IMG/VR virus record: IMGVR_UViG_2563366830_000009
Strand: one strand, 5' to 3'
Origin: a virus
Taxonomy: Duplodnaviria; Heunggongvirae; Uroviricota; Caudoviricetes
Length of the DNA stretch: 6,457 bases
In this document: one piece after another, positions 1 through 6,457 of the stretch
Layout of the letters: each line of letters opens with the position of its first letter
How positions within the stretch are numbered: the stretch's first letter is position 1
The notes under the pieces: generated by a model
Told to the model about the DNA's origin: nothing
The model's database searches: none
Seen by the model: the letters and a program-made list of their open reading frames with translations, nothing else
Program-made: the position numbers and the translations under genes

Positions 1-224
1 CCGCCGCCCGGGCGGGAATCCGCAGAACGCCCACCGCAGCGTGAGCCGTCAGCAGCAGTGTCGCTGTCGTGCTGACAACGACCGGCAAAGGCCTGAGTTG
101 ACGCTACCAGAGACAACAAAACGAACAGTGCAGCAAATGCTTTTTTCATTGTGACATTTCCATCTATAAGCCACCTCAATGTGGCGTCAATGAGTGTAGC
201 ACTGACTTTTGTTTCGTCCATAAA
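1..224. repeat. Direct repeat copy 1 (about 224 bp, 2 mismatches to copy 2 at 1176-1399); may extend left of the window
   Basis: Read directly: positions 1-224 align with 1176-1399 at offset 1175, differing only at 185 (c vs t) and 215 (t vs c). Contains the perfect palindrome CCCGCCCGGGCGGG (3-16). Confidence 0.9.
163..190 (-). promoter_or_regulatory. Sigma70-like promoter inside repeat copy 1 (-35 TTGACG, -10 TATAGA, 16-nt spacer)
   Basis: Minus-strand reading shows a -35 hexamer at 190-185 and -10 at 168-163. The single repeat mismatch at 185 falls in the -35 (TTGACG here, consensus TTGACA in copy 2). Confidence 0.4.
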
Positions 225-230
225 AAACTA

Positions 231-743
231 CTATGCAGGCTTTTTGGATTTGTACGAATAATCCCACGGATAAACATTTCTACTAAGTGGAGCTGTATTC
301 GTTCGTTCATGAAATAATTTTGTGAAATTCAATACGGAATCCATCCAAACTTTTGCGTTAGCTTTGGTGTGTGCGGGCGGGTCCCAATAAGCTAGTAAGG
401 CTGCATCTCTTATTTCATTGACTGCATATATGAGATATGCGTTACTGGTTGGTTTTGGCCTGTAATTTCCTTGTTCATCAATCAATCCATATGACCACTC
501 ATCCCAACACTGTTCAGTACATGAGTATGAATATGATGCATATTCACCAATATTGACATGAACCTTTCTGAGATGGAAGCCTAATACTTCGTCTGGTCTT
601 TCAAAAAGAGTATCTTTTCCCAGATCAGGATGATGACCATGACGCCAGTGTTGTTTAAAAGCATCTTTTAGCGAAATCAGAAAGTCATCAGTTTTAAACT
701 CACCAGTAGGTATAACCTTCCCGCTATACTCACTCAAAAACAT
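231..743 (-). CDS. YafO-family-like type II toxin (170 aa), putative ribosome-dependent mRNA interferase
   Basis: Good RBS on minus strand (AAGGAAGAGG about 6 nt before ATG at 743). Start overlaps the upstream ORF stop by 14 nt (730-743). Segments LFERPDEVLGFHLRKVHV and TSNAYLIYAVNEIRDAALLAYWDPPAH resemble my recollection of E. coli YafO (FERVAHIHL... and TNDEAHLVYCQG...WLLIAILKPEPH); not search-verified. Confidence 0.5.
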   Translation of the reverse strand: MFLSEYSGKVIPTGEFKTDDFLISLKDAFKQHWRHGHHPDLGKDTLFERPDEVLGFHLRKVHVNIGEYASYSYSCTEQCWDEWSYGLIDEQGNYRPKPTSNAYLIYAVNEIRDAALLAYWDPPAHTKANAKVWMDSVLNFTKLFHERTNTAPLSRNVYPWDYSYKSKKPA

Positions 744-1056
744 CGAATTCCTCTTCCTTCATATGCGTTTCTAATGAGTTAAGCTGGCGGAAAGATATCT
801 CTTTTGATTCTGCAGATGAGAGCTTTTTTATCCGCTTGATATTCTTTGTGATAGGAATAGACATTGTATGCACATCAGCGGATGCTCTTGGCTTTGTGCT
901 GATAAAAATATGGCGCAATGCCGCATTTTCACTATTGAACGAGCCAATAGCTGATTTACGTGCTACAACCTTACCAGTAAAAATACGACTCTTGCTACGC
1001 TTTGCATGAGTTCCGCTTCTTACCGGACCTCTCATCACGAATCCAAGTTTTGTCAT
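730..1056 (-). CDS. Hypothetical basic protein (108 aa), first gene of the module; candidate antitoxin or autoregulator, not YafN/Phd-like
   Basis: Strong RBS (GGAGA, 6-nt spacing) before ATG at 1056. Translationally coupled to the YafO-like ORF. Operator palindrome at 1099-1113 lies about 45 nt upstream. Very basic N-terminal half (GTHAKRSKSRIFTGKVVARKS). Confidence 0.5.
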   Translation of the reverse strand: MTKLGFVMRGPVRSGTHAKRSKSRIFTGKVVARKSAIGSFNSENAALRHIFISTKPRASADVHTMSIPITKNIKRIKKLSSAESKEISFRQLNSLETHMKEEEFDVFE

Positions 1057-1098
1057 CTTTAATCTCCGGTAAGTTACAGGTATAAAATAAAAACAGGT

Positions 1099-1113
1099 TT
1101 ACCTTTAAGGTAA
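1099..1113. promoter_or_regulatory. Operator-like perfect palindrome TTACCTTTAAGGTAA (site 1), overlapping a -10-like hexamer of a minus-strand promoter
   Basis: Minus strand reads TTGCAG(1141-1136)-17 nt-TACTAT(1118-1113) running into the palindrome. The identical 16-mer TTACCTTTAAGGTAAT recurs at 3921-3936. Confidence 0.55.
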
Positions 1114-1156
1114 TAGTACGCTATTCACCCCCGGTCTGCAATCTGTACAGAATTAT

Positions 1157-1324
1157 TTAAAGGCACATCCCTGTGCCGCCGCCCGGGCGGGAATCCGCAG
1201 AACGCCCACCGCAGCGTGAGCCGTCAGCAGCAGTGTCGCTGTCGTGCTGACAACGACCGGCAAAGGCCTGAGTTGACGCTACCAGAGACAACAAAACGAA
1301 CAGTGCAGCAAATGCTTTTTTCAT
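1157..1324 (-). CDS. Short ORF (55 aa) with a canonical Sec-type signal peptide (MKKAFAALFVLLSLVASTQAFA) and a Cys/Gly/Arg-rich tail; could be a small secreted peptide, a truncated gene 5' end, or a non-coding leader
   Basis: ATG at 1324-1322, stop at 1159-1157. The N-terminus has textbook n/h/c signal-peptide organisation, but the C-terminal 30 codons are read through GC-rich palindromes and there is no SD. An identical N-terminal coding segment in copy 1 (from ATG 149-147) runs off the left edge. Confidence 0.25.
   Translation of the reverse strand: MKKAFAALFVLLSLVASTQAFAGRCQHDSDTAADGSRCGGRSADSRPGGGTGMCL
1162..1177. other. Junction hairpin GGCACATCCCTGTGCC (6-bp stem, 4-nt loop) followed on the minus strand by a T/A-rich tract; module-boundary motif, possible weak terminator
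   Basis: The 24-bp motif aGGCACATCCnTGTGCCGCCGC recurs at 2315-2338 immediately after the 244-aa gene stop. Flanking promoter regions (ATAATT...TTGCAG) are also homologous. Confidence 0.4.
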
Positions 1325-1399
1325 TGTGACATTTCCATCTATAAGCCACCTCAATGTGGTGTCAATGAGTGTAGCACTGACTTTTGTTTCGTCCACAAA
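1176..1399. repeat. Direct repeat copy 2, about 99 percent identical to 1-224
   Basis: Same alignment as copy 1. Left boundary falls inside the hairpin motif GGCACATCCCTGTGCC (1162-1177); right boundary is the A-run before the terminator at 1403-1417. Confidence 0.9.
1338..1365 (-). promoter_or_regulatory. Sigma70-like promoter inside repeat copy 2 (-35 TTGACA consensus, 16-nt spacer, -10 TATAGA)
   Basis: Minus strand reads cactcaTTGACAccacattgaggtggctTATAGAtggaaatgtcacaATG. Perfect -35 and 4/6 -10; the ATG follows about 15 nt later with no clear Shine-Dalgarno. Confidence 0.45.
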
Positions 1400-1425
1400 A
1401 AAGCCCGCAGCGCGGGCTTACTTTT
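1397..1425. terminator. Rho-independent, bidirectional-type terminator (GCCCGC-AGC-GCGGGC flanked by an A-run and a T-rich run), terminating the minus-strand 182-aa gene
   Basis: Perfect 6-bp GC stem at 1403-1408/1412-1417. On the minus strand it is followed by TTTTTT (complement of 1397-1402) directly after the stop codon at 1418-1420. Confidence 0.7.
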
Positions 1426-1966
1426 CTTCAGGTTTGTTGTCTTCAGATTTCTTCTTGATGCTTGGTTTTTGTCTAAGAACGAAAATACCAGCCACTGCAA
1501 CAACTGTACCGATCACTGTGCCAGCTAGAACTTCATGACCTGTTAAACCTAATAATGTTGCACAAGCTACTGTAAAAATAGTTGCACTCAGGCCAAACCA
1601 CTGCCCACGTTTATCTCTATTAATAGCCCCGTCAAGTGCCTTTTCCTCCATTTTCTGGCGGTGAGCAAACTCCTTCTCCGTCAGCTGGAAGATGCGTTCG
1701 GGGGCATCAGGTAAAATATCCTGATACCCGCGAAGCAGATAGGGGGGAGGAAGCGGACCCTGAAACGCATGGTGAGCGACAACTATCTCCTGAATTTCAG
1801 GGCGATCAAGAACTCTTGTGAAGGCATCTGGGTGTTGAATGATCTCGTTACTTAGCCCTTCCTCAACTTCCTCGAACTCAGTTTCTTCGTTATCACTTGG
1901 TTGCCCAATAGATTTTTGCATATTTGTCGAAGGACATTCCTTTAGCTTCTGGTTTTCCTCTTGCAT
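1418..1966 (-). CDS. DUF2335 (COG5346)-like membrane protein, 182 aa, acidic N-terminal region and two C-terminal TM helices
   Basis: Motif PLPPPYLLRGYQDILPDAPERIFQLTEKEFAHRQ...RGQWFG then two hydrophobic helices matches my recollection of the DUF2335 family (unverified). The true start may be the internal Met at 1921; the long ORF overlaps the upstream gene by 74 nt. Confidence 0.55.
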   Translation of the reverse strand: MQEENQKLKECPSTNMQKSIGQPSDNEETEFEEVEEGLSNEIIQHPDAFTRVLDRPEIQEIVVAHHAFQGPLPPPYLLRGYQDILPDAPERIFQLTEKEFAHRQKMEEKALDGAINRDKRGQWFGLSATIFTVACATLLGLTGHEVLAGTVIGTVVAVAGIFVLRQKPSIKKKSEDNKPEEK

Positions 1967-2219
1967 TTGAGTTTTTCCCTGTCACTATTGCCCATTTTCC
2001 GCCAGCAGGCGCTGCAATTTTTTTTCCGTTCTTTACTATATATTCAGCATAAACACGATTTTCTGACCGTCTGAGATCGTCTCCGACCATATTCATGTCT
2101 CTTGATATAACTTTGACGACAGAGTCTCGGTTTAAAGCCTTGGCATAGTTGGAGCCAGGAACGATACCCAAAGGGGTGCCAGACTCTATAGCCAGCTCCT
2201 TGACATATCTTCTGCTCAT
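1893..2219 (-). CDS. Hypothetical protein, about 108 aa (MSRRYVKELAIESG...), first gene of the second module
   Basis: The track ORF begins with TTG at 2234, but the ATG at 2219-2217 is preceded by GAGGT (4-nt spacing). Operator-like site 2 lies 22 nt upstream. Overlaps or couples with the DUF2335-like gene. Confidence 0.5.
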   Translation of the reverse strand: MSRRYVKELAIESGTPLGIVPGSNYAKALNRDSVVKVISRDMNMVGDDLRRSENRVYAEYIVKNGKKIAAPAGGKWAIVTGKNSNARGKPEAKGMSFDKYAKIYWATK

Positions 2220-2240
2220 ATGAACCTCAACCAATCGACT

Positions 2241-2255
2241 TTACCAATCGGGTAA
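2241..2255. promoter_or_regulatory. Operator-like site 2, TTACCAATCGGGTAA (same TTACC-N5-GGTAA half-sites), overlapping a -10-like TAAAAT on the minus strand
   Basis: Same half-site and spacing as sites 1, 3 and 4. The surrounding region is homologous to the region upstream of the 108-aa gene (shared ATAATT...ACA...TTGCAG). Confidence 0.45.
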
Positions 2256-2316
2256 TTTTAAACATGAGTATAATGCTTTTAACTGCAACGAGTGTAAACA
2301 ATTATTGATAATTGTA

Positions 2317-2332
2317 GGCACATCCATGTGCC
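2317..2332. other. Junction hairpin GGCACATCCATGTGCC immediately after the ORF6N gene stop; second copy of the module-boundary motif, possible weak terminator
   Basis: 22 of 24 bases match 1160-1183. The stop codon of the 244-aa gene is at 2341-2343. Confidence 0.4.
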
Positions 2333-2340
2333 GCCGCTCG

Positions 2341-3060
2341 TCAGAAGAACCCTGCCTTGTCGTTGATGTACTCCGCGTGGGTCTGGATATCACGCAGGCA
2401 TTTGCTCACACCGACGATGTAGCAGAACATGGTGGTCAGCTCCGCCGCCGCGCCCGATACGTCATGCCCGTCTTCCTGTAACTGGTTCAGCAAATTCATC
2501 AGCAGTGAGTTCTCCGTCAGGCCGAGAACACCAGACGGCGAGTGAATCAGGCTGCGGTAGCCGGGCTTCAGTGGGGCGCTGTATTCTTTTTTGTCTTCCA
2601 GCTTGATCGCCTCCATAATGGCGGGCATGAATTTTTCAATTACCTGAGTGGCCTTTGATAAATCAGCTCCACCTGAGAGACGAACATCTCCACTGACATT
2701 TGCGGGTTTTCTGTCGAAGTAGCAATCTTCCAGTTTTTCGAAGACCTCCCACGCTTTTTCAGTCTCAAGAATTTTCGCATGTCGTGCTGCACCGCGAGCG
2801 GTCCATAAGAAAAGATGACTTACTTTTGGTGCAATATTAAGCAAACCTCTTTGAGAGGACTCGTTCTTAAATGCTCGTAATTCTTCGCCTATCAGCTTGA
2901 AACAATGTTTTCCCTCAATGAATCGATCTGCATTTCGTTGATAGTTTTGACGAATCAGTTTGGGTTCTGTGTCATACAAATCAGCAAGCATTTCTGTAGT
3001 CATTACAGGGATGTTGCAATGAGTTGTTATCGGCAACTTATCAATAGCTATATTACGCAT
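2341..3060 (-). CDS. ORF6N-domain (KilA-N superfamily) protein, often annotated as phage antirepressor-like; N-terminal ORF6N domain plus an uncharacterised C-terminal domain of about 130 aa
   Basis: N-terminal region (VMTTEMLADLYDTEPKLIRQNYQRNADRFIEGKHCFKLIGEE...LWTARGAARHAKILETEKA) fits the ORF6N consensus as I recall it (VMLD-DLA-LY...RN-RFP-F-L-EE). The track start is 3075, but GGAGG with 8-nt spacing favours ATG at 3060-3058. That start overlaps the upstream gene stop (3053-3055) in the sequence ATGCGTAA. Confidence 0.6.
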   Translation of the reverse strand: MRNIAIDKLPITTHCNIPVMTTEMLADLYDTEPKLIRQNYQRNADRFIEGKHCFKLIGEELRAFKNESSQRGLLNIAPKVSHLFLWTARGAARHAKILETEKAWEVFEKLEDCYFDRKPANVSGDVRLSGGADLSKATQVIEKFMPAIMEAIKLEDKKEYSAPLKPGYRSLIHSPSGVLGLTENSLLMNLLNQLQEDGHDVSGAAAELTTMFCYIVGVSKCLRDIQTHAEYINDKAGFF

Positions 3061-3559
3061 TTTCATTGCCTCCATCTTTCACGACGAAATAGCAATTATC
3101 TTTATAATCTAACTGGATGAACTTTATGTTTTCAGGGAGTTTTACAGAAAGAGTTTTTGCACAAGCAAAACCAAAATCTGCGCCAGAAGCATCCATATAC
3201 CTTAATAATTGTTTTAATGCTGAAGGAGAAAAAGTATCTACCTTCACCTCAACAGGGTAACCATCTTTTGTTTTTAGGTCTGGTTGACCTGGTCCACCAA
3301 GTATTTCAGCGTTAAGGTATTTTGCTATTTCTGGATAAGCGTTGTATTCAGAGCGTAGTTTTGCCTTGTTATCGACTGCTAGTTGCATAAGATGATCAAA
3401 CAAATTGGTATCTAAATCTGCCCCTTCATCCCACATTCTATTTCTACAGCTAATCAATTCACTGACCAGTGGTGCACTTTCTTGCCTTAGCATAAGAAGG
3501 AGTGGAGAATTAGAAATTAACCAATACAGATCGTCGTTTGAGATTTTTTGGCCTGGCAT
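3053..3559 (-). CDS. Hypothetical protein (168 aa), AT-rich, translationally coupled to the ORF6N gene
   Basis: RBS GAGGT about 7 nt before ATG at 3559. Overlaps the downstream gene by 8 nt. No recognisable domain by eye. Confidence 0.5.
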   Translation of the reverse strand: MPGQKISNDDLYWLISNSPLLLMLRQESAPLVSELISCRNRMWDEGADLDTNLFDHLMQLAVDNKAKLRSEYNAYPEIAKYLNAEILGGPGQPDLKTKDGYPVEVKVDTFSPSALKQLLRYMDASGADFGFACAKTLSVKLPENIKFIQLDYKDNCYFVVKDGGNENA

Positions 3560-3835
3560 AGCGATACCTCTACTAGTAAGTTACCTACCACCGCAACGCC
3601 AATTGCTGGTGGTGAACTGGACAAGGTTGGCGTACCGGCCTAGTAGGTACCGGCGCACCTTTCGGTGCCCCTGCCCAGCCCACCATAATTCGGATATGAC
3701 TGTGCTATACGCATAAAAAAACCACGTCTGGCGTGGTATGCGCCTACTAGTAATCCGGGACGCCAATCCCGGCACTGGATTTTGCCAGTGCCCGATTACT
3801 ATGGCACAAGAGGAGTGCGATGTAAATTTACCGAA
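3560..3835 (-). ncRNA. Candidate structured RNA: either an sRNA of about 120 nt (roughly 3835 to 3714) or a long attenuator-type 5' leader of the 168-aa/ORF6N operon
   Basis: Multiple nested stem-loops are visible: an outer stem AGTAATC/GATTACT (3748-3754 with 3794-3800) enclosing hairpins CCGGGA-CGCCAA-TCCCGG and CACTGG-ATTTTG-CCAGTG; GCACC-TTTC-GGTGC; ACCACC...GGTGGT. A promoter with overlapping operator sits upstream and the terminator is at 3714-3737. No ATG-initiated ORF in this minus-strand stretch. Confidence 0.3.
3714..3737 (-). terminator. Intrinsic terminator-like hairpin on the minus strand (ACCACG-CCAGA-CGTGGT followed by U6-7) inside the long region upstream of the 168-aa gene
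   Basis: Plus strand shows aaaaaaACCACGtctggCGTGGT; on the minus strand the 6-bp stem is followed by a T-run. It lies about 155 nt upstream of the 168-aa start codon. Confidence 0.5.
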
Positions 3836-3871
3836 AAGGTAATGATAAACGCTAAGAAATATTAAAATCAA
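3828..3871 (-). promoter_or_regulatory. Minus-strand promoter (-35 TTGATT 3871-3866, 18-nt spacer, -10 TATCAT 3847-3842) overlapping operator-like site 3, TTACCGAAAAGGTAA (3828-3842)
   Basis: Minus strand reads TTGATTttaatatttcttagcgttTATCATTACCTTTTCGGTAA. The arrangement of a -10 hexamer running into the TTACC half-site is the same as at site 1 (TACTATTACC). Confidence 0.4.
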
Positions 3872-3920
3872 CCATATTTGGTTGATTGCGTTTAACGCTT
3901 GATCACCTGAAAGCAAGATA

Positions 3921-3935
3921 TTACCTTTAAGGTAA
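3921..3935. promoter_or_regulatory. Operator-like site 4, TTACCTTTAAGGTAA, identical to site 1 and 21 nt upstream of the 175-aa gene start
   Basis: Perfect palindrome; the 16-mer TTACCTTTAAGGTAAT matches 1099-1114. It is followed by tgtGAGGAaaagcaATG (RBS and start at 3956). Confidence 0.5.
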
Positions 3936-3955
3936 TGTTATTGTGAGGAAAAGCA

Positions 3956-4483
3956 ATGGAAGTTTTCTTAATCATCGTCGGCATCGTGATTATTAATTTT
4001 GTTTTTTTATTTATTGCAAAAAAACAAAAAAGTAACGATATGCATGTTTCTACAACTGATGATCTTACCTTTGTAGAGCATGCACTGAATGTATCAGGAT
4101 ATAAACTCACTCCATACGGAGCTGGTGTATCACTCATGTCTTTAAGTAACGGTTTTTCAAAAGAAGAAACATTTTCACATATAGCTTTGATGGCTCTTTC
4201 TCAACACGCCAAAGTCGCAGGTAGTGACGCAATTGAGCTTAGTAAAGTTAGCATTCGTGCGATGTCGATAGCTGAAAACTTAACTAAATTATTCAGGAAA
4301 GGTCTTATTCGATCAGAAATATATAAAAATGATTTGAATGCTATCATGGCTGTCAGCACAATTAATGAAAACCAAGAGGATTGGATTTCCATAGTTCTGG
4401 AAAGCAATAGCACATCTAACAAGGATACTATTGCTTTGCCGATAAGTGCAGAAGCTTCTTTAGAAGCCATAAACAGCCATTGA
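3956..4483 (+). CDS. Hypothetical single-pass membrane protein (175 aa), AT-rich; N-terminal TM helix then a soluble domain
   Basis: RBS GAGGA 8 nt before ATG. The N-terminus MEVFLIIVGIVIINFVFLFIAKKQK is a clear TM segment with a positive patch after it. Only plus-strand gene in the window; convergent with the 618-aa gene. Confidence 0.5.
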   Translation: MEVFLIIVGIVIINFVFLFIAKKQKSNDMHVSTTDDLTFVEHALNVSGYKLTPYGAGVSLMSLSNGFSKEETFSHIALMALSQHAKVAGSDAIELSKVSIRAMSIAENLTKLFRKGLIRSEIYKNDLNAIMAVSTINENQEDWISIVLESNSTSNKDTIALPISAEASLEAINSH

Positions 4484-4504
4484 AAGAACTCCAATAAATA
4501 TTGA

Positions 4505-6361
4505 TTAACGCATCACCGGATCCACCTGGTTTATTAGTGGCGCAATCCAGAACAGGTTATTGCCGGGGATCGTAGTTCGTACATTATGTACAATACGATC
4601 ACCGACATCACCATTCAACACACCAGAGGTCACATCAATGATGCTGTCCGCAAGACTGAATGACGGGCCGAACAAAGAACTCACAAAGCCACGGCTGGCA
4701 TAGCGTGACTGTGTGCCGGTGCCAAATAAAGCCCCCAGCCCAACAGCACCACCAGTAGCCTTTTCAGCCATGTTGTTATATTCCATCAATGGCCCAAGAA
4801 TACCGGATCTATCTATACCCTCAAGCACCAGCTTCTCTGGTGACCAGTCAACATCCTTCCCTTTCGATGCTTCTTTAAGCGCATAGACCAGTGAGCCAAG
4901 AGCAATCTGAAATGCAGTGCCATAATAAAACTGCGCAGTTCCTTCCTGTAACCCACCAAGTAGCGCACGGTTGTATGAAGCCGTTGTGAATGATTTAAAC
5001 TGAAATATCGTTCGCCCCCATGACGTACTCGCCCATAAAGGTGTGTCACCAATACCGGGGGTGATGATAGTGTTATTAACGTCTTTCAGAACCGCTGACT
5101 GGAATACTCCGGCAACGTACTGATCGTCCCATTTATCAAAGTTACCAATGTGCCATCCATCAATTACCTCACCATGTTTCTCGAACTCACTGCGAATACG
5201 CGCAGCCATATTGTCGTTGATACCGAGTTTTGCCAGGCGGCGTGCAGGAAATGCACCGGACAAAATACCGTCTGAAATAACCATTCCGTTCATGGATTTG
5301 TTTATGTCATTAAAGCGATCCATGAGTGTCAGCTTGCCGAAGGCATCAGTAATTCGCTCCATTCCGGCTTCGACTGCTGTTGTCCTGGAAGAGCTGTCAA
5401 CAAGATCACCAATTGCACGAGAGCGTGAATGCAGTACAGTTTCCAGTCCGATACCCATCTTCAACATCTCTTCTTTGCTGGCCTTAAATGCCGGTGATTG
5501 GGATATCTGAGAAGCATAGCCTTTCATGGTGTTACGGAAACCATTAACCATAACCCCTCTGGCCAGATCTGGAATAGCTGATACTGTCATTCCACCGAGT
5601 TTGGTCGTGAAGTTCACATCCCGCAGAAAAGCGCCAGCACGAACAAAAAACGAAGACGGATCATCAGGCATCCCATATGTACCAACAAGACGATCGCGTA
5701 ATGCTGTTATGTCTCTGAGATCATTTGCTCTTGATTTTGAAAGTCTGGACTGTTCTTTCCGTAATTCCTTTTCGTACTTTCGCATTAATGAATCGAGTTT
5801 ACCCTGAGGAACAACTTCACCATTGCTCTCATAACGTGCTTTCAGATTTGCCACACTTTCGTCATATTTCGCCTTTATTTTTTCAGGCACTTCCCGTAAC
5901 AGACTGTCATATTCGTCCTCAATTAATTGCAGACGCTCAGTCATAGTTCGTTTGCCAAATGTTCTCGTCAACTCAATTTCTGCTGCCGCTTCACGGATAT
6001 GACGTTGCAGCACGTAATTCACATCACTTTCAAGATAATCCCTGATAAGACTATCAGGAACATTTAATGTTCTTTCTTTCGTACTACCTGCGGCTTTTAC
6101 AGAAAATACGCTGACAAAATCCTGTGGAACCTTAGCACCAGTAATTTTATTAATTACGATATCTGCTGCAATTTCAGCATCCTCAGGAACCAGTGTTTTA
6201 TTTCCTCTCGACCACCAGTCAACCAAAATACGTCGAAATTTATCGCGTTCACTGATTATTTTTCCAACTTTATATATGCGTGGGAAATAGCTTGCCTGGC
6301 CTAATGCTTTCAGTTCTTCATCTGGCGGCAATAAACCAAGCTTTTGCATTTCAACTTTCAC
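4505..6361 (-). CDS. Large hypothetical protein (618 aa as tracked), charged/coiled-coil-like middle and Gly-rich hydrophobic C-terminal segment; possibly a phage virion or injection/tape-measure-like protein; 5' end abuts an IS element
   Basis: Long uninterrupted ORF. The tracked start at 6361 is GTG; the first ATG is at 6349-6347, with weak SD for both. The reading frame stays open upstream into the IS end at 6378 and to the window edge. No Walker A or HExxH motif seen. The family guess is weak. Confidence 0.6.
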   Translation of the reverse strand: MKVEMQKLGLLPPDEELKALGQASYFPRIYKVGKIISERDKFRRILVDWWSRGNKTLVPEDAEIAADIVINKITGAKVPQDFVSVFSVKAAGSTKERTLNVPDSLIRDYLESDVNYVLQRHIREAAAEIELTRTFGKRTMTERLQLIEDEYDSLLREVPEKIKAKYDESVANLKARYESNGEVVPQGKLDSLMRKYEKELRKEQSRLSKSRANDLRDITALRDRLVGTYGMPDDPSSFFVRAGAFLRDVNFTTKLGGMTVSAIPDLARGVMVNGFRNTMKGYASQISQSPAFKASKEEMLKMGIGLETVLHSRSRAIGDLVDSSSRTTAVEAGMERITDAFGKLTLMDRFNDINKSMNGMVISDGILSGAFPARRLAKLGINDNMAARIRSEFEKHGEVIDGWHIGNFDKWDDQYVAGVFQSAVLKDVNNTIITPGIGDTPLWASTSWGRTIFQFKSFTTASYNRALLGGLQEGTAQFYYGTAFQIALGSLVYALKEASKGKDVDWSPEKLVLEGIDRSGILGPLMEYNNMAEKATGGAVGLGALFGTGTQSRYASRGFVSSLFGPSFSLADSIIDVTSGVLNGDVGDRIVHNVRTTIPGNNLFWIAPLINQVDPVMR

Positions 6362-6377
6362 CCGATTTAATACAGTT

Positions 6378-6457
6378 TGAACCGCCCCGGGAATCCTGGA
6401 GACTAAACTTCCTGAGAAAGAGGTAAACAGGATGACTAAAAATACTCGTTTTTCCCC
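6378..6457 (+). mobile_element. Left end of an IS3-family insertion sequence (IS629/IS1203-like): terminal inverted repeat starting TGAACCGCCCCGGG plus the first codons of orfA (MTKNTRFS from ATG 6432)
   Basis: The sequence TGAACCGCCCCGGGAATCCTGGAGACTAAACTTCCTGAGAAAGAGGTAAACAGGATGACTAAAAATACTCG matches my memory of the IS629-type left end and OrfA N-terminus (MTKNTRFSPEVRQRA...). The element continues beyond the window. Confidence 0.65.

Follow-up and report, generated by a model that had tools for sequence, protein, structure and literature searches.

Direct repeats in an epsilon15/phiV10-like prophage of Escherichia coli MS 196-1 are probably two copies of a conserved small gene, doubled by the stacking of cargo modules

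Introduction

A moron, in the definition that Hendrix and colleagues reportedly gave for lambdoid phages, is an autonomous unit of promoter, gene and terminator carried in a prophage genome. Temperate phages and satellites (P2 and P4, for instance) also have hotspots in which variable cargo or defence genes sit between conserved neighbours, and for lambdoid mosaicism "linker/boundary sequences" have been proposed. The locus described here resembles both: a small, moron-like gene forms one conserved flank of a compact slot with exchangeable cargo. It lies in a window of 6,457 nucleotides (the whole stretch of DNA that was analysed), which is a 100% match to the chromosome of Escherichia coli MS 196-1, inside an epsilon15/phiV10-like (Uetakevirus) prophage whose genes include a Bbp16-type capsid cement protein, an endosialidase tailspike and, after the tailspike, lysis genes.

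A sequence-only reading of the window had taken a pair of direct repeats at its left end for the remains of a secreted-protein gene, now serving as a portable promoter. We consider it highly probable that each repeat is instead a complete copy of a small, conserved prophage gene whose product is an exported peptide of 53 residues, and that recombination doubled this gene in stacking two alternative cargo modules. On this reading, the repeats are a product of ordinary phage mosaicism rather than a relic promoter.

Results

The direct repeats occupy positions 1-227 and 1176-1402 (start-to-start spacing of 1175), and copy 1 extends 12 nt beyond the left window edge. At 227 nt, the repeat is slightly longer than the 224 bp first proposed; the count of exactly two mismatches (185 C/1360 T and 221 T/1396 C) was correct, as was the AT richness of the two-gene YafO-like module that the repeats bracket (39.5% GC compared to 52.9% in the repeat). 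One mismatch, 185/1360, falls in the proposed -35 hexamer but is not the sole divergence: the other, 221/1396, sits just 5' of the repeat's conserved TGGACG and goes with the type of upstream module. Among 5,426 complete E. coli genomes, 430 carry the unit, always beneath an annotated CDS, with a median of one place per genome and a maximum of three. The MS 196-1 chromosome has two, both at the present locus, and all 91 IMG/VR contigs with the small gene have one copy each. With a median of one per genome, the unit is therefore not a common high-copy (REP/ERIC/MITE-like) intergenic repeat, a point on which a genome search had been suggested. The two copies in MS 196-1 share 99.1% identity with each other compared to 95-99% with most orthologues, which fits recent formation and also gene conversion. 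With 227 bp at 99% identity, RecA-mediated recombination between the copies could plausibly delete the module.

The window carries a C4 antisense RNA (76.7 bits), isrK (68.1 bits) and an a1/b1 target, and antirepressor genes follow. These immI-like elements stand between the internal virion protein genes and the tailspike. Two other Rfam matches, Trp leader and Histone3 (E 0.8), were weak and were dismissed as chance. Within this immI-like region (isrK-C4-antirepressor), the slot runs from the antirepressor gene through a hairpin/operator leader, exchangeable cargo, a terminator and the small gene to a bidirectional terminator, with the small gene as its fixed last gene (Table 1). The leader hairpin GGCACAGGGATGTGCC normally stands right after the antirepressor stop codon. 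In 75 viral contigs, the slot (0.7-1.2 kb) held at least nine unrelated cargo clusters of 740-1210 nt, among them YafO-like pairs, DUF4760 and DUF2335; none of the cargo proteins tested matched PADLOC. PGAP names the 170-aa protein of module B a YafO family toxin; its match to Pfam PF13957 (19.7 bits, E 9.5e-4) is under the gathering threshold of 25, and it is therefore called YafO-like only. A 190-aa alternative cargo in the slot passes PF13957 at 26.1 bits. The 108-aa partner had no Pfam match.

Table 1. Positions of the small-gene copies, cargo modules and associated elements in the window
Feature	Position	Strand	Remarks
Small-gene copy 1 CDS	1..149	-	Native 53-aa allele WP_000708858.1; last 3 codons and stop within 12 nt left of the window
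Copy 1 control region	150..227	-	Candidate promoter TGGACG 220-215, 16 nt, TG-n-TACACT 198-193; 5' hairpin GCCACATTGAGGTGGC 185-170; Shine-Dalgarno-like GGA 161-159
YafO-like protein, 170 aa, second gene of cargo module B	231..743	-	PGAP name; PHROG 1651
108-aa partner, putative antitoxin, first gene of module B, upstream of the YafO-like gene	730..1056	-	PHROG 5933
TTACC-N5-GGTAA palindrome, operator-like, in module B leader	1099..1113		8 matches in L001 vs 0.05 expected
Module leader common to many cargo types	1114..1177	-	Includes hairpin GGCACAGGGATGTGCC 1177-1162
Small-gene copy 2 CDS	1157..1324	-	55-aa fusion allele WP_001555164.1
Crossover point, 10-nt microhomology CCGCCGCCCG	1176..1185		In the small-gene 3' end and just after the antirepressor stop codon
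Copy 2 control region	1325..1402	-	Same elements as copy 1; derived G-to-A at 1360
Bidirectional intrinsic terminator	1401..1419		Ends cargo module A; upstream edge of the repeat unit
Cargo module A	1418..2234	-	113-aa ORF 1893-2234 and DUF2335 membrane protein 1418-1966
Third leader-hairpin copy GGCACATGGATGTGCC	2317..2332	-	Where this hairpin is native, directly behind the stop codon (2341-2343) of the ORF6N antirepressor
ORF6N-domain antirepressor, anchoring the cargo slot on its upstream side	2341..3075	-	Pfam PF10543 E 1e-18; PHROG 1760

Each repeat copy is a whole minus-strand gene, comprising an upstream control region, a 5' hairpin, a weak ribosome-binding site and an ORF, and both are annotated as CDSs, of 53 and 55 aa. 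Residues 1-53 of the 53-aa protein align to positions 1-53 of the 53-position profile of PHROG 14503 (E 2.3e-40; PHROGs category "moron, auxiliary metabolic gene and host takeover"), and the protein is 100% identical to gp43 of phage TL-2011b, a "putative transmembrane anchored protein" (YP_007001994.1). The fusion allele of copy 2 differs only after GG, with the C terminus GGTGMCL in place of GGGGIR. Homologues in many genera are 47-55 aa long, longer predicted homologues are upstream-start extensions, and no longer ancestor was found among the Enterobacterales homologues. The mature core, CQHDxDTAADGSRCGGRSADSRPGG, is almost invariant, whereas the signal peptide is variable. Across 25 homologues from at least eight genera, C25, D30, A32, G35-C38 and G40-G49 are invariant (16 invariant columns), and the core pattern C-x4-D-x-A-x-DGSRCG-x-R-x-A-x-x-RPGG follows a hydrophobic N terminus in both copies. 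Codon analysis of the small gene (pS 0.72, pN 0.115, pN/pS 0.16) places the mature core under purifying selection.

These results bear directly on the proposal of a relic, in which the unit would be what is left of the 5' end of a larger gene for a secreted protein, kept as a portable consensus promoter and read by chance through GC-rich palindromes into a meaningless ORF. The 3' part of the ORF does hold palindromes, CCGCCCGGGCGG and, in copy 2, GGCACAGGGATGTGCC, and promoter-like hexamers are present in both copies (see below). However, the GC-rich part is coding sequence, the region after the signal peptide is the most conserved, and the leftward extension of copy 1 that had been suggested as a check ends after 53 codons and reaches no larger gene. 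The relic model is already largely refuted by this conservation, and we regard it as very improbable.

A part of the sequence-only reading that finds support is that the ORF opens with a putative Sec-type signal peptide. The layout MKK / AFAALFVLLSLVAS / TQAFA-G is readable in the sequence, and across the 25 homologues the pattern is kept while its residues vary. AF2 modelling (25 sequences; mean pLDDT 65) placed a helix at residues 2-22 and was confident for this signal helix only. The pre-peptide is thus predicted to be exported, and cleavage should leave a two-cysteine peptide of approximately 30 residues in the periplasm. The family is widespread in Proteobacteria and Cyanobacteria: species-representative genomes hold 57 small-gene loci with the core kept, including Rhizobiales, Cyanobacteria, Vibrio and Bacteriovorax, and 468 clusters (50% identity) match at E<=1e-3. 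The neighbourhoods of the small gene in seven non-enterobacterial genomes had a heterogeneous look. Neither the peptide nor a 27-member diverse profile gave a usable match in Pfam, NCBIfam, PADLOC or PDB sequences. In a Pfam scan of longer core-bearing proteins, the sole informative co-domain was SH3_3, in protein P0151; another candidate, P0102, was rejected as a false positive on chitin-binding repeats.

The consensus promoter that had been read in each copy consists, on the minus strand, of TTGACG (190-185) and TATAGA (168-163) ahead of ATG 149-147 in copy 1, and of TTGACA (1365-1360) and TATAGA (1343-1338) ahead of ATG 1324-1322 in copy 2. Both copies do have these hexamers, spaced as TTGAC(G/A)-16 nt-TATAGA with the ATG 13 nt downstream. 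The promoter is not consensus, because TATAGA scores 4/6, ending in A and lacking the T at -7, and the pair is absent from the promoter-scan list. The equivalents of TATAGA in other genera are TACACA, TATACA and TATTTA, and the -35 is not kept outside E. coli. Moreover, the hexamers overlap a covarying 5' hairpin with compensatory changes in three of its five pairs, and a start site set by TATAGA would lie downstream of the sole Shine-Dalgarno-like GGA (1336-1334 in copy 2). Approximately 45 nt upstream of the ATG, a TAnnnT motif is invariant in 15 genera and is accompanied in E. coli by a TG-n extension and by TGGACG at 16 nt. Judged from these sequence features, this motif (TACACT) is a likelier -10 than TATAGA, and TTGACR-16-TATAGA could still fire in E. 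coli. Since a terminator lies directly upstream, the unit would need a promoter of its own, as the relic model would also have it. In our reading, the unit is not a portable promoter.

The mismatch at 185/1360 does lie in the proposed -35 hexamer, in the direction opposite to that first assumed. TTGACG occurs in 91 IMG/VR contigs compared to none with TTGACA, and every other 55-aa allele has G; TTGACG is ancestral, and TTGACA is a derived state confined to the MS 196-1 lineage. Position 1360 is at once the last base of TTGACA and the first base of the hairpin at 1360-1345, so that the G-to-A change removes the closing G-C pair of this conserved structure (-7.0 to -4.7 kcal/mol). Could the duplication be adaptive, with copy 2 as a stronger promoter for the 108-aa/YafO-like operon? 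Behind native copies of the small gene stands GGCCGCGAAAGCGGCC, which terminates well for the convergent gene and weakly on the small gene's own strand. Copy 2 has lost this terminator, and only a weak 6-bp hairpin and then TTTAAATAATT stand ahead of the module B leader, an arrangement that, with the derived consensus TTGACA, would suit such a role. Against this, the change is one substitution confined to one lineage and may be neutral, it also weakens the hairpin, the -10 is still poor, and module B has its own leader with an operator palindrome, as in single-module phages. An adaptive origin is therefore unlikely.

Both modules are known singly. The single-module parent TUM9975 has ORF6N, the 113-aa ORF, DUF2335 and the small gene; MLI109 has ORF6N, the leader, the 108-aa and YafO-like genes and the small gene. 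In alignments, the left flank of copy 2 is the MLI109 post-ORF6N leader, identical up to CCGCCGCCCG, leader-side BLAST matches end exactly at 1185, and the right flank of each copy matches its corresponding parent. At CCGCCGCCCG, the 3' end of the small gene runs straight into the hairpin/operator leader that normally follows an antirepressor gene, so that two modules are stacked. The two alternative modules (113-aa ORF with DUF2335, and 108 aa with YafO-like) thus stand in tandem in the MS 196-1 prophage, and we propose that this came about through the joining of the 3' end of one small-gene copy to the leader of the second module at these 10 nt. The outcome is two small-gene copies, the first with an altered C terminus (55 aa) and without its native terminator. 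Recent duplication or module insertion by homologous recombination had been suggested, and the repeats are indeed a recombination product bracketing an exchangeable module; they were not the drivers, as copy 2 is joined on its left to an unrelated leader through 10 nt of microhomology.

The 55-aa fusion allele is found in 1 of the 5,426 complete E. coli genomes. The exact fusion protein is present on 38-50 draft contigs (38 contigs, or 50 blocks in the index), and the allele occurs in at least four module arrangements with three downstream and two upstream cargoes. The identical junction recurs in at least 24 contigs that differ in sample and arrangement, and IMG/VR had neither the exact fusion junction nor the TTGACA variant. 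We infer a single origin of the junction, followed by its spread through homologous recombination in the conserved flanks; it may also have formed repeatedly at the same microhomology. Could the assembler have collapsed two prophage variants into a chimeric arrangement? Its rarity among complete genomes and an N-gap in copy 1 in an older scaffold of the same arrangement (L163) might suggest so. Mis-assembly is extremely unlikely, however, because the independent assembly GCA_000408725.1 has the same order; MS 196-1 also has no further unit copy from which a chimera could be built, and the junction recurs.

A further alternative is that the YafO-like module and one repeat form a mobile cassette, moved by site-specific recombination or transposition, with the repeat as a duplicated target or attachment site in the manner of an integron. 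The locus does look like an array, each unit having the same hairpin leader of approximately 65 nt and the same terminal small gene, and the same junction occurs with several different cargoes. Yet the region has no integrase, transposase or recombinase, with IS3 elements only elsewhere and no integrase in the whole 30-kb locus around the array, and the boundary is a 6-bp hairpin, a plain stem, plus the operator leader. At 227 bp, the supposed "target duplication" would greatly exceed what transposition leaves, the junction falls within a microhomology in coding sequence, and all 91 viral contigs have one copy. Conserved flanks and general recombination suffice for the pattern, and we consider a mobile cassette highly unlikely.

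Discussion

As ordinary phage mosaicism, the repeat pair is a rare structural variant with two copies of one annotated small gene, and it reveals no new promoter element and no decayed gene. What the sequences show directly is the anatomy, the parental single-module forms, the junction, selection at the protein level, and a fusion allele that is both rare and recurrent. Two by-products may be of wider use. The first is a tiny family of predicted secreted peptides with a near-invariant core across phyla and no Pfam model, which phages keep beside an antirepressor switch. The second is the cargo slot itself, which is compact, has defined boundaries and takes at least nine alternative cargoes; small toxin or exclusion genes could be sought there.

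Our best guess is that the small-gene product is an envelope-directed moron expressed in the lysogen. A full-text literature search with the protein name and "phage" found no paper. More tentatively, and as a possibility that we would not favor at present, we speculate that the core of approximately 25 residues is a hitherto undescribed, very widely distributed extracytoplasmic mini-domain. In Proteobacteria and Cyanobacteria it would both stand alone as a secreted peptide and form the exported portion of membrane proteins. Temperate Uetakevirus phages would have fixed it as the constant gene beside a swappable toxin/defence slot and, given that position, it would therefore act on a conserved envelope target, for example in superinfection exclusion or envelope signalling. 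In that case, the phages would have in the 55-aa fusion allele a natural adaptor for stacking cargo modules.

Like a moron, the small gene stands between virion and lysis genes, with a terminator directly upstream, a bidirectional terminator downstream and its own promoter-like region. Unlike a moron, it is the conserved element within this phage group, and the neighbouring cargo varies. The C4, isrK and a1/b1 target followed by antirepressor genes recall immI of P1/P7 (c4-icd-ant), P22 (mnt-arc-ant) and Gifsy-1 isrK-anrP. Here, in contrast, two such operons converge, and between them lie exchangeable cargo and the small gene for the predicted secreted peptide, a gene that the described immI systems lack. 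The slot resembles hotspots in its conserved flanks (the hairpin/operator leader on one side, the small gene on the other) and in having at least nine unrelated cargoes in one place; it differs in its very small size, in stacking through a coding-sequence fusion allele and in the lack of PADLOC matches among the cargo tested. The closest counterpart is phage TL-2011b, in which the gene for the identical gp43 is placed likewise, behind a YafO-family toxin gene and converging on an antirepressor gene; TL-2011b has a single small-gene copy, whereas the MS 196-1 prophage has two.

The repeat is a duplicated gene for a small peptide

The direct repeat consists of two copies of a small gene that already carries an annotation, doubled when modules recombined within a phage cargo slot. 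Comparison of the window with itself confirmed the near-identical copies described in the sequence-only reading, with small corrections to their length and to the mention of a "sole divergence". The two starts are 1175 apart, similarity ends on the right at 227/1402, the left side of copy 1 is truncated by the window edge, and base-by-base comparison gave exactly two mismatches (185 C/1360 T and 221 T/1396 C). GC content is 52.9% in the repeat compared to 39.5% in the enclosed 948 bp. The left-flank hairpin alone recurs as a third, partial copy (GGCACATCCATGTGCC). The copies are 99.1% identical to each other, whereas most orthologues match either at 95 to 99% (411 of 433 records), a greater likeness that would fit a recent event or gene conversion.

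Both copies are annotated as minus-strand coding sequences. Copy 1, taken 12 nt past the window edge, encodes 53 aa (MKKAFAALFVLLSLVASTQAFAGRCQHDSDTAADGSRCGGRSADSRPGGGGIR); copy 2 encodes 55 aa, the same through GG and then ending in TGMCL. Phage TL-2011b encodes an identical 53-aa protein, gp43 ("putative transmembrane anchored protein"). The match to PHROG 14503 is full-length (E = 2.3e-40), and no match came from Pfam, NCBIfam, PADLOC or PDB. Homologues of 47 to 55 aa occur in Escherichia, Shigella, Klebsiella, Citrobacter, Cronobacter, Franconibacter, Salmonella, Pectobacterium and Dickeya. When these are aligned, the hydrophobic N-terminus proves freely variable yet keeps a Sec pattern (MKK, hydrophobic run, A-x-A), in line with the signal peptide initially read at the start of the ORF. 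What follows is nearly invariant: 16 columns never change, and both cysteines are among them. Across the core codons of 11 Enterobacterales genes, synonymous change is near-saturated and replacements are few (pS 0.72, pN 0.115, ratio 0.16). The unit had been taken for the relic 5' end of a larger secreted-protein gene, read through GC-rich palindromes. Against this, copy 1 ends at 53 aa, its homologues are equally short, the core is conserved, and the palindromes are codons for PGGGG and neighboring residues. With a full ORF, homologues, a near-invariant core and a low pN/pS, the unit is, as judged from sequence conservation, a real, complete and selected gene for a small peptide with predicted export, and not what is left of a larger gene.

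The core is present in 57 species-representative genomes, including Rhizobiales, Cyanobacteria, Vibrio, Bacteriovorax and a myxobacterial MAG, and its profile retrieved 468 clusters at E<=1e-3 from 1.84 billion representatives. In some longer cluster members, it follows a signal peptide or lies C-terminally just past a hydrophobic (presumed transmembrane) segment. The motif C-x4-D-x-A-x-DGSRCG-x-R-x-A-x-x-RPGG, for which there is no Pfam model, occurs as a stand-alone predicted secreted peptide in Rhizobiales, Cyanobacteria, Vibrio and others (loci L020-L063; proteins P0061-P0203); examples of longer proteins have the core followed by RNPDTDW, a hydrophobic segment and a conserved C-terminal domain, or have it after an SH3_3 domain. 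AF2 gave no confident fold for the peptide.

Control region and the two mismatches

A strong bidirectional terminator lies directly upstream of copy 2, and across 91 viral contigs such a terminator always stands ahead of the unit, which begins at its T-run regardless of the preceding gene. The small gene therefore needs a promoter of its own, in the 78 nt that precede its ATG. An alignment of 15 genera shows a TAnnnT hexamer whose three specified bases never vary, some 45 nt 5' of the ATG; 3' of it lie a hairpin (GCCACATTGAGGTGGC in E. coli) with compensatory double changes in three of five pairs and, downstream of that, a GGA/AGGA Shine-Dalgarno-like element. The E. coli hexamer is TACACT, preceded by TG-n and, at 16-nt spacing, TGGACG. 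A start about 7 nt past TACACT would place the hairpin at the extreme 5' end of the mRNA. The consensus promoter proposed earlier (TTGACR, 16 nt, TATAGA) overlaps this hairpin. Its -10 lacks T at position 6, so the promoter scan did not report it; neither hexamer is conserved in alignments of the other genera; and a start from TATAGA would fall 3' of the GGA, giving a leader of about 7 nt without a ribosome-binding site. On these grounds, we lean modestly toward the upstream TACACT candidate as the likelier promoter.

The first mismatch had been read as TTGACA changing to TTGACG in copy 1, and its direction has to be reversed. A 25-mer with G (TTGACG) occurs in 91 IMG/VR contigs and with A in none, and every other carrier of the 55-aa allele has G, with A limited to MS 196-1 and the related assembly GCA_000408725.1; by this distribution, the A at 1360 in copy 2 is derived and private to the lineage. 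The position is the first base of the hairpin, which G-to-A weakens from -7.0 to -4.7 kcal/mol, and is also close to the start predicted from TACACT. The second mismatch adjoins TGGACG. On the gene strand, the base is G where a terminator-type module precedes and A where the YafO-like module does, so it simply tracks the type of module upstream.

Features of the repeat region and its surroundings (window coordinates unless L001, the 30-kb MS 196-1 locus around the window, is stated)
Feature	Position	Strand	Remark
Repeat copies 1 and 2	1-227; 1176-1402	minus	small gene in each
Partial third copy	2317-2332		hairpin only
Control-region hairpin	170-185; 1345-1360		
TACACT	193-198; 1368-1373		
Terminator	1401-1419		bidirectional
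Module B	231-1056	minus	108-aa ORF + YafO-like 170-aa ORF; between copies 2 and 1
Module A	1418-2234	minus	113-aa ORF (1893-2234) + DUF2335 membrane protein
ORF6N antirepressor	2341-3075	minus	
168-aa ORF		minus	after C4/isrK, before ORF6N
C4 antisense RNA	3605-3690	minus	Rfam, 76.7 bits
isrK	3715-3791	minus	Rfam, 68.1 bits
a1/b1 target		minus	Rfam, just below gathering score; scored in window copy only
isrK/C4 units	3605-3804; L001 10993-11175	minus; plus	convergent
175-aa ORF	3956-4483	plus	
618-aa ORF	4505-6361	minus	
IS3-family element	about 6378-6457		end of element and start of its first ORF (MTKNTRFS...)
TTACC-N5-GGTAA	1099-1113; 2241-2255; 3828-3842; 3921-3935; L001 10562, 10942, 24896, 28103		
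258-nt inverted repeat	L001 11661-11918; 14339-14596		second arm = window 2339-2596; 96%
106-nt inverted repeat	L001 10931-11036; 15748-15853		second arm = window 3748-3853; 93%
GTGACATGTCAC	L001 11958-11969		just left of window

Origin of the duplication

Both modules are also found singly, in parental forms. TUM9975 carries ORF6N, the 113-aa ORF, DUF2335 and the small gene; MLI109 carries ORF6N, a leader, the 108-aa ORF, the YafO-like ORF and the small gene. On the gene strand of MLI109, the ORF6N stop is followed by CGGGCGGCGGCACAGGGATGTGCC TTTAAATAATTCTGTACAG..., and copy 2 of MS 196-1 reads ...CCCGGGCGGCGG and then continues into exactly the same leader. At the switch point the parents have in common only CCGCCGCCCG (1176-1185), and leader-side BLAST matches stop at exactly 1185. 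The tandem form is therefore the product of an unequal, microhomology-mediated join, in which the small gene's 3' end was linked to a second module's leader. Recombination, as first proposed, accounts for the duplication, but through this join and not through insertion driven by the repeats. The join replaced the last five residues of the copy 2 peptide and removed its native terminator. Directly after that terminator in copy 1 is a palindrome, GTGACATGTCAC, kept at orthologous positions in phages of E. coli, Klebsiella, Kluyvera and Buttiauxella (loci L005, L010, L011, L019) and absent 3' of copy 2.

Of the 5,426 complete E. coli genomes, MS 196-1 alone has the junction, and none was found in IMG/VR. 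The exact 55-aa protein is on 38 contigs (the index lists 50 blocks), in at least four arrangements of the modules upstream and then downstream of the junction: DUF2335, then 108 aa and YafO-like 170 aa (this window and GCA_000408725.1); DUF2335, then 59 aa and YafO 181 aa; YafO-like 170 aa, then YafO 181 aa; and DUF2335, then 69, 286 and 167 aa without a second small gene. In all four the junction is identical and the leader of about 65 nt is the same. Most simply, the junction formed a single time or on rare occasions, and ordinary homologous recombination in the conserved sequences that flank it, small gene and leader, may then have shuffled it.

A cargo slot beside a double immunity region

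In 75 IMG/VR contigs, 740 to 1210 nt separate the leader hairpin from the small gene, and the slot DNA falls into at least nine unrelated clusters, including three YafO-like pairs, a DUF4760 protein, two related proteins of about 210 aa, a 72+125-aa pair, a 69+288-aa membrane pair and the 113-aa ORF with DUF2335. PADLOC had no match among the cargo proteins tested, and the 113-aa ORF has no Pfam match. Nearly all cargoes have in common a leader with the palindrome TTACC-N5-GGTAA, found 8 times in L001 (0.05 expected), mostly before operons of this region; six of the eight sites lie in the region's leaders, among them those of the two cargo modules, of the 175-aa ORF and of the two isrK operons. 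The palindrome looks like a repressor operator. The small gene keeps a fixed place beside this toxin/exclusion slot and the antirepressor switch. From that place, the insulated transcription unit, the export inferred from its signal peptide and the two-cysteine core invariant across phyla, we would guess that the peptide is expressed in the lysogen and acts on a conserved envelope component.

The window matches the E. coli MS 196-1 chromosome (NZ_CP146681.1) at 100%. L001 is a prophage with terminase, portal, major capsid protein, a Bbp16-type cement protein, large internal virion proteins and an endosialidase tailspike, followed by holins and endolysin, which is the gene order of epsilon15/phiV10-like podoviruses; records of related phages are classed as Uetakevirus. 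The 618-aa ORF is the C-terminal part of an internal virion protein of roughly 1,400 aa (PHROG 16310/342), interrupted by the IS3-family element at the window's right end. Another IS3 copy disrupts a holin gene of this prophage, which is thus probably defective.

An immI-like region separates the internal virion protein genes from the tailspike. Its minus strand reads 168-aa ORF, ORF6N, module A, copy 2, module B and copy 1, and on the opposite side a second isrK-C4 operon, with a BRO-N antirepressor, converges on it. A 97-nt frameshifted "Rha family phage regulatory protein" pseudogene called by PGAP over the C4 region (L001 15605-15701) is probably an annotation artefact over structured RNA. 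The cargo region is flanked by two inverted repeats, the 258-nt one being the C-terminal antirepressor domain common to both sides and the 106-nt one the isrK/operator region. The segment between them differs in orientation relative to the tailspike in MS 196-1 and MLI109, which together with the flanking repeats suggests inversion by homologous recombination.

The most useful by-products are the uncharacterised peptide family and the compact cargo slot. The finding itself is phage mosaicism with a moron-type gene, both of known kinds. The surrounding region is the P1/P7-type immI switch twice, head to head, in one epsilon15-like prophage. The 175-aa ORF, which has an N-terminal hydrophobic segment (PHROG 21690, a family entry without assigned function) and diverges from the isrK/C4 operon behind an operator palindrome, holds the place that is the sieA/mnt position in P22.

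Follow-up and report, generated by a model that had tools for sequence, protein, structure and literature searches.

A probable hypervariable gene slot behind a repressor operator in an ε15-like prophage of Escherichia coli, with two toxin-like gene pairs in tandem

The 6,457-nt stretch of DNA analysed here (the window) is part of an ε15/phiV10-like (Uetakevirus) prophage of E. coli located at guaA, a published attachment site (PMC9782041). The same prophage encodes a guaA integrase, structural genes and a tailspike, and its nearest DNA matches are the Uetakevirus-type phages ZX5, phiv142-3 and phiV10. Region 231-2340 holds two two-gene units, hereafter cargo 1 (a YafO-like pair) and cargo 2 (a DUF2335 pair), between an ORF6N-domain antirepressor gene and a gene for a small signal-peptide protein (Table 1). 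Much of the layout given in a preliminary description of this DNA was borne out: a hairpin, ATAATT...ACA...TTGCAG motifs and a TTACC-N5-GGTAA palindrome lie upstream of both units, and each unit begins with a gene for a basic protein of about 108 aa (pI 10.6 in cargo 1 and 10.0 in cargo 2) that overlaps the second gene.

Table 1. Features of the window, with strand and the evidence or remarks attached to each
Feature	Position	Strand	Evidence or remark
Direct-repeat copy 1, conserved right-hand slot flank	1..227	-	repeat D1
Cargo 1 effector, 170-aa YafO-family-like protein, putative toxin	231..743	-	Pfam, hhalign, phrog_1651
Cargo 1 partner, 108-aa basic protein	730..1056	-	phrog_5933
Operator TTACCTTTAAGGTAA ahead of cargo 1	1099..1113	.	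palindrome scan; ε15 annotation
Cargo 1 promoter-like hexamers, -35 TTGCAG (1136-1141), 17-nt spacer, -10 TACTAT (1113-1118)	1113..1141	-	read from sequence
Stem-loop copy 1, GGCACA GGGA TGTGCC	1162..1177	-	repeat search, folding
Recombination junction, 10-bp microhomology CGGGCGGCGG (minus strand)	1176..1185	-	comparison with L002 and L003
Direct-repeat copy 2, with small signal-peptide ORF (1157-1324, 55 aa)	1176..1402	-	repeat D1
Intrinsic terminator AAGCCCGCnnnGCGGGCTTTTTT	1401..1419	.	joined to cargo 2 stop codon; conserved 3' slot boundary
Cargo 2 effector, DUF2335 protein, two C-terminal transmembrane helices	1418..1966	-	Pfam, PHROG
Cargo 2 partner, 108-aa basic protein	1893..2219	-	phrog_10654
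Operator TTACCAATCGGGTAA ahead of cargo 2	2241..2255	.	palindrome scan
Cargo 2 promoter-like site TTAAAA-16-TAAAAT, -10 adjoins operator	2255..2282	-	promoter scan
Second cargo 2 promoter candidate TTTACA-17-CATTAT	2270..2298		promoter scan
Stem-loop copy 2, GGCACA TGGA TGTGCC	2317..2332	-	starts 9 nt past antirepressor stop codon
ORF6N-domain antirepressor	2341..3075	-	Pfam ORF6N E 1e-18; phrog_1760 anti-repressor
Antirepressor-operon leader: C4 antisense RNA, isrK-like RNA, a1b1 target sites	3605..3804	-	Rfam
Operator adjoining -10 of antirepressor-operon promoter TTGATT-18-TATCAT	3828..3842	.	
Operator ahead of 175-aa membrane-protein gene (3956-4483, +)	3921..3935	.	

The cargo 1 effector matches Pfam YafO_toxin weakly (E 9.5e-4; 19.7 bits, under the cutoff of 25), and the same model is matched by six of the seven members of its family, at best with E 8.1e-6. 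Comparison with K-12 YafO by hhalign was collinear over 107 columns, with E 0.001 and a probability of only 21%. The protein may thus be a toxin-like member of the YafO family, which is of the ribosome-dependent mRNA endonuclease type. Its partner, whose gene shares 14 nt with that of the effector, has no Pfam match and belongs to a family of 22 clusters, from Enterobacterales wherever named. The N-terminal 80 residues of the partner are predicted to be disordered, and an acidic C-terminal helix (residues 81-107) is conserved (alignment A5); the AlphaFold2 model is of low confidence overall (mean pLDDT 57) and reaches about 90 in the helix. In 10 of 10 contexts examined, including a free-standing chromosomal copy, a partner (24-49% identity) is followed by an overlapping 170-aa gene, and partners are less similar to one another (43-49%) than effectors are (75-79%). 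Three unrelated proteins, of 108, 59 and 175 aa, were seen as partners of YafO-type effectors, a mix-and-match pattern typical of toxin-antitoxin families. The conserved acidic helix of the partner would most likely bind and neutralise the effector.

The cargo 2 effector is a clear match to Pfam DUF2335 (E 1.6e-15) and falls in phrog_3996, labelled "membrane protein, moron"; of the two effector identities proposed earlier, this one stands firmly and the YafO-like one as a weak similarity. The gene is annotated as encoding 182 aa, and its homologues begin at M16 (ATG at 1921), giving 167 aa (alignment A8) and an overlap with the partner gene of 29 nt, as against 74 nt with the annotated start. 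To our knowledge, DUF2335 has no known activity. The cargo 2 partner has no Pfam match, belongs to a small family and gave an AlphaFold2 model of low confidence (pLDDT 54.5). It lies upstream of DUF2335 in all 25 IMG/VR loci, the pairing recurs in distant contexts, on contigs with an antiterminator gene, and partner identity is 34-70% compared with 70-88% for the effector. An inner-membrane DUF2335 protein following a basic partner unrelated to that of cargo 1 probably obeys the same effector/neutraliser logic as cargo 1.

A resemblance suspected between the two 108-aa proteins did not hold up, as BLASTP gave E 0.095 over 17 residues only and profile-profile comparison by hhalign a probability of 0.09%. 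By sequence and by profile they are not homologous, belonging to the unrelated families phrog_5933 and phrog_10654, and each is cargo-specific and lies outside the conserved control unit. Each keeps to its own effector, which evolves more slowly, and each pair is a two-gene unit conserved across genera. No antitoxin or DNA-binding fold was recognisable in the AlphaFold2 model of either partner, both models being of low confidence.

The TTACC-N5-GGTAA palindrome occurs four times in the window, against 0.00 expected from 200 shuffles, and 13 times in the prophage, with no copy in the flanking host DNA examined. Two copies lie at a PL-like promoter, whose -10 adjoins one of them, and three are clustered at a PR-like promoter, so placed that the two groups flank the repressor gene on both sides. 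The repressor is 43% identical to the annotated repressor of ε15, whose GenBank record marks ATTACC-N5-GGTAAT as "protein_bind repressor" at seven places. The palindrome, previously read as an element of the cassettes, is in all likelihood the genome-wide phage repressor operator of ε15-like phages, and neither small protein is therefore likely to be its regulator. The -10 hexamer of cargo 1 adjoins its operator in an arrangement like that of the PL-like promoter, and with 7/12 consensus positions the cargo 1 promoter falls under the promoter scan threshold. The promoter and operator of the cargos are laid out as a copy of the PL-like promoter; the prophage repressor would silence both cargos in the lysogen, and induction or fresh infection would release them. 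Where the cargo 1 pair stands alone in a chromosome, both genes are intact and the operator is decayed.

Among 84 related IMG/VR loci, at least nine unrelated cargos were found behind one control region, composed of stem-loop, promoter-like hexamers and operator. The search for this control unit beside other effectors, suggested in the preliminary description, was thus productive, and the idea of a conserved control region with interchangeable payloads survives, except that the small protein is not part of the conserved unit. The sequence up to the operator is almost the same in eight of the nine cargo types, and one terminator, fused to the stop codon, is likewise the same in eight of nine; in the DUF2335 type the promoter is divergent, though flanked by the same stem-loop and operator, and some types carry a 7-nt deletion by which the -35 spacing is lost. 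Of 5426 E. coli genomes, 430 have the slot flank, 69 have cargo 1 and 72 have cargo 2, and alternatives are seen in place in single-cargo genomes (L002, L003 and L004); the YafO-like and DUF2335 pairs normally occur as alternatives. On this evidence the slot would open with the end of a C4-RNA-controlled antirepressor operon and its GC-rich stem-loop, continue with a sigma-70-like promoter whose -10 adjoins the repressor operator ATTACC-N5-GGTAAT, and close with an intrinsic terminator on the cargo stop codon, followed by the small secreted-peptide gene.

The antirepressor-operon leader was recognised by Rfam with 76.7 bits for C4 (gathering score 45), 68.1 for isrK (50) and 45.1 for c4-a1b1 (46.7). 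The 3' end of the antirepressor gene and the stem-loop form the conserved left-hand flank of the slot. Both stem-loop copies (GGCACA-N4-TGTGCC) fold as 6-bp stems with a poor U-tract, the 32 nt around them are 84% identical (repeat D3), and other genera have GC-rich hairpins of different sequence at the position of copy 2. The "junction hairpin" formerly counted as a cassette part is the conserved tail at the 3' end of the antirepressor gene, present a second time through one recombination. The 55-aa ORF has copy 1 (motif at 1160-1183; that of copy 2 lies at 2315-2338) as its 3' end and an altered C-terminus, with GGGTGMCL replacing GGGGIR. Both units are framed by a direct repeat of 227 bp (99% identical), whose first copy includes the upstream region and the 5' portion of the gene for the small signal-peptide protein (53 aa; start codon ATG at 149; 3' end outside the window; WP_000708858.1, phrog_14503). 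At the junction, the 3' end of the small ORF of a cargo-2 phage meets the 3' flank of the antirepressor gene from a cargo-1 phage. A crossover between two such phages in the 10-bp CGGGCGGCGG would have given the tandem and, with it, second copies of the stem-loop and of the 227-bp flank. The sequence at the junction agrees with such a crossover in microhomology, and the second stem-loop copy was probably made by that one event. The tandem junction occurs in one of 5426 genomes, that of this strain, and the tandem appears to be the accidental product of a single recombination event. The 227-bp repeat, the position of stem-loop copy 1 inside the 55-aa ORF and that of copy 2 just past the antirepressor stop codon had no place in the preliminary description.

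As a whole, the explanation that we consider probable is that a hypervariable slot for accessory genes makes up region 231-2340, with two alleles in tandem in one strain. The best reading of the cargos is that they would be toxin/neutraliser-like modules with transcription gated by the phage repressor, and a toxin-antitoxin or abortive-infection function of the pairs is plausible. A lysogen would gain nothing obvious from a toxin module silenced by the repressor, in contrast to classical prophage defence genes, and this speaks against the explanation, as do the YafO match below the Pfam cutoff with its hhalign probability of 21%, the two partner models with no recognisable antitoxin or DNA-binding fold, the lack of a meaningful PADLOC match among the cargo proteins tested, the poor consensus match of the cargo 1 promoter and the lost -35 spacing in some cargo types. 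The original proposal, that two paralogous cassettes share a homologous small basic protein and a hairpin/operator as common control for interchangeable effectors, now seems very improbable. It would account for the control regions common to both units, for a 108-aa basic protein as first gene in both and for the overlap of both first genes with the gene downstream. However, the two proteins are non-homologous by sequence and by profile, the control region also stands ahead of at least seven other cargos whose first genes are quite different or which are single genes, the operator is spread genome-wide and occurs at the immunity region, and the phage-free chromosomal copy has a decayed operator yet an intact gene pair. 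Paralogy of the cassettes is ruled out by the unrelated small-protein families and the hhalign result, and the model is, judging from sequence, largely refuted.

It is unlikely that the slot serves lysogen-expressed anti-phage defence, in which low cargo expression despite the operator would kill or block other phages by abortive infection or superinfection exclusion at a P2/P4-like hotspot. The hotspot layout with many alternative toxin-like or membrane cargos, mostly two-gene, would suit such a role, as would an Abi_alpha gene near one cargo 1 homologue, the one-mismatch operator of the DUF4760 cargo, and the single operator per cargo promoter compared with two at PL, from which leakiness could follow. 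However, no cargo protein tested matched a PADLOC 2.0 defence model at a meaningful score, and the -10 and operator overlap just as they do at a promoter that is necessarily silent in lysogens. The cargos share repressor-operator control with the early, late and antirepressor operons and lie between a promoter and a terminator of their own, which would agree with their being early genes after derepression, for host shut-off, counter-defence or the exclusion of co-infecting phages, with the upstream protein acting not as an antitoxin but as a co-factor or timer. We regard such lytic-phase functions as rather improbable, as YafO-type effectors swap partners in the manner of toxin-antitoxin families and the cargo 1 pair persists without a phage cycle in the chromosomal copy with its decayed operator; because of this persistence, a self-contained toxin/neutraliser pair fits better.

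The slot does not amount to a new type of system, and it offers a useful supply of toxin-like gene pairs, unstudied so far. Its cargo 1 recalls K-12 yafN-yafO, a type II toxin-antitoxin pair in the dinB operon, in the weak, collinear and full-length similarity of the effector to YafO/Pfam YafO_toxin, in the small upstream gene overlapping the effector gene and in the wiring to a stress-sensitive repressor, which is LexA for yafNO and would here be the phage repressor. However, the cargo 1 partner is not YafN-like (hhalign probability 2%; in HMMER, 24% of shuffled YafN sequences score equally well) and lacks a folded DNA-binding domain in the AlphaFold2 model, the effector has 170 aa with a Cys-containing insert compared with 132 aa, and the operator is that of the phage repressor rather than of an antitoxin. 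The neighbouring operon, in which C4 and isrK RNAs precede an antirepressor gene, resembles P1 immI (c4-icd-ant) and Gifsy-1 isrK-anrP, a likeness that concerns the slot flank and not the cargos. The operators of the P1 C1 repressor are dispersed, and as in P1 many promoters across the genome carry the same repressor operator, although the site here is a symmetric palindrome, unlike the C1 site. The antiviral hotspots of P2 and P4 (Rousset et al. 2022, PMC9122126) share a fixed site between conserved phage genes and many alternative, horizontally exchanged cargos, whereas the present slot belongs to Uetakevirus, has exact cargo boundaries from operator to terminator, places its cargos behind the immunity-repressor operator and holds no tested cargo that is a known defence system (PADLOC 2.0). 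PeSLs of T4-type phages are composite stem-loop and promoter motifs beside non-essential ORFs of unknown function, at which modules are also swapped or duplicated (Arbiol et al. 2010, PMC2839356; Comeau et al. 2014, PMC4122927); in contrast, the present slot lies in a temperate phage, its motif contains a repressor operator, the U-tract of the stem-loop is poor, and the single mapped event used 10-bp microhomology beside the stem-loop and not the promoter itself. Two of the proteins carry the PHROG label "moron", and like lambdoid morons the cargos form an autonomous transcription unit between promoter and terminator; morons, however, are typically expressed from the repressed prophage, whereas the promoter here carries the repressor operator and, with the terminator, belongs to the slot and not to the cargo.

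The window matches E. coli MS 196-1 at 100% identity and spans the interval from a truncated internal-virion-protein gene to the tailspike of a prophage that sits at the 3' end of guaA, an attachment site published for the Uetakevirus-type group (PMC9782041). This prophage carries T7-like internal virion proteins, an endosialidase tailspike and a GH19 lysis cassette, and at DNA level it is related to the Uetakevirus-type phages ZX5, phiv142-3, phiV10 and TL-2011b. An IS3-family element cuts into the internal-virion-protein gene with its left end, at about 6378, so the prophage is probably defective; elsewhere in it, a holin gene is split by a second IS3 copy (L001, the prophage DNA, 5561-6789).

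Two units occupy 231-2340 on the minus strand, and transcription runs from unit 2 to unit 1. The stem-loops, palindromes and overlapping gene pairs of the preliminary description are largely real; both stem-loops fold as 6-bp stems and TTACC-N5-GGTAA occurs four times in the window against 0.00 expected. That description missed a 227-bp direct repeat (99% identical), which frames both units and carries a small signal-peptide ORF. The encoded protein of 53 or 55 aa (MKKAFAALFVLLSLVASTQAFA..., phrog_14503) has a Gly-rich mature part with two Cys, and its gene is without a repressor operator upstream. This gene is possibly the sole one of the region to be expressed in the lysogen. Even with one mismatch allowed, no LexA box was found near the units.

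Features of the two units and their surroundings in the window
Feature	Position	Strand	Detail
227-bp direct repeat	1-227 and 1176-1402		
Small signal-peptide ORF	1-227 and 1157-1402	minus	
Unit 1 170-aa ORF	231-743	minus	14-nt overlap with 108-aa ORF
Unit 1 108-aa ORF	730-1056	minus	
Unit 1 palindrome	1099-1113		TTACCTTTAAGGTAA
Unit 1 promoter-like hexamers		minus	-35 TTGCAG, 17-nt spacer, -10 TACTAT
Unit 1 stem-loop	1162-1177	minus	GGCACA-GGGA-TGTGCC
Unit 2 terminator	1401-1419		strong
Unit 2 DUF2335 ORF	1418-1966, as annotated	minus	overlaps 108-aa ORF
Unit 2 108-aa ORF	1893-2219	minus	
Unit 2 palindrome	2241-2255		TTACCAATCGGGTAA
Unit 2 promoter-like hexamers		minus	after stem-loop, before palindrome
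Unit 2 stem-loop	2317-2332	minus	GGCACA-TGGA-TGTGCC
ORF6N antirepressor	2341-3075		
Antirepressor-operon leader RNAs	3605-3804	minus	C4 antisense RNA, 76.7 bits; isrK-like RNA, 68.1 bits
Accessory gene with its operator	3921-4483	plus	175-aa protein, phrog_21690
Internal-virion-protein gene	4505-6361	minus	phrog_342/16310
IS3-family element, left end	~6378-6457		

Each unit fills a slot, that is, a variable interval between the antirepressor stem-loop with its promoter and operator and a fixed terminator followed by the small signal-peptide ORF. IMG/VR was scanned with the conserved sequence upstream of the small ORF, which gave 96 loci; in 84 of these the interval between the stem-loop and that sequence, or its last 1.3 kb where no stem-loop was detected, was extracted and clustered. 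At least nine cargo types lie between the same conserved flanks in the 84 loci, which bears out the earlier proposal of a shared control region with interchangeable payloads. The stem-loop and operator are common to all cargo types and stand at the 5' edge of each. Eight of the nine types are near-identical up to the operator and then diverge at once; in the DUF2335 type, stem-loop and operator are the same but the promoter between them diverges. Likewise, in eight of nine the stop codon is fused to the same terminator, AAGCCCGCnnnGCGGGCTTTTTT, with a decayed copy in the cargo 1 type only. The shared terminator stem fused to the stop codons reads (T)AAGCCCGC...GCGGGCTTTTTT (1401-1419 in the window; IMG/VR loci L014-L093), and unrelated cargo genes are thus fitted exactly between operator and terminator. 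Of 5426 complete E. coli genomes, 430 have the 227-bp flank, 69 have cargo 1 and 72 have cargo 2. Pfam names only YafO_toxin, DUF2335 and DUF4760 among the cargo proteins, and PADLOC gave no meaningful match for the window's cargo proteins or those of seven other types (all but the singleton ninth type). A search of the searchable literature found no description of the slot.

Cargo types in the slot and the number of extracted IMG/VR loci holding each
Cargo	Loci
59 aa + 181-aa YafO-family protein (TL-2011b type; above Pfam cutoff)	17
DUF4760 single gene	13
108 aa + 170-aa YafO-like protein (unit 1)	13
55 aa + about 150 aa	12
210-aa single gene	12
72 aa + 125 aa	9
108 aa + DUF2335 (unit 2)	4
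69 aa + 288-aa membrane protein	3
62 aa + 110-aa membrane proteins	1

The tandem arrangement has a single mapped origin, and its junction occurs only in MS 196-1 among the 5426 E. coli genomes. With a slash marking the junction, the 3' end of the small ORF in the cargo-2-only genome L003 reads ...CCCGGGCGGCGG/TGGCATTCGTTAA, the antirepressor 3' flank in the cargo-1-only genome L002 reads ...TGACGGGCGGCGG/CACAGGGATGTGCC, and the window reads ...CCCGGGCGGCGG/CACAGGGATGTGCC. The junction is therefore a crossover inside CGGGCGGCGG, a 10-bp microhomology directly beside the stem-loop, and this crossover accounts for the duplication of the stem-loop and of 227 bp, and for the changed C-terminal residues of the inner small ORF. 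It follows that the units are alternative alleles joined once and not, as had been thought, paralogous cassettes; they did not diverge in place.

The palindrome is predicted to be the operator of the phage repressor and not a toxin-antitoxin operator. Thirteen copies of TTACC-N5-GGTAA occur in the prophage and none in the stretch of adjacent host DNA covered by the search. The extended form (A)TTACC-N5-GGTAA(T) is exact in both units and identical in form to the sites annotated 'repressor' in AY150271.2, the ε15 GenBank record, which marks ATTACC-N5-GGTAAT as 'protein_bind: repressor' at seven places, an annotation that is itself a prediction. A literature search turned up no report of repressor binding at these sites. 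The prophage repressor (WP_000836293.1) is 43% identical to the ε15 repressor gp38. Beside its gene, operators lie at the divergent early promoters (22297, 22359 and 23071, plus two degenerate copies, in the prophage DNA L011); a three-operator cluster, one exact and two degenerate, separates the repressor and cro-like genes, and the leftward early promoter has two copies, one of which abuts the -10 as in both units. Further copies precede the replication-distal genes, the structural operon, both antirepressor operons and the 175-aa gene at 3956. The genome-wide copies, the sites at the repressor gene and the ε15 annotation together indicate that the operator is not specific to the units, so binding by either 108-aa protein is unlikely. 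A free-standing cargo 1 pair occurs in an Enterobacter chromosome (L147 5900-6830), flanked by formate-dehydrogenase-like and alcohol-dehydrogenase genes; TTGCAG/TACTAT is kept there and the operator has decayed to TTGGCCCAAAGGTTA. This decay in a phage-free copy supports assignment of the operator to the phage repressor, and the copy suggests that the cargo 1 pair is able to persist outside a phage. The small proteins accordingly lose the operator of their own once ascribed to them, since the sole palindrome is the phage repressor operator common to unrelated cargos.

By its position and conservation, the stem-loop can be assigned to the antirepressor gene as its 3' tail. Where a genome has a single cargo, the stem-loop lies directly 3' of the antirepressor stop codon, and a degenerate copy follows the BRO-N antirepressor, the second in the prophage. 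In other genera the stem shows compensatory changes (GGCACA/TGTGCC versus GGCGCA/TGCGCC), and more distant phages have an unrelated GC-rich hairpin in the same position. It has a poor U-tract and is missing from the output of the terminator scan; a putative role as a weak terminator or a 3'-end-protecting structure is inferred. An integron attC site is rejected, as the 16-nt hairpin is far shorter and the sole integrase is the prophage tyrosine integrase at guaA, ~25 kb away; a REP element is rejected as well, the motif being confined to this phage context. Independent mobility of hairpin, operator and gene pair might be read from copies beside antiterminator (Q-like) or AlpA genes, but these copies retain a remnant of the antirepressor 3' end and therefore represent mosaic transfer of the whole slot region.

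The two 108-aa partner proteins are both basic (pI 10.6 and 10.0), and the homology formerly suspected between them disappeared on alignment (BLASTP E 0.095, different PHROGs, hhalign probability 0.09%). The cargo 1 partner family comprises 22 clusters among 5.8 billion sequences, all from Enterobacterales where named, and an exhaustive HMMER search gave ~10 true small relatives of the cargo 2 partner; matches of the latter to large Ig-repeat proteins look spurious. The cargo 1 partner has no Pfam, NCBIfam or PDB match, NCBIfam searches in general gave no useful matches, and profile searches of solved structures returned nothing for either partner or for the YafO-like family. Pairing is strict: the cargo 1 partner is followed by the 170-aa gene in 10 of 10 contexts, including the free-standing chromosomal copy, and the cargo 2 partner by DUF2335 at all 25 IMG/VR loci and in distant contigs. 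In both cargos the partner diverges faster than the effector, with identities of 43-49% versus 75-79% for cargo 1 and 34-70% versus 70-88% for cargo 2. AlphaFold2 models, of low overall confidence (pLDDT 57 for the cargo 1 partner and 54.5 for the cargo 2 partner), give the former a disordered basic body (pI 12) and a confident, conserved, acidic C-terminal helix at 81-107.

The 170-aa effector may be a distant YafO-family-like member. It scores 19.7 bits against YafO_toxin (PF13957), below the cutoff of 25, yet six of seven members of its family match YafO_toxin and no other family (best E 8.1e-6), a 32%-identical slot relative exceeds the cutoff with 25.9 bits, and hhalign against K-12 YafO gives E 0.001 with a probability of 21%. 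The N-terminal part of the DUF2335 protein is soluble, and two transmembrane helices follow at its C-terminus. Translation probably begins 15 codons downstream of the annotated ATG at 1966, since M16 corresponds to the first residue of all homologues (1921-1966, minus); the protein would then be 167 aa long. A 'DUF2335 phospholipase' in two T6SS papers was disregarded, as it is probably DUF2235.

Prophage accessory hotspots and toxin-antitoxin-like pairs are both known, and the slot is a further example of each; its repressor wiring is unusual. By analogy, cargo 1 may work like a type II toxin-antitoxin pair, minus a YafN-type antitoxin and autoregulation. It shares with yafNO a small upstream gene, an overlap of this gene with the effector gene (14 nt in cargo 1) and maintenance as a pair. 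The C-terminal helix of its partner (730-810, minus; ...MKEEEFDVFE) resembles K-12 YafN 67-94 (...MTDDDFNDFKE), and hhalign and HMMER give the same alignment (M-x-acidic-F-D/N-x-F), which is not statistically significant and serves at most as a lead. A YafN-like toxin-binding tail was thus rejected (hhalign probability 2%, with 24% of shuffles scoring equally); the partner is not YafN-like, that is, of the Phd/YefM-type fold, and its HMMER score of 0.6 bits was equalled by 4804 of 20000 shuffles. Antitoxin autoregulation is also unlikely, the only palindrome being the phage repressor operator, decayed in the phage-free copy, and the partner is predicted to be mostly disordered.

As a locus, the slot resembles lambdoid morons. 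Like the P2/P4 hotspots (PMC9122126), it has many alternative cargos between conserved flanks, but recognised defence systems such as occupy those antiviral hotspots were not found among the slot cargos scanned. A stem-loop and promoter likewise border shuffled ORFs in the PeSL cassettes of T4-type phages (PMC2839356, PMC4122927). As to termination and recombination at the PeSL stem-loop, the slot shows a poor U-tract, absence from the terminator scan and one mapped crossover beside the stem-loop. Repressor gating and the exact fit of cargo from operator to terminator set the slot apart from all three, and it differs from integron cassettes in lacking attC or a nearby integron integrase.

Alongside the slot anatomy, precise cargo boundaries, genome-wide operator distribution, conserved pairs and recombination junction, all directly observed, a mechanism may be proposed. 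The prophage repressor would silence both cargo promoters in the lysogen, because their layout matches the PL-like promoter. The downstream proteins would inhibit growth, the YafO type by mRNA cleavage on the ribosome and DUF2335 by membrane perturbation, and the upstream, translationally coupled, fast-evolving partners would neutralise or regulate them, in cargo 1 through the C-terminal helix. The cargos could serve competition or abortive killing on derepression, leaky defence of the lysogen or a lytic-phase function. We consider it rather improbable that the Uetakevirus slot is a plug-in wired to the immunity repressor, with unrelated, toxin-like cargos that fire only when induction, or an antirepressor brought in by a related phage, has inactivated the resident repressor. 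If true, the modules would be derepression-triggered devices of prophage competition or abortive infection, unlike the defence genes of other prophage hotspots, which are expressed constitutively, and two partner families among them would be new, one for YafO-type and one for DUF2335 effectors.

The slot is compact and precisely bounded, occurs in about 8% of complete E. coli genomes and has unstudied cargo modules that number at least nine. YafO-type effectors with different, unrelated partners are present in two of them and DUF2335 in one; with a third YafO-type pair in a neighbouring position, such effectors have three unrelated partners in these prophages (108, 59 and 175 aa). Each module is shorter than 1 kb with a known promoter and terminator, and can thus be screened for toxin-neutraliser, phage-exclusion or counter-defence activity. 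The repressor wiring raises the question of when prophage accessory toxins act. Annotations to be mended are a 'Rha pseudogene', which appears to be a C4 RNA, the DUF2335 start, which is probably wrong, and the palindrome as a phage operator.

Upstream of unit 2, the antirepressor operon comprises leader RNAs, a 168-aa gene and the ORF6N antirepressor. The leader holds a1b1 target sites (45.1 bits, slightly below the gathering score) in addition to the C4 and isrK-like RNAs, and corresponds to a P1 immI / Gifsy-1 isrK-type circuit, here in a Uetakevirus prophage; the PGAP 'Rha family pseudogene' that overlies the C4 RNA is probably a misannotation of it. The BRO-N (L001 11224-11945) and ORF6N antirepressors are almost identical over a C-terminal region of ~80 aa (window 2341-2600 for ORF6N) and have the 3' stem-loop in common, which suggests that N-termini are shuffled on a shared C-terminal module. 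On the other side of the operon, the accessory gene encodes a protein with an N-terminal transmembrane helix. Other genomes hold there a third YafO-type pair (175 aa + 168 aa, L003 7804-8827) or, in the single-cargo genome L004, an Arc-family gene, and this side is probably a second variable slot.

What the first reader, a model, noticed from the sequence alone, without database searches (positions are those of the whole stretch)
231..1056. YafO-like toxin paired with a non-canonical upstream partner
The 170-aa ORF carries YafO-like motifs but its 14-nt-overlapping upstream partner is a basic 108-aa protein with no resemblance to YafN/Phd-type antitoxins as I recall them. This would be either a new antitoxin class for YafO-family toxins or a repurposed toxin domain. 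The toxin is also about 40 residues longer than canonical YafO.
Basis: partly seen in the sequence, partly recalled or inferred. Interest (0 to 1): 0.55.

Follow-up and report, generated by a model that had tools for sequence, protein, structure and literature searches.

The report
Prophage YafO-like toxin with uncharacterised antitoxin
An E. coli prophage carries a toxin-antitoxin gene pair: the toxin is a divergent, longer relative of the known RNA-cutting toxin YafO, and its partner is an uncharacterised, very basic small protein that probably blocks the toxin with a conserved C-terminal helix, so this is a new variant of a familiar system, not a new kind.

Summary
Both ORFs exist, on the minus strand: 108 aa (1056-730) and 170 aa (743-231), overlapping by 14 nt. 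The window is an epsilon15/phiV10-like (Uetakevirus) prophage of E. coli MS 196-1.

The 108-aa partner (pI 10.6) matches no Pfam, NCBIfam, PADLOC or PDB entry. Its family is tiny, about 12 clusters among 1.84 billion representatives, and it evolves much faster than the toxin.

Related prophages carry three otherwise unrelated partner types. All three share a significant C-terminal ~35-residue tail, the only confidently predicted part (a helix). It is probably the toxin-neutralising module. An apparent likeness to the YafN tail failed statistical tests.

The operon sits behind a palindrome (TTACC-N5-GGTAA) that also precedes the other accessory-gene units here, including a C4-RNA/antirepressor operon.

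Verdict: a type II toxin-antitoxin module with an uncharacterised antitoxin family. Toxicity and rescue are untested. Interest is moderate to low.

The parts
231..743 (-). 170-aa long-form YafO-family toxin (WP_000479990.1), with a predicted BECR/RelE-HigB fold
730..1056 (-). 108-aa basic partner (WP_000163643.1, PHROG 5933), the putative antitoxin
   Evidence: ORF. PHROG 5933 at E 1.8e-73. No Pfam, NCBIfam, PADLOC or PDB match. Exhaustive profile search found 14 hits in 1.84 billion representatives. pI 10.6. dN/dS 0.17-0.64.
733..831 (-). Codons for partner residues 76-108: conserved C-terminal helix and acidic-aromatic tail (…ISxxESxELSFRMLNSLEDRMKEEEFDVFE*), the proposed toxin-neutralising module
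   Evidence: This is the only confident part of the AF2 model: helix 81-107, pLDDT 87-88. The tail is shared by three otherwise unrelated partner types: column-shuffle z 7.2 and 6.6, 0 of 1000 shuffles; hmmsearch per-comparison E 1e-5 to 1e-3.
832..1056 (-). Codons for partner residues 1-75: N-terminal basic segment (MTKLGFVMRG…KRxK) and a fast-evolving beta-rich middle, function unknown
730..743 (-). 14-nt overlap between the end of the partner gene and the start of the toxin gene, suggesting translational coupling
   Evidence: The same 14-nt overlap occurs in all type A loci. The ORF script gave nominal overlaps of 14-26 nt in type B loci, taking the first possible start codon of each toxin ORF.
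1064..1067 (-). Shine-Dalgarno GGAG, 7 nt before the partner ATG (1056-1054)
   Evidence: Read from the sequence. CGGAGA is conserved upstream of the ATG in diverged loci.
1099..1113 (.). Palindrome TTACCTTTAAGGTAA: operator-like site shared with the other accessory-gene units of this prophage region
   Evidence: 4 perfect copies in the window against 0.14 expected. 6 copies in 19.5 kb of L001, all in the accessory region. 3 copies in phage phiv142-3, which lacks the cassette. Half-sites are conserved upstream of diverged type A and type B operons.
1113..1141 (-). Promoter-like hexamers TTGCAG (1141-1136), 17 nt, TACTAT (1118-1113), abutting the palindrome. Read by eye only.
   Evidence: Sequence. 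A similar TTGCA-N17-TAnAnT arrangement occurs in the diverged loci. The promoter scan did NOT call it (0 sites), because it matches only 7 of 12 consensus positions.
1..227 (.). Direct repeat copy 1, downstream of the toxin, carrying a small signal-peptide gene
   Evidence: 227-nt repeat, 99% identical to 1176-1402. Small-gene PHROGs 3117 and 14503.
1176..1402 (.). Direct repeat copy 2, upstream of the cassette promoter, carrying the second copy of the small signal-peptide gene
   Evidence: Strain IMT16316 (L002) has the cassette with only one copy.

Best explanation
This is a two-gene type II toxin-antitoxin module carried as an accessory ('moron') unit of an epsilon15/phiV10-like prophage.

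The downstream 170-aa protein is a divergent long form of the YafO family: a RelE/HigB-fold (BECR) endoribonuclease that, by homology, cuts mRNA and stops translation.

The upstream 108-aa protein is the antitoxin. It is made first and is translationally coupled to the toxin through the 14-nt overlap. It neutralises the toxin with its conserved C-terminal amphipathic helix and acidic-aromatic tail (residues ~76-108). RelB, DinJ, YefM and Phd do the same with their C-terminal segments.

The very basic, poorly conserved N-terminal two-thirds is not a Phd/YefM, RHH, AbrB or HTH domain. Its role is open: nucleic-acid binding, a degradation signal, or a sensor.

Transcription starts at a phage promoter whose TTACC-N5-GGTAA operator is shared with the neighbouring accessory units. 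Control therefore probably comes from a phage regulator, not from the antitoxin alone.

Shown: homology, fold, gene architecture, the shared tail and the shared palindrome.
Inferred: toxicity, neutralisation through the tail, RNase activity, regulation, and the biological role (prophage stabilisation or exclusion of other phages).
For: Toxin:
- Profile-profile match to canonical YafO at 93.2% probability, E 2.9e-7, over 105 columns.
- 22 of 23 long-form members hit PF13957.
- AF2 pLDDT 88.9, pTM 0.85.
- F29, H62, Y106 and H125 are invariant, and D44 nearly invariant, across 41 long-form and canonical sequences. R59 is also invariant in the 20-sequence set.

Pair:
- Antitoxin-then-toxin order with a 14-nt overlap, kept in every type A locus.
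- The ORF script gave nominal overlaps of 14-26 nt in type B, using the first possible toxin start codon.
- Toxin identity is 69-79% where the partner is only 34-49%.

Tail:
- Three partner types (A 104-125 aa, B 113-183 aa, C 147-175 aa) have unrelated bodies but a shared, ungapped C-terminal ~35 residues.
- Shuffle test: A vs B z 7.2, A vs C z 6.6, 0 of 1000 shuffles reach the observed score. HMM cross-hits have E 1e-5 to 1e-3.
- The tail is the only high-confidence element of the partner model.
- Tail pN/pS is about 0.3, against about 0.7-0.9 in the middle.
- Tail type follows toxin clade. A mosaic toxin (type A-like over most of its length, type B-like after about residue 125) keeps a type A tail partner.

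Context:
- The unit has its own promoter-like region and operator, and a hairpin lies upstream.
- The cassette is present in only some related prophages.
Against: - No experiment: toxicity, rescue and RNA cleavage are all untested, and no complex could be modelled.
- The window protein itself is below Pfam's gathering score (19.7 vs 25 bits).
- Foldseek against the PDB gave nothing significant.
- The partner has no recognisable DNA-binding or dimerisation domain, and its body is modelled poorly. The usual autoregulatory half of a type II antitoxin is therefore not demonstrated.
- A strongly basic antitoxin is atypical; K-12 YafN has pI 5.5.
- Read-assembly contigs exist in which the partner is frameshifted before the tail while the toxin ORF is intact: L053, and L054/L055 from two samples. 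These may be homopolymer or assembly errors, since the related finished genome L056 has an intact partner. Otherwise they argue that the tail is dispensable.
- The palindrome also occurs in phages without the cassette, so it says nothing about DNA binding by the partner.
Confidence: 0.68

Rival explanations
1. The pair is a phage lytic-cycle or early-infection device and not a lysogen-expressed addiction or defence module. It shares its operator with the C4-RNA/antirepressor (immI-like) operon, so it would be silent in the lysogen and switched on with the antirepressor. The YafO-like RNase would then act in host shut-off or exclusion, and the basic partner would time or target its activity.
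For: The same perfect palindrome precedes the partner gene (1099-1113) and lies upstream of the C4 antisense RNA / isrK / ORF6N antirepressor unit (3828-3842). By analogy with phage P1 immI (own knowledge), such a unit has to be repressed in a lysogen. All six copies in 19.5 kb lie in this region. The site belongs to the phage backbone.
Against: The protein that binds the palindrome is unknown, and it could be an activator. No expression data exist. Accessory units with their own promoter and terminator are usually expressed from the prophage. The gene architecture is that of a classical type II module and does not by itself require a lytic role.
Confidence: 0.15
2. The 108-aa protein is not the antitoxin. 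It would be a nucleic-acid-binding or regulatory protein that merely shares the operon. The toxin would then be kept in check by something else (an RNA, a host factor, a trans-acting antitoxin from another prophage), or it is not toxic at all.
Against: The partner's conserved part is exactly what varies with toxin clade and is shared by three unrelated bodies. That pattern is expected for a toxin-binding module. The overlap and gene order are strictly conserved. Rfam found no RNA in the cassette. The frameshifts lie in or next to A-runs in short-read assemblies, and the related finished genome is intact.
Confidence: 0.12
3. The partner is a distant YafN: it would have the same toxin-binding tail as E. 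coli YafN with a swapped N-terminal domain, so only a known antitoxin with a domain replacement.
For: By eye, K-12 YafN ends …RPSAARLEEITRRAEQYLNDMTDDDFNDFKE and the partner ends …KLSSAESKEISFRQLNSLETHMKEEEFDVFE. hhalign aligned partner 78-107 to YafN 67-95.
Against: The match is not significant. hhalign gave E 0.08 and 0.7% probability. The tail profile against a five-YafN tail profile gave E 0.14. hmmsearch per-comparison E was 0.02-0.17. The column-shuffle z was -0.9 to 0.5, with 286-835 of 1000 shuffles reaching the observed score. The likeness is explained by composition: both are helical, acidic tails.
Confidence: 0.05

Closest known systems
E. coli K-12 YafN-YafO (dinB-yafNOP operon; toxin family Pfam PF13957)
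   Same: The toxin is homologous at profile level. The antitoxin-then-toxin order and the conserved His, Tyr, Asp and Arg positions are shared. By homology, the expected activity is mRNA cleavage that blocks translation (PMC2814082, PMC11980606).
   Different: The toxin is 38 aa longer, with an insertion at 64-102 and a C-terminal extension, and is only about 22-24% identical. The single sequence is below the Pfam threshold. The partner is not a Phd/YefM protein. It is basic (pI 10.6) where YafN is acidic (pI 5.5). The genes overlap by 14 nt, whereas yafN and yafO are separated by 2 nt. The location is a prophage accessory region, not the SOS-regulated dinB operon.
HigB2-HigA2 (Vibrio cholerae) and other RelE/HigB/YafQ modules of the BECR-fold RelE/ParE superfamily
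   Different: Sequence identity is only 6-17%. higBA has the reverse gene order. The antitoxins there carry HTH or RHH DNA-binding domains, which the 108-aa partner lacks.
Uncharacterised phage protein families PHROG 1651 (toxin) and PHROG 5933 (partner)
   Same: The window proteins are full-length members, at E 1.6e-52 and 1.8e-73.
   Different: Both families are labelled 'unknown function'. The link between them, and the shared tail with the type B and C partners, is not recorded there.
Mix-and-match type II modules (Leplae et al. 2011, PMC3141249; E. coli survey PMC10790755)
   Same: A known toxin family is paired with unrelated antitoxin families. YafO was already noted with non-Phd 'guilt-by-association' partners, and with 13 partner clusters of which 8% are known.
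   Different: Here three partner types keep one common C-terminal toxin-facing tail while the rest of the protein is replaced. In 2011 the YafO superfamily was reported as absent from phages, yet this subfamily is prophage-borne.

Membership tests
YafO toxin family (Pfam PF13957) | Scores above the family's curated gathering threshold | tested here: not met
   19.7 bits against a 25-bit cut-off, E 9.5e-4, covering profile positions 7-100 of 101. 22 of 23 subfamily members hit at E <= 0.01, best 1.6e-5. A few members have a precomputed PF13957 hit.
YafO toxin family (Pfam PF13957) | Demonstrable homology to canonical YafO sequences | tested here: met
   hhalign of the 23-sequence long-form alignment against the 18-sequence canonical alignment: 93.2% probability, E 2.9e-7, 105 columns.
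YafO toxin family (Pfam PF13957) | RelE/BECR fold | tested here: met
YafO toxin family (Pfam PF13957) | Conserved candidate active-site residues | tested here: met
   F29, H62, Y106 and H125 are invariant, and G36, G42 and D44 nearly invariant, across 41 long-form and canonical sequences. R59 is invariant. Their catalytic role is assumed, not tested.
YafO toxin family (Pfam PF13957) | Phd/YefM-type YafN antitoxin encoded immediately upstream | tested here: not met
   The partner has no PF02604 hit. K-12 and four other canonical loci all have a PhdYeFM partner. The tail likeness to YafN is not significant.
YafO toxin family (Pfam PF13957) | Translation-linked mRNA cleavage | not testable with these tools
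   Needs toxin induction followed by primer extension or RNA-seq.
Type II toxin-antitoxin module | Two small, co-oriented, adjacent or overlapping genes, with conserved synteny | tested here: met
   14-nt overlap. The same arrangement is seen in the 40 viral loci, one genome locus and L056.
Type II toxin-antitoxin module | Toxin inhibits growth, and the protein antitoxin binds and rescues | not testable with these tools
   No experiment.
Type II toxin-antitoxin module | Antitoxin carries a DNA-binding domain and autoregulates the operon | tested here: inconclusive
   No known DNA-binding fold was found. The N-terminal part is very basic. The only conserved upstream site is a palindrome that also occurs in phages lacking the cassette.
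Known anti-phage defence systems (PADLOC-DB v2) | Match to a defence-system protein model | tested here: not met
   No hit for toxin or partner, nor for the second YafO-like pair of L002.

The most novel reading that the evidence does not exclude
The module would be a phage-controlled weapon, not a passive addiction cassette. Its promoter shares an operator with the antirepressor (C4/immI-like) operon, so the YafO-like RNase and its partner would switch on only when prophage repression is lifted or on infection. The basic, hypervariable body of the partner, swapped wholesale between types A, B and C while the toxin-binding tail is kept, would be a diversifying sensor or decoy that releases the RNase in response to a competing phage or a host cue.
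Probability: 0.12. Interest if true: 0.6.

Novelty: new variant of a known kind. Interest (0 to 1): 0.33.

Why it matters
If confirmed, this adds an uncharacterised antitoxin family to the small YafO group. YafO has about 1,000 Pfam entries and no solved structure.

It would also give a clean natural example of modular antitoxin evolution. One about 35-residue toxin-binding tail is retained while the rest of the protein is replaced at least three times.

It places YafO-type toxins on temperate phages, where the 2011 census found none.

The shared-operator layout gives a simple, testable handle on when prophage accessory genes of this phage group are expressed.

None of this overturns current understanding of toxin-antitoxin systems.

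Tried and rejected
1. YafN-like tail. The first hhalign run lined up the partner's last 30 residues with the end of YafN, and the two look alike by eye. Testing with HMMs, profile-profile comparison and a 1000-fold column-shuffle test showed no signal above composition, so I rejected it.

2. Common N-terminal motif of partner types A, B and C (M-T/S-K-L/I… then R/K-rich). It is not significant: z 0.9, -0.9 and -0.2. The first 25 codons also show suppressed synonymous change, so their conservation may be at nucleotide level.

5. NCBIfam and PADLOC gave no hits. The PDB sequence search with the partner profile found nothing. With the toxin profile it gave one spurious designed-repeat hit.

6. 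The genome-contig scan returned only one locus, from Serratia aquatilis. The viral-contig scan was far more useful.

7. The afdb50 fold library was unavailable. A first shuffle script built on hhalign timed out and was replaced by my own profile Smith-Waterman test.

8. A second upstream element is not consistent across loci of one partner type. It is TCAAC-N5-GTTGA in type B and some type A loci, and TAAACCTGT/TATACCTGT repeats in the window. It therefore cannot be called an antitoxin operator.

9. I first took the L023 toxin to be the mosaic P0023. Segment identities showed it is not. The real mosaic is on L057.

10. Literature searches for the protein accessions found nothing.

Full report
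**Where the window comes from.** The window is 100% identical to the chromosome of E. coli MS 196-1. It lies inside a prophage integrated next to yfgI. The prophage encodes a capsid protein, internal virion proteins, an endosialidase tailspike and lysis genes. The nearest phages are phiV10/epsilon15-like podoviruses of the genus Uetakevirus. The finding sits in the variable accessory region between the internal virion protein gene (4505-6361, minus) and the tailspike. The other genes in that region are a DUF2335 membrane protein, an ORF6N antirepressor and several unknowns.

**The observation.**
- Both ORFs are on the minus strand: partner 1056-730 (108 aa) and toxin 743-231 (170 aa), overlapping by 14 nt.
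- A GGAG lies 7 nt before the partner ATG.
- The partner has pI 10.6. Residues 1-75 have pI 12.0 and the last 33 residues are acidic.
- The toxin is 38 aa longer than K-12 YafO.
- Both proteins belong to phage protein families of unknown function, PHROG 1651 and PHROG 5933.
- The pair occurs in 69 of 5,426 complete E. coli genomes. RefSeq names the toxin 'type II toxin-antitoxin system YafO family toxin' and the partner 'hypothetical protein'.

**Is the 170-aa protein a YafO?**
- On its own it hits Pfam YafO_toxin at E 9.5e-4 and 19.7 bits, below the 25-bit cut-off, though over almost the whole profile. BLASTP against K-12 YafO is not significant.
- I collected about 30 long-form clusters (166-175 aa) and many canonical 131-134-aa YafO proteins, and aligned the two groups separately.
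- Profile against profile, they match at 93.2% probability, E 2.9e-7, over 105 columns. 22 of 23 long-form members hit PF13957 at E <= 0.01.
- F29, H62, Y106 and H125 are invariant, and D44, G36 and G42 nearly so, across all 41 sequences. R59 is invariant in the smaller set.
- An AF2 model built on that alignment is confident: pLDDT 88.9, pTM 0.85.
- No YafO relative has a solved structure by sequence search.
- Conclusion: this is a divergent long-form subfamily of YafO. The extra length is an insertion (about residues 64-102, with conserved C79, W80 and W83) plus a C-terminal extension. Nothing suggests an inactivated or repurposed domain.
- Published work describes YafO as an mRNA-cleaving toxin whose action depends on translation (PMC2814082). 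Its ribosome dependence has since been questioned (PMC11980606).

**What is the 108-aa partner?**
- It has no Pfam, NCBIfam or PADLOC hit and no PDB relative at E <= 10.
- A word-indexed search found 6 relatives. An exhaustive HMMER search of 1.84 billion cluster representatives with the family profile found 14 hits, of which about 12 are 89-116-aa proteins resembling the partner. The family is very small.
- It diverges much faster than the toxin: 34-49% against 69-79% identity in the same loci.
- It is still a selected coding sequence, with dN/dS 0.17-0.64 against 0.04-0.10 for the toxin.
- The AF2 model is poor overall (pLDDT 64.9). Residues 1-16 look disordered and a four-stranded sheet at 25-67 has pLDDT about 60-66. 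Helix 81-107 is confident, at pLDDT 87-88.

**The informative comparison.** A scan of viral contigs returned 40 loci with long-form YafO genes at 43-100% identity. I extracted the upstream ORFs and found three partner types:

| Type | Length | Start | End |
|---|---|---|---|
| A | 104-125 aa | MTKLGFVMRG… | …ISAxxSxELSFRMLNSLEDRMKEEEFDVFE |
| B | 113-183 aa | MSKIVALIA… (the 113-114-aa forms; the longer forms begin differently) | …PRVKKMTFTEACKISRELSDSREERLMRASFDGPE |
| C | 147-175 aa | MNTKR… | …VPKMSVEKSHAISRRMFARTAEDMAQELYDDAE |

- Each type accompanies its own toxin clade.
- The bodies are unrelated, and within type C the middle is replaced wholesale.
- The last ~35 residues align without gaps across all three types.
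- A column-shuffle profile test gave A vs B z 7.2 and A vs C z 6.6 (0 of 1000 shuffles reach the observed score), and B vs C z 2.6 (18 of 1000).
- Cross-type HMM hits have per-comparison E of 1e-5 to 1e-3.
- Within the partner gene the tail has pN/pS of about 0.3, against about 0.7-0.9 in the middle.
- A mosaic toxin is type A-like over most of its length and type B-like after about residue 125. It is paired with a type A tail. This hints that the tail reads the first ~125 residues of the toxin, but it rests on one short read-assembly contig.
- Taken together, the tail is the part that co-varies with the toxin, is conserved, and is predicted to fold. I take it to be the neutralising module. 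RelB, DinJ, YefM and Phd use their C-terminal segments in the same way (established knowledge of those families).

**A lead that failed.** The tail looks like the end of K-12 YafN, and hhalign aligned the two. I gathered four more YafN sequences from canonical YafO loci, all Phd/YefM-type, and tested the likeness three ways. None was significant: E 0.02-0.17, E 0.14, and z <= 0.5. The N-terminal likeness among types A, B and C is also not significant.

**Regulation and context.**
- The 100 nt upstream of the partner contain a perfect palindrome, TTACCTTTAAGGTAA (1099-1113). It abuts hexamers that I read as TTGCAG-17-TACTAT. The promoter scan did not call them.
- The palindrome occurs four times in the window against 0.14 expected, each time just upstream of a transcription unit.
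- It occurs six times in 19.5 kb of the prophage, all in the accessory region.
- It occurs three times in phage phiv142-3, which lacks the cassette.
- Its half-sites are kept upstream of strongly diverged type A and B operons.
- It is therefore most likely the operator of a phage regulator shared by all these units, not an antitoxin-specific site.
- One copy (3828-3842) lies upstream of a C4 antisense RNA (76.7 bits), an isrK-like RNA (68.1 bits) and the ORF6N antirepressor. This is an immI-like arrangement, and it raises the possibility that the toxin-antitoxin operon is co-regulated with the antirepressor.
- The cassette is bracketed by a 227-nt direct repeat (1-227 and 1176-1402, 99% identical) that duplicates a small signal-peptide gene. 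Strain IMT16316 has the cassette with one copy and, nearby, a second type C YafO-like pair.

**Caveats.**
- Nothing here shows toxicity, binding or RNA cleavage.
- Three read-assembly contigs have a frameshift in the partner ahead of the tail while the toxin ORF is intact. The shifts lie in or next to A-runs, and the related finished Raoultella genome has an intact partner. Error is likely but not proven.
- The first 25 codons of the partner show unusually low synonymous divergence. This is unexplained.

**Comparison with what is known, and verdict.**
- Pairing of a known toxin family with unrelated antitoxins is well documented. For YafO specifically, non-Phd partners were noted in 2011 (PMC3141249). 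A 2023 E. coli survey listed 13 partner clusters, only 8% of them known (PMC10790755).
- No paper mentions these proteins by accession.
- The finding is real and correctly spotted. It is a new variant of a known kind: a prophage-borne long-form YafO toxin with an uncharacterised, modular, basic antitoxin.
- Interest is moderate to low. The shared-tail, swapped-body architecture and the operator shared with the antirepressor operon are the parts worth an experiment.

Noticed in passing
window 3605-3690 (-), 3715-3791 (-), 3752-3804 (-): Rfam finds a C4 antisense RNA (76.7 bits, gathering score 45), an isrK Hfq-binding RNA (68.1 bits, gathering score 50) and, just below threshold, the a1/b1 target of C4 (45.1 vs 46.7 bits). 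They lie upstream of the 168-aa gene and the ORF6N antirepressor, which is a P1 immI-like antirepressor control unit. RefSeq annotates part of this stretch as a 'Rha family' pseudogene fragment, probably wrongly.
   Followed up: partly
window 1099-1113, 2241-2255, 3828-3842, 3921-3935; L001 7562-7576 and 7942-7956; L051 2502-2516, 3517-3531, 3897-3911: The palindrome TTACC-N5-GGTAA marks the start of every accessory transcription unit in this prophage region: 4 copies in the window against 0.14 expected, and 6 in 19.5 kb, all in this region. It is also present in a related phage without the toxin-antitoxin cassette. It is probably the operator of an unidentified phage regulator.
   Followed up: partly
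window 1-227 and 1176-1402: A 227-nt direct repeat (99% identical) brackets the cassette. It duplicates a small signal-peptide gene (MKKAFAALFVLLSLVASTQAFA…; PHROG 3117/14503, 'membrane associated protein'). The repeat probably marks recombination between two phage accessory-gene arrangements. Strain IMT16316 has only one copy.
   Followed up: partly
window 1162-1177 and 2318-2333 (within the repeat family at 1154-1185 / 2309-2340): The hairpin GGCACAGGGATGTGCC followed by TTTAA recurs at the 3' end of successive units, directly ahead of the next promoter and operator. It looks like a terminator-plus-promoter junction module reused between cassettes. It also follows the Ant gene in L005.
   Followed up: no
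L002 8266-9205 (E. coli IMT16316); L035-L044: A second, type C YafO-like pair (147-175-aa partner plus about 168-aa toxin, 42% identical to the window toxin) sits in the same prophage region, sometimes together with the type A pair. The middle of the type C partner exists in several unrelated versions between conserved ends.
   Followed up: partly
window 982-1056 (first 25 codons of the partner) compared with L019, L023 and L026-L031: Synonymous divergence of the first 25 codons is far lower (pS 0.00-0.43) than in the rest of the gene or in the toxin (0.5-0.85). This suggests a nucleotide-level constraint or a recombination junction at the 5' end.
   Followed up: no
L053 1138-1499; L054 and L055 2001-2340: Partner alleles are frameshifted in or next to A-runs, with the conserved tail still readable in another frame and an intact toxin ORF downstream. 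They occur in three short-read assemblies. Possible explanations are sequencing error, decay or slippage.
   Followed up: partly
window 4505-6361 (-); L001 13505-17039: The internal virion protein gene (PHROG 16310/342) is interrupted in this strain by an IS3-family element just beyond the window. An IS3 also splits the holin gene. The prophage is therefore probably defective.
   Followed up: no

Follow-up and report, generated by a model that had tools for sequence, protein, structure and literature searches.

E. coli MS 196-1 carries an epsilon15/phiV10-like (Uetakevirus) prophage at guaA, and the window, the whole 6,457-nt stretch of DNA analysed here, is its accessory/immI region. Two IS insertions are present in this prophage, which may be partly decayed. 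Three modules of the window are encoded on the minus strand. The first comprises a 108-aa protein (p108a; 730..1056; phrog_5933), a possible antitoxin whose gene overlaps the downstream toxin-like gene, and a 170-aa YafO-like protein (231..743) that is annotated by PGAP as 'YafO family toxin', belongs to phrog_1651 and matches Pfam PF13957 at an E of 9.5e-4 and 19.7 bits, under the 25-bit cut-off. The second begins with another 108-aa protein (p108b; 1893..2219; phrog_10654), followed by a DUF2335 membrane protein (1418..1966; 182 aa as listed; PF10097, E 1.6e-15; phrog_3996 'membrane protein').

The third module is an operon resembling immI of P1. It opens with an isrK-like RNA (3715..3791; RF01394, 68.1 bits versus a gathering score of 50) and a C4 antisense RNA of the P1 immI type (3605..3690; RF01695, 76.7 bits versus a gathering score of 45, E 3e-14), with the a1/b1 target sequences of C4 at 3752-3804 overlapping the isrK-like RNA (RF03163, 45.1 bits versus 46.7). 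These are followed by a 168-aa protein (p168; 3053..3559; phrog_18738; no Pfam match), whose gene sits where P1 immI has icd, and by an antirepressor (2341..3075) with an N-terminal ORF6N domain (PF10543, E 1e-18; phrog_1760 'anti-repressor') and a C-terminal Ant domain. Residues 161-242 of the antirepressor match phrog_450, and it shares 42% identity over 74 aa with the small Ant of the same prophage; judged by these matches, its C-terminal domain is a homolog of the Rep-binding small Ant of SPC32H. On the plus strand lies a gene for a 175-aa protein with an N-terminal hydrophobic helix (p175; 3956..4483; phrog_21690). The PHROG families matched by p108a, p108b, p168 and p175 are labelled 'function unknown'.

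A pattern search of the window returned exactly four perfect matches to TTACCNNNNNGGTAA, and raising the tolerance to ≤2 mismatches added no further TTACC-N5-GGTAA site within it. We refer to the matches as sites 1 to 4, each a predicted Rep operator. Site 1 (1099..1113) lies 42 nt upstream of the p108a gene; site 2 (2241..2255), which reads TTACCAATCGGGTAA, lies 21 nt upstream of the p108b gene; site 3 (3828..3842), which reads TTACCGAAAAGGTAA, stands at the head of the isrK-C4-antirepressor operon; and site 4 (3921..3935), part of a full 17-bp palindrome, ATTACCTTTAAGGTAAT, lies 20 nt upstream of the 175-aa gene. The same 15-mer, TTACCTTTAAGGTAA, occupies both 1099-1113 and 3921-3935. None of 200 dinucleotide-preserving shuffles of the window contained any match. 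An earlier sequence-only reading had described these four copies, the identity of two of them, their excess over chance and their placement upstream of four modules, all of which the searches and gene positions bear out, and the palindrome is supported as a genuine, non-random operator-type site.

The motif is not limited to the roughly 3-kb island in which that reading had described it. The 34.6-kb prophage carries 13 exact sites and a further 2 with one mismatch, where 0.72 would be expected per 46 kb, and each Uetakevirus examined has 8-11. A wider search for the density of the motif in the host, which the same reading had proposed, found no exact TTACC-N5-GGTAA site in 60.5 kb of flanking host DNA. 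When 5-Nk-5 palindromes were ranked in an unbiased census, TTACC-N5 came first in six of six Uetakevirus genomes, with 8-13 copies each; across four host genera the half-sites are constant and the 5-nt spacers variable. Most of the prophage sites are far from the 108-aa and 168-aa genes and cluster instead near rep/cro, terS and the replication genes, with pairs on either side of the rep/cro and PL-type promoters. A one-mismatch site (L001 41509) and an exact site (41557) separate the cro-like gene from rep, and just downstream of rep the sites at L001 42269 and 42331 flank a TTGACA-16/17-(T)AATTAT promoter; operator pairs spaced by 62 bp recur. The RefSeq record of epsilon15 contains seven 'protein_bind: repressor' features, all seven of which read (A)TTACC-N5-GGTAA(T). 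This annotation may itself be a bioinformatic prediction. Because epsilon15 RefSeq already assigns such sites to the repressor, the site type is known, and by their sequence the window sites are new instances of a known operator system.

A -10-like hexamer had been noted to run directly into the palindrome in three cases, and the minus-strand sequence confirms it: TACTAT-TACC at site 1, TAAAAT-TACC at site 2 and TATCAT-TACC at site 3, with the final T of the hexamer serving as the initial T of TTACC. The putative promoter of the YafO-like module (TTGCAG-17-TACTAT; 1114..1142, minus strand), read from the sequence, ends its -10 at base 1113 and scores 7/12 with a weak -35, TTGCAG; phiV10, Tyrion and TL-2011b share this TACTAT|TACC junction at their terS-proximal operator, and in E. 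coli MLI109 the same operator accompanies the same YafO-like module. For the DUF2335 module, a promoter scan and the register test described below point to TTAAAA-16-TAAAAT (2255..2282, minus strand), which scores 9/12, with TTTACA-17-CATTAT at 2298-2270 as an alternative. E. coli TUM9975 carries the same operator and module, and Klebsiella phage BUCT711 has a homologous DUF2335 module with an operator of its own and TTGACG-16-TAAGAT. At site 3, the scan identified an upstream promoter-like element (TTGATT-18-TATCAT; 3842..3871, minus strand) whose -10 abuts the palindrome, placing the operator at about +1.

This register is that of the conserved early promoters of the family, in which the last T of the -10 is likewise the first T of TTACC, so that the operator is centred at about +1. 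Of 119 operator flanks, 14 had a sigma70 score of 9/12 or better in the one exact register, where the background is 0.05% per position, although the compared genomes are related and independence is therefore overstated; the 14 include PL in six phages as well as sites 2 and 3 of the window. Because the layout at sites 1-3 has the same register as the canonical early promoters of the prophage, it fits repression by promoter occlusion. A reading of the palindromes as chance matches or as remnants without function, such as short hairpins or recombination scars at cassette junctions, might draw on their position near module boundaries and on the two identical 15-mers. It was rejected on the shuffles and on the 13 prophage copies versus 0 in 60 kb of host DNA; with half-sites kept over variable spacers, a fixed promoter register, and a 5-bp stem too weak to form a stable hairpin in RNA or DNA, we regard its probability as negligible.

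Every isrK/C4 cassette that we examined has an upstream operator (L001 18942 in the second cassette of the prophage, phiV10 20497, Tyrion 21393, TL-2011b 34385, L008 and L009). The register is constant and the promoter sequence varies: TTGCAA-17/TTTGCA-18-TATATT in the second cassette and phiV10, TTGTAA-17-TATTAT in Tyrion and TTGATT-18-TATCAT in TL-2011b. The scan also found a second promoter-like element at site 3 (TTTACA-17-CATAGT; 3798..3826, minus strand), in which TGc precedes CATAGT (extended -10) and from which transcription would start at the isrK 5′ end, 3791, where the Rfam isrK model begins; in Gifsy-1 the isrK 5′ end is the mapped promoter start (PMC4825925). Site 3 ends 1 nt upstream of the TTTACA -35 of this isrK promoter, with the operator centre near -44, a position that is also compatible with activation and that recurs in the other cassette of the prophage. 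Rep could thus also, or instead, activate the isrK promoter, like lambda CI at PRM, giving more isrK/C4 RNA in lysogens and an antirepressor blocked at translation as well as transcription. We consider such activation improbable, given that phiV10 has lost the -35 and has 3 nt fewer between operator and isrK, so the activation geometry is not conserved, and that what is conserved at isrK/C4 cassettes is instead the upstream promoter, whose operator lies at about +1.

At site 4, no -10-like hexamer occupies the register of sites 1-3; a possible weak promoter read from the sequence, TTGATC-17-TACCTT, would overlap the site. Sites 3 and 4 are 93 bp apart, and the same 93-bp pair is found in TL-2011b at 34385/34478.

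We infer, with a probability of roughly 85%, that Rep, the master lysogeny repressor of this epsilon15/phiV10-type prophage, uses the four palindromes as operators and would thereby keep four units silent. Rep (WP_000836293.1) is a 194-aa, two-HTH protein encoded about 17.7 kb from the window beside the divergent cro-like gene. It is 99.5% identical to phiV10 gp40 and to ZX5 ORF21, overexpression of which blocks the lytic cycle (PMC9782041), and it matches the SPC32H Rep structure (5D50_A) with an E of 3.5e-42. SPC32H Rep is reported to be a tetramer on palindromic DNA and to be disassembled by Ant (PMC9638917). An N-terminal NLVNRW is invariant among Reps with overall identity of just 43-78%, which fits the half-sites held in common. 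The small Ant of the prophage matches chain E of PDB 5D50 (E 4e-47), and a LexA box precedes its gene. The earlier proposal of one dimeric repressor for four units stands in part: a single repressor very probably acts at all four sites, but the SPC32H Rep homolog is reported to be tetrameric.

Rep, the Cro-like protein and the small Ant are present in all phages compared, whereas p108a, p168 and p175 are found in none of the other motif-bearing phages. Binding and autoregulation by a 108-aa or 168-aa protein of the window, put forward in the sequence-only reading, would suit the position of each 108-aa gene directly downstream of a palindrome, and type II TA antitoxins commonly autoregulate their own promoters. 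However, p108a has no homolog in epsilon15, phiV10, Tyrion, TL-2011b or BUCT711; p168 and p175 have none in epsilon15, phiV10, Tyrion or BUCT711, these four all with 8-11 motif copies; and p108b has a homolog (50% identical) in BUCT711 only among the motif-bearing phages compared. The two 108-aa proteins fall into separate PHROG families and give no DNA-binding domain match, and most palindromes are distant from these genes. The distribution largely refutes a window-encoded binder, which we consider very unlikely.

The Cro-like early protein (76 aa; L001 41242-41472) is a more serious candidate, if still an unlikely one, for main binder, lowering early and accessory transcription in lytic growth. 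Its gene co-occurs with the motif as well as rep does and adjoins the OR-type sites, so that it could bind also or instead; in lambda, CI and Cro use common operators. Such binding would complement that of Rep rather than exclude it. Moreover, the epsilon15 record gives the sites to the repressor, the tetrameric state reported for Rep fits the recurrent 62-bp pairs, and overexpression of the ZX5 repressor suffices to shut down lytic genes.

Among the closest known systems are the Rep operators of epsilon15-like podoviruses (Uetakevirus: epsilon15 gp38; SPC32H Rep-Ant, PDB 5D50/5D4Z). Half-sites and spacing are identical to the annotated epsilon15 sites, homologous Rep and small Ant and the LexA box before ant are shared, and the sites at rep/cro, PL, the replication genes, terS and ant are syntenic. 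Epsilon15 lacks the expanded accessory region of the window, namely the YafO-like and DUF2335 modules, the second isrK/C4 antirepressor cassette and the 175-aa gene, and the prophage Rep is just 43% identical to epsilon15/SPC32H Rep; binding by the phiV10-type Rep is predicted. In P1, the master repressor C1 acts at many scattered single operators over accessory and immunity functions, with Op51 at the immI operon (c4-icd-ant). The window is similar in that its antirepressor operon, too, has a master-repressor operator at its head and is gated by a C4 antisense RNA produced by processing. The operators of P1 are 17-mers that lack symmetry, and C1 and Rep are unrelated proteins, whereas the prophage has a perfectly palindromic operator, a two-HTH Rep and, in addition, an isrK-like terminator RNA.

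The arrangement of divergent rep/cro genes with clustered operators between them, and a second set guarding the leftward early promoter, resembles that of lambda CI/Cro, and the paired sites suggest cooperative binding as at lambda OR/OL. Unlike in lambda, the operator pairs bracket a promoter at 62-bp spacing, and many extra operators lie beyond the immunity region. A Rep homolog is reported (Kim and Ryu, 2013) to be inactivated by antirepressor and not, as in lambda, by RecA-mediated cleavage. In Gifsy-1 isrK-orf45-anrP of Salmonella, isrK RNA likewise precedes a processed C4-like RNA and an antirepressor gene, and transcription from the isrK promoter yields the sRNA as well as, by read-through, the antirepressor mRNA (PMC4825925). 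The locus belongs to another phage background in which the TTACC-N5-GGTAA operator is not reported, and the window antirepressor differs from it in having a Uetakevirus Ant domain.

Taken with Rep as the repressor, these features would define a circuit. During lysogeny each (A)TTACC-N5-GGTAA(T) is probably occupied by a Rep tetramer, the form in which the SPC32H homolog is reported to bind. With the operators of sites 1-3 centred at about +1, bound Rep would block RNA polymerase there, and at site 4 it may repress the 175-aa gene, cooperate with site 3, or do both. Four units would thereby be silenced: the 108-aa/YafO-like and 108-aa/DUF2335 modules, the 175-aa gene and the isrK/C4-RNA-gated antirepressor operon. 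Upon DNA damage, the LexA-controlled small Ant would be made, Rep inactivated and the four units released, and the ORF6N-Ant fusion protein would titrate further Rep, giving positive feedback.

Exactly four perfect TTACC-N5-GGTAA palindromes occur in the window, with starts at 1099, 2241, 3828, and 3921 (sites 1–4; 1099-1113, 2241-2255, 3828-3842, and 3921-3935), as a reading of the sequence alone had proposed. Its claim that they exceed chance also held, with 0 matches in 200 dinucleotide-preserving shuffles. A search of the window at up to two mismatches gave no further site, and neither site 1 nor site 2 had a degenerate partner 62 bp upstream. At three of the sites the proposed −10-like hexamer is present: on the minus strand, TACTAT (site 1), TAAAAT (site 2), and TATCAT (site 3) run directly into TACC, with the palindrome opening on the hexamer's final T. 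Site 4 has the full 17-bp palindromic form, ATTACCTTTAAGGTAAT, and the ORF for a 175-aa protein (p175) begins 20 nt downstream of it. An RNA-hairpin reading of the palindrome was set aside, since the stem would be 5 bp and a transcript starting inside the operator would have its 5′ arm deleted.

The window is identical to positions 1400184-1406640 of the E. coli MS 196-1 chromosome and belongs to a ~36-kb prophage that sits at the guaA 3′ end. By gene order and protein content this prophage falls in the epsilon15/phiV10 group (genus Uetakevirus). From about 6370 to 6457 the window is taken up by the end of an IS3-family element (26432-27645 of L001, the 46-kb locus around the window), which truncates an internal virion protein gene (4505-6385); a second IS3-family insertion (L001 13561-14789) splits a holin gene. 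Particle production by the prophage is probably defective, with its immunity region intact.

The motif is not confined to an island of ~3 kb, as had been supposed; sites are distributed prophage-wide and occur in other Uetakevirus genomes. L001 contains 13 exact and 3 one-mismatch sites versus 0.72 expected, and all 13 exact sites fall within 34.6 kb of prophage, with 0 in 60.5 kb of host flank. Outside the window, a one-mismatch site (L001 41509) and an exact site (41557) lie between rep, which encodes the HTH repressor, and the divergent cro-like gene. Immediately downstream of rep, a TTGACA-16/17-(T)AATTAT promoter is flanked by a pair at 42269/42331, and a pair at 39171/39233 brackets a TTGATT-17-TTTAAT promoter before a DUF1064 gene. 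Other sites are located at terS (36085/36103), upstream of head genes (32896), and on either side of the small antirepressor gene ant (18562 and 18942). The rep/cro and early-promoter sites are syntenic in phiV10, epsilon15, Tyrion, TL-2011b, and BUCT711. When all 5-Nk-5 palindromes were counted in an unbiased census of six genomes (the MS 196-1 prophage, phiV10, epsilon15, Tyrion (Enterobacter), TL-2011b, and BUCT711 (Klebsiella)), TTACC-N5 ranked first in each, with 8–13 copies, and it was absent from the host control. The shuffles and this host control rule out chance occurrence. As annotated, the terS ORFs of phiV10 (L002 41-715) and MS 196-1 begin upstream of the operator pair; judged by comparison with epsilon15, the true terS start is probably an ATG ~20 nt downstream of the operators.

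This kind of site is already known, because the epsilon15 RefSeq record annotates the same motif as repressor sites: all seven of its 'protein_bind: repressor / lysogeny' features, which may derive from footprinting or from prediction, read (A)TTACC-N5-GGTAA(T). The four window sites match TTACC-N5-GGTAA perfectly, and site 4 has the 17-bp form. The operator consensus in the epsilon15 genome paper is reportedly ATTACCWDWWNGGTAAT. A full-text literature search for the operator sequence returned nothing relevant. The window adds four new and uncharacterised examples of this operator kind.

Their likely binder is Rep (WP_000836293.1), the 194-aa master repressor of the prophage, whose gene lies outside the window (L001 41627-42211). 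Rep is 99.5% identical to phiV10 gp40 and ZX5 ORF21, 43% identical to epsilon15 gp38, and matches the crystallised Rep of phage SPC32H (5D50_A; E 3.5e-42). Overexpression of ZX5 ORF21 abolished free phage and reduced holin and endolysin transcripts by >99.9% (PMC9782041). According to a later paper citing the structural study, SPC32H Rep sits as a tetramer on palindromic sites and is taken apart by tetrameric Ant (PMC9638917). In the N-terminal HTH region, NLVNRW is invariant among Reps 43–78% identical overall, which fits the identical half-sites in phages from four genera of host, namely Salmonella, Enterobacter, Klebsiella, and Escherichia. If these phages are heteroimmune, specificity might come from the spacer or from Ant-Rep pairing.

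The small proteins encoded in the window had been put forward as candidate binders, and we rejected them on their distribution and on the DNA-binding domains that they lack. All five comparison phages (epsilon15, phiV10, Tyrion, TL-2011b, and BUCT711) encode Rep, the Cro-like protein, and small Ant. In the same five, no homolog was found of p108a (which heads the YafO-like module), the 168-aa p168, or p175, and p108b (which heads the DUF2335 module) has a homolog only in BUCT711; no DNA-binding domain was found in these small proteins by Pfam, PHROG, or NCBIfam comparison. The Cro-like protein (WP_001282459.1), which shares the distribution of Rep, may be a second binder of the operators. Taken as a whole, the sequence-only reading described a real feature and had its regulatory logic mostly right; what it missed is that the operator is a known one, that it is prophage-wide, and that its likely binder is encoded outside the window.

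Of 119 operator flanks in the six genomes, 14 have a sigma70 match scoring 9/12 or better in a single exact register, where the −10 ends on the T that opens TTACC. Per position, the background rate is 0.05%, rising to 0.5% when an ...AT ending is required; because the six genomes are related, P values for the register are inflated, and the pattern holds across differing sequences. The in-register set includes the PL-type promoter (the early promoter just downstream of rep) of 6/6 phages, reading TTGACA/TTGACT-17-AATTAT, GATTAT or AATCAT, and also takes in window site 2 (TTAAAA-16-TAAAAT) and site 3 (TTGATT-18-TATCAT). Site 1 is in the same register with a weaker promoter-like TTGCAG-17-TACTAT (7/12), and phiV10, Tyrion, and TL-2011b have the same TACTAT-TACC junction at their terS operator. 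Site 4 is out of register, and the promoter-like elements at sites 1–3 and PL are consensus matches only. The register would centre the 15-bp operator on about +1, the classic occlusion geometry, and Rep bound at such promoter-overlapping operators would block transcription.

At the conserved early promoters, operator pairs bracket the promoter at 62 bp start-to-start in every one of the six genomes (one BUCT711 pair is at 63 bp), a spacing that fits a single Rep tetramer bound to both sites. Sites 1 and 2 of the window stand alone, and sites 3 and 4 lie 93 bp apart, as in TL-2011b. Both 62 and 93 bp are multiples of 31 bp, roughly whole helical turns, which gives a hint that binding at operator pairs may be cooperative. 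The interval between sites 3 and 4 has a 9-bp inverted repeat, AATCAACCA-AATA-TGGTTGATT (window 3866-3887), that includes the upstream promoter's TTGATT −35 and was flagged on the minus strand by a terminator scan. Insulation of the antirepressor operon is one possible role for this repeat, and binding of a further protein is another.

The structured RNA that had been noticed at site 3 was identified with Rfam as an RNA gate of the P1-immI/Gifsy-1 type placed before an antirepressor operon. Between site 3 and the 168-aa ORF, it comprises isrK RNA (3715-3791, minus strand; 68.1 bits), C4 antisense RNA (3605-3690, minus strand; RF01695, 76.7 bits versus a gathering score of 45), and candidate a1/b1 targets of C4 (RF03163, 45.1 bits, just below the gathering score of 46.7). 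Downstream of C4 in the same operon, the antirepressor gene (2341-3075, minus strand) encodes an ORF6N/Ant-domain protein with predicted antirepressor activity. The operon resembles P1-type immI in having the C4 antisense RNA upstream and the antirepressor gene downstream. PGAP calls a frameshifted 'Rha family phage regulatory protein' pseudogene at 3605-3701, probably an artefact because this stretch coincides with the C4 RNA.

Small Ant (L001 18653-18910) matches chain E of 5D50 (E 4e-47). Just upstream of its gene is a near-consensus LexA box, CTGTATAAACATACAG (L001 18616-18631), with a Rep operator 40 bp further upstream. Kim & Ryu are said to have described SPC32H Ant in 2013 as LexA-controlled, with which this box agrees. 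In epsilon15, the same LexA box adjoins the site at 19896.

The C-terminal domain of the ORF6N protein is 42% identical to small Ant and near-identical to that of a BRO-N protein, which is encoded by a second isrK-C4 cassette (L001 18942-19916, operator at 18942) convergent to the window cassette (2341-3842). Both cassettes consist of operator, isrK, C4, and antirepressor, with 36 nt from the operator to the isrK 5′ end. By their shared Ant-like C-terminus, the ORF6N and BRO-N proteins are predicted large antirepressors aimed at Rep. Rep would guard the promoters of these large antirepressors, and derepression would be self-reinforcing.

A second promoter-like element downstream of site 3 (TTTACA, a 17-nt spacer, and CATAGT preceded by TGc) is predicted to initiate exactly at the 5′ end of isrK. 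A similar promoter pair, one repressor-controlled and one constitutive, is present in P1 immI. In Gifsy-1, the isrK promoter gives rise to the sRNA and to a translationally silent read-through antirepressor mRNA (PMC4825925). The site 3 operator is centred near −44 relative to the second element, a position from which Rep might activate the isrK promoter, but we rate this activation as improbable because the operator-isrK interval in phiV10 is 3 nt shorter and the −35 is absent there.

The YafO-like and DUF2335 modules (window 231-2255) are alternative cassettes at one position in other E. coli prophages. The ORF6N operon is followed by the 108-aa/YafO-like module in E. coli MLI109 and by the 108-aa/DUF2335 module in E. 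coli TUM9975, each with the same operator as in the window, and the MS 196-1 prophage has both modules in tandem. The DUF2335 module of BUCT711 has its own operator and a promoter-like TTGACG-16-TAAGAT. The tandem modules are separated by a 227-bp direct repeat (window 1-227 and 1176-1402, 99% identical), each copy of which contains a 53–55-aa signal-peptide ORF (MKKAFAALFVLLSLVASTQAFA...), a moron gene assigned to phrog_14503 ('membrane associated protein'). These moron ORFs have their own TTGACA-type promoter-like element and no Rep operator, and a strong bidirectional terminator (1401-1419) precedes the second repeat copy. Because the repeats flank the YafO-like module, its insertion or duplication by recombination between moron copies is suggested. 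A hairpin, GGCACATCC(C/A)TGTGCC followed by GCCGC, recurs at window 1162-1177 and 2318-2333, at the 3′ end of the upstream unit and immediately ahead of the promoter region of each module; it could mark a cassette junction or act as a weak terminator.

PGAP names the YafO-like protein a YafO family toxin; it scored 19.7 bits against PF13957, below the 25-bit cut-off (E 9.5e-4), and this toxin candidate had no NCBIfam or PADLOC match. No YafN-like antitoxin with a DNA-binding domain was found upstream of its gene. The protein encoded there is p108a, which has no significant Pfam/NCBIfam match and falls in phrog_5933, with no function assigned. No known defence system was matched in the modules by PADLOC, and the module proteins are without NCBIfam matches.

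The operator assignment opens no new question, and its gain is one of annotation: four unexplained palindromes, and nine more in the prophage, are assigned to a known repressor, and a P1-type C4/isrK RNA gate and Ant-domain fusion antirepressors are linked to a Rep-Ant switch of the SPC32H type. It also supplies a rule by which to predict promoters under Rep control in Uetakevirus prophages of Enterobacteriaceae, namely (A)TTACC-N5-GGTAA(T) with an abutting −10 hexamer. The 175-aa gene and both accessory modules (YafO-like and DUF2335) are probably members of the Rep regulon, not independently expressed lysogenic-conversion genes. As each accessory cassette has its own Rep operator, its expression is predicted to be coupled to induction and not to lysogeny. 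More tentatively, at a probability we put near 0.3, every swappable cassette (YafO-like, DUF2335, 175-aa gene, and large antirepressors) would carry its own +1-register Rep operator as induction-coupled cargo, fired only on Rep inactivation and distinct from lysogenic-conversion morons, with Rep possibly also acting positively at isrK in a two-layer antirepressor lock. Because the half-sites are shared despite 43–45% Rep identity among phages of Escherichia, Salmonella, Klebsiella, and Enterobacter, such cassettes could move between phages and be wired at once into the recipient's switch.

Follow-up and report, generated by a model that had tools for sequence, protein, structure and literature searches.

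A conserved hairpin at the 3′ end of an antirepressor module borders a variable cassette slot in epsilon15-like prophages

Results

Organisation of the antirepressor locus

The window (the whole 6,457-nt stretch of IMG/VR record IMGVR_UViG_2563366830_000009 that was analysed) carries on its minus strand an antirepressor operon, followed by two cassettes in tandem and by two copies of a 227-bp module with a small signal-peptide ORF (Table 1). At the leader of the antirepressor operon, Rfam models RF01695 (76.7 bits, gathering score 45) and RF01394 (68.1 bits) were matched, together with RF03163 at 45.1 bits, just under its gathering score of 46.7. A C4 RNA and its a1/b1 target thus precede the antirepressor gene, which makes the context of the motif studied here a P1/P7-type immI operon. 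The operator palindrome at the immI promoter region is of the same type as the cassette-promoter operators, and in the epsilon15 record ATTACCTTACAGGTAAT is annotated as a repressor binding site.

Table 1. Features of the window and their positions
Feature	Position	Strand	Details
227-bp module, copy 1 (normal one)	1–227	−	small ORF leaves the window's left end
Cassette 2	231–1159	−	AT-rich leader, TTGCAG-17-TACTAT, operator TTACCTTTAAGGTAAT 1099–1114, 108-aa ORF, YafO-like 170-aa ORF
Motif copy 1	1160–1183	−	hairpin GGCACA-GGGA-UGUGCC (RNA sense, 1177–1162), GC run ahead of hairpin
Crossover microhomology CCGCCGCCCG (= CGGGCGGCGG on the minus strand)	1176–1185	.	novel joint of the tandem array
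227-bp module, copy 2	1176–1402	−	small signal-peptide ORF 1324–1157, 55 aa; phrog_14503 membrane associated protein, moron
Canonical bidirectional intrinsic terminator, end of cassette 1	1401–1419	.	227-bp module begins within its T-run
Cassette 1	1418–2298	−	promoter-like site 2298–2270, operator palindrome TTACCCGATTGGTAA 2255–2241, 113-aa ORF, DUF2335 membrane protein
Motif copy 2	2315–2338	−	hairpin GGCACA-UGGA-UGUGCC (2332–2317)
AntC, shared C-terminal domain coding region	2341–2601	−	last 86 codons and stop of ORF 2341–3075
ORF6N N-terminal domain of antirepressor	2602–3075	−	PF10543, 9.9e-19; phrog_1760 anti-repressor
immI leader RNAs, P1/P7-type	3605–3804	−	c4-a1b1 target, isrK-like element, C4 antisense RNA; upstream of antirepressor operon
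Operator palindrome TTACCTTTAAGGTAAT at immI promoter region	3921–3936	.	variant 3828–3843

In the usual layout of such loci, a C4-RNA immI operon and its Ant gene are followed by the hairpin, an operator-controlled promoter, a cassette of one or two genes, the 227-bp small secreted-protein gene and a terminator. The order C4 region, Ant, motif, cassette, 227-bp module, reversed motif and second Ant was recovered in most of 86 IMG/VR loci, in TL-2011b and in a Klebsiella phage, and the carriers are epsilon15/phiV10/TL-2011b-like (Uetakevirus-type) prophages. At least 10 cassette families, including YafO-like, DUF2335, DUF4760 and unknown ones, fill the slot between these flanks, and each has a promoter-like leader of its own that carries a TTACC-N5/6-GGT(A/G)A palindrome. 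An identical cassette 1 occupies the same slot in loci L003, L005, L040, L046 and L066, while an identical cassette 2 lies directly after Ant and hairpin in at least 12 IMG/VR loci. With variable self-contained units at a fixed position between conserved flanks, the slot is a phage moron or accessory-gene hotspot. The label of a defence hotspot is unsupported, as PADLOC, run on 10 proteins taken from both window cassettes and the principal other families, returned no defence-system model. The 227-bp module has a promoter-like site of its own, read by eye (TTGACA at 1365–1360, TATAGA at 1343–1338) and unflagged by the promoter scan, and the small ORF of its copy 1 ends ...GGGGIR* at position 11988 of L001.

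A GC-rich motif, GGCACATCC[C/A]TGTGCCGCCGC, occurs at 1162–1182 and 2317–2337, against a chance expectation of 0. Both sites are exact plus-strand matches to the pattern GGCACATCCNTGTGCCGCCGC, which had no further match in the window at up to 3 mismatches and none in 200 dinucleotide shuffles, and a repeat search paired 1154–1185 with 2309–2340 at 84%. The repeated hairpin proposed in an earlier sequence-only reading is therefore real. That reading also placed copy 2 correctly, immediately past the stop codon of the ORF6N gene (ORF 2341–3075, minus strand). It was right, too, that on the minus strand each copy is followed by an AT-rich tract and then by a promoter-like region, in which the palindrome TTACC-N5/6-GGTAA lies (1099–1114; 2241–2255). 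The hairpin of copy 2 starts 8 nt past the antirepressor stop codon, its canonical position. Copy 1 is preceded by the small-ORF module and not by an antirepressor stop codon; it provides the final codons of the small ORF (GTGMCL*), and the stretch from its hairpin leftwards to 1090 corresponds in relatives to the canonical 3′ flank of Ant. The large direct repeat noted earlier as 224 bp was recovered with a length of 227 bp (the two module copies of Table 1, 99% identity); it does begin inside the hairpin at 1160–1183, where the last 2 stem nucleotides overlap, but not inside the one at 2315–2338. A third copy, GCGGCGGCACAGGGACGTGCA, is degraded and located 62 nt beyond the left end of the window, on the other strand (11919–11939 of L001), after the stop of a second antirepressor gene.

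The motif is the 3′-terminal piece of the antirepressor module

Among 89 IMG/VR matches to the motif, 86 stood directly after ...HAEYINDKAGFF*, the end of the antirepressor. Conversely, a scan that used only the coding end as its anchor, with a degenerate DNA pattern for the AntC end run on viral contigs, found the hairpin after 160 of the 168 AntC ends sampled. A related-locus search of genome contigs with the 86-aa AntC gave pattern matches and no confirmed locus, and this pattern and tblastn against phages took its place. The motif is thus the 3′-terminal piece of a conserved antirepressor module, consisting of stop codon, short GC run, 6-bp stem and A-N-GGA loop. Together with AntC (~280 bp) it forms a homology arm of ~0.3 kb to the left of the slot, which is 93–98% identical throughout among copies of the E. 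coli lineage. With the second ant gene, which lies beyond the window, AntC also makes up an inverted repeat that stops at ...GTGC of the stem.

Being GC-rich, imperfectly palindromic and intergenic at a 3′ end, the motif has the appearance of a REP-type or other dispersed chromosomal element. However, it was detected in just 466 of 5,426 complete E. coli genomes, at 1–3 places in each, and among the matches listed all were at or adjoining a BRO-N, ORF6N or Ant gene except the weakest (a partial match in hypF, E=6). Moreover, L001 carries three copies within 30 kb, each of them at an ant or cassette joint. On this survey we reject REP-like ubiquity and consider an origin as a dispersed element extremely improbable: the motif is confined to the 3′ side of the antirepressor and is neither free-standing nor a REP-type repeat. 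Its description as a feature of module boundaries in general did not hold either, since it was found only after the antirepressor stop codon. A further scan of genome contigs with a free 4-nt loop was uninformative, with ~70 chance matches estimated (17 fixed bases, 596 Gb); the matches listed were scattered over unrelated taxa (Microbulbifer, Streptomyces and various metagenome-assembled genomes) and included no E. coli-type phage locus.

Structure and conservation of the stem-loop

The hairpin has a stem of 6 bp (4 of them G-C), a loop of 4 nt and a folding energy of −9.1 to −10.1 kcal/mol, which is not unusual relative to shuffled sequences (z = −0.3 to −1.5). Across the aligned copies, 90.6% of cells were paired versus at most 58% when the partner strand was slid. 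One of the 6 pairs covaries (A-U in 47, G-C in 16, G-U in 1) around an invariant loop G-A; this covariation amounts essentially to one evolutionary event, between the E. coli and Klebsiella lineages. Neither motif copy matched an Rfam family (E≤1), and complementarity between motif and C4 RNA, assessed by eye, extended over 5 nt only.

Such a pattern raises the question whether the hairpin has any function of its own or has been conserved as a passenger at the end of a recently spread AntC segment. The near-identity of the whole arm makes conservation within the E. coli lineage little informative, and covariation within lineages is absent, every stem variant of the E. coli lineage being uncompensated. 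Klebsiella phages, however, have an AntC that is 53% identical in protein and differ in the neighbouring 8-nt flanks, yet they retain the hairpin, with one compensatory pair in the stem and the A-N-GGA loop unchanged. We therefore regard the passenger explanation as unlikely. The loop GGA was retained in 200 of 201 copies from three lineages while the stem varies.

The stem is degraded in those copies that have a canonical terminator after them, with G.A in all and A.C in many. This would fit a role that is required only where no terminator follows, although the degraded stems of these convergent copies could reflect a founder effect instead of relaxed selection.

Terminator, 3′-end element or protein-binding site

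The sequence-only reading had suggested an inter-module terminator. A true Rho-independent terminator closing the antirepressor operon would be well placed at the operon end, directly past the stop codon, and the element does offer a GC-rich stem of 6 bp with a stable tetraloop, followed in ~75% of copies by UUUAAA(A)UAAU and hence by three proximal U. However, the tails 3′ of the stem in the window (UUUAAAUA and UACAAUUA) lack a U-tract (at least 5 U in 8), the second copy continuing into UACAAUUAUC, and other contexts read GGGCAAAA or UUAAAAAGC. A terminator consensus scan flagged neither motif copy while it found those at 1401–1419 and at 3737–3721 (isrK element), and the energy is just −9 to −10 kcal/mol. 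Moreover, in several contexts, namely the convergent E. coli one and some Klebsiella loci, a canonical terminator lies within 0–30 nt past the hairpin, which would make a first one redundant. A classical intrinsic terminator was rejected on these grounds, and it appears improbable that the hairpin serves as a genuine Rho-independent terminator of the antirepressor operon.

A GC-rich stem-loop with an AU-rich stretch next to it is also an arrangement that blocks 3′-to-5′ exonucleases after cleavage downstream. On the ant transcript, the hairpin may be a stem-loop that forms or protects the 3′ end; as a leaky stop, or as a barrier to exonucleases, it would keep the C4-controlled antirepressor operon insulated from the promoter that follows. 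Overall, we consider it likely that the motif is a 3′-end element belonging to a conserved antirepressor 3′ module, that it borders a cassette slot and that its second occurrence in the window stems from an accidental tandem joint.

A plain barrier hairpin leaves the invariant loop sequence unexplained, and an A-N-GGA loop that stays constant on a changing stem is better explained by protein binding. High-affinity hairpins of CsrA/RsmA follow the SELEX consensus RUACARGGAUGU (PMC2896534). Copy 1 (GCACAGGGAUGU) fits this consensus at 11 of 12 positions and copy 2 (GCACAUGGAUGU) at 10 of 12, with GGA in the loop of both. The hairpin could hence be a candidate binding site for host CsrA or another loop-specific RNA-binding protein, and the retention of the loop GGA across three lineages, though the stem varies, is in keeping with that. 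The likeness is nevertheless one of sequence only; the site lies at the 3′ end of the gene and not at the Shine-Dalgarno sequence, no obvious second GGA was seen by inspection within ~60 nt, the usual bridging distance offering no good partner, and the second copy of the window reads UGGA, which costs one extra mismatch. We accordingly give such binding little credence, and equally little to the more specific proposal that the hairpin, most plausibly as a candidate high-affinity CsrA site (ACA-GGGA-UGU), lets the host Csr circuit tune antirepressor output. If it were true, the site would tie antirepressor expression to host physiology, with the carbon and stress circuit of Csr acting through antirepressor output on prophage induction in a widespread family of podovirus prophages of E. 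coli and Klebsiella.

Cassette exchange and the tandem joint

Cassettes move between diverged phage backbones, with homology switching at the hairpin and at the operator. Homology breaks just past the hairpin, which is the last sequence to be conserved: the stem is continued by at least 6 unrelated sequences in phages of the E. coli type and by at least 6 in those of the Klebsiella type, and the homology of many relatives to the window begins at 2318. A second joint of this kind lies at the operator, and cassettes that are 100% identical were found beside C4 regions merely 80–93% identical to that of the window.

The hairpin appears twice in the window because two cassettes are present in tandem. 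At the joint between them lies the 10-nt CGGGCGGCGG, which occurs both in the GC run on the 5′ side of the hairpin, within the Ant 3′ flank, and in the codons that close the small gene, where the 227-bp module ends; the extra joint arose by a rare crossover within this microhomology. Of 5,426 complete E. coli genomes a single one contained the joint, and none of 86 IMG/VR loci did; a small-ORF tail fused to the hairpin was seen in 1 of ~97. Full-length matches to window positions 1090–1270 and 1160–1204 came from the source strain only, and a 45-nt junction query revealed no tandem joint with other leaders outside that strain. Single-cassette prophages that resemble the donor and carry the same ORF6N Ant do exist (H6, H7–H12). 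The crossover set a second hairpin and promoter leader behind the small gene, and the reciprocal type of event, a deletion between the same short repeats, would have given rise to phages without a cassette, such as phiV10. For the phiV10 type the direction rests on parsimony, and either a deletion or an empty site inherited from an ancestor could lie behind it.

More generally, three junction types link the Ant stop codon to the small-ORF tail, and the GC run was the crossover point of one tandem duplication (in this window) and at least two deletions. This might indicate that the motif is a dedicated recombination core, similar to attC or linker sequences, at which a site- or structure-specific enzyme inserts, excises and stacks cassettes. 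In line with this, each cassette unit of the window is flanked on both ends by GGGCGGCGG, the hairpin adjoins this core, and the one stacking and the at least two excision-like events map there. Against it stand the near-uniqueness of the tandem joint, crossover registers that vary between events, and the Klebsiella lineage, in which the microhomology core is missing while hairpin and slot are retained. In addition, no recombinase gene was present in or beside the slot across 30 kb of annotation, and homologous arms of 0.23–0.3 kb explain how cassettes are exchanged. A dedicated core is thus very unlikely, and an integron attC or other site-specific cassette site was rejected for lack of a recombinase in those 30 kb, the one-genome joint and the varying registers.

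The long conserved arms, AntC and the 227-bp module, account for the exchange of cassettes. Given this, and since crossovers in the GC run are rare, we infer that the hairpin is not a dedicated module-shuffling or recombinase site and that its role in recombination would be passive, as the end of a homology arm beside a slippery GC run. The earlier suggestion of a recombination junction therefore stands in the comparative sense, given the homology break at the hairpin and the crossovers in the GC run, and fails as a dedicated site of shuffling.

Discussion

The analysis gives the cassette slot a precise anatomy: the antirepressor C-terminus and hairpin as its left arm, a repressor-type operator, the variable cassette, and the small secreted-protein gene as its right arm. 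About 9% of complete E. coli genomes carry this arrangement, as do Klebsiella prophages, and its defined arms make it simple to harvest cassettes systematically and to ask after their roles. The hairpin, with its invariant GGA loop, is a small and probably conserved RNA structure. The loci compared here also show both outcomes of recombination at a 10-nt microhomology, which can either stack or delete phage cassettes.

The immI operon resembles that of P1 and P7 (c4-icd-ant) in its C4 antisense RNA, its a1b1 target upstream of an ORF and its antirepressor gene, and it resembles immI of P22 in lying between the virion/injection genes and the tailspike gene. It differs from both P1 and P22 in having two convergent immI modules whose common C-terminal domain forms an inverted repeat and, between these modules, a slot for variable cassettes together with the gene for a small secreted protein. 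To our knowledge, a 3′ hairpin of this kind has not been described for P1 or P22.

The moron concept is said to go back to Juhala/Hendrix et al. in 2000. Like morons, the cassettes are self-contained, with their own promoter and in some cases their own terminator, and lie between conserved phage genes. Unlike morons, they occupy a fixed, recurrent position between two defined arms instead of a random insertion point, and their promoters bear a phage repressor-type operator, so that they are probably not expressed constitutively in the lysogen.

As for the hairpin itself, it resembles stabiliser stem-loops and REP elements in its GC-rich stem-loop directly past the stop codon with an AU-rich stretch next to it. 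It departs from the REP family in being single-locus and phage-specific and not dispersed, and a stabilising role is putative. It shares with CsrA/RsmA hairpins (PMC2896534) the GGA in the loop, the short ACA/UGU stem and, in copy 1, 11 of 12 consensus positions; unlike those sites, the candidate lies in a 3′ untranslated position and lacks a partner at the ribosome-binding site. Similarly, the window recalls integron attC arrays, as promoter-proximal variable cassettes are parted by an imperfect palindrome and two of them are stacked with the same core bracketing each. However, it has no integrase, the 16-nt hairpin lacks attC box organisation, the stacking is a one-off and each cassette has a promoter of its own.

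In the mosaic model derived from mycobacteriophages, illegitimate recombination makes new joints and homologous recombination in flanking conserved sequence spreads them (PMC1475703). The locus resembles such mosaic phages in its identical cassettes in diverged backbones and in a new joint on 10 nt of homology. The finding is thus ordinary mosaic-phage biology seen in detail, and current views of phage mosaicism stand.

A GC-rich motif flanking one gene module

Two exact matches to GGCACATCCNTGTGCCGCCGC were found in the window, with no third at up to 3 mismatches and none in 200 shuffles, in line with the sequence-only reading that a hairpin motif recurs here. Copy 2 directly follows the stop of the ORF6N gene, and 3′ of both copies, on the minus strand, an AT-rich stretch is followed by a promoter-like region with a TTACC-N5/6-GGTAA palindrome, which bears out the A/T-rich tract and homologous promoter region described for both. 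The large repeat said to begin inside the hairpin does so at copy 1, where it overlaps the last two stem bases, and measures 227 bp (99% identity), not 224 bp.

A scan of IMG/VR with the pattern GGCACA-N4-TGTGCCGCCGC revealed 89 loci, in 86 of which the motif lies directly 3′ of the stop codon (...HAEYINDKAGFF, stop) of AntC, the C-terminal domain shared by antirepressor (Ant) genes. A rescan designed to avoid the bias of a motif query, using a degenerate pattern for the last 13 AntC codons only, placed the hairpin within ~10 nt 3′ of the AntC end in 160 of 168 cases. A 32-nt motif query matched 466 of 5,426 complete E. coli genomes, at 1–3 places each; among the matches listed these adjoin or sit at a BRO-N, ORF6N or Ant gene, except for the weakest, which covers the motif only in part and falls in hypF (E=6). 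A dispersed REP-type element, the case named as refuting the sequence-only reading, is therefore excluded. Instead of marking module boundaries in general, as previously suggested, the motif forms the 3′ flank of a single gene module.

Prophage setting

The window matches the chromosome of E. coli MS 196-1 at 100% identity. The surrounding prophage is of the epsilon15/phiV10/TL-2011b-like podovirus type, and the region is bounded by an internal virion protein gene on one side and the endosialidase tailspike gene on the other. An IS3-family element cuts the former off at ~6370 (leaving a truncated remnant), a second IS3-family insertion lies in a holin gene, and the prophage is very probably defective.

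A C4 leader, a 168-aa ORF and the ORF6N antirepressor gene form a P1/P7-type immI operon. The 168-aa ORF takes the place of icd between the C4 RNA and ant, whose start it overlaps by 23 nt; neither it nor a divergent 175-aa ORF, which has a hydrophobic segment near its N-terminus and separates the immI promoter from the virion gene, matched Pfam. PGAP labels part of the C4 RNA a pseudogene ('Rha family phage regulatory protein', frameshifted), apparently misannotating an RNA gene. Just left of the window, on the opposite strand, lies a second immI module (C4 RNA and BRO-N antirepressor), and the two P1/P7-type leaders are convergent, each preceding a different antirepressor. For this group of phages, experiments on phage vB_EcoP_ZX5 support an antirepressor function (PMC9782041).

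The BRO-N and ORF6N antirepressors are nearly identical over their last ~80 codons, and a degraded third motif copy lies 3′ of the BRO-N gene. Together the ends of the two genes make up an inverted repeat (278/299 nt identical) that ends at ...GTGC of the hairpin. This ~0.3-kb repeat flanks a 2.4-kb cassette segment. Since the cassettes here are co-directional with the virion-gene-proximal ant, and in TL-2011b and three related loci (L052, L054, L077) with the tailspike-proximal ant, the segment exists in both orientations; it may be invertible by homologous recombination. The AntC domain has no Pfam model. Stand-alone homologues (38–42% identity, tblastn) are epsilon15 gp19 and related 85–86-aa genes adjoining the tailspike gene, which an 85-aa gene of the prophage resembles by eye.

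Coordinates of features in the window, in the ~30-kb locus around it (L001) and in related loci
Feature	Location	Strand
Exact motif matches	window 1162-1182; 2317-2337	plus
227-bp direct repeat	window 1-227 = 1176-1402	
Shared 10-mer CGGGCGGCGG	window 1176-1185	
TTACC-N5/6-GGTAA palindromes near motif copies	window 1099-1114; 2241-2255	
Other TTACC-N5/6-GGTAA palindromes	window 3828-3843; 3921-3936; L001 10563-10579; 10941-10957	
Small signal-peptide ORF	window 1157-1324; L001 11988-12149	minus; minus
ORF6N antirepressor gene	window 2341-3075	minus
Inverted repeat (C-terminal ~80 codons and hairpin)	L001 11640-11939; window 2317-2615	plus; minus
168-aa ORF	window 3053-3559	minus
immI leader RNAs (c4-a1b1 target, isrK-like element, C4 antisense RNA; Rfam), ORF6N	window 3804-3605	minus
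immI leader RNAs (same elements), BRO-N	L001 10960-11180	plus
'Rha family' pseudogene label	window 3605-3701	
175-aa ORF	window 3956-4483	plus
Internal virion protein gene remnant	window 4505-6361	
IS3-family insertions	window 6370-6457; L001 5561-6789; 18432-19645	
85-aa gp19-like gene	L001 10653-10910	
epsilon15 gp19	L274 2504-2764	
GGCCGC-N4-GCGGCC terminator region	L001 11948-11985; L092 3953-3993; L272 2764-2795; L274 2776-2800; L273 3781-3805	

An accessory slot for exchangeable cassettes

Mapping the window features onto 86 IMG/VR loci revealed a single recurring gene order, shared by TL-2011b: C4 region, Ant (AntC), hairpin, leader with putative operator palindrome, a cassette of 1–2 genes, the 227-bp module (small signal-peptide ORF), a bidirectional terminator and, often, a reversed degraded hairpin with a second, convergent ant gene. 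The slot accommodates 10 or more cassette families that are unrelated to one another, including two YafO-like pairs, DUF4760, DUF2335 and several without a family; 10 proteins from the two window cassettes and the main other families matched no PADLOC model.

TTACC-N5/6-GGTAA palindromes are present at the immI promoters, the gp19-like gene promoter and every cassette promoter. In the epsilon15 record ATTACCTTACAGGTAAT is labelled a repressor binding site, so the cassette and immI palindromes are most likely phage repressor operators. If so, cassette expression would be shut off in the lysogen and come on along with that of the antirepressor, behaviour uncommon among morons.

Two copies are present of the small signal-peptide ORF (phrog_14503; 'membrane associated protein', moron), which has an apparent promoter of its own (TTGACA-16-TATAGA) and whose conservation extends to Klebsiella phages. 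In Uetakevirus-type phages of E. coli, Enterobacter and Salmonella a perfect palindrome, GTGACATGTCAC, immediately flanks the bidirectional terminator (GGCCGC-N4-GCGGCC); a Klebsiella locus keeps the terminator, with only a GTGAC half-site beside it.

Cassettes that are 100% identical occur beside C4 regions only 80–93% identical to that of the window, at least six unrelated continuations start immediately 3′ of the stem, and the same YafO cassette is found under two distinct leaders whose sequences meet again precisely at the operator. The visible mosaic joints are thus the hairpin and the operator. Cassettes would be exchanged by homologous recombination in long arms, namely AntC with the hairpin (~0.3 kb) and the 227-bp module, which adequately explains the exchange and is consistent with the general view of phage mosaicism (PMC1475703). 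The recombination junction proposed earlier stands in part, insofar as the motif ends a homology arm and crossovers in microhomology recur in its GC run, and falls as a dedicated site.

Origin of the tandem array

A single cassette is present in 86/86 IMG/VR loci. The window holds two, arranged as DUF2335, 227-bp module, hairpin with leader and YafO cassette, and second 227-bp module. Comparing its novel joint (...CCCGGGCGGCGG/CACAGGGATGTGCC) with the usual small-ORF end (CCCGGGCGGCGG/TGGCATTCGTTAA) and the usual Ant flank (TGACGGGCGGCGG/CACAGGG) places the crossover within the 10-mer common to the latter two, CGGGCGGCGG. The small ORF is here fused to the hairpin, which encodes its altered C-terminus (...PGGGTGMCL-stop replacing ...PGGGGIR-stop). 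Among the 5,426 complete E. coli genomes, two queries spanning the junction (181 nt and 45 nt) matched at full length only in MS 196-1, their parts being present in 462–487 genomes, and the motif duplication is a one-off. Prophages that share the ORF6N operon but hold a single cassette, either YafO or DUF2335, exist (H6, H7–H12) and are plausible parents of the array; a crossover in the 10-mer would join two such units in tandem, duplicating the hairpin.

The reciprocal type of product, with the Ant stop codon joined directly to the small-ORF tail and terminator and both hairpin and cassette absent, occurs in phiV10 and in 8/168 sampled AntC ends. Its three junction variants, one in a different register (GGCGGTGGCA), indicate at least two independent deletions. 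In the Klebsiella lineage slot and hairpin are retained and the shared 10-mer is absent; the microhomology is therefore a chance feature of the E. coli lineage rather than a designed site.

The hairpin as a candidate RNA structure

Within the E. coli lineage the hairpin 5′ arm is invariant and every 3′-arm variant is uncompensated, these copies being too closely related for stem variants to be informative. In Klebsiella-type phages, whose AntC shares 53% protein identity and whose layout of Ant, cassette and small ORF is the same, GGCGC-AGGGAA-GCGCC stands in this position, and a third lineage carries GGTGC-AGGGAC-GCGCC. Across 64 distinct contexts 90.6% of cells pair, versus at most 58% with a slid partner, the loop A-N-GGA is retained, and one pair covaries (A-U in 47, G-C in 16, G-U in 1; essentially one event). 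Pairing and covariation offer positive but thin evidence for a functional structure.

The hairpin had been put forward as an inter-module terminator. As an intrinsic terminator in the classical sense it is not convincing: a terminator scan found those at 1401-1419 and in the isrK element and did not list the hairpin, the stem energy is only –9 to –10 kcal/mol, the tails after the two copies read UUUAAAUA and UACAAUUA, and in several contexts a canonical terminator lies 0–30 nt 3′ of the hairpin. Copies with such a terminator downstream have a degraded stem (G.A in all, A.C in many), suggesting that the stem is important mainly where no terminator comes after. We infer that the hairpin is a 3′-end-forming or protecting stem-loop, which would insulate the antirepressor operon from the next promoter.

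Relation to known systems

The loop also invites comparison with CsrA-binding sites, whose SELEX consensus RUACARGGAUGU places GGA in the loop of a short stem (PMC2896534). The hairpin (ACA-GGGA-UGU) agrees at 11/12 consensus positions, likewise has a short stem with GGA in its loop and keeps GGA in 200/201 copies. It differs, however, in its 3′-end position without a partner site at the ribosome-binding site, which is unusual for CsrA, and we regard a CsrA site as improbable. No description of the hairpin or slot was found in the literature searched. The feature, itself well delimited, belongs to known kinds: the mosaic module boundary, the moron slot and the 3′ stem-loop.

Follow-up and report, generated by a model that had tools for sequence, protein, structure and literature searches.

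We asked what is encoded by a compact two-gene cassette on the minus strand of a 6,457-nucleotide stretch of viral DNA (Caudoviricetes; hereafter the window), and whether its small upstream gene is peculiar to the phage or has relatives elsewhere. In the list of open reading frames (ORFs) the upstream gene, gene A, runs from 2219 to 1893 and the downstream gene, gene B, from 1966 to 1418, and every element of the cassette named in an earlier sequence-only reading of this DNA was found on the minus strand where that reading had placed it. The NCBI annotation pipeline PGAP calls the identical two coding sequences, with gene B starting at 1966, and vB_EcoP_ZX5 contains the same cassette at 99.7% nucleotide identity. 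We put at about even the joint prospect that the two genes form a self-contained operon, the cargo of a Uetakevirus-type (epsilon15/phiV10-like) prophage, and that they represent, for enterobacterial phages, one branch of an ancient and widespread module, hitherto undescribed, composed of a small protein and a DUF2335 protein.

Gene B (1418..1966, minus strand; ATG at 1966, TAA at 1420-1418) encodes a predicted inner-membrane protein of 182 amino acids. It had been described from its letters as DUF2335-like, and a profile search bore this out: residues 73-122 match the full 50-position model of Pfam PF10097 (DUF2335) at 57.2 bits (cut-off 25; E 1.6e-15). This core (1601..1750, minus strand), defined by the Pfam match and an alignment of members, has the form PPPxxLxxY...H...RGQ. 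The sequence and its hydropathy profile likewise upheld the proposed PLPPP...RGQWFG pattern and two C-terminal transmembrane (TM) helices. GPLPPP occupies residues 70-75, with GPL (70-72) just upstream of the core, and RGQWFG residues 120-125, while 19-residue Kyte-Doolittle means above 1.6 place TM helix 1 at residues 123-142 (1541..1600, minus strand) and TM helix 2 at residues 145-165 (1472..1534, minus strand), followed by a K-rich tail. The flanking K and R residues predict an N-in/C-in topology. Residues G70, P71, P73, P75, Y81 and H102 are invariant across remote DUF2335 members. Gene B is therefore like DUF2335/COG5346 in scoring over the gathering threshold, in its invariant GPLPxP...Y...H...R and in its paired C-terminal TM helices, but it differs in an N-terminal extension, acidic and specific to this lineage, of about 35-65 residues; its match to the PHROG profile phrog_3996 ('membrane protein') begins at residue 37 and runs to residue 182. 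The acidity of this extension, also noted in the earlier reading, is borne out by a net charge of -11 over the first 72 residues.

Our search of the literature on DUF2335, COG5346 and PF10097 found no functional study. Where papers assign DUF2335 an activity at all, it is that of a T6SS 'phospholipase', which we read as a probable slip for DUF2235. A gene B profile found no related solved structure among PDB sequences. We considered whether gene B could be a holin or pinholin of the two-TM class, for which we looked for a protein of about 70-110 amino acids in a lysis cassette, beside an endolysin gene. This assignment was rejected, as gene B encodes 182 amino acids with a predicted cytoplasmic domain of 120 residues and the lysis genes lie elsewhere (6898-10031 of locus L001).

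Gene A (1893..2219, minus strand; ATG at 2219, stop at 1893) encodes a basic protein of 108 amino acids (net charge +11) that belongs to phrog_10654 and has no hydrophobic segment. It has no family match in Pfam, NCBIfam or PADLOC, its profile found no related solved structure among PDB sequences, and the AlphaFold model of the full-length protein was unusable (pLDDT 41). Close relatives are also few, as an exhaustive HMMER search of 1.84 billion representative proteins returned only about eight true clusters of the gene A subfamily; the long repeat proteins P0159, P0163, P0164 and P0167 were discarded as spurious multi-repeat matches. This scarcity, together with the lack of an annotation for gene A in the Klebsiella phage BUCT711 record, is what one would expect if gene A were spurious and the DUF2335 ORF alone were expressed. 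We regard that explanation as scarcely credible. Gene A precedes gene B at every enterobacterial locus for which upstream DNA is available, and both ORFs stay intact as amino-acid identity falls from 100% to 34% for A and to 70% for B, with the motifs of gene A conserved throughout. Gene A diverges faster than gene B (identity 50% versus 78% in one comparison, and 34% versus 70% in another). Outside the region in which the genes overlap, dN/dS is 0.12-0.27 for gene A and 0.04-0.13 for gene B; within it the values are 0.29-0.49 and 0.6-3.6, respectively, the A frame being the constrained one. Conservation of the ORFs over so wide a range of identity, combined with low dN/dS, indicates that the pairing is not due to chance, and that A and B are both genuine genes subject to purifying selection. 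A strong Shine-Dalgarno sequence, GAGG (2225..2228, minus strand), which lies 5 nt 5' of the gene A ATG and is kept in relatives, and homology to a widespread family described below argue in the same direction.

The overlap of the two genes covers 74 nt (1893..1966, minus strand) and lays the last 24 codons of gene A, which encode a conserved motif, over the first 24 codons of gene B, which are poorly conserved. Every long-form relative has an overlap of 74 or 77 nt. The start of gene B had been read as ambiguous between 1966 and 1921, with overlaps of 74 or about 27 nt; the ambiguity and the longer figure stand, but the 1921 start, which yields 167 amino acids and whose equivalent is used in the vB_EcoP_ZX5 record, gives an overlap of 29 nt. 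The initiating M1 is kept in all long-form relatives, and M16 is missing from the Klebsiella, Salmonella and Enterobacter forms. A weak Shine-Dalgarno-like AGGGA (1976..1980, minus strand) lies 9 nt 5' of the ATG at 1966, and Klebsiella and Leclercia relatives carry a stronger AAGGAAGG 5 nt 5' of the same conserved ATG.

From this arrangement the earlier reading had proposed coupled or programmed translation, and only the first of these survives. Coupling of gene B translation to that of gene A is plausible, as the overlap is kept in every enterobacterial relative; remote pairs of the A/B type usually overlap or abut too. Programmed frameshifting or transcriptional slippage that yields an A-B fusion could also account for the long overlap. 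Some database proteins (P0004-P0006) are indeed A-B fusions or frameshifted gene A variants at A-runs, and within gene A itself there is an A8 run (plus-strand T8, 2018-2025). These variants, however, come from single short contigs of raw-read assemblies, frameshifted at A-runs, and the A8 run is not kept in the Klebsiella and Leclercia relatives. Gene B lies in the +1 frame relative to gene A, with no X-XXY-YYZ slippery heptamer leading into it, and has an invariant ATG of its own with a purine-rich stretch ahead of it. Around this start, RNA structure is neither conserved nor unusually stable (z -0.16; three consensus pairs). We consider a fusion product highly improbable, and favor coupled translation of two separate proteins.

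If gene A is real, does it have relatives outside the enterobacterial phages? Of 53 non-redundant remote metagenomic loci, 47 have an ORF of one small-protein family immediately 5' of DUF2335, and 11 environmental viral-contig loci also carry this partner upstream of DUF2335. A profile HMM built from 25 of the remote upstream ORFs matched only ORFs directly upstream of DUF2335, first among 7,988 and then among 12,525 six-frame ORFs. As an independent check, we took two partners recovered by database search (P0082 and P0117) and found a DUF2335 ORF directly downstream in six of six contigs. The remote partners are about 70-80 amino acids long and fall into 253 or more clusters at 90% identity, each labelled 'hypothetical', and the family has no matching model in Pfam or NCBIfam. 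The pairing of a small partner with DUF2335 holds across phyla. Among the 126 ORFs flanking remote pairs, 101 different Pfam families are represented and no third conserved gene occurs; as the flanking genes are unrelated, the pair itself is the functional unit. One remote partner, P0082, is predicted to fold as a helical hairpin of two helices (residues 16-34 and 39-71; pLDDT 77.5), and hairpins of this kind are predicted for the remote small proteins. A Foldseek search of this model against the PDB gave a best E of 5.4, and the remote partner profile found only a marginal match to Dps (E 0.012) among PDB sequences.

Several comparisons connect gene A to this family. The partner HMM matches gene A at E 0.014 among the 7,988 ORFs, without off-target matches, and matches an intermediate form (locus L035) at E 6.8e-5 in the same set. 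A profile-profile comparison by hhalign gave a probability of 89.9% and an E of 1.7e-6, a statistically moderate result that extends over 46 columns only. The homologous segment comprises gene A residues 13-59 (2043..2183, minus strand), in which DMNMVGDDLRR is the equivalent of the family's DWxxVGxDLxxA. A MAFFT alignment of full-length gene A with the remote partners was left out, as it placed GKWAIVTG where DMNMVGDD belongs. Gene A is like the remote partners in position, strand and overlap, and in the alignment of residues 13-59 to a core ending D[WM]xx[VI]GxD. It is unlike them in being 30-40 residues longer and basic, most remote members being acidic or near-neutral, and in having its own conserved C-terminal motif, F-D-K-Y-A-x-[IL]-Y-W-x-T-K. 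On this evidence we assign the N-terminal half of gene A, with moderate confidence, to the small-partner family as a divergent member. What is new here is that gene A is probably not an orphan, and that a family absent from Pfam and NCBIfam pairs with DUF2335.

We then considered how the cassette might be controlled. A consensus scan predicts a sigma-70 promoter at 2255..2282 (minus strand; -35 TTAAAA, 16-nt spacer, -10 TAAAAT), and a second candidate, TTTACA-17-CATTAT, lies at 2298..2270 on the same strand. The palindrome TTACCAATCGGGTAA (2241..2255), of the form TTACC-N5-GGTAA, adjoins the -10 element; the layout recurs in Klebsiella, Leclercia and Rahnella-like relatives, where the last T of the -10 hexamer is the first T of the palindrome. 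At the other end, the claim that the second gene finishes at a strong terminator proved accurate. An intrinsic terminator (1395..1419, minus strand) with an 8-bp GC-rich stem (six G-C pairs), a 3-nt loop and a U6 tract begins within the gene B TAA stop, its centroid fold being -13.4 kcal/mol. An Rfam 'Trp_leader' match at 1395-1508 fell under threshold (E 0.81) and is merely this terminator.

The palindrome occurs four times in the window against 0.14 copies expected, in agreement with the proposal of an operator motif common to this cassette and its neighbor, but it is not specific to these cassettes. The prophage holds 13 perfect copies, and 36 kb of it contain 10 where 0.03 would be expected. 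Copies precede unrelated genes and cluster around the repressor gene in loci L122 and L126, and upstream of gene A the half-sites are invariant in all relatives while the spacer varies. This distribution identifies TTACC-N5-GGTAA as the predicted immunity operator of the prophage repressor. Phage P1 offers a precedent, as its C1 repressor acts at many dispersed operators, one of which controls the immI (c4-icd-ant) operon. In both cases operators for one repressor would be scattered before many operons, including a C4-RNA/antirepressor operon; the P1 operator is asymmetric, whereas the predicted operator here, TTACC-N5-GGTAA, is symmetric, and the repressor has 194 amino acids and is of the HTH_3 type. 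This protein is 99% identical to ORF21 of ZX5, overexpression of which lowered lytic-gene transcripts by more than 99.9% (PMC9782041). With a predicted operator at its promoter and the motif clustered at the repressor gene, the cassette would belong to a ZX5/phiV10-type repressor regulon, and because the palindrome would be an immunity operator, we predict that the cassette is off in the stable lysogen and on after derepression. ZX5 lysogens, which bear this cassette, had no phenotype in several tests (PMC9782041; see below), in keeping with such silence.

The same palindrome bears on a different explanation, in which gene B acts alone, for example in superinfection exclusion, and gene A is a DNA-binding autoregulator of TTACC-N5-GGTAA. 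The strongly basic charge of gene A would suit such a role, and so would the way in which the palindrome accompanies the cassette into other prophage backgrounds that lack nearby copies (L002, L004 and L035); in L002, a different prophage type, no further copy occurs within 10.9 kb. Given this, control by the present repressor may not hold everywhere. However, a motif that precedes unrelated genes and clusters at the repressor/cro region has the signature of an immunity repressor, and an operator of that type makes autoregulation by the upstream protein unlikely. The remote homologues of gene A are moreover mostly acidic or near-neutral, one of them is modeled as a helical hairpin, and the remote partners match no Pfam DNA-binding family, gene A itself matching no Pfam family at all. 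We judge an autoregulatory gene A improbable, and retain the prophage repressor as the predicted regulator.

A neighboring cassette at 1056..231 of the window informs how this locus is used. It encodes a 108-aa protein and a YafO-like protein, the latter a soluble product that PGAP names YafO family and that matches PF13957 at 19.7 bits, under the cut-off of 25. The two cassettes are alike in having the operator, then a small gene that overlaps the downstream gene, then a 227-bp flank, and in filling one and the same cargo slot, 3' of the antirepressor gene, but the neighboring proteins are unrelated to those of genes A and B. The suggestion that both cassettes share the same small protein did not hold, as the two 108-aa products have no detectable similarity and fall in different PHROG families; the two genes should not be handled as one family. 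In epsilon15/phiV10-like prophages, the region beyond the 3' end of the antirepressor gene serves as a swap-in cargo slot. As the cassettes in the slot carry immunity operators, their predicted time of action is infection or induction and not the resting lysogen.

What might the pair do? Its layout, with a small upstream partner, a two-gene operon and an overlap consistent with the predicted coupling, is that of a toxin-antitoxin system. CptA/CptB (YgfX/SdhE) is a toxin-antitoxin operon with a membrane-protein toxin, and it resembles A/B in that one operon encodes first a small soluble protein and then an inner-membrane protein with two TM helices, and in being a mobile, patchy pair whose upstream partner evolves faster. 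The two pairs differ in that they have no sequence relationship, the roles of B as toxin and A as antitoxin are putative, the predicted operator of A/B belongs to a phage repressor, and the TM helices of gene B are C-terminal. Neither A nor B matches a toxin-antitoxin Pfam family, and the PADLOC defence models gave no match for A and only a chance-level MTase_II match for B (E 0.039).

A toxin-antitoxin-like or effector-regulator mechanism is plausible, and gene B may be the membrane-acting effector that the earlier reading proposed. The prophage repressor would silence the cassette in the stable lysogen, with expression following infection or antirepressor-driven derepression, and the overlap would couple translation of gene B to that of gene A and so hold the ratio of the products. 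The DUF2335 protein would have its N-terminal domain in the cytoplasm and end in a membrane hairpin of two helices, and the small protein would bind the cytoplasmic part and control its membrane action. The basic C-terminal extension of A and the acidic N-terminal extension of B may have arisen together, and would be the likeliest additional contact. Charges are anticorrelated across pairs (rho -0.48), but not when the enterobacterial clade is removed (rho -0.13, p 0.42). As the anticorrelation vanishes without that clade, the complementarity represents one evolutionary event, and we rejected it as general support for contact between A and B.

The pair may instead form a non-toxic membrane complex, engaged in envelope or stress sensing or in anchoring, with the small protein an obligate subunit or chaperone and the phage a borrower. 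Many remote pairs have housekeeping genes as neighbors, as where the pair follows rplQ, with ribosomal protein L17 adjoining in five loci, and show no enrichment for defence genes; the lack of PADLOC and toxin-antitoxin profile matches fits this explanation, as does the report that ZX5 lysogens had no phenotype in growth, stress, biofilm and antibiotic tests (PMC9782041). Yet the distribution is patchy, with repeated occurrences on prophages and viral contigs; the membrane protein changes far more slowly than its small partner; and the cargo slot is alternatively occupied by a YafO-like toxin pair. In one Acidobacteria genome the pair is located within a toxin-antitoxin gene cluster, among ParE/Phd and PIN genes. 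We consider a non-toxic complex possible. More tentative, and at present doubtful, is the most specific form of the toxin-antitoxin-like reading, in which the hairpin protein and DUF2335 would constitute a new phylum-spanning module of the toxin-antitoxin or abortive-infection type, a two-TM effector checked by its partner, which phages may have captured repeatedly and which would here be wired to the repressor so as to fire only on infection or induction.

Gene A deserves annotation even if the pair proves not to be toxin-antitoxin-like. DUF2335, long a domain of unknown function, gains a near-obligate small partner that is missing from family databases, and its function can be approached as that of a pair and not of a lone membrane protein. 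If the pair is toxin-antitoxin-like, it would represent a new class of membrane effector, extending from Acidobacteria to the phages of E. coli.

The second cassette, in which a small upstream ORF (gene A, 2219..1893 on the minus strand, 108 aa) runs into a DUF2335 membrane-protein ORF (gene B, 1966..1418, minus strand, 182 aa), is a two-gene module, conserved and under selection, that has a promoter-like site, operator and terminator of its own as well as overlapping frames. Gene B matches the Pfam DUF2335 model at 57.2 bits (cut-off 25) and carries two hydrophobic helices (residues 123-142 and 145-165), as the sequence-only reading had proposed. The PLPPP...RGQWFG pattern it described is present as GPLPPP at residues 70-75 and RGQWFG at 120-125, and the strong terminator it placed at the gene's end is borne out: the TAA stop enters a GC-rich stem of 8 bp and then U6 (-13.4 kcal/mol). 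The observation is thus confirmed, and the interpretation attached to it is partly supported. Because K/R residues flank both helices, gene B is predicted to adopt an N-in/C-in topology.

Two starts had been considered for gene B. The overlap of 74 nt from 1966 stands, while that from 1921 is 29 nt rather than about 27. Seven diverged relatives all keep the ATG at 1966, and purine-rich sequence precedes it, with AGGGA at 9 nt in the window and AAGGAAGG 5 nt upstream of the Klebsiella and Leclercia counterparts. The 1921 ATG arises incidentally from the gene A codons TAT-GCA (Tyr100-Ala101); at the equivalent residue of gene B, the forms in Klebsiella, Salmonella and Enterobacter have Thr, not Met, as expected if the gene A Tyr codon were TAC. 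PGAP annotates 1966 and the vB_EcoP_ZX5 record 1921. We favor 1966. The Rahnella-like form appears to use the 1921-equivalent start, with an overlap of 32 nt. Programmed recoding, also suggested earlier, was rejected. Gene B lies in the +1 frame relative to gene A, no slippery heptamer leading into gene B was found, and the RNA fold around its start was no better than shuffled sequence (z -0.16), with a consensus structure of only three pairs. Database proteins resembling A-B fusions or truncated A (P0004-P0006) come from single-contig raw-read assemblies with indels at A-runs. Their frameshifts fall at an A8 run within gene A (2018-2025; T8 as read on the plus strand), which is absent from the Klebsiella and Leclercia relatives, and at an A5 run near 1972-1976. 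The overlapping frames are read most economically as simple translational coupling.

Gene A is a real gene. An intact homologue precedes gene B in all enterobacterial loci with upstream DNA (E. coli, Klebsiella, Leclercia, Rahnella-like). It diverges faster than gene B, with identities in relatives of 50% versus 78% and 34% versus 70%, and in the non-overlapping parts dN/dS is 0.12-0.27 (A) and 0.04-0.13 (B). Within the overlap gene A remains constrained (0.29-0.49), whereas change in gene B's first 24 codons is close to neutral (0.6-3.6); gene A's conserved C-terminal motif, F-D-K-Y-A-x-[IL]-Y-W-x-T-K, is encoded in this stretch.

A comparable small protein accompanies DUF2335 far beyond the Enterobacteria. 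In a sample of 79 diverse metagenome DUF2335 loci and a few from genomes, the immediate same-strand upstream ORF at most loci encodes a protein of ~70-80 aa with the approximate pattern xDFLFAxPSFxSGxARxxDLxGxxxxYNxSxxxxEADAKAxxxDWxxVGxDxxxA. An HMM built from 25 of these ORFs was searched against all six-frame ORFs of all loci (7,988, later 12,525), and both times matched exclusively ORFs directly upstream of DUF2335 genes, many at loci absent from its building set. The partner is present in 47 of 53 non-redundant remote loci (distant, mostly metagenomic) with enough upstream DNA, and some of the other six have a more divergent candidate bearing a D-M-x-x-I-G-x-D-M motif. A database search with the family profile returned at least 253 clusters, none with a Pfam domain and every one labeled 'hypothetical'; on contigs encoding two such proteins (P0082 and P0117), a DUF2335 ORF lay directly downstream in all six fetched. 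Neither Pfam nor NCBIfam holds a model for the family. AlphaFold predicts a two-helix hairpin for one remote partner (pLDDT 77.5), and a PDB search with this model gave no significant match. This family is the standard partner of DUF2335. The remote HMM scores gene A at E 0.014 and the Rahnella-like intermediate at 6.8e-5, and in profile-profile comparison gene A residues 13-59 align to the family core (probability 89.9%, E 1.7e-6). Because of these matches and the identical gene order, we read gene A as a divergent, C-terminally extended member.

The A-B pair is a self-contained unit. Among 126 flanking ORFs of 50 remote pairs we counted 101 different Pfam families and no recurrent third gene, the commonest being ribosomal protein L17 (5), phage integrase (4) and IS1 transposase (2). 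Environmental viral contigs also carry remote pairs, partner upstream, and one Acidobacteria genome has a pair between ParE/Phd and PIN/Phd toxin-antitoxin genes (L116, 3660-4185 and 9361-11109). The A-B cassette recurs at 88% nucleotide identity beside yfhH at the edge of a different prophage (L002, 5021-5825), which has myovirus-type tail genes (baseplate J, pinE invertase). Strain VL40 (L125, 2501-2775) retains only the promoter and a 5' portion of gene A, with gene B deleted.

The window is 100% identical to E. coli MS 196-1 chromosomal sequence and spans the internal virion protein gene to the tailspike side of a short-tailed epsilon15/phiV10-type prophage (genus Uetakevirus) integrated beside guaA; sequenced phage vB_EcoP_ZX5 has the A-B cassette at 99.7% identity. 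IS3 copies disrupt the internal virion protein gene and a holin gene (window right end, ~6386-6457; 8561-9789 and 21432-22645 of prophage locus L001), so the prophage is defective in MS 196-1; its repressor and cassettes are intact. On the minus strand, a C4 antisense RNA (3605-3690; Rfam 76.7 bits, cut-off 45), isrK (3715-3791; 68.1 bits, cut-off 50) and c4-a1b1 targets (3752-3804; slightly under the Rfam threshold) precede a 168-aa ORF (3559..3053) and the ORF6N antirepressor gene (3075..2341). With C4 and isrK upstream of the antirepressor gene, the 3605-3804 block and its downstream genes are an immI-like region, followed by the cargo cassettes. Between this region and a virion injection-type gene, a 175-aa protein (3956-4483, plus strand) has an N-terminal TM helix, its own operator copy and phrog_21690 as its only family match; P22 carries sieA at the corresponding position.

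Downstream of the antirepressor gene, the E. coli slot holds a DUF2335 pair, a YafO-like pair, both in tandem (as in the window) or an unrelated 210-aa ORF. Cassettes are bordered by a GC hairpin on one side and, on the other, a 227-bp direct repeat (1-227 and 1176-1402, 99% identity), the constant flank of the slot, which probably explains the tandem position. The repeat contains a 55-aa signal-peptide ORF (1324..1157, minus strand, and its copy; phrog_14503, 'membrane associated protein') that has a promoter-like site of its own, TTGACA-16-TATAGA. At the upstream junction of each cassette (1163-1178 and 2318-2333) lies the hairpin, GGCACA-N4-TGTGCC, which lacks a U-run; its stem covaries, since relatives have GGCGCA...TGCGCC, and it could mark a recombination boundary or serve in transcript processing or attenuation. 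The neighboring first cassette (231-1056, minus strand) encodes a 108-aa protein (phrog_5933, no Pfam) and a 170-aa protein that PGAP names YafO family toxin (PF13957, 19.7 bits, under the cut-off of 25), overlapping by 14 nt behind an operator of the common type. The 108-aa proteins of the two cassettes, earlier taken for a common one, are unrelated: BLASTP gave nothing better than E 0.095, and PHROG assigns them to separate families. Their equal length is coincidence.

The window has four copies of the palindrome TTACC-N5-GGTAA (1099-1113, 2241-2255, 3828-3842 and 3921-3935) against 0.14 expected. The copy ahead of gene A adjoins a -10-like hexamer, a layout kept in all relatives, with invariant half-sites and a free spacer. 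The prophage has 10 perfect copies in 36 kb (0.03 expected) and more in the adjacent immunity region, 13 in total. In ZX5 and the window's own prophage they cluster on both sides of the repressor gene and between it and a divergent cro-like gene, the classic OL/OR arrangement; others precede structural, replication, antirepressor and cargo operons. The operator family earlier proposed for both cassettes holds in its shared palindrome type and is genome-wide, the predicted immunity operator of the prophage. We found no paper defining this operator, and the ZX5 paper (PMC9782041) gives no such definition. The repressor, a 194-aa HTH_3 protein without a self-cleavage domain, is 99% identical to ZX5 ORF21, whose overexpression lowers endolysin and holin transcripts by >99.9%; the antirepressor drives ZX5 toward lysis (PMC9782041). 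The A-B cassette would fall within the predicted immunity-repressor regulon, silenced as long as the lysogen is stable and switched on upon infection or derepression. Such silence fits the unchanged growth, stress tolerance, biofilm and antibiotic sensitivity of ZX5 lysogens (PMC9782041).

We infer that the small partner regulates the membrane activity of the DUF2335 protein, to whose cytoplasmic part it binds. Gene A has a charge of +11 and the gene B N-terminus -11, suggesting a lineage-specific contact; the anticorrelation across pairs (rho -0.48, p 4.5e-4) counts as one event because it is gone without the enterobacterial clade (rho -0.13). The two proteins may be antagonist and effector, as in toxin-antitoxin systems: gene order, A-B coupling, a faster-evolving upstream partner, mobility and a slot common to the YafO-like pair all point that way, although neither resembles any known toxin, antitoxin or defense family and many remote pairs have housekeeping-type neighborhoods. 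The DUF2335 annotation itself was already in public records; what this analysis adds is a small partner family for DUF2335, gene A's membership in that family, and the identification of the operator as a predicted immunity operator.

Follow-up and report, generated by a model that had tools for sequence, protein, structure and literature searches.

A probable P1 immI-type antirepressor operon with a predicted nuclease-fold first gene in an epsilon15/SPC32H-like Escherichia coli prophage

Two overlapping genes in the window (the whole stretch of DNA that was analyzed, 6,457 nucleotides) probably form the protein-coding half of an antirepressor operon of the P1 immI type, carried by an epsilon15/SPC32H-like (Uetakevirus) prophage of Escherichia coli. 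Antirepressors set the waking of prophages and the ability of an incoming phage to beat the resident immunity. On its profile and structure-database matches, the product of the second gene, an ORF6N-domain protein, is an antirepressor. Modeling of the first product, of 168 aa, points to a conserved PD-(D/E)xK nuclease-fold protein whose catalytic signature is apparently intact. This uncharacterized small protein, encoded by the first gene at the position held in P1 by icd, a cell-division inhibitor gene, is what is new here, the rest of the design being known. The minus strand carries, in order, a putative Rep operator and promoter, isrK (with a1, b1 and a leaky terminator), C4, a leader with a2 and b2, the gene of the 168-aa protein (orf168) and the ORF6N-Ant gene.

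The gene pair and its junction

The list of open reading frames places both genes on the minus strand, a correction to an earlier, sequence-only reading. The 168-aa frame covers 3559..3053 and the second frame, at its longest, 244 aa (3075..2341); translated from the ATG at 3060, the latter encodes 239 aa (3060..2341). The features of the pair are:

3053..3559, minus strand: 168-aa protein WP_001119419.1, helical in its N-terminal region, followed by a predicted PD-(D/E)xK nuclease core, in the slot of P1 icd
2341..3060, minus strand: 239-aa antirepressor WP_001244090.1, with ORF6N at residues 11-97 (3030..2770), a linker and an Ant C-terminal module
2652..2344, minus strand: Ant C-terminal module, from residue 137
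2589..2359, minus strand: SPC32H-Ant-like core, residues 158-234
3053..3073, minus strand: putative coupling junction as read from the sequence, with the SD GGAGG (3073..3069) within the 168-aa frame, ATG 3060..3058 and TAA 3055..3053

The antirepressor ATG sits 2 nt ahead of the TAA of the 168-aa frame, giving an 8-nt overlap, ATGCGTAA (the reverse complement of 3053-3060). The overlap had been noticed from the sequence and proved to be conserved: the junction ATG(C/A)(G/C)TAA, with GG(A/G)GG 8 nt upstream, is kept in five loci (the comparison covered Klebsiella, Enterobacter, Salmonella and a viral contig). The junction also occurs in a 51%-identical homologue, L020. Synonymous sites among these homologues are near saturation (dS 0.8 to >2), and the preservation of the junction despite this argues that the overlap is more than chance.

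Several observations agree on ATG 3060 as the start of the antirepressor. The SD GGAGG lies 8 nt upstream of it, the gene callers picked the corresponding codon in every homologue, and the methionine encoded there is where the PHROG profile starts. The sequence-only reading had chosen the same codon, and in this it was right; its complaint that the annotated start was wrong is moot, since the RefSeq entry (WP_001244090.1) already uses 3060, position 3075 being merely the start of the longest frame. ATG 3075 is in frame and conserved but lacks a spaced SD, and its conservation is accounted for by the overlapping D/N-G-G codons of orf168. ATG 3066 is missing from three homologues. A local hairpin that could mask the antirepressor SD was no better than in shuffled controls (z −1.2), and the gene has a good SD of its own, two points that count against a need for coupling. 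By analogy with P1 icd-ant1 and Gifsy-1 orf45-anrP, the antirepressor may be translationally coupled to orf168. The overlap had previously been taken to imply strict stoichiometric coexpression. The C4 and isrK RNAs lying directly upstream, missed at the time, point instead to a gate on translation like that of P1 icd-ant, and not to a device for a 1:1 ratio.

The ORF6N antirepressor

The ORF6N domain first proposed from the letters alone is borne out by the Pfam profile PF10543 (E 1e-18; 67.8 bits against a cutoff of 27.8; model positions 3-86 of 86). The presumed regulatory role is likewise supported. The entire protein matches phrog_1760, "anti-repressor," end to end (E 2e-97). The C-terminal domain had been considered novel, and this did not hold: residues 158-234 match residues 3-79 of the solved SPC32H Ant (PDB 5D50_E; E 5e-14, 40% identity). 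Moreover, a comparison with a BRO-N antirepressor of the same prophage gives 86% identity over the C-terminal 103 aa and 100% over the last ~80 aa. The database entry "ORF6N" protein can thus be named an antirepressor.

Promoter and RNA elements upstream of orf168

The following elements were found upstream of orf168:

3828..3842, no strand: perfect palindrome TTACCGAAAAGGTAA, putative Rep operator, at 1 nt from the promoter's -35 hexamer
3798..3826, minus strand: putative sigma-70-like promoter from a consensus scan, with -35 TTTACA (3826..3821), a 17-nt spacer and a TG-extended -10 CATAGT (3803..3798)
3715..3804, minus strand: isrK / c4-a1b1 element (Rfam isrK, 68.1 bits; GA 50)
3766..3760, minus strand: a1, UUGGCGU, exactly complementary to C4
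3750..3743, minus strand: b1, CUAGUAGG, exactly complementary to C4
3737..3721, minus strand: isrK terminator hairpin followed by a U-run, from a terminator scan
3605..3690, minus strand: C4 antisense RNA (Rfam RF01695, 76.7 bits; GA 45; full-length model)
3647..3640, minus strand: C4 b' loop, CCUACUAG
3633..3627, minus strand: C4 a' single strand, ACGCCAA
3567..3602, minus strand: orf168 leader with the C4 targets a2, UUGGCGU (3602..3596), and b2, CUAGUAG (3576..3570)

The predicted transcription start (~3791) coincides with the first base matched by the isrK model, and the promoter sequence is identical in a second C4 module of the same prophage. The c4-a1b1 model scored 45.1 bits, 1.6 bits short of its GA of 46.7. 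Most transcripts may end at the isrK terminator. The C4 RNA folds with a z-score of −3.3, leaving the a' and b' recognition elements both unpaired; the stretch was labeled a Rha pseudogene by PGAP, which is a misannotation. The pairings of a' with a2 and of b' with b2 are exact over 7 to 8 nt, at both target copies (a1/b1 and a2/b2). The SD of orf168, GAGG (3570..3567), adjoins b2 and lies 7 nt ahead of the ATG at 3559. With respect to this ATG, b2 and a2 are at −17 and −43, compared with −18 and −47 in P1.

Across 10 related modules, both b'/b2 and a'/a2 showed compensatory covariation. In P1 and in nine of these modules, the b2 element was between −16 and −18 relative to the ATG; in the remaining one, L020, the sole b-type match found was of 6 nt at −5. 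These modules comprise at least five b-types and at least three a-types, the P1 pair being distinct again, and the two C4 modules of our prophage differ only at the a/b recognition elements. All the close homologues that we examined have C4 and isrK RNAs upstream, and so do a 51%- and a 44%-identical homologue; no C4 was detected upstream of one related pair (L019).

Repressor, operator sites, and SOS control

Four perfect TTACC-N5-GGTAA sites are present in the window, against 0.14 expected. The sequence-only reading had raised the question of whether the ORF6N protein binds them. They cluster in the rep-cro intergenic regions of both SPC32H and the E. coli prophage. This distribution, on which the assignment is based, makes them more likely to be operators of Rep than ORF6N sites. 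The prophage Rep (WP_000836293.1) is a 194-aa HTH protein at the syntenic position, 43% identical over its full length to SPC32H Rep (E 1e-53). We searched the window for the LexA box CTGT-N8-ACAG and found none, even allowing one mismatch; LexA control of the C4-gated operon was therefore rejected. A separate 85-aa ant gene of the same prophage is 88% identical to the SPC32H type and has an identical LexA box in front of it. In SPC32H, Ant is known to be a tetramer that binds dimers of Rep and breaks up the Rep tetramer (PMC9638917).

Proposed mechanism

These elements are consistent with the following model, for which P1 c4-icd-ant and Gifsy-1 isrK-orf45-anrP are the precedents. The operon would be silenced in the lysogen by Rep and C4, with C4 covering the ribosome-binding site of orf168 and leaving it untranslated. 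No antirepressor would then be made, since its synthesis would depend on ribosomes arriving through orf168. The trigger would be a rise in transcription, either upon infection or after the LexA-controlled minimal Ant has first inactivated Rep. RNA bearing a1/b1 would titrate C4, orf168 would be translated, and ribosomes terminating on it would reinitiate at AUG 3060 to produce the antirepressor, whose Ant C-domain would bind Rep and take its tetramer apart. The 168-aa protein would thus be the first to be made, alongside the antirepressor.

The 168-aa protein is a candidate nuclease

The 168-aa protein gave no Pfam or NCBIfam match at E ≤ 0.1, and NucS_C matches were weak and restricted to 15 of 139 relatives. 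The structure was modeled on an alignment of these 139 sequences, gathered by an exhaustive HMMER search. From it AF2 predicted a confident globular fold with an all-helical N-terminal half, and a restriction-endonuclease-like alpha/beta core, as in the NucS_C (NucS/EndoMS), Cas4 and RecB branch of the PD-(D/E)xK superfamily, was recognized. The D...(D/E)xK motif, an upstream helix glutamate and a QxxxY motif are all present, at these positions:

3349..3347, minus strand: E71
3280..3278, minus strand: D94
3250..3248, minus strand: E104
3244..3242, minus strand: K106
3211..3209, minus strand: Q117
3199..3197, minus strand: Y121

The 139 sequences show no variation at D94, K106, Q117 or Y121, and conservation reaches at least 90% at E71 and E104. 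The motifs align with those of Cas4 (4R5Q; E 1e-6) and NucS (2VLD; E 2e-4). The sequence has only three cysteines and thus lacks the four-cysteine cluster of Cas4; it also lacks the N-terminal DNA-binding domain of NucS. Together with the helical N-terminal half, for which no relatives were detected, this argues that the protein is an orthologue of neither. More than 300 relatives can be detected in the family, whose catalytic residues are invariant, and the dN/dS of the gene (0.06-0.18) indicates strong purifying selection on a real protein. The most likely role of the 168-aa protein is that of a Mg-dependent nuclease in the lytic switch.

Distribution and alternative readings

The 168-aa gene and the ORF6N N-domain segment were each found in 22 of 5,426 complete E. 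coli genomes, in one copy per genome, and the two are adjacent in every row among the matches listed. A genome contig scan found no locus. When the locus is compared with those of BRO-N antirepressors, orf168 and the ORF6N segment have been swapped as one cassette between a conserved C4 leader and a conserved Ant C-module. Homologues of the 168-aa protein are linked to antirepressors of the ORF6N type (L020), of the P22_AR_N type, with a 4-nt overlap (L019 and L023), and to Rha/Bro-N fusions; in the distant relatives, the nuclease domain is joined in one polypeptide to a full Rha domain or to truncated Bro-N N-termini. One distant homologue (L018) is preceded by a match to sRNA-Xcc1.

The cooccurrence in E. 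coli, the joint movement as a cassette and the fusions in distant relatives would all suit an obligate complex, in which the KilA-N-type ORF6N domain targets DNA, the 168-aa protein is the nuclease and the overlap fixes their ratio. We regard this as unlikely, although it is compatible with a P1 immI-type operon. The 44%-identical homologues precede, behind C4, antirepressors of another type (P22_AR_N), which argues that the partner is not specifically ORF6N, and overlap with reinitiation usually yields less of the downstream than of the upstream product, not a 1:1 ratio.

A prophage defense or toxin-antitoxin-like module, with a nuclease effector and a DNA-binding regulator, is very improbable. 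The sequence-only reading had floated an anti-defense or defense pair, and a small PD-(D/E)xK nuclease beside a DNA-binding-type protein would fit such a role, as would their setting, a variable moron region with a YafO-like module at its flank. However, PADLOC gave no match for the 168-aa protein and only weak ones of the ORF6N domain to the candidate family PDC-S05 (E 2e-8), and the downstream protein has a bona fide antirepressor domain, with its last ~80 aa identical to those of the neighboring BRO-N antirepressor. In addition, the order of an effector followed by a coupled second gene is that of icd-ant, and the operon appears set up for silence in the lysogen (a putative repressor operator plus masking of the ribosome-binding site by C4), the opposite of what a resident defense needs.

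[quoted passage not shown]

Implications

Under the preferred reading of a P1 immI-type operon, epsilon15-like podoviral prophages use the c4 logic of P1 in E. coli, Salmonella, Klebsiella and Enterobacter, with at least five mutually orthogonal RNA specificities among the C4-gated modules. A single prophage can hold two RNA-gated antirepressors and a third that is SOS-gated. What is new is the conserved protein of predicted nuclease fold, placed exactly where the RNA switch acts and, by the proposed mechanism, translated just before the antirepressor. If it is an active nuclease, the breakdown of immunity would be linked to DNA cleavage, and it would help to explain the presence of KilA-N/BRO-N/ORF6N/P22_AR_N domains in large antirepressors. 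Should it prove inactive, the locus would remain a clean and testable case of a known regulatory design. In either case the annotation is corrected, the "Rha pseudogene" being a C4 RNA and two proteins labeled "hypothetical" and "ORF6N" becoming nameable.

More speculatively, and with a low probability in our view, the 168-aa protein may be the founding member of a nuclease family that is associated with antirepressors and takes the place of Icd at the head of C4-gated operons, either as active effectors or as catalytic partners. An effector may act in the lysis-lysogeny switch or in conflicts between phages; upon a breach of immunity it might cleave the DNA of the host or of a rival prophage, and such cutting could trigger the SOS response and thereby the LexA-controlled minimal Ant, in a positive feedback. 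Alternatively, it might be the catalytic partner of the KilA-N/ORF6N/P22_AR_N DNA-binding domains. In either role, it would give a function to the N-terminal domains of large antirepressors, which have long lacked an explanation.

Comparison with known systems

In immI regions of the P1 type, C4 is processed from the operon transcript, the expression of ant depends on translation of the first ORF, and Rho-dependent termination occurs if this ORF is not translated. According to the annotated P1 RefSeq record, on which our comparison is based, the two loci share the order of a repressor operator (putative here) on the promoter, a1, b1, c4, a2, b2, first ORF and antirepressor. In both, a2 lies 2-3 nt past C4, b2 overlaps the SD of the first ORF and ends 10 nt ahead of its start codon, and the stop of this ORF overlaps the antirepressor start, by 4 nt in P1 icd/ant1 and by 8 nt here. 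The a'/b' specificities differ between modules, as they do between P1 and P7. The first ORF, in contrast, encodes a 168-aa protein of predicted nuclease fold here and the 73-aa Icd in P1; an isrK-type terminator stands here between a1/b1 and C4; and the host element is an integrated podovirus, whereas P1 is a plasmid prophage. Homology of the proteins was rejected for both the 168-aa protein and Icd (BLASTP E 17; no Icd-type Pfam match) and for the antirepressor and P1 Ant1 (BLASTP E 0.87), so that only the architecture is common to the two systems.

The Gifsy-1 isrK-orf45-anrP locus of Salmonella, where the translational coupling of orf45 and anrP behind isrK was shown experimentally (PMC4825925), likewise has isrK with a leaky terminator followed by an ORF whose stop overlaps the antirepressor start. 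However, orf45 has 45 codons, conserved in nucleotides and not in amino acids, whereas orf168 encodes a conserved enzyme-like protein and lies wholly downstream of C4.

With SPC32H (PDB 5D50 / 5D4Z), the resemblance is in the proteins and their setting: the 86-aa Ant has its homologous counterpart in residues 158-234 (40% identity), the gene has the same neighbors in both phages (injection-protein genes on one side, the tailspike gene on the other), the Rep proteins are 43% identical, and both have TTACC-N5-GGTAA sites. Here, unlike in SPC32H, the Ant domain forms the C-terminal part of an ORF6N protein of 239 aa, and control is by C4 and without a LexA box. Finally, in temperate podoviruses small antisense RNAs are also found directly ahead of KilA-N/BRO-N/ORF6N-type regulator genes, with c4/isrK sRNAs beside BRO-N genes in phage APSE and sRNA-Xcc1 beside ORF6N genes (PMC7313666); that report describes no nuclease-like first cistron between the two.

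The overlapping gene pair and its start codon

The overlap proposed from sequence alone between a 168-aa ORF (orf168) and the ORF6N-domain gene was borne out; it lies on the minus strand and spans 8 nt:

3559..3053, minus strand: orf168, 168-aa ORF (RefSeq WP_001119419.1, hypothetical)
ending at 2341, minus strand: ORF6N ORF, 244 aa from ATG 3075 or 239 aa from ATG 3060 (RefSeq WP_001244090.1)
3060..3058 (ATG) and 3055..3053 (TAA), minus strand: junction, ATGCGTAA, 8-nt overlap

The junction (GG(A/G)GG, 8 nt, ATG(C/A)(G/C)TAA) is kept in the Klebsiella, Enterobacter, Salmonella, and viral-contig loci, and the 8-nt overlap recurs in a 51%-identical homologue (L020). Both genes are under purifying selection (pairwise dN/dS of 0.06 to 0.18, with dS of 0.8 to above 2 between divergent homologues). 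The overlapping arrangement is confirmed to be beyond chance. A test for a hairpin at the orf168/antirepressor junction was not significant.

ATG 3075 is conserved, in frame, and placed inside invariant D/N-G-G codons of orf168. The better start call is 3060, because 3075 has no properly spaced Shine-Dalgarno sequence (SD), ATG 3066 is absent from three homologues, and the PHROG family profile starts at the Met of 3060. The sequence-only reading thus rightly favored 3060 over 3075, but the annotated start is not wrong as it had claimed, since the 239-aa RefSeq form already begins there.

The ORF6N protein is an antirepressor by homology

The expected ORF6N domain, a standard antirepressor N-domain, was recovered by profile search (Pfam, E = 1e-18). 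The match to phrog_1760 "anti-repressor" covered the full length of the protein (E = 2e-97), and residues 158 to 234 matched the 86-aa antirepressor Ant from Salmonella phage SPC32H (PDB 5D50 chain E; E = 5e-14, 40% identity). Judged by these homologies, the ORF6N protein belongs among the antirepressors, and its C-terminal domain is a known one, not novel as first supposed. SPC32H Ant is tetrameric; it binds two dimers of the repressor Rep and takes the Rep tetramer apart (PMC9638917; PMC9986798). The prophage encodes a homologue of this repressor in syntenic position, with 43% identity over the full length.

An isrK/C4 leader precedes orf168

Directly upstream of orf168, on the same strand, are three Rfam elements that the sequence-only reading had overlooked, one of them near threshold:

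3804..3752, minus strand: c4-a1b1 element (Rfam, 45.1 bits, just below the gathering score of 46.7)
3791..3715, minus strand: isrK (Rfam, 68.1 bits versus 50), including a terminator hairpin with U-run (3737..3721)
3690..3605, minus strand: C4 antisense RNA (Rfam, full-length, 76.7 bits versus 45)
3647..3640, minus strand: b', CCUACUAG, complementary to b1 and b2
3750..3743, minus strand: b1, CUAGUAGG, pairs with b'
3576..3570, minus strand: b2, CUAGUAG, pairs with b'
3633..3627, minus strand: a', ACGCCAA, complementary to a1 and a2
3766..3760 and 3602..3596, minus strand: a1 and a2, pair with a'

Compared with shuffled controls, the C4 fold lies far lower (z = -3.3), with both recognition elements, a' and b', left unpaired. 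The downstream target b2 enters the SD GAGG (3570..3567), 7 nt ahead of ATG 3559. RefSeq annotates window 3605-3701 as a frameshifted partial "Rha family phage regulatory protein" pseudogene; this stretch is really the C4 antisense RNA. A leader segment, GGUGGU(GA) (window 3584-3591, -32 to -35 from the ATG), is invariant in all related leaders and complementary to the 3' arm of the C4 closing stem (UCACCACC, 3613..3606). This segment might let the unprocessed transcript adopt an alternative cis structure, or it might be linked to C4 3'-end processing.

Ten modules were compared (the window, the second module of the same prophage, orf168 homologues from three genera, a viral contig, L020, TL-2011b, ZX5, and MLI109), and the c4-icd-ant (immI) operon of P1 was added. 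The a'/a2 and b'/b2 pairs vary in concert, with a-types ACGCCAA, AGACCAA, and GUUCCAA (CUGUCAA in P1) and b-types CUACUAG, CCUUUGUAG, CGUUUAG, CCUUUUAG, and CCACUUAG (UCACUAAC in P1). Relative to the first ORF's start codon, b2 is positioned at -16 to -18 in P1 and in 9 of the 10 modules, the exception being L020, where the sole b-type match found was 6 nt long, at -5. Three b-types occur within the orf168 homologues, each matched at -17. This covariation provides strong comparative support for C4 acting on the orf168 ribosome-binding site.

Putative Rep operators

The palindrome TTACC-N5-GGTAA is present in four perfect copies in the window (0.14 expected), each heading a transcription unit:

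1099-1113: heads the 108-aa/YafO-like pair
2241-2255: heads the 113-aa/DUF2335 pair
3828-3842: heads the C4 operon
3921-3935: heads the 175-aa gene

The copy at 3828-3842 is 1 nt from the -35 hexamer of a promoter whose predicted start is the first base of isrK. The palindrome is also clustered between rep and cro, both in SPC32H and in the prophage, as well as upstream of SPC32H ant; this distribution suggests that the sites are probably Rep operators. If so, the operon would be doubly controlled, by repressor and C4, like that of P1, and all four modules would be repressed in the lysogen. Two further overlapping pairs are found behind such putative operators, one of 108 aa and a 170-aa YafO-like protein (window 231-1056; Pfam E = 9.5e-4, below cut-off) and one of 113 aa and a DUF2335 membrane protein (window 1418-2234).

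Prophage setting and additional antirepressor genes

The window is identical to the reverse strand of the Escherichia coli MS 196-1 chromosome at NZ_CP146681.1 1400184-1406640, in a prophage integrated adjoining guaA. Its gene order (integrase, Bet/exonuclease, rep/cro, replication, terminase, portal, capsid, injection proteins, variable region, tailspike, lysis) agrees with that of epsilon15/SPC32H-like podoviruses of the genus Uetakevirus. The variable region that holds the orf168/ORF6N pair is flanked by the injection-protein genes and the tailspike gene; related phages also carry antirepressor genes there (Ant plus Arc in TL-2011b, an "anti-repressor" in ZX5, and the 86-aa ant of SPC32H). 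In TL-2011b (L001 4970-5037), this region combines a P22-type immI (sar RNA, arc, ant) with a P1-type C4 module and BRO-N antirepressor.

At window 4505-6361 and 6370-6457, the 618-aa ORF is the C-terminal remainder of a gene for an injection or internal virion protein that an IS3-family insertion has cut short (a pseudogene in RefSeq). A second IS3 breaks the holin gene, which probably leaves the prophage defective. Two cargo modules each carry, at the 3' end, a copy of a small ORF (41 to 79 aa, annotated as hypothetical and as lipoprotein-like), duplicated by a direct repeat of ~225 nt (window 1-230 and 1175-1400). A shared hairpin motif, GGCACATCC(A/C)TGTGCCGCCGC (window 1160-1180 and 2318-2338), delimits the modules and may be a joint for recombination.

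Just outside the window, upstream of position 1, the prophage carries a second isrK/C4 module (10993-11916 of L003, the locus extending beyond the window), which drives a BRO-N antirepressor; both modules converge on the cargo genes. Its a'/b' loops are AGACCAA and CCUUUGUAG. Since the two modules are nearly identical except at the a/b elements, they are predicted to be orthogonal, like P1 and P7. The C-terminal 103 residues of the ORF6N protein are 86% identical to the C terminus of this BRO-N antirepressor, the last ~80 residues being 100% identical, and in ZX5 and TL-2011b the same C4 leader runs directly into a BRO-N-Ant gene. With leader and Ant C terminus shared and the middle differing, sequence comparison indicates that the locus is a mosaic of a conserved leader, a swapped cassette (a BRO-N domain, or orf168 plus an ORF6N domain), and a conserved Ant C-module.

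A third Ant gene (L003 10616-10910) encodes an 85-aa protein with 88% identity to SPC32H Ant and is preceded by a LexA box, CTGTATAAACATACAG, identical to that before SPC32H ant. It is the SOS-inducible antirepressor of the prophage. No LexA box was found in the window.

The 168-aa protein family is repeatedly tied to antirepressors

The 168-aa protein had no match in Pfam, NCBIfam, or PADLOC and belongs to phrog_18738 (function unknown). Its close homologues are few and restricted to Enterobacteriaceae; an exhaustive profile search gave 309 relatives at E <= 1e-3. The link to antirepressors recurs in four settings: behind C4 with ORF6N-Ant (four genera plus L020); a 44%-identical homologue behind C4 with a 4-nt overlap with a P22_AR_N antirepressor (L023); the same homologue/P22_AR_N pair with no C4 detected (L019); and a 34%-identical homologue close to a Rha gene, behind an sRNA-Xcc1 match (L018). 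This last match (L018 4880-4962; RF02221, 70.7 bits) is 39 nt upstream of the homologue, and sRNA-Xcc1, also found upstream of ORF6N genes in APSE phages (PMC7313666), may have a C4-like role. In distant relatives, the fusion partner is a complete Rha domain or a truncated Bro-N domain. The DNA of orf168 and that of the ORF6N N-domain were each present in 22 of 5,426 complete E. coli genomes, at one copy per genome, side by side in every case among the matches listed. The 168-aa protein represents an uncharacterized PD-(D/E)xK family that is apparently competent for catalysis and recurs alongside antirepressors.

Proposed mechanism

The analysis shows the anatomy, the complementarity with its covariation, the homologies, and the fold; the steps that follow are inferred by analogy. 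In the lysogen, Rep would limit transcription and C4 would mask the orf168 ribosome-binding site, leaving both orf168 and the coupled antirepressor untranslated. In P1, failure to translate the first ORF additionally leads to premature termination. A transcription burst, after infection of a nonimmune cell or prior inactivation of Rep by the SOS-controlled minimal Ant, would yield a1/b1-bearing RNA competing for C4. Translation of orf168 could then proceed, with ribosomes reinitiating at AUG 3060, and the Ant C-module would disassemble Rep. In this scheme, the nuclease-fold 168-aa protein would be made first; tentatively, its most probable role is directed at DNA, either during the switch to lytic growth or in conflict between phages.

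Comparison with known systems

The regulatory design of the locus is that of P1 immI and Gifsy-1 isrK, and the antirepressor domain is that of SPC32H. In the annotated P1 genome, a C1 operator on the promoter is followed by a1, b1, and c4, with a2 3 nt past c4 and b2 ending 10 nt ahead of the icd ATG; the icd stop/ant1 start overlap is 4 nt, versus 8 nt at the orf168/ORF6N junction. In Gifsy-1 isrK-orf45-anrP, mutagenesis showed that the antirepressor is coupled to the upstream ORF (PMC4825925), and c4/isrK adjoining BRO-N genes have already been noted in APSE phages (PMC7313666). New elements here are the stacking of three differently gated Ant genes in one prophage and the occupation of the icd slot by this uncharacterized PD-(D/E)xK family.

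Follow-up and report, generated by a model that had tools for sequence, protein, structure and literature searches.

A hairpin-rich prophage segment as the probable P1 immI/Gifsy-1 isrK-type RNA control region of an antirepressor operon

Introduction

The DNA analysed here, a stretch of 6,457 nt referred to below as the window, belongs to an epsilon15/phiV10-like prophage integrated in E. coli. Between an operator-overlapped promoter and the start of an uncharacterised 168-aa ORF, its minus strand carries a segment rich in GC and in hairpins, and this raises the question of what kind of RNA the segment specifies. An earlier note on this DNA, made from the sequence alone, had proposed either a small RNA of ~120 nt or a leader in which read-through of an internal terminator is regulated. 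Our analysis indicated that the segment very probably controls, at the RNA level, an antirepressor operon of the prophage in the manner of P1 immI and Gifsy-1 isrK, with an IsrK-type leader RNA coming first and a C4 antisense RNA following. The element is already known and not novel, and curated Rfam families exist for it.

Results

The GC content of positions 3550-3774 was 0.57 when compared to 0.29-0.43 in the flanks, and for the minus strand from 3830 to 3540 it was likewise 57%, with 33-40% in the surroundings. The fold of the minus strand from 3830 to 3540 had an energy of -115 kcal/mol, against -92 ± 5 kcal/mol for 200 dinucleotide shuffles (z -4.63), none of which was as good, and the sub-elements gave z-scores of -4.87 (C4) and -2.96 (77-nt leader). 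The compositional contrast and the strong structure described in the earlier note were thus borne out. The Rfam scan identified two curated families above their gathering scores on the segment, isrK (68.1 bits) and C4 antisense RNA (76.7 bits), and the segment is thus not an unknown leader. No riboswitch or leader family was matched on the segment in the scan of the window down to E = 1, in agreement with the earlier remark that it resembled no known riboswitch class; a Trp_leader match (E 0.81) was located elsewhere in the window. Two short ATG-initiated ORFs of 33 aa (3686-3585) and 24 aa (3714-3640) were found on the minus strand of the segment, which had been said to contain none. Neither matched a Pfam family, and the ORF list and Pfam search gave no conserved leader peptide. 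Among 5,426 complete E. coli genomes, 471 carried the element, which was also present in 264 phage records. Since the prophage examined here has IS3 insertions as well as truncated genes, the module may have lost its biological importance.

The isrK match (RF01394, gathering score 50 bits) covered the full length of the model (1-77) at 3715..3791 on the minus strand, corresponding to a 77-nt leader sRNA. Its hairpin 1 (3791-3772) and hairpin 2 (3771-3756) were paired in 71% and 96%, respectively, of the positions across 42 homologous leaders, with many compensatory changes. The same two hairpins were covered by a full-length match to the c4-a1b1 model (RF03163) over 3804-3752, which scored 45.1 bits (E 3.6e-9) against a gathering score of 46.7 bits, while P1 itself scored 51 bits with this model. 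The leader ends in an intrinsic terminator with the stem ACCACG/CGUGGU and the loop CCAGA at 3737-3721 and a U-run reaching 3715, located where the earlier note had placed it. In Gifsy-1, both the 77-nt IsrK RNA and the read-through isrK-orf45-anrP mRNA were shown experimentally (Hershko-Shalev et al. 2016, PMC4825925). Partial read-through, activation of downstream translation in trans and Hfq binding were likewise shown for that locus, and may apply to the isrK RNA of the window.

One of the two earlier proposals, a separate small RNA with its 3' end at the terminator, is thus supported as far as this end is concerned, whereas the sRNA of this family is 77 nt long and starts at 3791; a size of ~120 nt would be reached only if transcription began at the upstream promoter. 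The outer stem of the three-way-junction-like element described earlier did form in the minimum free energy fold (3801-3794/3755-3748, displaced by one base from its earlier description), but it was not conserved, being paired in 39% of the cells across the 42 homologous leaders compared with 30-42% in slid controls. Its 5' arm shares bases with the -10 element of another promoter, which is conserved, and precedes the homologous start of transcription.

The stem-loops between the terminator and the ribosome-binding site, which had been regarded as further parts of the leader, turned out to be a separate known gene. The C4 antisense RNA family (RF01695) matched 3605..3690 on the minus strand with 76.7 bits (gathering score 45, E 3e-14) over model positions 1-87 of 87. 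The minimum free energy fold showed a long closing helix around two hairpins, with ACCA directly 3' of the closing helix, a sequence resembling the acceptor end of tRNA. Alignment to the 77-nt P1 c4 gene predicted a mature RNA of approximately 3684-3608, ending in CACCACC. A covariance model (R1) found 57 C4 matches, whereas blastn of the segment against 120 viral loci from a pattern scan found only a few. Across 50 sequences, 84% of the cells were paired, compared with 40-52% for slid pairings, and 244 double changes were counted against 88 ± 11 in shuffled alignments, with the caveat that the stem of hairpin 2 belonged to the pattern that fetched the loci. The covariation across homologues that the earlier note had suggested as a check was accordingly found for C4 and for leader hairpins 1 and 2. 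In P1, C4 is reportedly excised from its precursor by RNase P and represses antirepressor synthesis. The excision of a ~77-nt RNA by RNase P and the trans repression of the antirepressor are predicted for the present C4 on the basis of this similarity. The same prophage carries a second C4 module, and the pairing sequences a' and b' differ between both modules.

The two pairing sequences of C4 were a' (ACGCCAA, 3627..3633, minus strand), located in the single-stranded joint that links hairpin 2 to the closing helix, and b' (CCUACUAG, 3640..3647, minus strand) in the loop of hairpin 2. Complements to both were found on the minus strand at either side of C4. In the leader, a1 (UUGGCGU, 3760..3766) in the hairpin-2 loop is the exact complement of a', and b1 (CUAGUAGG, 3743..3750) is an exact 8-nt complement of the b' loop. 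Downstream, a2 (UUGGCGU, 3596..3602), again complementary to a', lies 2 nt past the C4 match, and b2 (CUAGUAG, 3576-3570) forms 7 bp and shares one base with the Shine-Dalgarno sequence GAGG (3570-3567) of the 168-aa ORF, whose AUG is at 3559-3557; the spacing of 10 nt from b2 to the AUG is that of P1. A further stretch of 7 nt, GUAGGUA, complementary to the b' loop over its 5' half, was present at 3582..3588 on the minus strand, off the canonical b2 position. Owing to this second site, the exact pairing is ambiguous.

The sequences a' and b' and their four targets changed together across 45 non-redundant loci, which contained 17 distinct a' sequences and 42 distinct loops. Exact a1 was found in 44 of the 45 loci, and in 38 loci an exact a2 followed C4 at a distance of no more than 16 nt (0.2% when swapped). 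A b1 of at least 7 nt was present in 32 loci, compared with approximately 0.8 of 45 when the loops were swapped, and a b2 of at least 7 nt in 37. Swapping a' and b' between loci left matches of ~1% for a and ~1 in 45 for b. The variable positions were exactly the intermolecular pairing sites. In most loci b2 ended in the Shine-Dalgarno sequence with the AUG 7-12 nt further on, and in a close relative from Enterobacter, which shares the first ORF, the set was different (b' CCGUUUAG, b1 CUAAACGG, b2 CUAAACG). The pairs G28-C162 and G31-C159 of Gifsy-1, which were tested by mutation (PMC4825925), mapped onto a1:a', whose sequences are identical to those in the window. Calculation with RNAcofold, in which C4 was combined with either the leader or the translation-initiation region, showed no gain in energy over shuffled targets; it was rejected as a test because loop-loop pairing with the C4 fold kept cannot be represented in this calculation.

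Two tandem promoters were predicted on the minus strand by consensus match (9 of 12). The upstream one (3842..3871), an analogue of P51a of P1, consists of the -35 element TTGATT (3871-3866), an 18-nt spacer and the -10 element TATCAT (3847-3842), with relatives keeping TTGCAA-17-TATATT at its place. The leader promoter (3798..3826), the analogue of P51b of P1 and PisrK of Gifsy-1, is conserved and has the -35 element TTTACA (3826-3821), a 17-nt spacer and a TG-extended -10 element CATAGT (3803-3798). Its predicted start, G3791, coincides with position 1 of the isrK model. The hexamers aligned with P51b and with TTGACA-17-TATATT upstream of Gifsy-1 isrK, the latter read from the sequence; the isrK-model match begins 7 nt past the annotated P51b -10 element in P1, and 7 nt past TATATT in Gifsy-1, for which an isrK promoter was reported (PMC4825925).

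Between the two promoters lies an operator-like palindrome of 15 bp at 3828..3842 (TTACCGAAAAGGTAA; TTACC-GAAAA-GGTAA; both strands), so that the operator-overlapped promoter was present where it had been described earlier. The palindrome takes in the predicted +1 of the upstream promoter together with the final base of its -10 element, and a single nucleotide separates it from the -35 element of the leader promoter. Motif counts gave four copies of TTACC-N5-GGTAA in the window against 0 expected. The prophage contained 14 copies, all with a 5-nt spacer and including the cI/cro intergenic region, while none was found in 16.8 kb of host flank. A distal copy (TTACCTTTAAGGTAA, 3921..3935, both strands), recognised by palindrome match, lies 21 nt upstream of a divergent 175-aa gene (3956-4483, plus strand). 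We infer that the candidate operator-binding protein is the prophage repressor of 194 aa with an HTH_3 domain (WP_000836293.1; L125 22431-23015). The position of a main-repressor operator between both promoters could mean that the upstream promoter is shut while the leader/C4 promoter is spared or even helped. A further inverted repeat, AATCAACCA-AATA-TGGTTGATT (3866..3887, minus strand), was called as terminator-like (9 pairs, 3 GC), and its 3' arm is the -35 element of the upstream promoter. This repeat, whose position is occupied by a different repeat (CAAACC/GGTTTG) in phiV10-type relatives, may serve as another operator or else as an insulator resembling a terminator.

The first gene of the operon, the 168-aa ORF (3053..3559, minus strand), gave no match in Pfam, NCBIfam, PADLOC or phage tblastn, and its family, with 20 or more full-length members, is small and confined to Enterobacteriaceae. 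Its end is overlapped by 23 nt by an antirepressor gene with an ORF6N domain (2341..3075, minus strand; PF10543, 1e-18; phrog_1760 anti-repressor, 1e-97), and the same gene pair was found after a C4 module in Enterobacter. The genes downstream of C4 across loci were of antirepressor types, namely Rha (7), Bro-N (10), KilA-N, P22_AR_N, ANT and ORF6N, while the 85-86-aa gene preceding canonical modules had no informative domain. A weak match of the 168-aa protein to a Cas4 nuclease profile (E 0.04) aligned the invariant D94, E104-x-K106 and Q117-x3-Y121, and its remote relatives gave weak NucS_C matches; a PD-(D/E)xK nuclease fold is possible from these motifs. The AlphaFold model, built on an alignment of eight sequences, was unusable (pLDDT 48). 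It is rather doubtful that the ORF encodes a previously undescribed PD-(D/E)xK (Cas4/NucS-like) nuclease coupled to the antirepressor, in combination with a repressor-operator wiring between both promoters. If this were true, an immI-type module would release a DNA-cutting effector along with the ORF6N antirepressor.

Discussion

The arrangement of these elements suggests the following mode of control. Transcription of the minus strand would proceed from the two tandem promoters, the upstream one being overlapped by the operator of the main repressor. Transcripts from the leader promoter would start at approximately 3791, and many of them would stop at the terminator (3737-3715) to give a 77-nt IsrK-type RNA displaying a1 and b1. 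Those reading through would carry C4 (3690-3605), a2/b2, the 168-aa ORF and the overlapping ORF6N gene. By analogy with P1, RNase P would cut C4 out of this precursor, and its a' and b' would pair with a2 and b2 to mask the ribosome-binding site of the first ORF. With this site covered, neither the first ORF nor the translationally coupled antirepressor would be made, and the untranslated mRNA would then be prone to Rho termination, as in P1. The leader RNA, to judge from the Gifsy-1 experiments, would bear the same sequences as a2/b2. The net effect would be to keep the antirepressor off in the lysogen, with an immunity specificity set by a'/b' that is different from those of P1 and of the second C4 module of the prophage. 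Regulated read-through, the other earlier proposal, is retained in so far as downstream expression needs transcripts that pass the terminator, but the logic would be antisense pairing at a1/b1 and a2/b2, and not the sensing of a ligand or ribosome. In Gifsy-1 lysogens, IsrK and a processed STnc1160 RNA of ~80 nt were highly transcribed under all conditions tested, and constitutive expression of the C4-like RNA enhanced, and did not counteract, the IsrK-induced growth arrest (PMC4825925, S14 Fig). The latter observation fits poorly with a simple repressor/decoy picture.

Activation in the manner of Gifsy-1 could alternatively be the main output. The read-through mRNA would fold into an inactive form, with a1/b1 of the leader paired in cis with the C4-like region, and the terminated leader RNA would open it in trans; the C4-like stretch would then be part of the mRNA, equivalent to 'orf45', and not an independent repressor. 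Reporter and mutational data showed that IsrK in trans activates anrP translation ~140-fold (PMC4825925), the a1/a' sequences in the window are those of Gifsy-1, and the conserved AUGG of C4 opens an ATG ORF of 33 codons. This ORF, however, stops 26 nt before the start of the 168-aa ORF, so that the stop-start coupling of Gifsy-1 is absent, and in P1 the same frame, as read from the sequence, closes after ~15 codons. In addition, orf45 is conserved in nucleotide but not in amino-acid sequence, and a stable processed RNA of ~80 nt exists in Salmonella (PMC4825925), while the model has no need of a2/b2 at the ribosome-binding site, which nevertheless covary with a'/b'. We regard this explanation as possible but on the unlikely side. 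Less likely still is control of termination as in P4, in which C4 made earlier would pair with a1/b1 of the nascent leader and alter the terminator (3737-3715), making read-through the regulated step. The end of b1 only 5 nt ahead of the terminator stem and the covariation of a1/b1 with a'/b', as strong as that of a2/b2, are consistent with such control. Moreover, the authors of the IsrK study likened IsrK/STnc1160 to seqA/CI RNA of P4 and raised the idea, and the read-through transcript of Gifsy-1 increased ~8-fold with IsrK in trans (PMC4825925). No alternative antiterminator structure is evident, though, and 16 of 46 leaders had no run of at least five T's, yet kept a1/b1.

The high structure, the terminator between promoter and gene and the lack of a long ORF would also suit a cis-acting riboswitch or attenuator leader that senses a metabolite or ribosomes for the downstream operon. 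This was judged very improbable, as the Rfam scan and the search for a leader peptide gave nothing of the kind, isrK and C4 account for every structured piece, and the variable positions are sites of intermolecular pairing and not a ligand pocket. A similarly negligible chance was given to a degraded protein gene. In RefSeq, PGAP has labelled 3605-3701 a pseudogene, partial and frameshifted, of a 'Rha family phage regulatory protein', and in several phage records the homologous stretch is covered by CDSs named as antirepressor, Ash or regulator. The stretch nevertheless matches the C4 covariance model with base-pair covariation, and the minus-strand ORFs there have neither a Phage_pRha nor another significant Pfam signal; a remnant of the known gene Rha was thus considered and rejected. 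Since Rha proteins are common downstream of C4 (7 of 41), over-extended reference CDSs explain the label. The annotation is an error, and one likely to be repeated at other copies of the module. The RefSeq record places this pseudogene label on the C4 stretch and annotates no ncRNA.

A control module made of a C4 antisense RNA and an IsrK-type leader thus remains the preferred reading. The strong structure of the segment is real, and standard tools suffice to explain it as a C4/IsrK immunity module, not a new RNA class. The joint change of a', b' and their targets in the 45 loci illustrates how such modules diversify their immunity specificity, and one prophage here carries two orthogonal C4 modules.

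The closest counterpart is immI of P1/P7, in which the annotated P1 record has the same order of parts (Op51-P51a/P51b-a1-b1-c4-a2-b2-icd-ant). In both P1 and the window, a1 is located in the loop of hairpin 2 with b1 just 3' of it, followed by a terminator-like hairpin; b' occupies the C4 loop and a' the joint, a2 comes directly after C4, and b2 lies at the Shine-Dalgarno sequence 10 nt before the AUG (P1 b2 4453-4460, icd ATG 4471). In either case the first ORF overlaps the antirepressor gene and the score of the C4 family exceeds its threshold. In contrast, a' and b' of P1 (CUGUCAA and CACUAAC) are unlike those of the window, and the specificities therefore differ. The operator is a symmetric TTACC-N5-GGTAA at -10/+1 in the window but an asymmetric C1 site at -35 in P1, the 168-aa first ORF is unrelated to the 73-aa Icd, an ORF6N protein takes the place of Ant1/2, and the host element is an integrated epsilon15/phiV10-like prophage instead of a plasmid prophage.

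The isrK-orf45-anrP locus of Gifsy-1 (Hershko-Shalev et al. 2016, PMC4825925) shares with the window the full-length isrK match, the identical UUGGCGU/ACGCCAA of a1/a', the architecture of a terminated 77-nt RNA with a read-through mRNA, a C4 family member 25 nt after IsrK and an antirepressor gene downstream. Its C4 match (69 bits) falls inside 'orf45'; the paper likened this downstream RNA to P4 CI RNA without naming C4 (PMC4825925). The b' sequence and its targets differ from those of the window. In Gifsy-1, it is the antirepressor whose Shine-Dalgarno sequence carries b2, and 'orf45' extends across C4 up to an AUGA overlap, whereas the window has the 168-aa gene as a separate gene in between, and its short ORF across C4 terminates early.

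The immI region of P22 (sar, arc, mnt, ant) is similar in that a podovirus-type prophage has an antirepressor gene beside its virion-protein and tail genes, and that a small antisense RNA restrains this antirepressor gene. [quoted passage not shown] It was present in phage TL-2011b (L001 79-146), which carries both systems.

Satellite phage P4 makes its CI RNA as a processed antisense RNA of ~80 nt within its own leader transcript, with targets both upstream and downstream (seqA/seqB/seqC). The comparison of this RNA with IsrK/STnc1160 has been drawn before (PMC4825925). The likeness to the window is one of description, and the reported output in P4 is premature transcription termination that keeps replication genes silent, the antirepressor not being the target. 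As the isrK and c4-a1b1 models describe the same hairpins and 'orf45' of Gifsy-1 scores as C4, the literatures on P1, P4 and Gifsy-1 describe one system, a view that aids the reading of the IsrK results.

Assignment of the structured segment to isrK and C4 RNAs

The minus strand between a divergent 175-aa gene (3956-4483, plus strand) and a two-gene operon carried the segment described in the earlier note. As claimed there, it was GC-rich (0.57 for 3550-3774 vs 0.29-0.43 in the neighbourhood) and highly structured, with -115 kcal/mol compared to -92 +/- 5 kcal/mol for shuffled sequences (z -4.63; 0/200 shuffles as good). The promoter (TTGATT at 3871-3866 and TATCAT at 3847-3842, a sequence match) and the internal terminator (stem 3737-3721, U-run to 3715) were also present at the places indicated. 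The observation was real and its description good, apart from two details: pairing of the proposed three-way-junction closing stem was at chance level (39% in 42 homologous leaders vs 30-42% in slid controls), and the stretch said to lack ATG-initiated ORFs contained two short ones.

The Rfam scan proposed in the note detected known families, so the segment is a familiar element. Full-length matches on the minus strand were obtained for isrK (RF01394) at 3791-3715 (68.1 bits; gathering score, GA, 50) and C4 antisense RNA (RF01695) at 3690-3605 (76.7 bits; GA 45). The c4-a1b1 family (RF03163) matched the same strand at 3804-3752 with 45.1 bits, slightly below its GA of 46.7, on the same two hairpins as isrK. 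Judged by these matches, the structured RNA is explained by Rfam families. In the scan outputs, the isrK and c4-a1b1 families span the same two hairpins, and the C4 clan label CL00128 is attached only to c4-a1b1. The tandem isrK-C4 pair was also present in phages TL-2011b and phiV10 and in many viral contigs.

Arrangement of the module and its counterpart in P1

The P1 GenBank record shows the order operator Op51, P51a, P51b, a1, b1, 77-nt c4 RNA, a2, b2, icd and overlapping ant1, and all these parts were found in the window in the same order. On the minus strand, the operator (3842-3828) lies on the -10/+1 of the upstream promoter and is followed by a second, predicted promoter (3826-3798, TTTACA-17-TG-CATAGT), which aligns with P51b and whose predicted +1, 3791, is position 1 of the isrK model. 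The leader carries a1 (UUGGCGU, 3766-3760) in the hairpin 2 loop, b1 (CUAGUAGG, 3750-3743) and the terminator (3737-3715). Within C4, b' (CCUACUAG, 3647-3640) forms the loop of the second hairpin and a' (ACGCCAA, 3633-3627) the joint. Downstream, a2 (UUGGCGU, 3602-3596) precedes b2 (CUAGUAG, 3576-3570), which runs into a GAGG Shine-Dalgarno (SD) sequence. The AUG of the first gene, ORF1 (3559), is located 10 nt after b2, equal to the b2-icd spacing in P1. As the P1 leader matched the isrK model, with 35 bits (below threshold) and with the terminator hairpin included, the a1-b1 leader of P1 is one and the same element as the IsrK-type leader.

GCGCAU (3743-3738), 5' of the terminator hairpin, and AUGCGU (3714-3709), just past the U-run, can base-pair and enclose the terminator in a longer helix possible only in read-through transcripts. 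A complement of at least 6 nt for this helix occurred in 11/28 loci vs 8% with swapped tails, and the helix covaries in P1 (CGGACA/UGUCCG).

A second isrK and C4 module of the same prophage, outside the window (4681-4876 of locus L003, plus strand) and convergent with the window module, stands upstream of a BRO-N antirepressor-type gene. Because its pairing sequences (a' AGACCAA, b' CCUUUGUAG) differ from those of the window module, the two should be orthogonal. The viral contig L075 likewise carried two modules, in tandem.

Covariation of the pairing sites

Homologous loci were retrieved by a loose C4 core pattern, and a covariance model was built from 14 Rfam-confirmed C4s. The model gave 57 C4 matches, 56 once the window's own copy in L003 was removed. 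The 45 non-redundant loci contained 17 distinct a' heptamers and 42 distinct b' loops. An exact a' complement was found upstream in 44/45 loci and directly 3' of C4 in 38/45, and a loop complement of at least 7 nt upstream in 32/45 and at the b2 position in 37/45. When a' and b' were taken from another locus, these values fell to approximately 1% upstream and 0.2% after C4 for a, and approximately 1/45 for b. In a relative from Enterobacter that shares the ORF1-ORF6N cassette, b' (CCGUUUAG), b1 (CUAAACGG) and b2 (CUAAACG) differ from those of the window; all three sites therefore changed together. In most loci b2 ends inside the SD and is followed 7-12 nt later by the start codon. The covariation check suggested in the note was also positive, with base-pair covariation in the C4 fold and both leader hairpins. 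The genes downstream of C4 modules were of antirepressor types (Rha, Bro-N, KilA-N, P22_AR_N, ANT and ORF6N).

Host prophage and operator

The chromosome of E. coli MS 196-1 (NZ_CP146681) has, within a prophage, a stretch 100% identical to the window. The prophage, epsilon15/phiV10-like and podovirus-type, contains IS3 insertions and some truncated genes. The 901-nt stretch around the RNA segment was matched in 471/5,426 complete E. coli genomes. The RNA segment by itself was conserved in 264 phage records, with varying flanking genes. Other genes are located at 231-743, 1418-1966 and 4505-6361. The accessory ones, 3' of the antirepressor gene, encode among others a YafO-toxin-like protein (a weak Pfam match, with a like PGAP name) and a DUF2335 membrane protein. 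The 618-aa ORF represents the C-terminal portion of an internal virion protein that an IS3 insertion just beyond the window has cut short. A 227-nt direct repeat (1-227 and 1176-1402, 99% identical), itself interrupted by the window edge, contains a small ORF with an apparent signal peptide, and a 32-nt repeat with a GGCACA...TGTGCC hairpin (1154-1185 and 2309-2340) lies 3' of two minus-strand genes.

The operator overlapping the promoter, noted earlier, was borne out as a 15-bp palindrome, TTACC-N5-GGTAA, with four copies in the window (1099-1113, 2241-2255, 3828-3842 and 3921-3935; 0 expected) and 14 in the prophage (L125 22297-31746 and L003 4263-18611). The spacer was always 5 nt, and 16.8 kb of host sequence on the flanks contained no copy. 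Most copies fall in intergenic gaps of annotated genes, in the window upstream of several accessory (moron-like) genes. The cI/cro-like region had one perfect and two degenerate copies, placed between the divergent cI-like HTH repressor gene and its opposite neighbour. This looks like a P1-style regulon in which the 194-aa HTH_3 repressor is served by scattered operators. An inverted repeat, AATCAACCA/TGGTTGATT (3866-3887), extends over the upstream promoter's -35 and is a candidate operator or a candidate terminator. The phiV10-type relatives have another repeat (CAAACC/GGTTTG) in the same position; it overlaps the stop codon of a gene of 85-86 aa that the window lacks.

The controlled operon

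ORF1 (168 aa, 3559-3053, minus strand) overlaps by 23 nt the ORF6N-domain antirepressor gene (244 aa, 3075-2341, minus strand). No family could be assigned to ORF1, whose invariant D94, E104-x-K106 and Q117-x3-Y121 aligned with Cas4 nuclease catalytic motifs (profile vs PDB, E 0.04), and remote relatives gave weak NucS_C matches. The full-library profile search returned 307 proteins at E<=0.001, and about 17 matches outside the cluster of the query itself (E<=1e-20, to P0027) were roughly full length. The predicted structure model was of unusably poor quality. ORF1 is possibly PD-(D/E)xK nuclease-like.

Probable mechanism and comparison with known systems

Sequence and homology show two putative promoters, an operator, a leader RNA that bears a1/b1, a terminator and a C4 with a'/b', and place a2/b2 at the RBS of the first ORF, which overlaps the antirepressor gene. 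The C4 mechanism of P1 was reportedly worked out by Citron and Schuster in 1990 and 1992, Biere et al. in 1992 and Hartmann et al. in 1995. By analogy with P1, RNase P would excise C4, which has ACCA directly 3' of its closing helix in the window; C4 would pair with a2/b2 and block translation of the first ORF, and the block would extend to the antirepressor by coupling and Rho polarity. By analogy with Gifsy-1, the terminated leader would compete for a'/b' and lift the block. The placement of the operator suggests shut-off of the upstream promoter by the main repressor. Relative to the adjacent leader promoter, the operator centre falls at approximately -44.

In Gifsy-1, the IsrK type locus, Rfam C4 scored 69 bits at L126 34214-34131, between +103 and +186 counted from the start of isrK and within the published orf45. 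The conserved AUGG on the C4 5' edge supplies the first AUG of orf45. Gifsy-1 yields the 77-nt IsrK and partial read-through to orf45-anrP, IsrK in trans activates anrP translation approximately 140-fold, and the orf45 region gives a processed RNA of approximately 80 nt, STnc1160 (Hershko-Shalev et al. 2016, PMC4825925). The base pairs mutated in that study, G28-C162 and G31-C159, fall on a1:a' (UUGGCGU:ACGCCAA), identical in the window. IsrK and STnc1160 are reported to be highly transcribed in Gifsy-1 lysogens under all conditions tested.

The simple repressor/decoy picture fits poorly with the short b2 and an extra b-like site at 3588-3582 in the window, and with the finding that constitutive STnc1160 strengthened IsrK toxicity in Gifsy-1 and brought no relief (PMC4825925). 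A purely IsrK-type activation, as the trans effect on anrP might suggest, is doubtful, and a P4-type termination model, recalling the authors' comparison of STnc1160 to P4 CI RNA and IsrK to P4 seqA (PMC4825925), is unlikely. Both are variants of the same known system and compatible with C4-mediated repression relieved by the leader. The note's sRNA-or-attenuator reading was half right. Its sRNA part stood, as an isrK-type leader RNA reaching the terminator; the C4 antisense RNA had been missed, and a riboswitch or attenuator is highly improbable. RefSeq (PGAP) labels 3605-3701 as a pseudogene, frameshifted and partial, of a 'Rha family phage regulatory protein', with no ncRNA annotated, and CDSs are annotated over the homologous stretch in several phage records. 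We rejected this pseudogene, as its position is that of the C4 match and the ORFs there lack a Rha signal, which also makes a gene remnant very hard to credit. The label probably stems from reference CDSs over-extended across C4.

None of these alternatives would make the element new. Fresher leads are peripheral only, namely the possibly nuclease-like first gene, the operator scattered over the prophage and the erroneous RefSeq annotation. The element itself belongs to curated families as a standard member, and its mechanism is known. A 2025 review has IsrK and c4 under separate entries; since the Gifsy-1 paper compares IsrK/STnc1160 with P4 seqA/CI RNA, the literature already ties IsrK to immunity RNAs of the C4/CI type.

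What the first reader, a model, noticed from the sequence alone, without database searches (positions are those of the whole stretch)
3956..4483. Orphan AT-rich single-TM protein under the identical operator as the YafO-like module
The 175-aa gene is the only plus-strand gene in the window and has the exact 16-mer operator (TTACCTTTAAGGTAAT) 21 nt before its start. Its composition is markedly AT-rich with a single N-terminal TM helix, an architecture common among abortive-infection and holin-like effectors. Sharing an operator with a toxin module suggests co-repression and co-induction.
Basis: partly seen in the sequence, partly recalled or inferred. Interest (0 to 1): 0.5.

Follow-up and report, generated by a model that had tools for sequence, protein, structure and literature searches.

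The report
Repressor-controlled prophage membrane accessory gene
This is a real but uncharacterised gene of an epsilon15/phiV10-type E. coli prophage: it encodes a membrane-tethered protein, is controlled by the phage's own, already annotated repressor-binding site, and sits where phage P22 keeps its superinfection-exclusion gene, so it is an ordinary prophage accessory gene whose function is still unknown.

Summary
ORF 3956-4483 is a genuine, conserved 175-aa gene with 35% GC and one N-terminal TM helix. The 16-mer lies 19 nt before its ATG and recurs exactly at 1099-1114.

The motif is not private to this gene and the YafO-like module. TTACC-N5-GGTAA occurs 4 times in the window and 13 times in the surrounding prophage, including both sides of the rep gene. 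The epsilon15 RefSeq record annotates the same motif as the repressor site. The resident Rep is 99% identical to phiV10 p40 and homologous to the crystallised SPC32H Rep.

Co-repression is therefore supported, but it means membership of a prophage-wide Rep regulon. Gene, operator and promoter spacing are conserved in a relative whose protein is only 39% identical. The gene always lies convergent to the last ejection-protein gene and next to the antirepressor cassettes, exactly where P22 has sieA.

The soluble domain (AF2 pLDDT 97) has no Pfam, NCBIfam, PADLOC or structural match. It belongs to at least 109 sequence clusters, and most of the roughly ten relatives whose surroundings I examined sit in prophages or other mobile elements. 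Nothing supports a holin or Abi pore.

My best guess is a Rep-gated, membrane-tethered protein acting early in lytic growth, possibly in exclusion. The function remains unproven.

The parts
3956..4483 (+). Coding sequence of the 175-aa protein (stop codon included)
   Evidence: ORF list; RefSeq CDS WP_000451652.1; phrog_21690, E 7.5e-104; homologues at 93-39% identity; pN/pS about 0.25.
3959..4018 (+). N-terminal transmembrane anchor, residues 2-21 (EVFLIIVGIVIINFVFLFIA) followed by KKQK. Predicted N-out, C-in.
   Evidence: It is the only hydrophobic 19-mer window (mean KD 2.77) and is helical in the first AF2 model. The topology is inferred from the positive-inside rule. The same MEhF-hydrophobic N-terminus is present in the TM-anchored relatives P0010, P0014, P0018, P0042 and P0043.
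4043..4450 (+). Conserved soluble domain, residues about 30-165: six helices plus a small two-stranded sheet. No family is assigned.
3920..3936 (.). Rep operator, ATTACCTT-T-AAGGTAAT (perfect 8+1+8 palindrome), overlapping the core promoter of the gene
   Evidence: Same motif as the sites annotated 'repressor; lysogeny' in epsilon15. Identical in alleles L004-L009. ATTACCTTTTAGGTAAT sits at the same distance from the ATG in the 39%-identical relative L021.
3899..3927 (+). Putative sigma-70 promoter: -35 TTGATC (3899-3904), 17-nt spacer, -10 TACCTT (3922-3927, inside the operator). Predicted start near 3934.
   Evidence: The TTGATY hexamer and its 15-nt distance to ATTACC are conserved in three lineages while the spacer sequence differs. 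The consensus scan did not call it, so it is a weak promoter. An alternative is TTAACG(3892-3897)-19-GATATT. Not mapped experimentally.
3945..3948 (+). Shine-Dalgarno GAGG, 7 nt before the ATG
   Evidence: Read from the sequence. The same layout of operator, GAGG and ATG recurs at the PL-like unit and at the 113-aa gene.
3828..3842 (.). Second Rep operator (TTACCGAAAAGGTAA), 93 bp from the first. It abuts the divergent minus-strand promoter TTGATT-18-TATCAT (3871-3842) of the isrK/C4/antirepressor operon.
   Evidence: The equivalent operator pair in L021 is 91 bp apart.
3866..3887 (-). Hairpin with a 9-bp stem followed by a U-run on the minus strand. It looks like a terminator that shields the antirepressor operon from transcription running antisense through the 175-aa gene.
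   Evidence: Terminator scan. RNA fold -13.4 kcal/mol, z = -4.2. The function is inferred.
1099..1113 (.). Rep operator upstream of the 108-aa / YafO-like unit (minus strand). Its 16-mer is identical to the one at 3921.
   Evidence: Promoter-like TTGCAG-17-TACTAT ends on the operator.
2241..2255 (.). Rep operator upstream of the 113-aa / DUF2335 unit (minus strand)
   Evidence: TTAAAA-16-TAAAAT ends on the operator, followed by GAGG and the ATG 21 nt downstream.
3605..3804 (-). Leader RNAs of the divergent antirepressor operon: isrK (3715-3791), c4-a1b1 targets (3752-3804) and C4 antisense RNA (3605-3690)
   Evidence: Rfam: C4 76.7 bits, isrK 68.1 bits, a1b1 45.1 bits, the last just below its gathering score.
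4505..6361 (-). 3' part of the last internal-virion (ejection) protein gene, convergent with the 175-aa gene across a 21-bp gap. Its 5' end is cut off by an IS3-family element that starts near 6371-6378.
   Evidence: phrog_342 'internal virion protein', E 3.6e-130. Full-length 1007-aa homologues lie next to the gene in L004-L009. A 56%-identical homologue lies next to P0010 in L021. RefSeq flags the gene as a pseudogene beside an IS3 transposase.

Best explanation
The ORF is an accessory gene of an epsilon15/phiV10-like (Uetakevirus-type) prophage of E. coli MS 196-1. In this strain the prophage is crippled by IS insertions.

The protein is a bitopic inner-membrane protein. A 20-residue N-terminal anchor holds a roughly 150-residue, all-alpha domain of an undescribed family at the cytoplasmic face of the membrane.

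Its weak promoter (TTGATC-17-TACCTT) lies inside the best copy of the prophage repressor operator. Rep, a homologue of the SPC32H repressor with no autocleavage domain, should therefore occlude the -10 element and keep the gene silent in a stable lysogen.

The gene should be switched on together with the rest of the Rep regulon in two situations: when Rep is absent (fresh infection) or when Rep is inactivated by an antirepressor (induction). That regulon comprises the PL- and PR-like units, the antirepressor cassettes, the DUF2335 unit and the YafO-like unit. Later, convergent late transcription from the ejection-protein operon probably dampens the gene again.

Proposed function (inferred, not shown): the tethered domain binds a partner at the inner membrane early in lytic growth. 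The most likely effect is to interfere with DNA entry or early development of superinfecting related podoviruses. That would be lytic-phase exclusion as with T4 Imm, in the genomic slot where P22 keeps sieA.

My separate confidences are: Rep control about 0.8, anchor-plus-cytoplasmic-domain architecture about 0.75, exclusion function about 0.25. The overall figure given is for the whole chain, function included.
For: Phage identity and operator:
- The window is 100% identical to NZ_CP146681, inside a prophage with portal, capsid, terminase, holin/endolysin and endosialidase tailspike genes.
- TTACC-N5-GGTAA has 13 perfect copies, all inside the prophage, with 0.72 expected when one mismatch is allowed. 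Pairs flank rep at 41509/41557 and 42269/42331.
- The epsilon15 RefSeq record annotates ATTACC-N5-GGTAAT as repressor sites. phiV10 and SPC32H carry the motif at homologous places.
- Rep is 99% identical to phiV10 p40 and matches the PDB 5d50 SPC32H repressor at E 3.5e-42. Overexpressing what the ZX5 paper reports as the same repressor sequence as phiV10 ORF40 blocks lytic growth (PMC9782041).

Operator-gene link conserved:
- Operator, TTGATY and spacing are identical in L004-L009.
- They are preserved in L021, where the protein is 39% identical and the spacer sequences differ.
- Other units place the -10 on the edge of the operator.

Synteny:
- The gene is convergent to the last internal-virion protein gene in the window, in L004-L009, in L021 (56%-identical virion protein) and in L037.
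- P22 has gene 16, then a convergent sieA across a 22-bp gap, then mnt/arc/ant/sar and the tailspike gene.

Protein:
- One TM segment; confident fold.
- The family's other members sit as morons in prophages and mobile elements.
Against: - No experiment or expression data exist for this gene.
- There is no homology to SieA (BLASTP E 0.21, hhalign probability 0.3%) or to any known exclusion or defence protein.
- The consensus scan did not call the promoter, and its -10 matches only 3 of 6 positions.
- A gene silenced by Rep cannot protect a stable lysogen, which is how SieA works.
- The domain also occurs as a soluble protein and fused to MarR-like winged-helix modules. That argues for a general binding or sensing role rather than one tied to podovirus ejection proteins.
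- Conserved position may simply reflect common descent of the whole region.
- The 47-48%-identical copies in L003 (no TTACC-N5-GGTAA site) and L025 lie outside any Uetakevirus context.
Confidence: 0.35

Rival explanations
1. It is a Rep-gated early gene with a role other than exclusion. The tethered domain might sequester or modulate a host factor or a component of the phage's own regulation at the membrane. Candidates include a protease or chaperone, a cell-division or envelope function, or a part of the Rep/antirepressor circuit. The effect would be host takeover or tuning of the lysis-lysogeny decision.
For: The regulatory evidence is the same as for the best explanation. The domain is fused to MarR-like winged-helix modules in about a quarter of the family and lies in early regions of prophages and integrative elements, paired with a conserved ~320-aa protein. 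That suggests a sensing or partner-binding module. The gene sits inside the antirepressor region.
Against: No partner has been identified. The gene is dispensable for the phage type, since phiV10, epsilon15 and SPC32H lack it. Low GC and patchy distribution (6 of 5426 complete E. coli genomes) fit a competitive accessory function better than a core regulatory one.
Confidence: 0.25
2. It is a SieA-type superinfection-exclusion protein made in the lysogen. On this reading the operator at 3921 mainly helps Rep repress the divergent antirepressor promoter, for example by cooperative binding with the site 93 bp away. Enough transcription would escape, or start elsewhere, to protect the lysogen.
For: The genomic position and size match P22 sieA. 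[quoted passage not shown] Other membrane proteins occupy this slot in relatives: TL-2011b gp39, phiV10 p21 and SPC32H_019. Relatives of the domain occur as reverse-strand morons inside a tail-gene module.
Against: The -10 element lies inside a perfect operator, and this arrangement is conserved with the gene. There is one TM helix with a cytoplasmic domain, against three TM segments in SieA. There is no sequence similarity.
Confidence: 0.12
3. One reading: a toxic membrane effector, holin-like or abortive-infection type, that depolarises the cell and is co-induced with the YafO-like toxin.
For: It has a single hydrophobic helix, low GC, and the same operator as a YafO-like unit. It lies in a region full of accessory cassettes.
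Against: No PADLOC, Pfam or NCBIfam hit. The prophage has its own holins, endolysin and spanin elsewhere. The conserved part is the ~130-residue soluble domain, and most family members lack any TM segment. Operator sharing is prophage-wide, not specific to the toxin. The YafO assignment itself is below the Pfam cut-off (19.7 against 25 bits).
Confidence: 0.08
4. It is a decaying or spurious ORF with no function, and the operator matters only for the neighbouring antirepressor operon.
For: The prophage is defective, with two IS insertions and missing tail genes. The gene is rare.
Against: Conservation down to 39% identity with the same architecture. pN/pS about 0.25. AF2 pLDDT 97 from an 89-sequence alignment. 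The promoter-operator-RBS geometry is conserved.
Confidence: 0.03

Closest known systems
Repressor (Rep) operator regulon of epsilon15-like podoviruses (epsilon15, SPC32H/SPN1S, phiV10, vB_EcoP_ZX5)
   Same: The same ATTACC-N5-GGTAAT palindrome is dispersed over many transcription units, including both sides of rep. The Rep protein is homologous. There is an SPC32H-type 85-aa Ant with a LexA box next to the tailspike gene.
   Different: The sequenced reference phages do not carry this 175-aa gene. Here the operator family also governs extra cassettes: isrK/C4 antirepressors, DUF2335, the YafO-like unit and this gene.
Phage P22 sieA (superinfection exclusion A) in the immI region
   Same: The same slot. 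Both are convergent to the last ejection-protein gene across a gap of about 21-22 bp, lie beside an antirepressor operon with an antisense RNA, and lie before the tailspike gene. Sizes are similar (164 against 175 aa). Both are inner-membrane proteins (PMC10883804).
   Different: No sequence or profile similarity. One TM helix with a large cytoplasmic domain, against three predicted TM segments. sieA has its own unrepressed promoter and is expressed from the prophage, whereas this gene's promoter is covered by the Rep operator.
Phage T4 Imm and other exclusion proteins made early in lytic growth (from my own knowledge, not tested here)
   Same: A small inner-membrane protein produced early in the lytic programme would protect the infected cell from secondary infection. 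This is the timing the Rep operator predicts.
   Different: No homology was tested or is expected. T4 is virulent, and its Imm acts on T-even injection.
Phage P1 C1 regulon and immI operon (c4 RNA, icd, ant) (from my own knowledge plus Rfam hits)
   Same: A primary repressor with operators scattered over the genome. An antirepressor operon preceded by a C4 antisense RNA with a1/b1 targets. A small ORF overlapping the start of the antirepressor gene (3053-3559 / 2341-3075).
   Different: The repressor family and operator sequence are different. P1 has no counterpart of the 175-aa gene at this position.
PHROG family phrog_21690, and the wider unnamed domain family found here
   Same: Full-length match at E 7.5e-104. 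109 clusters share the soluble domain.
   Different: The PHROG has no function assigned. The wider family has no Pfam or NCBIfam model and no structural neighbour.

Membership tests
Rep operator of epsilon15-like (Uetakevirus) phages | Sequence ATTACC-N5-GGTAAT, as annotated for the repressor in epsilon15 | tested here: met
   Window 3920-3936 is ATTACCTTTAAGGTAAT. The epsilon15 protein_bind sites include ATTACCTAAAAGGTAAT and ATTACCTGTAAGGTAAT.
Rep operator of epsilon15-like (Uetakevirus) phages | The same motif flanks the repressor gene (OR/OL-like positions) in the same prophage, and a cognate Rep gene is present | tested here: met
   Sites at L001 41509/41557 and 42269/42331 lie around rep (41627-42211). 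Rep is 99% identical to phiV10 p40 and matches 5d50 at E 3.5e-42.
Rep operator of epsilon15-like (Uetakevirus) phages | The site overlaps a promoter in a repression geometry | tested here: inconclusive
   Conserved TTGATY-17-TACCTT puts the -10 inside the operator. This is sequence inference only, the consensus scan did not call it, and no transcription start has been mapped.
Rep operator of epsilon15-like (Uetakevirus) phages | Physical binding by Rep, and repression in vivo | not testable with these tools
   Needs EMSA or footprinting and reporter fusions. The SPC32H Rep paper (PNAS 2016) was not available to read.
P22 SieA superinfection-exclusion proteins | Sequence or profile homology to SieA | tested here: not met
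   BLASTP E 0.21 over 7 residues; hhalign probability 0.3%.
P22 SieA superinfection-exclusion proteins | Polytopic inner-membrane protein (three predicted TM segments) | tested here: not met
   Only one hydrophobic segment, against three predicted TM domains in SieA (PMC10883804).
P22 SieA superinfection-exclusion proteins | Gene convergent to the last ejection-protein gene, beside the antirepressor region | tested here: met
   The window ORF ends at 4483, facing the virion-protein gene end at 4505. P22 gene 16 ends at 13313, facing the sieA end at 13336. The synteny is conserved in L004-L009, L021 and L037.
P22 SieA superinfection-exclusion proteins | Expressed from the prophage and blocks DNA injection by related phages | not testable with these tools
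   The sequence suggests the opposite for expression, because the Rep operator covers the promoter. Exclusion assays are needed.
Holins | Match to a holin family, and location in the lysis cassette next to the endolysin | tested here: not met
   No Pfam, PHROG-function or NCBIfam hit. The holins (Phage_holin_8, Phage_holin_3_7), endolysin and spanin are at L001 11898-15031, about 9 kb away.
Known anti-phage defence / abortive-infection effectors (PADLOC-DB v2) | HMM match to a protein of a described defence system | tested here: not met
   0 families at E <= 0.01.
YafO toxin family (the neighbouring 170-aa protein, 231-743) | Pfam PF13957 match above the gathering score | tested here: inconclusive
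   19.7 bits against a cut-off of 25, E 9.5e-4. No NCBIfam hit. RefSeq nevertheless names it a YafO family toxin. Toxicity and the antitoxin role of the 108-aa protein are untested.

The most novel reading that the evidence does not exclude
The protein founds a structurally new class of membrane-tethered exclusion or anti-phage proteins that is wired directly to the prophage repressor. Together with the YafO-like and DUF2335 cassettes, it would form a 'repressor-gated' arsenal. That arsenal would be released only when Rep is lost: during the phage's own lytic growth, or when a competing phage's antirepressor inactivates the resident Rep. A soluble form of the same domain would be reused widely in other prophages and mobile elements.
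Probability: 0.12. Interest if true: 0.65.

Novelty: new member of a known kind. Interest (0 to 1): 0.3.

Why it matters
The regulatory part is already explained. The 16-mer is the known operator of epsilon15-type repressors, so sharing it with a toxin-like module is expected rather than remarkable.

Three things remain of modest interest:
- The protein carries a confidently predicted domain with no family name and no structural neighbour. The domain recurs in at least 109 sequence clusters, and most of the roughly ten relatives whose surroundings I examined are prophage or mobile-element cargo.
- Its position next to the ejection-protein genes, and its promoter-operator layout, are conserved down to 39% protein identity. 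It occupies the slot of P22 sieA.
- The same control module and the same type of N-terminal anchor drive a different cytoplasmic domain in other prophages.

If the protein proved to be an exclusion factor deployed only on derepression, it would add a new protein family and a new regulatory logic to phage-phage competition. If not, it is one more accessory gene of unknown function.

Tried and rejected
- Pfam, PHROGs, PADLOC and NCBIfam on the protein and on 89 family members gave no functional family.
- A PDB sequence-profile search found nothing.
- The first AF2 model, built from 8 sequences, was too poor to use (pLDDT 63).
- I looked for a conserved partner gene in the neighbourhoods of distant homologues. 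There is none across the family. Only the winged-helix fusions share a ~320-aa neighbour.
- My first operator pattern used the wrong spacer (N6) and found nothing. It was corrected to N5.
- A downstream plus-strand terminator for the gene is not supported (z = 0.45).
- I considered the alternative promoter TTAACG-19-GATATT and ranked it lower, because TTAACG is not conserved in L021.
- I looked for a covarying operator in the heteroimmune-looking relative L037. It has only degenerate, asymmetric sites, so this is suggestive and nothing more.
The narrow alignment found only one GTDB species locus and six IMG/VR contigs.
- There is no match in the GenBank phage collection and no paper mentioning WP_000451652.
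- The SPC32H repressor paper could not be read.

Full report
**Where the window comes from**

The 6457 bases are 100% identical to the chromosome of E. coli MS 196-1 (NZ_CP146681). They lie inside a prophage inserted next to yfgI.

The prophage has terminase, portal, capsid, cement-protein, holin/endolysin/spanin and endosialidase tailspike genes, a tRNA-Arg, lambda-like replication genes and a two-HTH repressor. Its closest sequenced relatives are the epsilon15/phiV10/TL-2011b/ZX5 group of podoviruses.

Two IS3-family elements interrupt the prophage. One begins near window position 6371-6378 and removes the 5' part of the last internal-virion protein gene together with the upstream tail genes.

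On the minus strand the window carries, in order:
- the 3' 618 codons of that virion protein gene (4505-6361; phrog_342);
- an antirepressor operon made of isrK (3715-3791), C4 antisense RNA (3605-3690) with its a1/b1 targets, a 168-aa ORF and an ORF6N antirepressor;
- a 113-aa/DUF2335 unit;
- a 108-aa/YafO-like unit;
- two copies of a 227-bp repeat carrying a small lipoprotein-like ORF.

**Checking the observation**

The ORF, the 16-mer and its exact second copy at 1099-1114 are all present and far beyond chance. Nineteen nucleotides, not 21, separate the 16-mer from the ATG. With one more base the site is a perfect 8+1+8 palindrome at 3920-3936.

The gene has 35.2% GC, against 48% for the prophage. 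It has one hydrophobic segment, residues 1-21, followed by KKQK.

It is a real gene:
- RefSeq calls it.
- It matches phrog_21690 over its full length.
- Alleles with 95% DNA identity give pN/pS of about 0.25.
- Homologues extend to below 30% identity.

**What the 'operator' is**

The informative core is TTACC-N5-GGTAA.
- It occurs four times in the window, each time just upstream of a transcription unit (1099, 2241, 3828, 3921).
- It occurs 13 times perfectly in the 46-kb locus, always inside the prophage. Pairs flank the repressor gene in OR- and OL-like positions.
- The epsilon15 RefSeq record annotates ATTACC-N5-GGTAAT sites as 'repressor; lysogeny' binding sites.
- phiV10 and SPC32H carry the motif at homologous places.

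The resident repressor is 99% identical to phiV10 p40 and is a full-length homologue of the crystallised SPC32H Rep (5d50, E 3.5e-42).
- The ZX5 paper reports that its ORF21 repressor has the same sequence as phiV10 ORF40, and that overexpressing it abolishes lytic growth (PMC9782041).
- SPC32H Rep is described as binding palindromic DNA as a tetramer that the antirepressor takes apart (PMC9638917).
- The prophage also has an 85-aa homologue of SPC32H Ant (88% identity), preceded by a canonical LexA box.

The motif is therefore the already recognised operator of this phage group. Sharing it marks membership of the Rep regulon, not a private link between this gene and the YafO-like module.

**Is the operator functional for this gene?**

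Comparative evidence says yes.
- In six other E. coli prophages (L004-L009) the gene is preceded by the identical palindrome, although the sequence further upstream is unrelated.
- In a metagenomic relative (L021) the protein is only 39% identical. There the gene is preceded by ATTACCTTTTAGGTAAT, again exactly 19 nt before the ATG. A TTGATT hexamer again lies exactly 15 nt upstream of the palindrome, while the spacer sequence differs.

A conserved hexamer at a conserved distance across a variable spacer is the signature of a promoter. I read it as -35 TTGATC (3899-3904), a 17-nt spacer, and -10 TACCTT (3922-3927) inside the operator. Transcription would start near 3934, leaving a ~20-nt leader with a GAGG Shine-Dalgarno sequence.

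This is inference. The consensus scan did not call the promoter.

Other Rep-controlled units in the prophage place the last base of their -10 on the first T of the operator. That is also a repression geometry.

A second operator lies 93 bp away in the window and 91 bp away in L021. It sits on the divergent antirepressor promoter, TTGATT-18-TATCAT. Between the two operators is a minus-strand hairpin with a U-run (z = -4.2).

**Conserved position**

The gene is convergent to the last ejection-protein gene and adjacent to antirepressor cassettes in three lineages:
- the window and L004-L009;
- L021-L023, with a virion protein 56% identical (E 6e-146);
- L037, with a homologue 39% identical.

The P22 RefSeq record shows the same layout: gene 16, then sieA convergent across a 22-bp gap, then mnt/arc/ant with the sar antisense RNA, then the tailspike gene. 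SieA is a 162-164-aa inner-membrane protein that blocks injection and is overcome by changes in ejection proteins gp16 and gp20 (PMC10883804).

There is no sequence or profile similarity between the two proteins. They also differ in TM number and in predicted regulation.

Relatives lacking the 175-aa gene carry other small membrane proteins in this slot: phiV10 p21, SPC32H_019 and TL-2011b gp39.

**The protein**

The exhaustive search found 109 clusters (58 at E <= 1e-10) sharing residues about 35-160. Three kinds of architecture appear:
- an N-terminal anchor plus the domain, as here, often starting MEhF;
- stand-alone proteins of 130-155 aa with no TM segment;
- a C-terminal domain behind several different N-terminal modules, including a MarR-like winged helix.

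Relatives are typically cargo of mobile elements:
- beside P4-like sid/delta/psu genes;
- between an integrase and a serine recombinase;
- in prophage early regions, paired with a conserved ~320-aa protein;
- as a reverse-strand moron between tail-tube and tape-measure genes.

The gene is rare in E. coli: 6 of 5426 complete genomes. By contrast, the 78-nt segment with promoter, operator, RBS and first codons is present in 133 genomes. In the case I examined, that segment drives a different 242-aa protein with a similar MEVF anchor and Cys-rich repeats.

**Interpretation**

Well supported:
- This is an accessory gene of a Uetakevirus-type prophage.
- It is under direct control of the prophage repressor through a conserved promoter-operator module.
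- It encodes a membrane-anchored protein whose conserved part is a soluble domain, predicted to be cytoplasmic, from an undescribed family.

Inferred:
- It is silent in the lysogen and expressed on infection or induction.
- It acts at the inner membrane, most plausibly in competition with other phages. That would be lytic-phase exclusion, in keeping with its sieA-like position.

Not supported:
- a holin-like or abortive-infection pore;
- a specific pairing with the YafO-like module.

The finding is ordinary as regulation. It is moderately interesting as a candidate new protein family.

Noticed in passing
window 1-227 and 1176-1402: A 227-bp direct repeat (99% identical). Each copy carries a small lipoprotein-like ORF (55 aa, phrog_14503 'membrane associated protein'). 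The copies bracket the YafO-like cassette, which suggests cassette gain by recombination between repeats.
   Followed up: partly
window 3605-3804 (minus strand); second copy at L001 18942-19220 (plus strand): An isrK-like RNA, a C4 antisense RNA and its a1/b1 targets precede an antirepressor gene. The prophage carries two such cassettes, one with ORF6N and one with BRO-N, in opposite orientations. RefSeq annotates the C4 region as a frameshifted 'Rha family' pseudogene (L001 23605-23701), which is probably a misannotation of the RNA gene.
   Followed up: partly
L001 18616-18631: A canonical LexA box, CTGTATAAACATACAG, lies between a Rep operator (18562) and the 85-aa gene that is 88% identical to the SPC32H antirepressor. 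This primary antirepressor is therefore probably under dual Rep and LexA control.
   Followed up: partly
window 2341-3075; L001 19224-19916: The ORF6N and BRO-N proteins end in a domain matching phrog_450 / phrog_15539, the same families as the 85-aa SPC32H-type Ant. They look like N-terminal DNA-binding-type modules fused to a Rep-binding Ant module.
   Followed up: no
window 3843-3971; L019 3453-3581: The control segment (hairpin, promoter, operator, RBS and first five codons, MEVF) is identical in other prophages. In the case examined it drives an unrelated 242-aa protein (phrog_6762) with the same kind of N-terminal anchor and two Cys-rich zinc-ribbon-like repeats. 133 complete E. coli genomes carry this segment, but only 6 carry the 175-aa gene.
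   Followed up: partly
window about 6371-6457; L001 13561-14789 and 26432-27645: Two IS3-family (IS629-like) copies disrupt the prophage. One splits a holin gene. The other truncates the internal-virion protein gene and is associated with loss of the tail genes, so the prophage is defective while rep stays intact.
   Followed up: partly
L001 42269/42331 and 39171/39233; L010 31953/32015 and 35070/35132; L011 32555/32617 and 35907/35969: Rep operators often come in pairs exactly 62 bp apart that bracket a promoter. The pair in the window is 93 bp apart and the pair in L021 is 91 bp apart. These distances are near whole numbers of helical turns and fit cooperative binding by a tetrameric Rep.
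   Followed up: no
L010, L011, L020, L001: Repressors that are far from identical to one another (about 42% between epsilon15 and the phiV10 type, as reported in PMC9782041) appear to use the same TTACC/GGTAA half-sites. What sets immunity specificity in this phage group is therefore unclear; it could be the central 5 bp or the spacing of sites.
   Followed up: no
L032 6028-7762; L034 6040-7750: Winged-helix fusions of the domain are preceded by a conserved ~320-aa protein with no family (68% identical between two unrelated elements). This may be a two-gene module.
   Followed up: partly
window 3053-3559: A 168-aa ORF (phrog_18738, 37.7% GC) overlaps the start of the ORF6N antirepressor gene by 23 nt and follows the C4 RNA. 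This is the position that icd holds in the P1 immI operon. Its function is unknown.
   Followed up: no

Follow-up and report, generated by a model that had tools for sequence, protein, structure and literature searches.

A gp16-like gene remnant beside an IS3-family element in a TL-2011b-like prophage of Escherichia coli MS 196-1

In phage T7, the gp13–gp16 core module closes with its largest gene, which encodes gp16, or internal virion protein D (PDB 7EYB, 7K5C and 6YT5). The closest full-length relatives of the gene studied here are AEW24591.1 of Escherichia phage TL-2011b (JQ011317), annotated as "hypothetical protein," and its E. coli prophage counterparts WP_160371709.1 and WP_042035211.1; AEW24591.1 is 98% identical to the protein of the SCU-387 prophage over the full 1,004 aa. 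TL-2011b itself has been termed Uetakevirus (PMC11522302), while the NCBI taxonomy leaves it unclassified.

The loss of DNA next to insertion sequences (ISs) is an ordinary path of prophage decay, and the protein family, the IS family, and the process described below are all well known. Ooka et al. 2009 and Kusumoto et al. 2011 reportedly described small deletions linked to IS629 and an IS-excision enhancer. Like the EHEC cases in which IS629 is associated with deletions in prophages or with their inactivation, our locus has an IS3-family element in the late region and has lost the adjacent prophage DNA. It differs from them in its setting: the host strain came from a human colon, the prophage tailspike carries an endosialidase annotation, and no O157 Stx prophage is involved. 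The insertion of IS629 within a prophage gene has itself been documented (PMC7430833).

The remnant and its parent gene

We analyzed a window of 6,457 nt, the whole stretch of DNA under study, and found its positions 4400–6457 to be 100% identical in BLAST to the chromosome of E. coli MS 196-1 (NZ_CP146681.1). MS 196-1 was isolated from the human colon. In reverse complement, the whole window corresponds to positions 12001–18457 of L001, a 26-kb context locus of this strain. PGAP annotates L001 with the terminase, portal, protease, major capsid, and cement-protein genes of a prophage and, farther along, with an antirepressor/moron region, the tailspike, and lysis genes; the prophage type is TL-2011b-like and podovirus-type. 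Four features of the window concern us here:

4505–6377, minus strand: 3' remnant of 1,873 nt, containing codons 382–1004 and the stop of a T7 gp16-type internal virion/ejection protein pseudogene (PHROG match, PGAP, and alignment to SCU-387)
4505–6361, minus strand: program-made ORF of 618 aa with a GTG start, lying inside the remnant
6377–6378, no strand: deletion junction between native base 6377 and IS base 6378 (alignment to SCU-387)
6378–6457, plus strand: last 80 bp of an IS3-family element, IS629/IS1203-like (ends, length, inverted repeats, OrfA/OrfB, and PGAP)

Given the evidence below, we are highly confident that the 618-aa ORF is the 3' 62% of a late gene of ∼1,004 codons, left behind by an IS-associated deletion of 7,613 bp in a TL-2011b-like prophage. 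Intact homologues in BCE049, SCU-387, and phage TL-2011b are 1,004–1,006 aa long, and the ORF corresponds to codons 387–1004 of the 3,015-nt parent gene, with 99% identity to residues 387–1004 of the SCU-387 protein. The first-pass annotation had considered a 5' truncation, which the homologues bear out, but it had placed the IS 17 bp upstream of the gene. The IS instead sits inside the gene: the two candidate starts are internal codons, GTG 6361 being V387 of the parent and ATG 6349 being M391 (where the 1,004-aa protein reads MQKLGLLPP). We found no homologue that starts at the same Met with native DNA upstream. While the genes for AEW24591.1, WP_160371709.1, and WP_042035211.1 are full length, the window copy is missing codons 1–380 and most of codon 381. 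The status of the remnant as a truncated pseudogene is already on record, as PGAP (NZ_CP146681.1) marks it as an incomplete pseudogene without its N-terminus and flags the gene across the IS as lacking the C-terminus.

To assign the protein to a family, we used the Pfam, NCBIfam, and PHROGs profile sets, of which PHROGs alone provided the assignment; neither the 618-aa ORF nor the intact 1,004-aa protein had a match in Pfam or NCBIfam. The ORF aligned to positions 591–1225 of the 1235 in phrog_342 (E = 3.6e-130), labeled "internal virion protein with endolysin domain," and the intact homologue aligned to positions 203–1225 (E = 1.2e-208). T7 gp16 is a member of this family (positions 4–1227; E = 0), and gp42 of the SP6-like phage LL11 aligned to positions 206–1227 (E = 4e-248). 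Against phrog_16310, the ORF aligned to the back part only (positions 804–1410 of 1411), which indicates that it is a C-terminal fragment. The guess made from the sequence, that the product resembles virion-associated proteins, thus holds and gains a family name, and the Gly-rich C-terminus noted at the same time is indeed present.

Pairwise similarities were lower. In BLASTP, the intact protein matched gp16-type proteins of a Ralstonia phage (3e-14) and of LL11 (2e-12); the match to T7 gp16 itself was marginal (E = 0.013) and consisted of one 28-residue motif, SWGRTIFQFKSFT, at T7 residues 1100–1127, a conserved QFKSFT motif region common to the two proteins. A phmmer search against PDB sequences gave no match with the 1,004-aa protein or with the gp16-type bridge proteins LL11 gp42 and RsoP1IDN gp33. 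The intact protein had no SLT match and begins only at position ∼203 of phrog_342; it has no T7-type N-terminal lytic transglycosylase domain. As LL11 gp42 also starts near position 206, this domain is not universal within phrog_342.

The neighboring genes support the same assignment. We read the intact module at three loci, L002, L003 (SCU-387), and L007, and the order of genes in TL-2011b and its E. coli relatives is as follows:

201 aa, intact relatives: gp11-like adaptor (phrog_394, tail)
823 aa, intact relatives: gp12-like nozzle (phrog_376, tail)
154 aa, intact relatives: gp13-like core protein (phrog_308, the same PHROG as T7 gp13)
188 aa, intact relatives: gp14-like core protein (Pfam T7_gp14)
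905 aa, intact relatives: protein at the gp15 position, with an SLT domain
1,004 aa, intact relatives: protein at the gp16 position, encoded by the last gene of the module (phrog_342)

A T7-like tail/core module thus lies ahead of the ∼1,004-aa gene, which argues for the parent being the internal virion protein at the gp16 position. It is the PHROG profile and this gene order that suggest the link to T7. Together, they point to the parent protein being the largest internal virion (core/ejection) protein, of the T7 gp16 family and in the SP6-like form without the N-terminal transglycosylase. As a protein of this type, it would be carried in the capsid core and, on ejection, form the trans-envelope channel. 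Like T7 gp16, it falls in phrog_342, and its gene closes the core module and is the largest there. In contrast to T7, the SLT domain is located in the preceding 905-aa protein and not at the N-terminus of the gp16-type protein, and the parent phage is temperate and outside Autographiviridae. As a by-product, the analysis gives a family name to a protein whose annotation is simply "hypothetical": in TL-2011b-like prophages, the proteins of ∼1,004 aa can be designated T7 gp16-type internal virion proteins whose transglycosylase is found on the preceding gene.

The IS element and the 7.6-kb deletion

The full-length element is 1,310 bp long and occupies positions 10771–12080 of L001. The first-pass annotation had placed an IS3-family end at position 6378, and alignment confirmed the boundary between 6378 and 6377. 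The part within the window, 6378–6457, begins with the left inverted repeat (IRL; from 6378 onward, TGAACCGCCCCGGGAATCCTGGAG...), continues through the leader, and ends 26 nt into orfA, which starts at the plus-strand ATG at 6432 (MTKNTRFSP...). The end adjoining the remnant is therefore the transposase-proximal one, and the transposase reads toward the window end and away from the remnant. The terminal inverted repeats are imperfect, with TGAACCGCCCCGGG... at both ends and agreement at 32 of the first 45 positions, and the element ends in 5'-TG...CA-3', as in the IS3 family. OrfA matches HTH_Tnp_1 (6e-13) and OrfB matches rve (DDE; 4.8e-28) as well as HTH_21; the two genes are in overlapping frames, with the overlap at L001 11700–11703. 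PGAP annotates an IS3 family transposase with a programmed frameshift (the –1 type of the IS3 family) and an AL1L pseudoknot.

In length, TG...CA ends with TGAACCGCCCCGGG repeats, HTH_Tnp_1-type OrfA, rve-type OrfB, and programmed frameshift, the element agrees with the IS629/IS1203/IS3411 group, and its inverted repeats probably match those of IS629. Its transposase-distal end shares 93.9% identity with copies labeled IS1203 by PGAP. The MS 196-1 copy itself is given no element name by PGAP. MS 196-1 contains ∼20 copies of this IS (21–23 matching places), and two copies of the same IS in UTME-14 are 99.6–99.7% identical.

We defined both junctions by comparison with SCU-387. On the left side, BLAST pairs L001 10419–10770 with L003 4036–4387, a stretch that covers the gp11-like gene up to its nucleotide 352. 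On the right side, it pairs L001 12072–13949 with L003 11992–13869, the true homology starting from L001 12081, which equals L003 12001. The 9-nt extension of the BLAST match into the IS (query 72–80) is due to chance, as the native GGCGATGCG is merely similar to the IS end GGCGGTTCA; the junction, reading ...GGCGATGCG / AACTGTATT in SCU-387 and ...GGGGCGGTTCA / AACTGTATT in the window, is unambiguous. In the parent gene of 1,004 codons, base 6377 corresponds to nucleotide 1143, at the third position of codon 381, and the right junction thus falls after nucleotide 1,142 of 3,015, that is, after 380 codons and 2 nt. The IS stands in place of L003 4388–12000, or 7,613 bp. The DNA lost contains the 3' part of the gp11-like gene, the gp12-like, gp13-like, and gp14-like genes, the 905-aa SLT gene, and the gp16-like gene up to its nucleotide 1,142. 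No observation spoke against either the truncation or the deletion.

A plain insertion of an IS3-family element would be flanked by a target-site duplication of 3–4 bp, for which a search at the other IS end had been proposed. No such duplication was found: the IS is flanked by CAG on one side and AAC on the other, and these sites are 7.6 kb apart in intact prophages. The missing duplication, in which the copy again departs from the IS629/IS1203/IS3411 group, is the signature of the deletion, and what had been taken for a plain insertion is instead a loss of 7.6 kb. For comparison, a simple insertion of the same IS into the same gene is seen in UTME-14 and shows a clean 4-bp duplication, ATGT.

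Two routes could have led to the deletion. Two directly oriented IS copies might have inserted at both sites and then recombined; alternatively, the IS itself might have promoted deletion of the adjoining DNA. Both routes would give the same product, and the flanks fit either; the order of events is inferred.

The MS 196-1 prophage is defective by more than this event. In addition to the loss of the adaptor, nozzle, and core/ejection genes, its holin gene is split by an IS2-like element, there with a target-site duplication, TCGGC. Tails and ejectosomes are beyond what this prophage can build.

Expression of the remnant

In intact prophages, the start of the ∼1,004-aa gene and the stop of the gene before it overlap (L003 10859). 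This arrangement indicates that the gene lacks its own promoter, and its translation is probably coupled to that of the upstream gene. In the window, the 618-aa frame is open from GTG 6361 back through the IS terminus, as had been noted from the sequence, and we found the in-frame stop 9 nt past the window edge. Between that stop and GTG 6361, there is no in-frame ATG, GTG, or TTG and thus none inside the IS end. The earlier remark that neither start has a convincing Shine–Dalgarno sequence was also correct: a good one is absent at both GTG 6361 and ATG 6349, the sole candidate being a weak GGGTGA 8 nt before ATG 6349. The remnant appears, from its sequence, to be without a promoter, native start, or good ribosome-binding site.

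The possibility had been raised that the insertion replaced the promoter of the gene or that an outward promoter of the IS drives it. The outward –35 element of the IS3 family sits in the right inverted repeat (IRR), not in the IRL, as in IS911, IS2, and IS3. If the same applies to the MS 196-1 element, an outward –35 would be expected only at the end away from the remnant. The end adjoining the remnant is the IRL, with the transposase diverging, and in the 700 bases around the junction (L001 11700–12400) we detected no sigma-70-like and no terminator-like sites; the idea of promoter replacement or an outward IS promoter is therefore not supported. Most likely, the remnant is untranslated or yields an inert fragment. 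It may nevertheless be transcribed from the late operon upon induction, by read-through across the IS. Transcripts downstream of stx2::IS629 have been detected after mitomycin C, showing that IS629 does not fully block transcription (PMC7430833).

We considered whether an outward IS promoter or late-operon read-through could bring the C-terminal fragment to expression, and whether it could then have a function of its own, such as interfering with the ejection machinery of related superinfecting phages. The undamaged frame of the remnant, the weak GGTGA 8 nt ahead of ATG 6349, and the incomplete block by IS629 to downstream transcription in the induced Stx2 prophage (PMC7430833) are all compatible with this, but the search around the junction found no promoter-like site, and the orientation of the IS places the IRL, and not the IRR, next to the remnant. 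Furthermore, the junction occurs in one strain only and so gives no sign of selection. A translated fragment would find no virion to join in a prophage that lacks adaptor, nozzle, and core genes and whose holin gene is interrupted. In a PADLOC scan of the window proteins, neither the 618-aa remnant nor its 175-aa neighbor matched a defense model; the only matches were weak ones to PDC-S05, on the ORF6N antirepressor. Taken together, we consider an expressed fragment with a function of its own highly improbable. A narrower version, in which the C-terminal 618–623 residues are translated via induction read-through and act alone, for example as a dominant-negative poison of the ejectosome/core assembly of related superinfecting phages, is more improbable still. 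Beyond annotation, the locus carries little weight, the ORF being neither a 618-aa gene of an unassigned family nor a case of IS-driven expression.

Distribution among genomes and alternative origins

We recorded the occurrence of the lost and the retained parts among complete E. coli genomes. The lost 5' 1,142 nt was found in exactly 45 of them, all listed, and at least 80% of the 7.6-kb interval was likewise covered in 45 genomes; MS 196-1 is in neither set. The 3' part was found in 46 genomes, the one extra being MS 196-1. When searched as 150 nt of IS and 150 nt of flank, each of the two junctions was present in 1 of 5,426 genomes. The event is specific to MS 196-1, and the genome collection contains no intermediate state of the deletion. 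Apparent insertions at the same site in other strains, with matches starting 26 nt before the IS end, were explained by a chance match of AGGAAAGTT in unrelated DNA beside an IS1203 copy.

These counts also bear on the origin of the junction. The ∼20 copies of the IS in MS 196-1 are able to support rearrangements, and an IS-mediated inversion or translocation would have left the missing 5' part and its neighbors elsewhere in the genome, beside another IS copy. However, NZ_CP146681.1 is absent from the 45 records with the 5' 1,142 nt, which refutes this explanation at the sensitivity of megablast, and no site in MS 196-1 matched the 7.6-kb interval at a coverage of 80% or more; we give such a rearrangement next to no credence. 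Equally negligible is a simple IS insertion into intergenic DNA before an intact 618-aa gene, affecting only its promoter: the presence of a possible GTG or ATG start codon 17–29 nt from the IS end could suggest it, but every homologue extends 386 codons farther upstream, the 16 bases between the IS and GTG 6361 are coding sequence of the parent gene, and there is no target-site duplication, the other IS flank being 7.6 kb away in intact prophages.

Under the preferred reading of a 3' remnant left by the deletion, the differences from the intact gene provide an indication of age. Between the remnant and SCU-387, we counted 17 nucleotide differences, with 11 synonymous and 4 nonsynonymous codon changes, and found no frameshift or premature stop in the remnant relative to SCU-387. 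Sequence decay of the remnant thus appears not to have begun, and the undamaged frame and the few differences from SCU-387 fit a recent date for the event.

Insertion sequences in related prophages

Prophages of the MS 196-1 type are struck repeatedly by insertion sequences. The 1,310-bp IS3-family element that adjoins the gp16-like remnant in MS 196-1 has inserted independently into the gp16-like gene of UTME-14 (positions 9924-11233 of its prophage locus, L004) and of UTME-10, with a duplication of 4 bp (ATGT). Further strains carry IS3-family or ISEc8 elements at other places in the tail/core module. A second element lies elsewhere in the 26-kb MS 196-1 prophage locus (L001):

L001 23658-24988, outside the window: IS2-like insertion sequence splitting the putative holin gene

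This element is 97% identical to a copy in UTME-14 that PGAP names IS2, and its target-site duplication is a clean 5 bp (TCGGC). It is a simple insertion, unlike the event at the gp16-like gene, which was a deletion.

Structural genes that differ among relatives

The tailspike of MS 196-1 (L001 20001-23120) and that of BCE049 are annotated as endosialidases, whereas SCU-387, otherwise a close relative, has a different "tail fiber domain" protein as its tailspike (18823-21285 of its locus, L003). The difference is a swap of the receptor-binding module inside one prophage type. The MS 196-1 prophage is also without the gp10 "capsid staple" gene (Pfam Gp10-like; about 324 bp), which in SCU-387, BCE049 and phage TL-2011b lies between a 111-aa gene and the gp11-like gene (L001 10411-10419 versus L003 3711-4036). 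A hairpin followed by a T-run (L001 10380-10400) is found in its place, and the Bbp16-type cement gene is retained.

Accessory genes and a regulatory-gene fragment within the window

Two features lie near the gp16-like remnant:

3956-4483, plus strand: 175-aa gene, convergent with the remnant
about 3605-3701 (L001 14757-14853): Rha-family phage regulatory protein fragment, frameshifted and with both ends missing (PGAP annotation)

The 175-aa gene, with the last ejection-protein gene on one side and the antirepressor region on the other, has a low GC content of 33-37%, compared with 47-49% in the neighboring DNA. Its product has a hydrophobic helix at the N-terminus (MEVFLIIVGIVIINFVFLFIA) and matches phrog_21690 (unknown function), while Pfam and PADLOC searches gave no matches. 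The gene is identical in BCE049, and an unrelated 187-aa gene takes its place in SCU-387 and TL-2011b. In P22 the corresponding position is occupied by sieA, and the site may serve as a variable slot for exclusion genes or morons. The Rha-family fragment, too, points to decay of the antirepressor region or to mosaic joints there.

At the start of the window, a 227-nt direct repeat (1-227 and 1176-1402; 99% identity between copies) encloses two genes:

231-743, minus strand: YafO-like toxin gene
730-1056, minus strand: 108-aa gene, overlapping the toxin gene

Both repeat copies contain a small ORF whose N-terminus resembles a signal peptide; in TL-2011b and UTME-14 it is annotated as "transmembrane anchored protein." SCU-387 has only one repeat copy and lacks the toxin/108-aa cassette. 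The arrangement resembles a moron cassette that came in through a duplication or has one at its flanks.
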